A stretch of 24,000 nt of DNA. Source: Candidatus Heimdallarchaeota archaeon (GTDB taxonomy: Archaea > Asgardarchaeota > Heimdallarchaeia > Heimdallarchaeales > Heimdallarchaeaceae). Under the pieces are notes generated by a model that did no database searches, was not told the DNA's origin, and saw only the letters and a list, made by a program, of their open reading frames with translations. Positions 1-24,000 of the stretch are shown here, piece after piece. The translations under genes were made by a program, and so were the position numbers. The stretch's first letter is position 1; each line of letters starts with the position of its first letter. The stretch spans positions 158,762 to 182,761 of the forward strand of contig JAHLWR010000002.1 of NCBI GenBank assembly GCA_019057815.1, read 5' to 3'.

Positions 1-288
1 TACTGAGCGGATTTTAGCAGATAATATAGATCTAGCAATTTCATCAAGACTTACATCCCTTCTAATAGTCGGAACACGGATAATAAAATTTGAAACTCTT
101 GAATCTGGTTTAATTTTAGATTGTCGAGTTAAGTGTCTCTGAGTTAGATAACCGAGAAGAACTTCTCTTTCTTCAAAAACTAAAATTTCTCTAATTTTAC
201 CCTTGAATTTTTCAATTGCTTTAGAAATAGTTTCATCAGCATTTACAGATACAAAGTCAGAAATAATAGAAAAATCTTCATTATTCAT
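1..288 (-). CDS. CBS-domain-like protein, N-terminal part (gene runs off the left window edge)
   Basis: Not in the ORF track. Hand translation of the minus strand from ATG at 288 gives MNNEDFSIISDFVSVNADETISKAIEKFKGKIREILVFEEREVLLGYLTQRHLTRQSKIKPDS..., open for 96 codons to base 1. The pattern (V..DETISKAIEKF, ILVFEE.EVLLGYLTQRHL) resembles a CBS motif. Confidence 0.45.
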   Translation of the reverse strand, partial: MNNEDFSIISDFVSVNADETISKAIEKFKGKIREILVFEEREVLLGYLTQRHLTRQSKIKPDSRVSNFIIRVPTIRRDVSLDEIARSILSAKIRSV

Positions 289-455
289 AATTAAACTTAC
301 GTTTATGGGTTTATAGATTTGTCTCTTTATACACGATTATCACAACAAAGAGTAATTACAAAAAGATGAATTTGAGAGCGATGAAACTAAAACAATTTTA
401 CATGTAAAAATTATTGTAACAATTTCTAAAAATATATATGAAAAGAAAAGAGAGT

Positions 456-1043
456 TTACTTATAGAATGCTTTTCTAAACTTCATTAAATCATGGCTGTA
501 CTGAATGGATAATCGCGCTGCATGATGAAAGAGAAGTTCTACATTATATGAAGATAAAGCAGAAGTTTCAATATAATCATAGTGATGAAGACGACAATAC
601 TCTATAATCTCTTCCCTATTGACAGCACGAGCTTCCTTAAGATCATATTTGTTTCCTGCTATAACAACTGGAATATCAGAACATTTTGATGATACTTCAT
701 TTGCCCAAGCTTCTATTTCGTCGAAGGAACTCATATTGGTAACATCATAAACTATTATTGCGCAACTAGCTCCCTCATAATATTTTGGTCTGAGATATGT
801 AAACATCTCTTGACCACCTGTATCCCAGATTGAGAGTCTAGCTGAAATTGGGTCATTTACCAACTTCTTTGAAAGATTTTCATTCATTAGTTCGGTTGGC
901 AAGTCAACAGTTTTTGTCAACCAACTCACTCCTAAAGTTGGTATGTAACTATGGACAAATGTATCCAATGTGAATCTTCTTGCTAGTGATGTTTTTCCAA
1001 CAAATGCCGAACCAACACATATTATTTTTTGTAGTTGATGCAC
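456..1043 (-). CDS. Eukaryote-type small GTPase (Rab/Ras-like, Asgard-type)
   Basis: G1 GSAFVGKT, switch-I Thr in YIPTLGV, G3 WDTGGQE, G4 GNKYD, G5 ETSAL. GTG start at 1043 lies 4 nt after a GGTGA SD that overlaps the stop of the upstream ORF. No C-terminal Cys/CAAX (ends KFRKAFYK). Confidence 0.88.
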   Translation of the reverse strand: MHQLQKIICVGSAFVGKTSLARRFTLDTFVHSYIPTLGVSWLTKTVDLPTELMNENLSKKLVNDPISARLSIWDTGGQEMFTYLRPKYYEGASCAIIVYDVTNMSSFDEIEAWANEVSSKCSDIPVVIAGNKYDLKEARAVNREEIIEYCRLHHYDYIETSALSSYNVELLFHHAARLSIQYSHDLMKFRKAFYK

Positions 1044-1047
1044 TTTT

Positions 1048-1052
1048 TCACC
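1048..1052 (-). promoter_or_regulatory. Shine-Dalgarno GGTGA for the GTPase gene, overlapping the upstream stop codon (translational coupling)
   Basis: Minus strand reads tgg cgg TGA aaaa GTG. GGTGA matches the canonical archaeal/bacterial anti-SD complement. Confidence 0.6.
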
Positions 1053-1902
1053 GCCATGTTATTATTAAAATACTTTTAATTAAATCTAAGCTTTTGAGCC
1101 TTTGCCATTCTGTTCGAATGGCTGTTGAGAGATTGTTCACTGCAACATGCCTATAGTTATCGATTCCTATCATTTCTATTATATATTCAACAAAGAACTG
1201 CAAAAGCTGTAAGAGCTCGTTCTTGATTTGTATTGTAATTCCGCATATGTTATCAACCTTCTTAATATTGAAACAATTATCATCATTTATGTCATAAATA
1301 TTTTTCAAACAGTCTGTATCAGTTGTCAGATATTCCTTAAAGATTCCAGGAATAGTATTAAGAAGAGCTTTTACTTTTAAATCCTCACTTGATTCACCAA
1401 AACCTCTAATCCCATCCCAAACCGAATTAAACACATTTTCAAAAACTTCAACCATATTTCTTTTATCAACATCATCGATGTGTGAATTTAATACATTCCA
1501 CAATAAAAATGAATGAGTTAGTGATTCTGAGACTTTTCGCCTATAGGATCCCTCTAATTCATTCAATAGATCCCTAGCTGATTGAGTATCGCGAATATCA
1601 AACGCGTTTAGAAATAATTTCATATAGAAAAACAATTGTGATGTTATCATTTCTTCTGAATATGTAACAGGGTTTACAAGAATAAATAGAAAAGAAAATT
1701 TGCTTAAAAAAACAATTTTAGCTTCGTTTAAATGAATGGTTTGAACTCCATTAAATAAATCACTTCCCTCAACGTTACTATAGAAAGAAAGAATCATGTC
1801 TATATTGTTATCAACATCTTCATCAGAAAAACCTTCAACTTGCAAAGGTTTGCAGAAAAGAACGTCGTATGTATCTTTGTTGACAATATAGAAACCTTTC
1901 AT
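1048..1902 (-). CDS. Uncharacterised protein with longin-like N-terminal domain and helical C-terminal domain; candidate partner/regulator of the adjacent GTPase
   Basis: 284-aa ORF. ATG at 1902 is preceded by GGTGAT SD (+ coords 1911-1916, 8-nt spacer). The stop overlaps the SD of the downstream GTPase. The N-terminal ~110 aa show a b-b-a-b-b-b-a hydrophobic periodicity. The fold assignment is inference only. Confidence 0.6.
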   Translation of the reverse strand: MKGFYIVNKDTYDVLFCKPLQVEGFSDEDVDNNIDMILSFYSNVEGSDLFNGVQTIHLNEAKIVFLSKFSFLFILVNPVTYSEEMITSQLFFYMKLFLNAFDIRDTQSARDLLNELEGSYRRKVSESLTHSFLLWNVLNSHIDDVDKRNMVEVFENVFNSVWDGIRGFGESSEDLKVKALLNTIPGIFKEYLTTDTDCLKNIYDINDDNCFNIKKVDNICGITIQIKNELLQLLQFFVEYIIEMIGIDNYRHVAVNNLSTAIRTEWQRLKSLDLIKSILIITWR

Positions 1903-2010
1903 TGTATCTAATCACCAGATATCTATTAATGAAATAATAAAAAATCATTTAAAAGATTATCCGCAGTTGCAATAACAAAAGAAAAGCAGGTAGAATGTAA
2001 CCTAAAGTTT

Positions 2011-4197
<2,187 letters not shown>

Positions 4198-4365
4198 TTA
4201 CGATTCCTCAACAAGCTATAGCCATTTAATTACTTCAATTTTTGATAAATATCTATCTTTATAATGGTTTGTTTTCTAACCTATTTTCATTTATCAAATG
4301 TAGAATTTAGTATTTAATCCCGTGTAAAAATTAATTAAATGAGATAAAAAGTAAAAGGAAAGAAC

Positions 4366-5289
4366 TTAAAATCGGAAAGTTAGCTTTAGTGCTCCTTCAT
4401 CACACGCTTCTACGCACTCTAAACAATTTATACACATCTTGTTTTTGATATTTTTGTCATAGGATAATATCGGAACTTGCATTGGACAGGCTTGCTCACA
4501 TTTATTGCAACCACTAACGCACCGATTGGGATTCCTCTGTATTCCTAGTAAACTATGTTTGCTAAAGAAACCTAATATTGCGCCAGTTGGGCAAATCCAT
4601 CTACAATAGGCTCTTGGATAAATTGCTATTAGTATTAATACTATTACAAAGATAATAAGTCGAAGAATAAACATGAATCTCCATTGTCCTATTTCTGCAC
4701 CAAATGAATCCGTTACAAGTCCCCATTTTAAATAATAGTATAAAGAAGCAAATAATGTAGAAGAAGGATCAAGAGTACTAAAAGGCATATCCTTTCCTGC
4801 ACCAAATGCAAGTTTGTTAATTTCACCTCTATTATATGTTATACCTATGATAGCAGCCATTGCGATCACAAATCCCGCAATAACAATAGCTATTTTACCT
4901 AAACTTACATTTGTTGGTTTTGAAACCTTCTTTTTCTTAGTGGGAATATAGCTAACCAAATCTTGAACTAAACCAAATGGACATGCCCAACCACATGTAG
5001 TTTTACCAACAACTGCTCCAAATAAAACGAATATGGAGATAGCTAGATAGGGAAAAACCCAGAAAGACAGTGCATATTGCAAGGCTTCAAAAGCATTCCA
5101 TACCGTGGAAAAAGCAGCACCAGTTGGGTATTCAATCGGGAGTAAAATTGGAAGACGGGGTAATCCAAACATAAGACCATTTAATAATCCAAAAATTACT
5201 AACTGTACAATAGTTCTAATTATTCGAATCTTACGATTAAGCACAGGGCGTAAAAATGCCGAAAGATTAAGTTTTTGTGACGTTGCCAT
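4366..5289 (-). CDS. Membrane-bound 4Fe-4S polyferredoxin, NapH/MauN/FixG-like
   Basis: Several hydrophobic helices. Two CxxCP motifs typical of NapH-like proteins (CGWACPFG, CRWICPTG). Two C-terminal ferredoxin-type clusters (CVSGCNKCEQACP, CINCLECVEACD). Confidence 0.78.
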   Translation of the reverse strand: MATSQKLNLSAFLRPVLNRKIRIIRTIVQLVIFGLLNGLMFGLPRLPILLPIEYPTGAAFSTVWNAFEALQYALSFWVFPYLAISIFVLFGAVVGKTTCGWACPFGLVQDLVSYIPTKKKKVSKPTNVSLGKIAIVIAGFVIAMAAIIGITYNRGEINKLAFGAGKDMPFSTLDPSSTLFASLYYYLKWGLVTDSFGAEIGQWRFMFILRLIIFVIVLILIAIYPRAYCRWICPTGAILGFFSKHSLLGIQRNPNRCVSGCNKCEQACPMQVPILSYDKNIKNKMCINCLECVEACDEGALKLTFRF

Positions 5290-5310
5290 ATATTATCCCT
5301 TTCCTTTTTA

Positions 5311-5511
5311 TTACGACCACGGATGTGGGAAACCATTAAGATAAGCACTTAGAAAATCTTTTACTGACTTATCATTAAAATCGCTAATCAGCTCGTACAT
5401 ACCCATTTGTTCAGGTACAACTATTGCTATAATTAAGAATATTATTCCTATTGAAAGAAAAAATAACAAATTGATTCGACTTCTTGCACTCATTGTAACT
5501 AAAGACTTCAA
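5311..5511 (-). CDS. Possible small single-pass membrane protein upstream of the NapH-like gene
   Basis: 66-aa ORF with TTG start at 5511 (an ATG at 5493 gives MSARSR...). One clear TM helix, INLLFFLSIGIIFLIIAIVV. It ends 21 nt before the NapH-like start. No homology recognised. Confidence 0.3.
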   Translation of the reverse strand: MKSLVTMSARSRINLLFFLSIGIIFLIIAIVVPEQMGMYELISDFNDKSVKDFLSAYLNGFPHPWS

Positions 5512-5682
5512 AAAACAAATGTCATTAAAAATGTTGTCTTTAGTAGGTCATCGTTCAGTCATTAAAGACTCTTACAAAAAAAAGAGTTTTTAACACACAC
5601 CTTTTGAGGAAAAGAGAAAGGAATTTTGGATATTTCAAGCTAAATGGTAAAACATTTATAGAACATTTTTTGCTATTCAACC

Positions 5683-5949
5683 ATGGGATCAAATGACACA
5701 TGGAAAATAGCTCCTTTAACCTCATGCATTCTAGAAATTTTAGAAAAAAGAGGTGGAGTTATTCTTGAGAATGATCTTGATAACCCTTTAAGAGAAATAT
5801 ATGGTGATTTTTCAATAACAGAGATTAATAGAGCATTAATGAGTCTTGAGAATCAAGGATTAGTACATGTTAGTTGGGTTTCGAAGACTCGCCGTAGAAT
5901 ACAGAAAATGACACAAGACATGGTAATAATGGGAGTCGAAGAAGACTAA
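5683..5949 (+). CDS. Small winged-helix-like putative DNA-binding protein
   Basis: 88 aa. ILEILEKRGGVILENDL ... ITEINRALMSLENQGLVHVSWVSKTRRRI resembles a wHTH recognition helix plus wing. Divergent from the upstream operon. Weak, pattern-based call. Confidence 0.45.
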   Translation: MGSNDTWKIAPLTSCILEILEKRGGVILENDLDNPLREIYGDFSITEINRALMSLENQGLVHVSWVSKTRRRIQKMTQDMVIMGVEED

Positions 5950-5960
5950 TTTTTTCCCTA

Positions 5961-7211
5961 TCAACAGCGATTAATGAATACAACAAGTTTTCTAGAAATA
6001 ACATTATGTTTTCTTCCAATGTCAAGTGGTAAAACAACATTGAAAAATTTTGACTGTTTCATTGATGTAAGACCAGATAATTTCTCAATTTTTATAATGT
6101 TAGGTGTAAGAATATTATCTTTTGAGTAGTTGTATGCTGGAAAGATTATGACGACTCTACCCTCTTTTTTGAGTAGTTTTTTACAGTTCATCAAAACTTT
6201 TGTGTACAACGTTTCTAAACTTTTCATGGTTTCTTTTCCTTCGTCTAACTCTGGAAGTTGTTTTAAAAACGGACCTAAATAAGGTTCAGTAATTACTGCA
6301 TCAATTTCAGTCTTAATAATTTGGTTTAATTGCCTTGAATCATATTTATACATATTCCACTTAAGCTCTTTCTTTTTTATTATAGAAGTACTTTTACAAA
6401 AATAGGTTAAATTTTCTTTTGATGCTCTCACGCATCTAGGGTCATTATCAATCCCTGCAACATTTACTGATTGCCTAAGCCCACACTGCAAAACAGTTCC
6501 TGTCCCAGCAAAAGGGTCGAGTAACCAACCATTCTTAGGAATTTTTGCAATATTAATCAGTGTTCGAGTCATTTTAAATGATAAACCATGAGTAAATAAT
6601 CTTATTGGGCGTTTTTCATCATCTTCTATATCAATAAAGGGATTCGTCACCCACAGAGTGAAACCGAAATAGATTTTAGATTTAATAACAAAACAATTCA
6701 GCTCTATTCCCCTTTTAATCATATTATTTTTGTGATATTCATAAGGGGAAAGCTCCATTGTTATTCTTTTTGAAGGCAGCATTTTTACTTTAAATTGATA
6801 ATCGTAAGCTAACTTTTTTATTGCTGACCTAAGCTGTGACCCTATTTTTGCTGTTGTATCTTTAGAATTAGTTTGTATATTTAAAGAAAATTTGATTTGT
6901 TTGTTTATGTCTATTTTCAAATTTTGAATACATTGAAAGATATGTTTTGAAAATAACTCAAGCATATTAGTATCTGGTGTGTAAGTTTTTTCAAACAGTA
7001 TTTTCCCCACTTTAACAATACTACCAGTGTGTGACAATTTTTGTGTAAATTTGTTAAAAATAGGTTTATCTATATCTAAGAAGATATGCTCTTTCCATTC
7101 AACATAACTGACCTTACTGAATTCAATTTTCTCTAACACTGATGACAAATCCAATTTTGAGAGATTTTTATTGAAACCTAGTTTCACAAAAGTGGTATAC
7201 TTTGATGACAT
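5961..7211 (-). CDS. SAM-dependent methyltransferase, Trm11/Trm-G10-like (N2-guanine/N6-adenine class)
   Basis: Motif I LLDPFAGTGTVL, motif II/III GIDNDPRCV, and a motif IV variant DAVITEPYLG in place of (D/N)PPY. The long N-terminal domain could be THUMP-like but I do not recognise it with confidence. Confidence 0.65.
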   Translation of the reverse strand: MSSKYTTFVKLGFNKNLSKLDLSSVLEKIEFSKVSYVEWKEHIFLDIDKPIFNKFTQKLSHTGSIVKVGKILFEKTYTPDTNMLELFSKHIFQCIQNLKIDINKQIKFSLNIQTNSKDTTAKIGSQLRSAIKKLAYDYQFKVKMLPSKRITMELSPYEYHKNNMIKRGIELNCFVIKSKIYFGFTLWVTNPFIDIEDDEKRPIRLFTHGLSFKMTRTLINIAKIPKNGWLLDPFAGTGTVLQCGLRQSVNVAGIDNDPRCVRASKENLTYFCKSTSIIKKKELKWNMYKYDSRQLNQIIKTEIDAVITEPYLGPFLKQLPELDEGKETMKSLETLYTKVLMNCKKLLKKEGRVVIIFPAYNYSKDNILTPNIIKIEKLSGLTSMKQSKFFNVVLPLDIGRKHNVISRKLVVFINRC

Positions 7212-7217
7212 TTTGTA

Positions 7218-8267
7218 TCAACCAAAAAAAGCGTCAAGTCGTTTTTGTCTCAGAGAAGTATCTTGTCCCTTTTTTGCTTTTTTAAGCGTATTTTCAACCC
7301 TATCTTTGCTGAAACCACGCTCATTACAAAGGAAGTCAACAACACCTTCAATATCTAAGGGCTTGAATTTGATGTTATATTCGTTAGATATAACGGGGTT
7401 AAGAAAAATATCTCTTATAGCTTCATAGTCAGCATCTATGACAATTTCCTCATTTTCAACAACCATTTCGAGGTTTCCATGTTTTGTGATATATTTATAA
7501 GCTGTTTTAGGACCAATACCTTTGATACCATCTGGATTGAAATCGGTACCTATCAATATAGACATATCTACCAGTTGTTCTCTTGATAAATCGAGAGTTT
7601 TTAACAGTTCTTTTAGGTTGTACGTTTCAACATTTATGTTAATATACCTATTAGAGTGAGGTAATTTTCTTTTTCCTGAAAGAGTAAGGTTTCTAACCAT
7701 TATAGGAGAACCAAATAAGATACTGTCATAATCTTGAGATGCAACTGCCCAAACTTTTCCCTTTTTAACAAGATGAGCTGCTTGAGCTTCTCCTTCTTGT
7801 TCAGCTTCTACAACGGGAATACCCATAAGATCAAGTAATCGTTTACTATCCTCAACCATTGATTCTGTTAATTTACTTGTTCTTTGAGCTACAATCCTTG
7901 CACGTACTAAATCTCCTTTTTCGAGAGCTTCCTCTAGTTCTTCACGAGCTTTCTTTTTAGCTTCTGCTCTTCTTCTTAACTCCTTTCGCTTCATTAATGA
8001 AGGGGTTCCATCAAACACATAAACTAATTGGATACCCTTTTCCAATAATCTAGCATTTCTGTAGAGCAATCCTGTCAAATGACTAGTCACTATTCCTTCT
8101 TTATCAGTAAGAAGAGAACCATCATAACCACGTATTGATGCAAGAAATTGGTAAATTATATTATAAGCATCAACTGCAAGTTTTTTTTGACTTAATTCAT
8201 TAAGATTGATGGGTGTCCCCTTAAACAAATCGCTGATATTCTTTACACCCAAGAATTGCCACCACAT
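7218..8267 (-). CDS. fen: Flap endonuclease 1 (FEN1)
   Basis: XPG-N/XPG-I pattern (LAVDAYNIIYQFL, VYVFDG, EGEAQAAHL, SQDYDSILFG, GTDFNP.GIKGIGPKTA). C-terminal PIP box QKRLDAFFG. The probable true start is TTG at 8252, giving the canonical MGVKNISDLF, preceded by GGTGG with a 6-nt spacer. Confidence 0.93.
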   Translation of the reverse strand: MWWQFLGVKNISDLFKGTPINLNELSQKKLAVDAYNIIYQFLASIRGYDGSLLTDKEGIVTSHLTGLLYRNARLLEKGIQLVYVFDGTPSLMKRKELRRRAEAKKKAREELEEALEKGDLVRARIVAQRTSKLTESMVEDSKRLLDLMGIPVVEAEQEGEAQAAHLVKKGKVWAVASQDYDSILFGSPIMVRNLTLSGKRKLPHSNRYININVETYNLKELLKTLDLSREQLVDMSILIGTDFNPDGIKGIGPKTAYKYITKHGNLEMVVENEEIVIDADYEAIRDIFLNPVISNEYNIKFKPLDIEGVVDFLCNERGFSKDRVENTLKKAKKGQDTSLRQKRLDAFFG

Positions 8268-8330
8268 TCGGTTAGAAGTTGTAATTTTTTAAAGTTTGTT
8301 CAAGAGAATAAAACAACTCAATGATGGATT

Positions 8331-9020
8331 TCAGCCATATTTTCCCGTTAATGGAACAAACGCCACTCCACCTAGATTTCTTTTAGAAAGATTACCATTT
8401 TCATCTTTTGTTATTAATACTAATTCTTGATATAACATTTTGTTAACAGGAATAACTAAACGTCCATTGATAGCCATTTGTTCTTGCAGAGGAGGAGGTA
8501 TCAATTTACTTGCAGCAGCTACAGAAATTATGTCAAATGGAGCTTTTTCTGGATAGCCTTTTCCTCCATCGCTTTCTAATATTGTCACACGATCAGCGAA
8601 TCCTGATCTTTCGATATTATCCTTTGCAAATGTAGCTAATTCAGGAATAATTTCAATTGCATATATATGACCTGGATTTTCTACCCCCTCTGGTGCAACC
8701 ATTTCAGCAAAAATAGCTGCGTTATATCCACTACCTGCACCAATTTCAAGTACTGTCTCTCCAACTTGAGGGTCAGTACAAGAAGGAGAAACGTATATCA
8801 TCACCATATGAATTGCACTAATTGTTTGCCCAGCTTGTATTGGTAAAGGGGTATCAATATATGCACGATTTTTATATTTAGGTAAAACAAATTCTTCTCT
8901 AGGCACATTTAGAAATGCCTTCTTCATCCTTTCTGTTATCTTAATATTATGAAATCGTAATTTAGATAATACATTTAATTTTTCCCGAAGAAGTTCACCA
9001 TCAGGTTTCATTTGATACAT
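8331..9020 (-). CDS. pcm: Protein-L-isoaspartate O-methyltransferase
   Basis: 229 aa. PREEFV, IQAGQTISAIHMV, SAM motif VLEIGAGSGYNAAIFAEMV, and C-terminal LVIPV..QEL....K. Confidence 0.9.
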   Translation of the reverse strand: MYQMKPDGELLREKLNVLSKLRFHNIKITERMKKAFLNVPREEFVLPKYKNRAYIDTPLPIQAGQTISAIHMVMIYVSPSCTDPQVGETVLEIGAGSGYNAAIFAEMVAPEGVENPGHIYAIEIIPELATFAKDNIERSGFADRVTILESDGGKGYPEKAPFDIISVAAASKLIPPPLQEQMAINGRLVIPVNKMLYQELVLITKDENGNLSKRNLGGVAFVPLTGKYG

Positions 9021-9111
9021 ACCTAGATTAGACTCAACATCTTATGTTTTTAATTTTATGCAAAAGTCTCGAAGGAATAATGTAAACTTGAATAGTTACA
9101 ACTTTGTTGTT

Positions 9112-9134
9112 GAAACCTTTTGTTAAAAGGTTTC
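9112..9134. promoter_or_regulatory. Perfect 10-bp-stem palindrome in a divergent promoter region (candidate operator)
   Basis: gaaacctttt-gtt-aaaaggtttc. It lies 92 nt upstream of pcm (minus) and 125 nt upstream of the Roadblock gene (plus). ttaaaagg is repeated again at 9136-9143. Confidence 0.35.
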
Positions 9135-9243
9135 CTTAAAAGGATTGAGAATAACATATTCTTTAAAAATAGGTTAATAATACGTACACTATAATTTAAT
9201 TTAAATATGAAAGGCTAATTATTAGATTGAGTACTAATCATGC

Positions 9244-9249
9244 GAGGAG
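9244..9249 (+). promoter_or_regulatory. Shine-Dalgarno GAGGAG for the Roadblock gene
   Basis: GAGGAG lies 9 nt upstream of ATG 9259. Confidence 0.5.
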
Positions 9250-9258
9250 TAACCCTTT

Positions 9259-9558
9259 ATGATTTCACAAAAACAATTTGAAGAAACCCTTAAAAAATTG
9301 GAAACACATCCTGGCGTAAGAGGCGTCATAATCACAAGTAATGATGGTTTACCTATATCAAGTACAAAGAATTTATCTATGGAAATGAGGGAAAACGTTT
9401 CTGCCTTAGTAGCTTCTTTAGTTGGTAGAGCAAAAGCAGTTGTAACCGAATTAAGAGAAGGGGAATTGAATTTTTTCACGTTAGACACCAGCAAAGGTGA
9501 AATACTAGTAGCACCTGAAAACGATTATATTTTAATCGTATTAAGAGTCAAAAGCTAA
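9259..9558 (+). CDS. Roadblock/LC7 (MglB-like) domain protein
   Basis: 99 aa. [19 protein letters not shown] ... [10 protein letters not shown] ... [24 protein letters not shown] is the typical Roadblock/LC7 pattern. Confidence 0.87.
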
Positions 9559-9586
9559 TACCAAAGCAAATTATTGAGGATAGAAG

Positions 9587-10153
9587 ATGAGAAAAGACGC
9601 ATCTGGAAAAATGCACTTTAAGCTGGTTTTTGTCGGACCAAGTATGGCTGGCAAAACAACATTTCTTAAAAAACTTCATACAGATGTAACTGGAATTAAA
9701 AAAGGAGGATTGAACAGTATCGAAGATCCTTCTGGACGAACGATTTATTTTGACTTTAGCCCGTTCATGGCAACATCAAATGTTATTCTAGATATATATA
9801 CGGTAGCAGGTCAAAGAAGACATAGGCATCAGAGATCTTTGGTATTAAAAGGAGTAGATGGATTGCTTTTTGTGGCAGATTCATCAAGAGATTTATTAGC
9901 AGATAACGTTGAATCAGCAGAAGAATTGAAAAAAGAATTAGGAGACAAAATCATAACTGAAATTCCTATAGTTTTATCTTTGAATAAAAGAGATGTTCCA
10001 GATGCCATGGATAAAAGAGAGTTAATAGATGCATTAGATTTGGGTGATGGTATTCCTGTTTTTGAGACAATCGCAATAGAAGGAATAGGAGTTAAACGAG
10101 CCTTTCAATCCTTAGCACGAGATGTTATGTTAAAAAAGTTATATCAAATTTAA
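9587..10153 (+). CDS. MglA-type small GTPase
   Basis: G1 GPSMAGKTT. G3 is the MglA-specific TxxGQ form (IYTVAGQ) followed by LVLKGVDGLLFVADS. G4 LNKRD. GAGGA SD at 9576-9580. Only 28 nt downstream of the Roadblock gene. Confidence 0.85.
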   Translation: MRKDASGKMHFKLVFVGPSMAGKTTFLKKLHTDVTGIKKGGLNSIEDPSGRTIYFDFSPFMATSNVILDIYTVAGQRRHRHQRSLVLKGVDGLLFVADSSRDLLADNVESAEELKKELGDKIITEIPIVLSLNKRDVPDAMDKRELIDALDLGDGIPVFETIAIEGIGVKRAFQSLARDVMLKKLYQI

Positions 10154-10190
10154 ATTGTCTTTCTCTTTTACATTGAAAGTGGGTAGAATA

Positions 10191-10916
10191 TTAGCTTTTC
10201 CCAGGTAGTAATAATATGTGATTTATATTACTAGTTTCGTTTTGATCTATAATCATCCTTACTACCTTTGCAACATCACTCGAAGAGAGCATTTTATTTC
10301 TGTCAATATCCTTACCATCAAACCAAGGAGTGTCTACTGACCCAGGATTAATAGTTGCTACTTTCACCATGGTCCCTTTTAACTCATCACGTAAACACCC
10401 AACCATAGCTTGAACAGCATGTTTTGTTGCTGCATAAAGACTACACCTTGCAGCTGTTTTCAATCCTAGATTCGAAGATGTTACTATAATCTGCCCTTTA
10501 TTTTGTGCTTTCAATAGAGGTAGTGTTTTGTTCATCCAGAGGAAAACTCCTTTTACATTTGTATTGAACTGCTCATCATATTGTTCAATTGTTAAATCTT
10601 CCAAATTACCAAAGTAACCTACGCCAGCATTAGCAAAAAGAACATCAATTCCACCTAGTTTTTGCTTGATATTATTGAACATACGTTCTGTATCTTCTTC
10701 GTTCCCGACATTTCCAACATCATAATATGCTTCACAACCTAGAGAATGTAGACTTTCTACAATCTTCTTCAATCGACCATCATTTCGTCCCATAAGGAAA
10801 AAACAATGATTACTTTTAGCCATTTCAAAAGCAACTGCTTCGCCTATGCCACTTGATCCTCCAGTAATTACAATGCGTAGAGAATCTTCGATTATCGTTC
10901 CATTCATATGCTTCAA
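10191..10916 (-). CDS. Short-chain dehydrogenase/reductase (SDR)
   Basis: ITGGSSGIGEAVA (TGxxxGxG), NAGV, and catalytic S...YAATK. Confidence 0.88.
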   Translation of the reverse strand: MKHMNGTIIEDSLRIVITGGSSGIGEAVAFEMAKSNHCFFLMGRNDGRLKKIVESLHSLGCEAYYDVGNVGNEEDTERMFNNIKQKLGGIDVLFANAGVGYFGNLEDLTIEQYDEQFNTNVKGVFLWMNKTLPLLKAQNKGQIIVTSSNLGLKTAARCSLYAATKHAVQAMVGCLRDELKGTMVKVATINPGSVDTPWFDGKDIDRNKMLSSSDVAKVVRMIIDQNETSNINHILLLPGKS

Positions 10917-11008
10917 GTTTTGAACTTCTTAATATCCTTTTAGTATTGCAAAAAGAGCAAGGAATACAATAGGATTCTTACGAAGATAGTAAATATAACA
11001 AATATACG

Positions 11009-12412
11009 CTACATCTCTATTTCTTCTTTCACTAATCTTCTTAATAAAATAATACTAGTTCTTACCCCTTTTTCAAACCATTCCACCATTAGATTCTCAT
11101 TTGGAGCATGGTTTGCTTCATCTGGTTGGGCATAAGGTATAATGTACATTGGTTTTTCTATAATTTTGTATAGAGAATATAAAGGTAAACTCCCTCCTGC
11201 AAGGGGAACCTTCAATGGTTTCTCTTGGAAACCTTCTTCAATAGATTCTTCTAAGATTTTTGTCCATTGAAGTTCTAAGGATGTAAACATTGGATAAAAA
11301 CTAGCTCCAAACTCTATTTTACATCTATCAATAACCGCAGCCATTCTCTCTGATTTTTGACTTATTTTACCCAAATGCGCAAGAAATAACTTTTCTATCT
11401 TTTCTGGGGTTTGGTTAGGAACTAATCGTACATCTATTTCAATAACAGCATCTTTTGGTATAATCGTTTTAGCTTTTCCTCTTACGCTTCCAGATTGAAT
11501 ACCTCTAATGTTAAATGTAGGTCTGAACATTACTCGATGCGATAAAGGTTGATCTAATTCTTCTCCAAAATAATCTATTCCTAATTGCTGTTTGTATACC
11601 TCTGGATTTCGATTCAACTCTTTTGCAGCGTCTAGAGCTTCTTTTGAAGGCGTAAAAACATCATCATAAAAACCTTCAATTAAACATTTACCACCATCAT
11701 TTCTCATTGTTTTTAAAATCGAAATTAAATCCCACACTGGATTGGGTTGGATACCACCAAAATTACCTGAATGTACATCATCATTAGCGCTTTGTAGATT
11801 TATTTGTATTGTTTGAATTCCTCTAGCTCCAAATTCTAAAGTGGGTTTCCAAGTTGGATCTGCTGGACCATCAGAAACAATAATTAAATCTACATCTTTG
11901 AAGAGCTCAGATTTTTTTTCTAAGGCTTTTTCAAGATTTGGTGAACCTAATTCTTCTTCTCCATCGAAAACAAATATTACTCTAACATCCAGCTCATTAG
12001 ATTGATGAATACATTCGATAGCACGAAGATTAGCAAAAAGTTGTCCTTTATTATCTCCTACCCCTCTTGCATAAATCCTTCCATCTCGTATTTCAGGTTC
12101 AAAGGGAGGTGAAATCCATTTGTCTAGAGGTTCGGGAGGTTGGACATCATAATGACCATAAAACAATATACATGGAACCTTTTGATGAATATTGTTATCG
12201 TTTTGAGGATCCCATTTGGCTAGAATAACTGGATTTCCCAAAGTATCTAATAATTCAGCATAGTCAGCTGTTTTCTTCAAACGTTTCATCAACCAGTCTG
12301 CAGCGTCCTTTACTGCATTTCGATCTCTTGTAACGCTTGGAATTCTAATAAAATCGAATAAGTCATCTAAACATTCTTTTCTTGTATTGTTAAAAAATTC
12401 AAGAGCTTTCAA
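11009..12412 (-). CDS. M20 family metallopeptidase (DUG1/CNDP-like dipeptidase)
   Basis: LFYGHYDVQP...W.SPPFEPEIRDGRIYARGVGDNKGQ, and FDGEEELGS. Confidence 0.82.
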   Translation of the reverse strand: MKALEFFNNTRKECLDDLFDFIRIPSVTRDRNAVKDAADWLMKRLKKTADYAELLDTLGNPVILAKWDPQNDNNIHQKVPCILFYGHYDVQPPEPLDKWISPPFEPEIRDGRIYARGVGDNKGQLFANLRAIECIHQSNELDVRVIFVFDGEEELGSPNLEKALEKKSELFKDVDLIIVSDGPADPTWKPTLEFGARGIQTIQINLQSANDDVHSGNFGGIQPNPVWDLISILKTMRNDGGKCLIEGFYDDVFTPSKEALDAAKELNRNPEVYKQQLGIDYFGEELDQPLSHRVMFRPTFNIRGIQSGSVRGKAKTIIPKDAVIEIDVRLVPNQTPEKIEKLFLAHLGKISQKSERMAAVIDRCKIEFGASFYPMFTSLELQWTKILEESIEEGFQEKPLKVPLAGGSLPLYSLYKIIEKPMYIIPYAQPDEANHAPNENLMVEWFEKGVRTSIILLRRLVKEEIEM

Positions 12413-12567
12413 TTATACAACTTCCTTATGTCACTCAATATACAATCCATTAACTACTTACTTAACAGAATTATTTAAAAATGTAAGTTTGAAAACGAAA
12501 GTTTTATTAAAAAATGGAAGGGAGAGATGAATGAACGATAGATTTAGGGCAATTGTTCAAGAAAAGA

Positions 12568-12677
12568 GGGCCATTGGCTCAGCTAGGTAGAGCAGCGGAC
12601 TCTTAAACAAGATTAGCTGAAAATCATCTCGTAGAGTAATCCGTCGGTCGCCGGTTCAAATCCGGCATGGCTCGCCA
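12568..12677 (+). tRNA. tRNA-Lys(CUU) with a 33-nt canonical (37/38) intron and genomically encoded CCA
   Basis: Hand-folded. Acceptor GGGCCAT/ATGGCTC (one G-U). D arm GCTC/GAGC. Anticodon stem GCGGA/TCCGT. Loop CT-CTT-A|intron|A. T arm GCCGG-TTCAAAT-CCGGC. Discriminator G, then CCA. Confidence 0.88.
12606..12638 (+). other. tRNA intron with bulge-helix-bulge (hBHBh') splice motif
   Basis: Central 4-bp helix CTCT (12600-12603) / AGAG (12633-12636), flanked by two 3-nt bulges TAA (12604-12606) and TAA (12637-12639). Inner helix ACAAG/CTCGT has one mismatch. Cleavage after the second bulge nucleotide gives exons that form a normal anticodon loop. Confidence 0.75.
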
Positions 12678-12681
12678 TATC

Positions 12682-13686
12682 TCAATTTATTTCAAAAATA
12701 ATCTTTGGGCGTCTTATCATTCTCTTTAGTACTATTAAAATTATTATAATAGAATCAAGTATAAAATAAAATTTCACCTCAGATGTCGTGCTTGTTTCTG
12801 TTGTAACAACTGGAGAAATACCATTTGTTAAGGGGTATTTATCGGTTTTTCCCGCTGGTCCATCTATATCATAGTAGTTTATTCCTAACCAATCGGACCA
12901 ATAATTTCCTTCGGAAGATAAAACGTCATACCAAATATTTCCTTCTCCAGTGTCATAACCTTGCGATTCTCCTCCCTTATTGTTATTAACAAACCTATTA
13001 TGGTGTACAGCGTGATAATTAACATCTTGAGCCAGATACAAACCATATCCACCATTTTTTTGTAATATATTGCTGGTTATTAATCCTGCGTCACAGTGTA
13101 ATAGTTGCAAACCATAATCACTATTACCTGAACAATTATTATTTGATACAATAGCTTTATCACTATAAATAAAATACATCCCTTTTGTGTTATTTGTACA
13201 GGTATTATTCTTTAATATAGTTCGAGAAGTGTAATGAATATTTATTCCATTAACTATATTATTAGTACAAGTATTATTCATGATTTTAACAGTTTCATCT
13301 TTTACATTACTAATATATATTCCATAAGAATGTCCTGAAAGATAACAATTGCGTATAATTATTGATAGTGTGGTTGTAGAAATTGCTATTGCTTTATTAT
13401 ATGTAGTTGTTATATTATAATTTTCAATAACATAAGGATCTTCTTTTGTTCCATTTCCAGGGAAATTATAAGATATCAAATCGTCATCGGATAGTATAAT
13501 TATCTCTTCATATTCAACTAAATATTTGTTTTGAAAATAAATATTAACATTGTCTGAAAGAGATTCACTTTTTATTATTGAACTAGAATCAGTTAAAAGA
13601 AAGCACGTACTAGTTAATAGAATACCGATAAGAATGAATTTCTTAAAAAAGGAATTCGTTGAATTAACCATTCTACATAATCCCAT
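12682..13686 (-). CDS. Secreted/anchored right-handed parallel beta-helix repeat (PbH1/NosD-like) surface protein
   Basis: N-terminal signal-like segment FFKKFILIGILLTSTCFLL. Repeated ~22-aa units rich in N/G/I (NNTCTNN.., NNNCSGNSDYGLQL, NILQKNGGYGLYL). Many N-x-S/T sequons. A Thr/Ser-rich linker TTETSTTSE is followed by a C-terminal TM helix and a basic tail, KRMIRRPK. Confidence 0.72.
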   Translation of the reverse strand: MGLCRMVNSTNSFFKKFILIGILLTSTCFLLTDSSSIIKSESLSDNVNIYFQNKYLVEYEEIIILSDDDLISYNFPGNGTKEDPYVIENYNITTTYNKAIAISTTTLSIIIRNCYLSGHSYGIYISNVKDETVKIMNNTCTNNIVNGINIHYTSRTILKNNTCTNNTKGMYFIYSDKAIVSNNNCSGNSDYGLQLLHCDAGLITSNILQKNGGYGLYLAQDVNYHAVHHNRFVNNNKGGESQGYDTGEGNIWYDVLSSEGNYWSDWLGINYYDIDGPAGKTDKYPLTNGISPVVTTETSTTSEVKFYFILDSIIIILIVLKRMIRRPKIIFEIN

Positions 13687-13750
13687 TCATTAAATGTCTG
13701 TTTTTGTGTTTTATATTACCACACTTATAAAATATGTCTTTCTTAGAAAC

Positions 13751-14677
13751 TTAAAAATTTTCTATAGTTTGTATAGCTATTATCTCTCTTTCTTGTTCCT
13801 TTATCAGGTGCTTTTCCCAAGTTTCTGAGTCCAAAATCATTTGAAGCATCTGTTCAAATTGCTTTCTATTCTCAAAAATCTCGAATGCTCCTTCGATCCC
13901 ATCACTATCAAAACTTAACCAATCATTGCAAACTTCAGCAACAAATTCTGCAAATCTTTGATAAGCTTTCTTTTGGTCTTTGTTCTGGGTAATAACAATA
14001 GCAAAAGCTTTTTGGATTACTTTGAAATAAATGGTTAGCTTTTCTCCCTCTATTTTTTTTAATTTTCCTATCCCAATAAGTTGCCCTAAATCTAATATTG
14101 CGGATACGAAAGAAGAAAAAAGTACTGCATCATATGGTAACAAAAGTGTAGTCATCATATATACTGGTTGGCCTGAACTGGTAGCTATAAGTAAGTCAAC
14201 GTCACTAATCAATAGAGCATCACTGTCTTCATCTTTGCTTTCTACAGCAATTTCTGTTTCCAATTTAACACGTTTGTTTATAATTAAATTTAGATGCCTA
14301 GCGAATCTAGAGATATATTTTTGTTCTTTTAAAAGGAATGATTCTTCTGCTAACAGGCTATTAATCTCATCTTTGTTTACTAAAGGATGGAAATTGTTTT
14401 TGAACTCATTCTTCACTCTTTTTACAATTGATTGTTTTGTATATTGATTTTTTACAATTGCCAAAATATAATCGTTCTTCGTTTCACAAATAATCTCGAA
14501 ATCTTCAAACTCAATATTTTTTGGTGATGTTTCACCTAATTCTGTGATAATAGTAGTGATAGCGGTTAAATAGCTTACAATTCCTACCTGTAAATCATCC
14601 TTTCCCCATTCATCGTTGTAAATGCGATAATATCGACAGGAACCACTCTTCTTCAATATCAAAATAGCTTTTACCAA
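13751..14677 (-). CDS. Uncharacterised protein with two tandem longin/roadblock-like modules
   Basis: 308 aa with a TTG start (first possible start after an in-frame stop). Residues 1-~95 and ~150-~250 each show a strand-strand-helix-strand-strand-strand-helix periodicity (KAILILKK/CRYYRIY..IVSYLTAITTIITELG..IEFEDFEIICETKNDYILAIVKN and ALLISDVDLLIATSSGQPVYMM..AVLFSSFVSAILDLGQLIG..KIEGEKLTIYFKVIQKAFAIVITQ). The fold call is inference. Confidence 0.55.
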   Translation of the reverse strand: MVKAILILKKSGSCRYYRIYNDEWGKDDLQVGIVSYLTAITTIITELGETSPKNIEFEDFEIICETKNDYILAIVKNQYTKQSIVKRVKNEFKNNFHPLVNKDEINSLLAEESFLLKEQKYISRFARHLNLIINKRVKLETEIAVESKDEDSDALLISDVDLLIATSSGQPVYMMTTLLLPYDAVLFSSFVSAILDLGQLIGIGKLKKIEGEKLTIYFKVIQKAFAIVITQNKDQKKAYQRFAEFVAEVCNDWLSFDSDGIEGAFEIFENRKQFEQMLQMILDSETWEKHLIKEQEREIIAIQTIENF

Positions 14678-14761
14678 TTAACGGCCACATCACTAATTAT
14701 CTTTGTTTTGTTTCTTATACAAAAAAATAACTCTTAAAAGCTTCCTTCGTGACGTTAATTA

Positions 14762-15829
14762 ATGAAAGATGTTGCTTGTGGAATCCGTATTCCTTACTCT
14801 CATGCTGAAATCTTGCGTAAAAAACTAATTTCTCTTGGAGTGATTGACCATTCTTTAGCATTCATAAGAGAGGAGGAGAATTTGATTATTCCAATTGTTC
14901 TTACTAAGAAAGAAGCTGAAAAGCTACTATCAAGTTCTTATGAAAAAGTCAATCTTGAAATTGGAGAGTTTACTTTTTTAAGAATTCAAAAATCACCCAA
15001 CAGTTTACAAGAAGCTTTAGAAGACATAATTCCAGAGGATCTCCAAATGTTCGTTCCAAAATCTTTTGATGTGATTGGAGACATAGTTGTTATTGATATT
15101 CCACCAGAGATAACAGCATACAAGAAAATAATTGGAGTGGAGTTATTATCAATTGTTTCTTCTGTAAAAACCATATATAGAAAAGCATCTCCAGTTTCAG
15201 GTCAAAAAAGAATAAGAGAATTAGATTTCTTAACAGGAGAAAAAAAGTGTAGTACTCTCCACACAGAACATGGAATCAAATTATATGTTGATATTTGTGA
15301 TGCTTATTTTAGTCCTCGTCTAGGAAATGAGCACCATCGTGTTGCTTTAAGTTGTAAAAATCGGGAGATAATCACAGATTTATTTACAGGTGTTGGAGCT
15401 TTCCCCCTTCACATTGCAAAAGAACATGATGTAACAATCTATGCTATCGATATTAACAAAAGAGCAATTGAATGTTTGGAAGAATCCATAAAAATCAATA
15501 AACTCAAAGGAAAAATTATTCCAATAAATAATGATTGTAGGGAAATTATAAACGAAATACCTAAAGCAAACCGAATTATAATGAATCTTCCTAGCCATTC
15601 ACATAATTTTCTTGATGTTATGTGCAACATAATTCAACCAGAAGGAATCCTTTACTTCTACCATTTTGTTGATGAAGAAAATGCTGAAAAGGAAATTCAA
15701 CAAATACTTGAAGATGGTTTAAATAGAAACGCGTGGAAAATAAGTAAAATTGTGAATTTTCACAAAATAAGAGAAAGCGCTCCTCGAGAAATTCATGTTT
15801 GTTTAGAAGTTAAGGTTTCTCCTCTATAG
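14762..15829 (+). CDS. Trm5/Taw2 (Met-10+ like) tRNA methyltransferase
   Basis: FDVIGDIVVI, YFSPRLGNEHHRV, SAM motif DLFTGVGAFPL, AIDIN, and the catalytic NLP loop (IIMNLPS). Confidence 0.82.
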   Translation: MKDVACGIRIPYSHAEILRKKLISLGVIDHSLAFIREEENLIIPIVLTKKEAEKLLSSSYEKVNLEIGEFTFLRIQKSPNSLQEALEDIIPEDLQMFVPKSFDVIGDIVVIDIPPEITAYKKIIGVELLSIVSSVKTIYRKASPVSGQKRIRELDFLTGEKKCSTLHTEHGIKLYVDICDAYFSPRLGNEHHRVALSCKNREIITDLFTGVGAFPLHIAKEHDVTIYAIDINKRAIECLEESIKINKLKGKIIPINNDCREIINEIPKANRIIMNLPSHSHNFLDVMCNIIQPEGILYFYHFVDEENAEKEIQQILEDGLNRNAWKISKIVNFHKIRESAPREIHVCLEVKVSPL

Positions 15830-16242
15830 ATTTTTATTGTAACTTTCATTTCCATTTCAGGGTTTTTCATTTCATCAATCATTTTTCTTGAAAGCTGACT
15901 TGCAGACTTATTTGCGTTTATCATCAATGTTCTAGGGCATACAAAATTGCTTTTCCTTACTATTATTGCTCTTTTATCGGATAATAAAAGGTTAGGATGA
16001 CCTTTTCCTATTATTTTTTCACAAAACTTATCCACCTCAATTAGGAGAACAATATCAGTATTTAAGCTCTTAATAGAATTTTTGATAATTTCAGGTAGAA
16101 CACTTAGAGAACTACTAGCGTTTATTCCTATTATACAATTTCCTTTTAATGATAAATCTGTATCTGTAGTAATTTCAATAGTTGTTTTATGCGTTCCTAG
16201 TATTTTTTCATGGCCTTTACAAAAGAAAGAAAAAGATTTCAT
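15793..16242 (-). CDS. DUF371-family archaeal protein
   Basis: GHEKILGTHKTTIEITTDTDLSLKGNCIIGINA ... GHPNLLLSDKRAIIVRKSNFVCPRTLMINANKSA matches my recollection of the DUF371 pattern. Its 3' end overlaps the convergent Trm5 gene by 37 nt. Confidence 0.6.
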   Translation of the reverse strand: MKSFSFFCKGHEKILGTHKTTIEITTDTDLSLKGNCIIGINASSSLSVLPEIIKNSIKSLNTDIVLLIEVDKFCEKIIGKGHPNLLLSDKRAIIVRKSNFVCPRTLMINANKSASQLSRKMIDEMKNPEMEMKVTIKIYRGETLTSKQT

Positions 16243-16365
16243 AGTTCTTCTTTTGACATTCTCTTTTATTTTTGTTTTGCTCTCGAAAGGAAAAGTTTTT
16301 TCAAACTATTCCAACAAAATATTAAAAAACAAACTGCAGATAATTTCCTTGACAGGTAGACATCA

Positions 16366-17583
16366 ATGACTCAAAAGTTGCTATTAAGCGAAGCATTAGA
16401 CTGGTTTAGTAAACAGATATCTTCCACTCTGGCAAGTTACAGAAATAATGCTCATAAAAATATAAGAACAATCCATAATAAAATTGAAGATTTAATAACT
16501 GCAGCCCACAGGTTTGACTACTCAGATATTAAAGACCCTGATGTGTACCAAAATTATGCTACAACTATTTTTAATAAAACAATTGAAATATTTGAAAAAA
16601 TAGTACCACCAGAAGTAGTAACTTACAAAAAGATTGAAGAATACAATAATATTTGTAAAAATCAAATTGCTACATATATGAATCTCCTCTCCAAATACCT
16701 TTCATGGTTAAAAAGAGACCGCTCTTACAAAGACAAAGTAAAGAATCTTGATCGAGTTCTAGGGAGATTAAAAGAAGAAGTCCACAAGTTTGAAAATAAG
16801 ACAATGGTACATTATTCTGAAATCATAAAATATGAAAAAGTTATTGATGACATCGAAGAATTACAAATTAATGTTCAAAGTAGAACTGAGTTGAATGAAG
16901 AAATTGATTCACACTCTGAAGATATCAAGAGATTGACAGAAATAGTTGAAGAAAAGAATGGTGTACTAAAAGAACTTAAAGATCATCCTGGTTTTGTGCA
17001 ATTTGAACAGAATAAGCACGAATTAGAAAAAATCGAAATTATTCTTTCAAACAAAGTATCAGAAATTAAGAAACTCTCAAATAAAGTGATTAAAGCAGTA
17101 GAATCAAAGAAAATAGAAATCGATAACTATGACAAAGAAACACTAAAAAATTTGATAAAAGACCCTTTGGGAGTTTTAATAAGAGAATCAGATGGATATA
17201 GAGGTTTAAAGGCTATATTGAACACGCTTAAAGAAAGCAGCACTCTTCCAGCTATTCAAATGAAGAAAGATAAACTTGAGAGAGCTTATGAAAACATAGA
17301 CGAAATATTAAACGATGAGTTGCTAGAACACCAAAAAAGAGCAAAATTCCTGATACAACAAAATGATGCAATAGACTATAAATTCAAAGAAATGGAAATA
17401 GATGTCAAAATAAAAAGATATGAAAAGGAAATTGACAATCTTAAAATTGATATAGACAGAATCACCCTACCTCTTCGAAGAGAATTAGAAAATGTAGAGA
17501 AAAAAATTACGACAGCAAAAGAAACTATTGAAACAAGAGTTCTTAATTTTACGAAACAGTCAGTTTCTCTAATATTTGATTAA
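16366..17583 (+). CDS. Long alpha-helical/coiled-coil protein, function unknown
   Basis: 405 aa, K/E/I/N rich with heptad-like periodicity through most of its length. No enzymatic motifs recognised. Confidence 0.6.
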   Translation: MTQKLLLSEALDWFSKQISSTLASYRNNAHKNIRTIHNKIEDLITAAHRFDYSDIKDPDVYQNYATTIFNKTIEIFEKIVPPEVVTYKKIEEYNNICKNQIATYMNLLSKYLSWLKRDRSYKDKVKNLDRVLGRLKEEVHKFENKTMVHYSEIIKYEKVIDDIEELQINVQSRTELNEEIDSHSEDIKRLTEIVEEKNGVLKELKDHPGFVQFEQNKHELEKIEIILSNKVSEIKKLSNKVIKAVESKKIEIDNYDKETLKNLIKDPLGVLIRESDGYRGLKAILNTLKESSTLPAIQMKKDKLERAYENIDEILNDELLEHQKRAKFLIQQNDAIDYKFKEMEIDVKIKRYEKEIDNLKIDIDRITLPLRRELENVEKKITTAKETIETRVLNFTKQSVSLIFD

Positions 17584-17668
17584 TTTAGCCCTATCTAAGT
17601 AAGGTTACTAGTGTTGTGGTCATTTAAAGATAAGCTAATTCAATATCTTCTGATAAAGGGGGAAGGCA

Positions 17669-18589
17669 TTAAAGCAAACCTTTCTCAACAAGTAAACGAA
17701 ACTCGCTCATTGAGAGATTTTCTCCTTCCTCATACTTCGAAAAAGCCTTTTGAACATTCTCCTCGAGACTACTTTGTATTTGATCTTTCCTTTCTTTTCT
17801 AATCTGCTTTTGGATGCTTTTCATCTTTTGTCTTAAATCATGCCTGAGTCGTACTTTGGAAAGGAAATCTCTGTGAAAATGGTCAGCTTTCTTTTTAGTC
17901 ACTAAAAATTTATTATGCCAGTCATTAGCATCTTTTCGGAGCTTATTTACTTGTTGAAAAGATTGTGATCCTAAATTATGATAGATTTGAGATTCTTTTG
18001 CATCATTAATTATTCGTTGGTTTAAACTATGAAGCTTCTTCTGTGAAGAATTTATAACCTGCCATAGTAGAGTTCCTTTTGTAGATAGATTAACCTTTTT
18101 AGCAATTCCATTAAATTGTTCAGATAAACTCTCTAACTGTTGAATTATCTCTTTCTCTTTATTTATTGATAAAATTTGAGTTTGAAGGTTCCATTCAAGC
18201 TTTTTAATTTGATCATTCAACCTATGCATCTGTTTTCTGTTTTTTCTGAGTTCACCTTCACCCATCTTTTCATCTGATTCAGAAAGTAATGAAAGTTCTA
18301 TTCTACTCTCTTTAAGAGTTTCTTGATCTTTTTTTCTTGTATCTTTCAACTCTTTTACTTGAATATTAGTCTCATCTCTTTTAGAAATGTAATCCTTTGC
18401 TATTTTCAAATGATTACTAATCTCTTGGTTAATTTCGTTTCGTTTTGTTAAGGCTTCTTTTGTTAGAGTATTATTGTCATCTCTTTCTTTTTTGAGAATC
18501 TGGATTTCTTCTTGAAGTTTACTCAACGCAACAGCTATCTCCTCTATATTATTTTGCTCAACTGTTGGTTCATCTATCATATTACACAA
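17669..18589 (-). CDS. Coiled-coil protein, function unknown (architecture reminiscent of the conserved ~300-aa archaeal coiled-coil family, COG1340-like)
   Basis: 306 aa, two long heptad-rich segments, short C-terminal module KYEEGENLSMSEFRLLVEKGLL. The family assignment is from memory and unverified. Confidence 0.6.
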   Translation of the reverse strand: MCNMIDEPTVEQNNIEEIAVALSKLQEEIQILKKERDDNNTLTKEALTKRNEINQEISNHLKIAKDYISKRDETNIQVKELKDTRKKDQETLKESRIELSLLSESDEKMGEGELRKNRKQMHRLNDQIKKLEWNLQTQILSINKEKEIIQQLESLSEQFNGIAKKVNLSTKGTLLWQVINSSQKKLHSLNQRIINDAKESQIYHNLGSQSFQQVNKLRKDANDWHNKFLVTKKKADHFHRDFLSKVRLRHDLRQKMKSIQKQIRKERKDQIQSSLEENVQKAFSKYEEGENLSMSEFRLLVEKGLL

Positions 18590-18726
18590 AAGAGGAAGAA
18601 TAAGTAGTTTTTAAAGACTTTTCGTAATGTGAGTGTTGAGAAAAAAATGTAAAAAAAAGGCTATAGATAATAGTAAGTAATACAAGAGAAAGAAATACTT
18701 GAAAATATAATATCAATTTGTTTTTA

Positions 18727-18744
18727 TGTACCAGTACTTGAACA
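18727..18744. repeat. IS left terminal inverted repeat
   Basis: tgtaccagtacttgaaca is the exact reverse complement of 19960-19977. Confidence 0.85.
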
Positions 18745-18754
18745 TGAACTTCTC

Positions 18755-19906
18755 TTACCACTTCACCTCCTCTAGAGCGAAGAGCGTGCGACAGTAAAAC
18801 AAATAACTGTGGTGATAAACCTGATGTTGCTCCAAAGGACAGGGAGCAAAACGGTTACAGTTCCACACTGCAAGGGGAATAAGGGTGAGGAGGAGGTAAT
18901 GGAGTAAGGTATGCAAGATTAGTGCACTCCACAGGAGCTGGAAACGCACACAAGCGTTATGAGAACATGTTCGGAGGAGGAGAGGACGCATATCGCGGAA
19001 AGCATTCTCTATACGGAAGCGACGTTTATACCACTGAACGATCCTGTAAGCACTGTAATGTGCGAGAGAAGTAACCCAAGGGTTGGCACCATCTCGACTA
19101 TAATAGACCACTCCACGTGTTGTAATATGGCGACGACCAAGGGATTTTCCCGACAGGATACGATGATGGAAAGTATACCCATCTCCCTCCTTGCCTTGTT
19201 GTTCTAATGCCAAACAGCTTTTCTTTAGTCCTCCTGCATAATAACCTCTAATAATATAGTCCCACCCATAAGTGTGTAAAGTGTTGAGTAGACCAATATG
19301 GTAATATTTACCATCACCAAGGAAAACTATCTTTTGTCCAGTTAGAAACCATTGTTGGAGTTCTTGAACAAGAAGGATAGCTGTCTTTGCTTCTGACTCT
19401 TTCATGGGACTCAACGCCACCAACAGTGGTCTTCCAGGATGGACAATATAGAGTGTTATAACTCTCGTAAACGTTGTTGTTGACTGCTTTCTTCTCCCCC
19501 CACAGATCCAATCCATTTTTTTACCATAATAAGGTTCGTCATGGGCATCGACAGCTAAGAAAATGGTTTTCTTCCTGTACCTTCTTTGGATGCAGTAGAA
19601 TTTCTTACTTAAGAACACATTCACTTCTTGTCGTATAGCTTCTGGCTCTCCCCTTTTTAACCTTCTAATCATCGTTTGACTCGTTGGGGTCTGCATGTAT
19701 GTCTTTCTTCTTACCCCTTCGTCCTCTAATGAATTCCCAGGACTAATCATTGCTTGTATAAGGAATTTTTTAATCTCCTCTGAAGTATATTTGTCTTTCT
19801 GTTTTTCCTCACTTGCTATTGGCAGTTGTCGAACGATGTGCTCACTCAAAAGTTTATAAAAGCTTTTACCATATTTTCTATAGAGGTGTGGGTTTGTTTT
19901 TGTCAT
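18755..19906 (-). CDS. DDE transposase, IS4 superfamily (ISH3-like)
   Basis: 383 aa. Candidate D (IFLAVDAHDEP), D (VFLGDGKYY), and E inside a Y-2-R-3-E-6-(K/R) signature (YKRRFRIENAFRDMR), which is characteristic of IS4-type transposases. Confidence 0.85.
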   Translation of the reverse strand: MTKTNPHLYRKYGKSFYKLLSEHIVRQLPIASEEKQKDKYTSEEIKKFLIQAMISPGNSLEDEGVRRKTYMQTPTSQTMIRRLKRGEPEAIRQEVNVFLSKKFYCIQRRYRKKTIFLAVDAHDEPYYGKKMDWICGGRRKQSTTTFTRVITLYIVHPGRPLLVALSPMKESEAKTAILLVQELQQWFLTGQKIVFLGDGKYYHIGLLNTLHTYGWDYIIRGYYAGGLKKSCLALEQQGKEGDGYTFHHRILSGKSLGRRHITTRGVVYYSRDGANPWVTSLAHYSAYRIVQWYKRRFRIENAFRDMRPLLLRTCSHNACVRFQLLWSALILHTLLHYLLLTLIPLAVWNCNRFAPCPLEQHQVYHHSYLFYCRTLFALEEVKW

Positions 19907-19959
19907 AATTACAAGCCATATACACCTCTATTTTCTCTTTGTATTACCGACAAAAAAGG

Positions 19960-19977
19960 TGTTCAAGTACTGGTACA
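19960..19977. repeat. IS right terminal inverted repeat
   Basis: tgttcaagtactggtaca is the exact reverse complement of 18727-18744. Confidence 0.85.
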
Positions 19978-20000
19978 AAAAATGTGCATTACAATTAGTA

Positions 20001-20390
20001 TTATGACAATAAACGTTCAACTTCTTGTGAAGCACGTGCCATATCTAAAAAGACTAAACCAAGTTTTGCTTCTTTTCTCGCTGACACAGTAAGTACAGCA
20101 TTTGCTCCTGCAGAGATAGTAATAATGTAACCATAAGCTCCTTCTATGAAAATCTTTTCTAGTTCTCCTCGTTGCATTTCTTGAGCTACTCTTTCACCAA
20201 GTGACAACATTGCTGCAGTCATAGCTGCAAGACGAGCTTCTTCAATCTCTTGAGGGAGTACAGAAGCAATGGGGAGGCCTTCAATTGATACAATTGCAGC
20301 GCTGTCTATCTCTGGAACTTTTATTTTTAAATCCGCTAGAGCAGTTTTTAATTCTGTTGTTTTGTCTTCGAATGTTATACCAAAAGCCAT
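20001..20390 (-). CDS. Roadblock/LC7 (MglB-like) domain protein, no adjacent GTPase
   Basis: 129 aa. VPEIDSAAIVSIEGLPIASVLP ... AAMTAAMLSLGERVA ... IFIEGAYGYIITISAGANAVLTVSA..AKLGLVFLDM is the canonical Roadblock pattern. Confidence 0.87.
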   Translation of the reverse strand: MAFGITFEDKTTELKTALADLKIKVPEIDSAAIVSIEGLPIASVLPQEIEEARLAAMTAAMLSLGERVAQEMQRGELEKIFIEGAYGYIITISAGANAVLTVSARKEAKLGLVFLDMARASQEVERLLS

Positions 20391-20679
20391 TTTGCACTAC
20401 CCATTATTATATTGGTCAGAGAGGATTTATAAATTCCGCTATTTCGTAAGTATTTTCTCTTTCACATTATTAAACCTATTCAGACGGGCAAGAGGAATTC
20501 TTTACATAGGTTCTTTTTTCTCTTTATCCTTTACGATATGTAATAGAGTTTTCACATTATAAACATAATAACATACATTTAATCTCTATTAGATCAAAAG
20601 CAAAATCTAACTTTAGATTTGTTAACCCCGCAATAATTTATGTAATGACATGCGTGTTGATTTAAGACGAATGTATAAA

Positions 20680-20695
20680 TAGATGTATACATCTA
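20680..20695. promoter_or_regulatory. Perfect 16-bp palindrome abutting a TATA-like box
   Basis: tagatgtatacatcta is preceded by gtataaata (20673-20681). It overlaps the first ATG (20683) of the downstream ORF. The next in-frame ATG is at 20710. Confidence 0.35.
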
Positions 20696-21171
20696 CCTTC
20701 TTGAAGTCGATGTCTCAACGGGTCCTAAAAATTTTAAGACGACATGAAAAAAGTATAGGATGCGTTTTTACGGGAGATTTAATGACTTCTATAAATCCTT
20801 TGAAGATTGAACAACTATTAGATCAGATTCAGCAAATTGGAAGCATAAGGAAGAATATCATTATTTTTAATCAACAATTATCTTCTGAAACTCATGTCAT
20901 GTTTATAAGTAAAGGTATATCCCCAATTATTGTTCCTTCCAATAGTGACATCCATCTTACTTTAGAGGTTTTAGATATATTGAATTCTCAGCAAATGGAT
21001 GTTATATGTATAGGAATAACTGATGATTCTTTACTTCCTGTAGTAATTGCAGCTCGAGAGAAAGTTGAGGTAGTATTAGTATGTCCTTCAAAAGAAGAAG
21101 CCAAAAATTACACGCCATATATCGATTACCTAATAACTATTAAGGATTTATCAGATAATAATAATAAATGA
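20683..21171 (+). CDS. Hypothetical protein, possibly NYN/LabA-like (DUF88) domain
   Basis: GCVFTGD ... DIHLTLEVLDIL..QQMDVICIGITDDSLLPVVIAAREKVEVVLV loosely follows the NYN/LabA pattern with degenerate acidic residues. The real start may be ATG 20710 (MSQRVLK). Confidence 0.4.
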   Translation: MYTSTFLKSMSQRVLKILRRHEKSIGCVFTGDLMTSINPLKIEQLLDQIQQIGSIRKNIIIFNQQLSSETHVMFISKGISPIIVPSNSDIHLTLEVLDILNSQQMDVICIGITDDSLLPVVIAAREKVEVVLVCPSKEEAKNYTPYIDYLITIKDLSDNNNK

Positions 21172-21281
21172 GGACACAAAAAATACCCTTCCAAAAAAAA
21201 CAATCTTCCAATTGCTTAAAAATAGCAAAGAAAATATTGATTAAGAATTGCCAGAACAGCCTAGTTACAAAATACTAGTAA

Positions 21282-22070
21282 TTGACAATGGTGACTTCAA
21301 TGCACTGGTTAATCCCGAAATTTATCTATAAGATTTATGAAAAGAAATTAAGATCAGAAATAAAAGAAGGCAATGTTCCAAAACATATAGGTATTATATT
21401 AGACGGCAACCGTCGAGCAAGCAGAAAGTTAGGTATAGTTTACGAATTAGGTTATGAGTTGGGAGCTGAGAAGCTTGAAGCAGTTCTAGATTGGATATGG
21501 GATCTTGGTGTGAAAGTTGTTTCATGCTGGATTTTTTCTACAGACAATTTTTCCAGAGATAAAAAGCAAGTTGACATAATTATGAATCTTGCAAAAAATA
21601 AACTGATTCAAATTAGAGAAGACCCTCGAATTCACAAGAACAAGGTGAGCATTAAAGTTTTAGGAAGACTTTCAATGTTGCCAAAAGAGATTCAAGAAGA
21701 GATAAAATTAACAGAAAGAGCCACAAAAGAGTATACTAATTACAGATTAAATATATGCATGGCTTACGGAGGGAGAGCGGAAATAGTGGATGCTCTGAAA
21801 AGAATCATTTATGAATCAAAAGAGGGAAATCTTAGTGATGAAGAAATAAATGAGGAGTTAATAACCAAATATCTTTACACAAATGGATTACCCGATCCTG
21901 AATTAATTATTCGAACTTCCGGCGAAGAAAGATTATCTGGTTTTCTGCTTTGGCAATCAGCATATTCTGAATATTATTTTGCTGAGGTTAACTGGCCTTT
22001 GTTTAGAAAAATAGACCTTTGGAGAGCCATAAGAACGTATCAAAGAAGACAAAGGCGATTTGGTGCGTAG
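21282..22070 (+). CDS. uppS: cis-Prenyltransferase (undecaprenyl/di-trans,poly-cis-polyprenyl diphosphate synthase)
   Basis: HIGIILDGNRRASRK, WIFSTDNF.R, and RTSGEERLSGFLLWQSAYSEYYF. The track start is TTG 21282; an ATG at 21288 is equally possible. Confidence 0.92.
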   Translation: MTMVTSMHWLIPKFIYKIYEKKLRSEIKEGNVPKHIGIILDGNRRASRKLGIVYELGYELGAEKLEAVLDWIWDLGVKVVSCWIFSTDNFSRDKKQVDIIMNLAKNKLIQIREDPRIHKNKVSIKVLGRLSMLPKEIQEEIKLTERATKEYTNYRLNICMAYGGRAEIVDALKRIIYESKEGNLSDEEINEELITKYLYTNGLPDPELIIRTSGEERLSGFLLWQSAYSEYYFAEVNWPLFRKIDLWRAIRTYQRRQRRFGA

Positions 22071-22082
22071 TTTTGAATTTGT

Positions 22083-22871
22083 TCATTCATAAAAATCATC
22101 TTTTTCTCCAAATTCTCTTTCAATTGTACCAACAAGGGTATCAATATTAAATCCACTTTGAGAACTGATAGGGAACAAATCACCTGTTACTTTAAACTGA
22201 TTTAACAAATCAACAATACTTAGACTAAGCTGTTGAGTGAGAGAAATATTTTGGGTTTGCCTTATGTCAGCAATAAGAGTTGAAGGTTCTTCAATCCACC
22301 TTTCAAGTCTCTCCAATTGTTGTTTTTCGATAAGGTCTTCCTTTGAAATTGCTACTATTTGTGGAAGTGAAAGTTGGAAAGCAATAGAAACACTAAGAAG
22401 TAATAGACTTGAGAATCCTTCAGGACGCATTATAAGTGAAGGATCGATTAGGAATACAGACACAGATTGACTTTCTTCGGCTATAATAGAAGAAACTAGA
22501 CGACCACTACTTCGATATGCAAAAAGTTCTATCTGCCCTGGAGTATCAATAAGTAAGTATTCTGGTTTTAGATAGTCGATTTCAGATTTAACCTTGTCAA
22601 TTTTTGTTGCAATAAGATCCATACTGGCTATCATAGCCCCATTTGGTCCAAGTTGATATTTTTCAATTAATTCATCAATATCGATGATATCTCTTACATC
22701 GATATCTGGATTATACGGTAATCTACGTACTCCTGCATCTAAGTTTAGAGTCGCAACATCTAGACGTTTATCATCGAACCAGTCATATAAAGTTCTAGTG
22801 AGAAATGTTTTACCACTTCCTGCTGTTCCAAGCATAAAAATTGTATAATATCTTTGAGCCATTTTTCTCAT
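22083..22871 (-). CDS. GPN-loop GTPase
   Basis: Walker A GTAGSGKTF, GPN motif LGPNGA, and DTPGQIELF. Its start overlaps the upstream stop (ATGA). Confidence 0.92.
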   Translation of the reverse strand: MRKMAQRYYTIFMLGTAGSGKTFLTRTLYDWFDDKRLDVATLNLDAGVRRLPYNPDIDVRDIIDIDELIEKYQLGPNGAMIASMDLIATKIDKVKSEIDYLKPEYLLIDTPGQIELFAYRSSGRLVSSIIAEESQSVSVFLIDPSLIMRPEGFSSLLLLSVSIAFQLSLPQIVAISKEDLIEKQQLERLERWIEEPSTLIADIRQTQNISLTQQLSLSIVDLLNQFKVTGDLFPISSQSGFNIDTLVGTIEREFGEKDDFYE

Positions 22872-23662
22872 TCTCGAATATTTTCAATTTCAACTGATTC
22901 TATATTACTCACAAACAGTTGTTCTAGCATTTTTCTGGCTTTATGTATATGCTTTTTAGCTTCATCTCCAAAGCCTGATAAGTGAAATACTATTCCTTTT
23001 GATTCTTTATGTACTGGATGAGATTTTATATACAAGAAAGGAAATTTTCCTTTTATTTGGTTGATAAAAGGAGCAAGTTGACTTTCAAAACAGTTTAGAA
23101 CACGAAACTTTACCTCGTATAGTTTGTCATACCCTTTTGAAGACAAGAAAGGGATTATGTGTCTAGTAAATATATCTTTCATTTCGCTTGGAACACCAGG
23201 CAAGCAAAAGATATCGATATTTTCATATTGGATTAGACATCCAGGTGCGCCTCCAACCTTGTTATCAAGAACTTTTGAGTTTATAGGCATATTAGCCATC
23301 TTTCTTCTCTCCTTAGTCAACTCTAAACCTTTTGCTTTATAATATTCCCTGACTTGTTCTAAAGCTTCTTGATTTTCATCAATTTCAATATTGGTAGCTT
23401 TCGATATTACAGCAAGTTGTATGTCATCATAAGTGGGTCCTAAACCACCAGAAACTATAACAACATTGGGCTTTCTTTCAAATAATTCAAGAAATAATTC
23501 CACTGCTAATTCTAAATCATCTCTAATACATGTAATTCTTCTTACTTCAAACCCCATTTTAGTTAATTGGTTTCCAATAAATGTTGCATTTGTGTTAACA
23601 GTAGCACCAATTAATAGTTCAGTGCCTAAACAGACTATTTCACAAATTTGGGGAGGCAGAAT
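22868..23662 (-). CDS. CinA-like / MoCF-biosynthesis (MoaB/MogA-fold) domain protein (COG1058-like); 5' end extended beyond the track ORF
   Basis: The track ORF (to 23557) starts at MGFEV. The in-frame upstream sequence (no stop until 23666-23668) reads NILPPQICEIVCLGTELLIGATVNTNATFIGNQLTK, which is the conserved CinA N-terminus. VVIVSGGLGPTYDD follows. There is no ATG/GTG/TTG in that extension. GGTGA SD at 23666-23670. The start coordinate is uncertain (ATT 23662 or CTG 23659). Confidence 0.8.
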   Translation of the reverse strand: MLPPQICEIVCLGTELLIGATVNTNATFIGNQLTKMGFEVRRITCIRDDLELAVELFLELFERKPNVVIVSGGLGPTYDDIQLAVISKATNIEIDENQEALEQVREYYKAKGLELTKERRKMANMPINSKVLDNKVGGAPGCLIQYENIDIFCLPGVPSEMKDIFTRHIIPFLSSKGYDKLYEVKFRVLNCFESQLAPFINQIKGKFPFLYIKSHPVHKESKGIVFHLSGFGDEAKKHIHKARKMLEQLFVSNIESVEIENIRE

Positions 23663-23676
23663 ATTTCACCTATAAA

Positions 23677-24000
23677 TTACTTTTCTCTATATACGCCCAT
23701 TTTACTAATATTGATAAGAAGTTCTTTATATTGTACATTCAATTTAGGGCTAGCTTTTTCTAAGAAATCAATTGACATTTTAAAAAGCTCTTCTGCCTTC
23801 TTTTTAGCATAGTCCACAGCTCCTGTTTCTTTCATTATTAGACACACTTGCTCTATTTCCTCCTGGGTTGCACTACTATTGCCTACAATCTTAGAGAGCA
23901 TTTTCTTTTGTTCCTCTGTGGAATTCTCTATCGTTTTAATTAGTAAAATAGTTTTTTTTCCTTCCTTAATATCGCTATCTACAGGCTTACCTGTTTTCGC
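23677..24000 (-). CDS. Polyprenyl diphosphate synthase (GGPP synthase-type), C-terminal part; gene runs off the right window edge
   Basis: The reading frame is open from 24000: AKTGKPVDSDIKEGKKTILLIKTIENSTEEQKKMLSKIVG.... The GK..GsDi.eGK.T motif follows the second DDxxD box of trans-prenyltransferases. The track shows only the last 74 aa. Confidence 0.8.
   Translation of the reverse strand, partial: AKTGKPVDSDIKEGKKTILLIKTIENSTEEQKKMLSKIVGNSSATQEEIEQVCLIMKETGAVDYAKKKAEELFKMSIDFLEKASPKLNVQYKELLINISKMGVYREK

Follow-up and report, generated by a model that had tools for sequence, protein, structure and literature searches.

A gene for a 284-residue protein with a longin-like N-terminal domain (ORF1) lies directly upstream of a gene for a small Rab-like GTPase, and the pair is kept in every Heimdallarchaeaceae locus examined, whether the search starts from ORF1 or from the GTPase. 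Gene context and fold indicate that the two proteins are probably direct physical partners, and we tentatively propose that ORF1 is the cognate longin-platform regulator, of the GEF type, of the adjacent GTPase. The pair was analysed as part of a 24,000-nucleotide stretch of archaeal DNA, referred to below as the window.

Asgard archaea encode dozens of Rab-, Arf- and Rag-like GTPases together with dozens of longin and roadblock proteins, and to our knowledge few of these GTPases have been assigned a regulator. The GTPase genes of Prometheoarchaeum MK-D1 generally do not share operons with genes for roadblock or longin proteins, so that regulators are hard to match to GTPases there (Tran et al., PMC10933270). 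Here one Rab-like orthogroup and a longin-type protein are held together by a conserved coupling junction across the whole of the Heimdallarchaeaceae, providing a defined candidate regulator–GTPase pair that is testable in the closest known relatives of eukaryotes, with E152 and R268 of ORF1 and the LNENLxK insert and GSAFVGKT P-loop of the GTPase as mutational targets. The pair raises the question of whether longin-platform control of Rab-type switches is pre-eukaryotic, and how it would work without prenylation, GDI or organelles.

Gene arrangement and the coupling junction

Both reading frames were found on the minus strand in the order originally predicted, the 284-residue ORF preceding the GTPase gene, and are accompanied by the following elements (window coordinates).

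1948–1953, minus strand: TTTAAA, a possible archaeal TATA box suggested by the sequence, 46–51 nt 5′ of the ORF1 ATG
1911–1916, minus strand: GGTGAT, Shine–Dalgarno-like, 8 nt 5′ of the ORF1 ATG
1048–1902, minus strand: ORF1 in the ORF listing, 284 aa, ATG at 1902–1900, longin plus helical domain
1048–1055, minus strand: coupling junction GGCGGTGA, made up of the last ORF1 codons (W-R) and the stop codon TGA (1050–1048)
456–1043, minus strand: Rab-like small GTPase gene, 195 aa, GTG start (Pfam Ras, 1.1e-44)
421–455, minus strand: T-rich tract (TTTT, TTTT and TTTTT on the coding strand), directly after the GTPase stop

The TTTAAA element lies within the 108-nt spacer between ORF1 and an upstream CDC48 gene, and the GGTGAT sequence is the strong Shine–Dalgarno element of its own that had been claimed for ORF1. 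At the other end of ORF1, GGCGGTGA is followed by AAAA and then by the GTG start codon of the GTPase (1043–1041), 4 nt past the ORF1 stop, as read in the original prediction, which had placed the TGA inside the Shine–Dalgarno sequence of the GTPase gene. From within the end of ORF1, GGCGGTGA is predicted to serve as that Shine–Dalgarno sequence, and the two genes would form a bicistronic, translationally coupled and presumably co-transcribed unit; as a whole, an explanation that joins this unit to a GEF function of ORF1 is a tentative one. The T-rich tract is a possible archaeal terminator closing the two-gene unit. The next gene encodes a CBS-domain protein and starts near 290, ~165 nt beyond.

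Conservation of the pair

The junction was measured at 27 loci in total. At all 24 loci of the first search round, across which ORF1 identity ranges from 25 to 89%, the ORF1 stop and the GTPase start are separated by 2–6 nt, GGAGG-like bases lie within the last ORF1 codons, and the architecture reads TGG AGG TAA, 2–6 nt, ATG; the same junction recurs at the three loci that a reciprocal search reached from the GTPase side (L031–L033). Where adjacency rather than the junction was scored, a member of the ORF1 family immediately precedes the GTPase gene in 15/15 testable metagenome loci. The most divergent GTPase orthologues, including that of the closed Candidatus Heimdallarchaeum aukensis genome, likewise have a member of the ORF1 family 2–5 nt upstream. 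Adjacency and coupling junction are thus both conserved in the Heimdallarchaeaceae, as expected if the two genes form the pair that had been proposed.

Part of this adjacency is inherited, since the whole CDC48–ORF1–GTPase–CBS neighbourhood is syntenic within the Heimdallarchaeaceae, with CDC48 upstream in most loci. At one locus (L003) another gene replaces CDC48 and the ORF1–GTPase pair is intact. The linkage to Rab-like GTPases goes beyond inherited synteny, recurring in a second Asgard class: in Candidatus Asgardarchaeia full-length ORF1 homologues adjoin Rab-like GTPases (L051, L057 and L077) in three arrangements, upstream on the same strand, downstream on the same strand and convergent. 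The terminal W-R is missing from ORF1 subfamilies that have no downstream GTPase. No GTPase was found beside the Atabeyarchaeia-type homologues in four contexts, so the ORF1 family can function unlinked; the neighbours of these homologues (337 and 335 aa) were considered as partners and rejected, being mutually unrelated and having no significant Pfam domain match. Within the pair, the GTPase is the slower-evolving protein, with a mean p-distance of 0.28 against 0.47 for ORF1.

The longin domain of ORF1 and its family

The AlphaFold2 models divide ORF1 into two domains.

1540–1902, minus strand: longin domain, ORF1 residues 1–121 (AlphaFold2, Foldseek and a sub-threshold Pfam match)
1051–1539, minus strand: C-terminal helical domain, residues 122–284 (AlphaFold2 models)

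In the first of these (pLDDT ~60–80), strands β1 (2–8), β2 (14–20), β3 (54–58), β4 (61–68) and β5 (71–76) and helices α1 (27–44), α2 (83–100) and α3 (106–121) follow the β-β-α-β-β-β-α-α order of a longin domain; the model gives the same β-β-α-β-β-β-α order, continued by helices, that had been read from the sequence. A Foldseek comparison of the model with the PDB returned longin or roadblock proteins without exception among the 50 best matches (E 6e-4 to 2e-2), bearing out the fold that had been predicted. These matches include AP sigma, zeta-COP, Sec22b, Mon1/Ccz1, Ragulator, CPLANE and TRAPP, with a target-normalised TM-score mostly of 0.4–0.68 for single-domain targets. The evidence for a longin fold of the N-terminal domain is moderate (whole-model pLDDT ~70, Foldseek E ~1e-3).

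The one Pfam model to match ORF1 is Fuz_longin_1 (PF19036), which represents the first longin domain of FUZ, MON1 and HPS1, each a catalytic subunit of a Rab GEF. The match (E 0.002, 18.8 bits) falls under the cut-off of 26.1, and the model is matched by 10/16 and 16/16 members of two ORF1 subfamilies (best E 2.4e-4 and 2.1e-5, respectively). No Pfam longin or roadblock model matches ORF1 above its gathering threshold, NCBIfam has nothing for it, and sequence searches of the PDB with ORF1 family profiles gave no meaningful match (best an interferon at E 0.29 and a sulfotransferase at E 0.05). By sequence, ORF1 is the founder of a small, Asgard-only family that reaches other Asgard classes: its 45 homologues are all hypothetical proteins labelled Heimdallarchaeaceae or Heimdallarchaeota, the family has only 12 representatives among 1.84 billion proteins, and hhalign links the two subfamilies that match Fuz_longin_1 at 93.6% probability.

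Three columns are invariant across three ORF1 subfamilies, F97, E152 and R268, the last two of which sit in the helical domain. The most conserved surface of ORF1 is the region of α2/α3 and the long helix, and not the α1 face, which is the face used by Mon1–Ccz1. Within residues 1–121 no arginine is invariant across the superfamily. The β1–β2 loop and β2 read NKDTYDVLFCKP, with the consensus NKxxMEVLFCRP. A GP motif at the end of this loop or the start of β2 marks GAP-type longins, and relatives of the longin GAPs, the Heimdall-type GP-motif longins, are reported in Heimdallarchaeia (PMC12290439). There is no Gly-Pro in the β1–β2 loop or β2 of ORF1, and likewise none in the Atabeyarchaeia-type subfamily (SGRCLF).

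The C-terminal domain comprises a 45-residue helix (127–171), a small β-hairpin (203–213) and four more helices, and reaches a pLDDT of 79 and a pTM of 0.69 when modelled alone. It has no match among PDB folds (best E 0.3, probability 0.21) and no longin match, so that there is one longin domain per ORF1. A DENN, TBC, Sec7, Vps9 or SNARE identity for this domain was rejected, there being no Pfam or fold match to any of them. ORF1 ends in ITWR, without a hydrophobic tail or Cys. Read by eye, the ORF1 sequence has no transmembrane or obvious amphipathic membrane-binding segment.

The Rab-like GTPase

Every motif of the eukaryotic-style set that had been listed for the GTPase (GSAFVGKT, YIPTLGV, WDTGGQE, NKYD and ETSA) is present in its sequence. 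Its closest solved relatives are Rab11, Rab6, Rab1 and Ypt1 (E ~1e-30), together with the Thorarchaeota Rab 7ezb. The orthogroup (NCBI name ‘Rab family GTPase’) is at least 56% identical and confined to the Heimdallarchaeaceae; past it, the next relatives are eukaryotic Rabs, at 36–39% identity. Three segments distinguish the protein or bear on its catalysis.

990–1013, minus strand: P-loop GSAFVGKT, orthogroup-specific, where relatives have GD(A/S)GVGKT
843–905, minus strand: insert in the interswitch (β2–β3 hairpin), residues 47–67, DLPTELMNENLSKKLVNDPIS
807–827, minus strand: G3/switch II WDTGGQE, catalytic Gln retained

In the P-loop, Ala and Phe stand where Ras has Gly12 and Gly13. In HMMER alignments to Rab11 and Rab6, DLPTELMNENLSKKLVNDPIS appears as a gap of ~14–15 residues, in agreement with the ~15 extra residues claimed for the hairpin between switch I and G3. 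Its LNENL(S/T)K motif is conserved in all orthologues, and the nearest Asgard and eukaryotic Rabs outside the orthogroup lack the insert. Both the insert and the P-loop, being orthogroup-specific, would be consistent with a private partner. The predicted lack of a C-terminal Cys lipidation motif also holds: the tail, HDLMKFRKAFYK, contains no Cys and no orthologue has a C-terminal one, while the eukaryotic Rabs in the alignment terminate in CC or CXC. The GTPase has no N-terminal myristoylation glycine either.

Proposed mechanism and alternatives

The role originally suggested for ORF1, as GEF, GAP or effector of the neighbouring GTPase, is supported in part. We propose, with the reserve due to an argument from gene context and fold, that ORF1 controls the nucleotide state of its neighbour. 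The two proteins would be made together in roughly equal amounts because their genes are predicted to be bicistronic and translationally coupled. The longin platform of ORF1, probably dimeric by analogy with other longin/roadblock platforms, would bind the switch/interswitch face of the GTPase and set its nucleotide state, in our preferred version by nucleotide exchange, as carried out by the first longin domains, the catalytic ones, of Mon1–Ccz1 or Fuzzy–Inturned, rather than by arginine-finger GAP activity. The helical C-terminal domain would give specificity or localisation, and may dock the orthogroup-specific interswitch insert. We infer the binding and the dimer, and likewise which way regulation runs and what the helical domain and the insert do. 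Our preference for a GEF over a GAP comes from the lack of the GP motif found in GAP-type longins. The longin GEFs known so far either work as heterodimers or contain three longin domains, whereas ORF1 has one and no partner of it was identified. In a more far-reaching and quite unlikely version, ORF1 would be an archaeal precursor, encoded by a single gene, or a sister of the catalytic longin domain that comes first in the Rab GEF subunits Mon1, Fuzzy and HPS1. With its co-translated GTPase it would make up the first cognate Rab–RabGEF module to be identified in a prokaryote, as a fixed operon in Heimdallarchaeaceae and in loose linkage in Asgardarchaeia, and the previously unseen helical domain and the private insert would provide a mode of recognition absent from eukaryotes.

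The classical prokaryotic case of a regulator encoded with its GTPase is MglB–MglA, a roadblock GAP and a Ras-like GTPase from the mglBA operon of Myxococcus and many prokaryotes. ORF1 might correspondingly be an MglB-like GAP that binds the GTP form and repositions the GTPase's own Gln allosterically, without an arginine finger. Both systems are prokaryotic two-gene modules in which the gene for a regulator (a putative one in the case of ORF1) of the roadblock/longin structural superfamily directly precedes that of its small GTPase, the gene order and coupling match mglBA (co-transcription being presumed here), and the catalytic Gln is kept in WDTGGQE. This style of regulator–GTPase module is moreover used by the organism, since a Roadblock gene followed by that of an Arf/MglA-like GTPase lies at 9259–10153 of the window (at L003 no Roadblock gene lies upstream of the Arf-like GTPase). 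The ORF1 model, however, opens with two strands where a roadblock domain has its N-terminal helix first, so that its topology is longin and not roadblock, and it lacks a match to PF03259 (Robl_LC7), a model strongly matched by two other window genes. The GP motif of longin GAPs is missing, and among sequence models the closest one describes a longin domain of the GEF type. The invariant R268, or the conserved R121/R122 or R148, could supply an arginine finger, but R121 and R122 are conserved in the close subfamily only, and neither they nor R148 are conserved in distant members. ORF1 differs further from MglB in its additional ~160-aa helical domain, the GTPase is Rab-like and not MglA-like, and the Roadblock and Arf/MglA-like pair forms a separate locus. 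We regard a GAP of this kind as unlikely.

The remaining alternatives dispense with control of the nucleotide state by ORF1. Coupled translation points to production at 1:1, as is usual for obligate complexes, and a non-catalytic stoichiometric partner, be it an effector, an adaptor, a chaperone or a factor for localisation, might, for example, take the place of the absent lipid anchor or link the GTPase to a different machine while leaving nucleotide kinetics unchanged. The GTPase has neither a prenylation Cys nor a myristoylation Gly, ORF1 carries a large additional domain without functional assignment, and longin domains also serve as adaptors, as in the SRX domain of SR-alpha with SR-beta and the AP sigma subunits; we nevertheless judge this decidedly unlikely, since catalytic GEF longin domains give the closest sequence signal and no transmembrane or amphipathic segment is apparent by eye in ORF1. 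It is unlikely that the proteins do not interact directly, their co-expression having another reason, with ORF1 working with the CDC48 AAA+ ATPase or a different GTPase and adjacency reflecting inherited synteny. This would fit the syntenic neighbourhood with CDC48 upstream in most loci, and the Atabeyarchaeia-type homologues that are not beside GTPases. It would also fit a mirror-tree comparison of the pairwise distances of ORF1, GTPase and CDC48, all of which correlate at 0.92–0.95: the partial r of ORF1 with CDC48 given GTPase (0.64) is no lower than that of ORF1 with GTPase given CDC48 (0.54), so there is no ORF1–GTPase-specific co-evolution signal beyond shared phylogeny. Yet L003 loses the CDC48 link and keeps the pair, the 2–6 nt junction with its embedded Shine–Dalgarno sequence is still present where ORF1 identity falls to 25%, Asgardarchaeia again have the family beside Rab-like GTPases, in three gene orders, and longin platforms turn up repeatedly as modules that bind GTPases (PMC10933270). 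A longin-SNARE-like protein of the Ykt6/Sec22 type, with the long helix as a SNARE-like coiled coil for membrane fusion and the GTPase acting upstream, is highly improbable. A longin domain does precede a highly conserved 45-residue helix and the top structural matches include the longin domain of Sec22b, but ORF1 has no Synaptobrevin or SNARE Pfam match, no C-terminal transmembrane segment or lipidation Cys, and no SNARE structure match, and its C-terminal region is predicted to be a compact bundle (pTM 0.69) and not an extended helix.

Comparison with known systems

The GEF-type regulator that we prefer has its nearest counterparts in Mon1–Ccz1, Fuzzy–Inturned (CPLANE) and HPS1–HPS4 (BLOC-3), whose first longin domain is the only, sub-threshold, Pfam model of ORF1 (PF19036); Mon1, Ccz1 and CPLANE chains are among its structural matches, and the client is a Rab-type GTPase. 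Unlike these tri-longin Rab GEFs, ORF1 has one longin domain and not three, and a helical C-terminus, and its operon holds no paralogous longin subunit of the Ccz1, Inturned or HPS4 type. A 308-aa Fuz_longin_1-like protein encoded 12 kb away (13751–14677) was dropped as a detectable paralogue of ORF1 because the hhalign probability is 0.3%. With FLCN–FNIP, GATOR1 Nprl2–Nprl3 and C9orf72–SMCR8 the present system shares a longin domain for which direct action on a small GTPase is proposed; it differs in that ORF1 has no GP motif or DENN domain and that the client is Rab-like, not Rag or Arf.

Liu et al. (bioRxiv 10.1101/2020.10.19.343400) have proposed that a predicted Asgard operon, in which a LAMTOR1-like roadblock protein is encoded together with a Rab-like GTPase and a DENN protein, is a GEF module. 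There too a roadblock-superfamily protein is joined to a Rab-like GTPase, although the proteins are different, our two-gene unit is confined to Heimdallarchaeaceae and includes no DENN gene, and ORF1 has no DENN Pfam match. The novelty originally claimed for an operon-style Rab–regulator pair therefore stands only in part: with the Asgard roadblock/Rab-like operon already predicted and MglB–MglA known, the idea itself is not new, and what is added is a single module, well supported and not annotated before, that brings a new domain.

The GTPase shares its G1–G5 motifs with eukaryotic Rabs and the Thorarchaeota Rab 7ezb, Rab11, Rab6, Rab1 and Ypt1 being its best matches, and departs from them in the 15-aa interswitch insert, the GSAFVGKT P-loop, the lack of a C-terminal Cys motif and WDTGGQE in place of WDTAGQE. 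Five signature motifs of Rabs, RabF1–F5, were reportedly defined by Pereira-Leal and Seabra; by eye, the RabF3 region of the GTPase (MFTYLRP) does not resemble its counterpart, while LGVSW, RLSIW, YYEGA and IVYDVT resemble RabF1, F2, F4 and F5.

Results

ORF1 and the Rab-like GTPase form a two-gene unit whose coupling junction is conserved, both genes lying on the minus strand at the positions read in the original prediction:

1902 to 1048, minus strand: ORF1, 284 aa, longin-fold protein, with GGTGAT 8 nt before its ATG
1043 (GTG start) to 456 (end), minus strand: GTPase, 195 aa

The 3′ end of ORF1 reads TGG CGG TGA, followed by four A's and the GTG of the GTPase (1043), and across the 24 loci found by searching from ORF1 (the window, five contigs and 19 GTDB species representatives) the junction in relatives reads TGG-AGG/AGA/CGG-stop, then 2–6 nt, then ATG, which places the Shine-Dalgarno sequence of the GTPase, as read here, within the last two ORF1 codons. 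At window 1048–1056 and at the junctions of the related loci L001–L033, the conserved C-terminal W-R of ORF1 is written TGGAGG or TGGCGG plus stop, the GTPase Shine-Dalgarno sequence. Since the terminal W-R is likewise missing from the ORF1 subfamilies in which no GTPase follows, its codons seem to be retained for coupling and not for the protein, and a translational-coupling signal seems to have moulded the coding sequence at the 3′ end of ORF1. Possible promoter and terminator elements of the pair were read from the sequence by eye.

At all 24 loci the GTPase lies directly downstream of ORF1 with a gap of 2–6 nt. The two most divergent GTPase orthologues, one of them in the closed genome of Candidatus Heimdallarchaeum aukensis, have an ORF1-family gene 2–5 nt upstream, and a metagenome scan placed the family upstream in 15 of the 15 GTPase-orthologue loci with enough upstream sequence, so that the adjacency, whose conservation in relatives had been named as a check on the original prediction, holds from both sides. 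In the Heimdallarchaeaceae the whole neighbourhood is syntenic (FEN1, methyltransferase, ferredoxin-like protein, CDC48, ORF1, GTPase, CBS protein) and adjacency alone could therefore be inherited. At the related locus L003 an Arf-like GTPase stands in place of CDC48 and the downstream genes are rearranged, with the ORF1–GTPase pair intact. The CDC48 gene adjoins ORF1 in most Heimdallarchaeaceae loci, L003 excepted:

2011–4197, minus strand: CDC48/p97-type double AAA+ ATPase, 728 aa, 108 nt upstream of ORF1

Association of the ORF1 family with Rab-like GTPases recurs in the genomes of two Asgard classes. In an unplanned control set of 64 non-orthologous Rab-like GTPase loci, a full-length ORF1 homologue directly adjoins the GTPase at three, all from Asgardarchaeia. 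At L051 the homologue lies upstream of the GTPase and at L057 downstream of it, both times on the GTPase strand, and at L077 the two genes converge. Chance adjacency at the rate seen in these control loci is very unlikely for a roughly single-copy gene. The Atabeyarchaeia-type subfamily has no adjoining GTPase in four contexts. Two Sifarchaeia loci encode, convergent with a Rab-like GTPase, a protein whose N-terminus matches the ORF1 superfamily profile (E about 4e-10):

L098 630–1499, minus strand: ORF1-N-terminus-like protein
L099 3631–4401, minus strand: ORF1-N-terminus-like protein

The C-terminus of this protein differs from that of ORF1, being repeated and winged-helix-like in appearance, and the accompanying GTPase has its own 8-aa interswitch insert.

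The only Pfam match of ORF1, at E 0.002, is to Fuz_longin_1, which models the first longin domain of FUZ/MON1/HPS1; its 18.8 bits fall below the 26.1 threshold. NCBIfam gave no match. An AlphaFold2 model from 27 sequences (pLDDT 70) orders residues 1–121 as b-b-a-b-b-b-a-a, the longin order, followed by long helices and one small hairpin, and in a Foldseek comparison with the PDB its best fifty matches are all longin or roadblock proteins (E 6e-4 to 2e-2), including AP sigma and mu subunits, zeta-COP, Sec22b, Mon1, Ccz1, Ragulator, CPLANE and TRAPP. The modelled fold thus bears out the longin domain originally proposed for the N-terminus, an assignment which combines a medium-confidence model with sub-threshold sequence scores. 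Among 16 diverse family members, 10 match Fuz_longin_1 and none matches any other longin Pfam model. Residues 118–132 (window about 1507–1551), GSYRRKVSESLTHSF, are among the most conserved segments of the Heimdall subfamily yet have the lowest confidence of the model (pLDDT below 50), a pattern typical of a loop that would become ordered only upon partner binding.

Modelled alone from a 45-sequence alignment, residues 101–284 gave pLDDT 79 and pTM 0.69, and Foldseek against the PDB found no meaningful match for this C-terminal domain (best E 0.3, probability 0.21, generic helical bundles). Its identification as a DENN, TBC, Sec7, Vps9 or SNARE domain was rejected by every test applied.

The ORF1 family is small and lineage-restricted, since 5.8 billion proteins yielded 45 homologues, all hypothetical proteins and, where named, all from Candidatus Heimdallarchaeaceae or Heimdallarchaeota, and only 12 of 1.84 billion cluster representatives matched when profiles were searched exhaustively. 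Iteration with a divergent alignment recovered a second subfamily, the Atabeyarchaeia-type homologues P0055–P0070, which includes Candidatus Atabeyarchaeum deiterrae, aligns with the Heimdall subfamily by hhalign over 251 columns (93.6% probability, E 2e-7) and independently matches Fuz_longin_1 in 16 of 16 members (best E 2e-5). The metagenome scan added a third, from Candidatus Asgardarchaeia. As all three align end to end with invariant F97, E152 and R268, the longin-plus-helical architecture is, on these alignments, an ancient Asgard protein type without annotation.

The GTPase is Rab-like (Pfam Ras, 1e-44), its best solved relatives being Rab11, Rab6, Rab1 and Ypt1 at about 1e-30, with the Thorarchaeota Rab 7ezb also listed. 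All five G-motifs quoted in the original prediction are present; the interswitch insert it described is confirmed by HMMER alignments to Rab11 and Rab6, which gap by 14–15 residues opposite residues about 49–64, and the GTPase tail has no cysteine, nor has any orthologue a prenylation cysteine. The orthogroup is sharply bounded, with thirty-one clusters at ≥56% identity (those named all from Heimdallarchaeaceae or Heimdallarchaeota) and the next step at ≤45%; eukaryotic Rabs appear at 36–39%. All orthologues keep the insert, with the consensus L-T-x-E-x-L-N-E-N-L-S/T-K..., together with WDTGGQE and the GSAFVGKT P-loop. The insert and this P-loop are missing from the nearest non-orthologues, and the GTPase thus has structural features private to it.

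Discussion

Longin and roadblock domains are the GTPase-binding platforms of Mon1-Ccz1, TRAPP, DENN, Ragulator, the longin GAPs and MglB. Because such platforms are recurrent (PMC10933270), ORF1 would be expected to bind its co-translated GTPase and to control the nucleotide state of the latter. We favour a putative GEF over a GAP because the only sequence affinity of ORF1 is to the catalytic first longin domains of Rab GEFs, and because the GP motif which distinguishes GAP-type longins (PMC12290439) was not found in its b1-b2 loop. An MglB-like allosteric GAP and a non-catalytic adaptor are both serious alternatives, and a mirror-tree test did not discriminate among the three.

The module may be likened to mglB-mglA and to the LAMTOR1-like/Rab-like/DENN operon predicted for Asgard archaea (bioRxiv 10.1101/2020.10.19.343400). 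ORF1 belongs to neither family, lacking the roadblock topology and signature and having no DENN domain, and it contains one longin domain where Mon1, Fuzzy and HPS1 each contain three. In the literature searched, neither the ORF1 family nor any Asgard protein related to the first longin domain of Mon1/Fuzzy is described. ORF1 represents a family, without annotation until now, that joins a longin domain to a novel one and is hard-wired to a single Rab-like orthogroup, and it provides a defined candidate cognate pair where matching regulators to GTPases has been called difficult (PMC10933270).

Other genes in the window

A second regulator–GTPase pair is separated by 28 nt:

9259–9558, plus strand: Roadblock/LC7 protein, 99 aa (Pfam 1e-20, also LAMTOR5-like)
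9587–10153, plus strand: Arf-like GTPase, 188 aa

The P-loop VGPSMAGKTT and the TVAGQ motif of this GTPase look MglA-like; its orthologue lies directly upstream of the ORF1 homologue at L003. Further genes noted are as follows:

13751–14677, minus strand: 308-aa protein, Fuz_longin_1 25.1 bits, marginally below the threshold of 26.1
16366–17583, plus strand: uncharacterised 405-aa ORF, no Pfam match at all
17669–18589, minus strand: uncharacterised DUF7121 protein, 306 aa
18755–19906, minus strand: DDE transposase (DDE_Tnp_1, 1e-14), an insertion sequence inside the window
20001–20390, minus strand: Roadblock/LC7 protein, 129 aa (Pfam 8e-17)
22083–22871, minus strand: GPN-loop GTPase (ATP_bind_1, 1e-56)

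The 308-aa protein apparently contains two longin-like repeats (ILKKSGSCRYY... and IATSSGQPVYM...), and hhalign does not relate it to ORF1 (0.3%). This protein may be a further Mon1/Fuzzy-like longin protein, or may partner ORF1. The genes at 20001–20390 and 22083–22871 bring the total in the 24-kb window to four genes of roadblock/longin type and three small or GPN GTPases.
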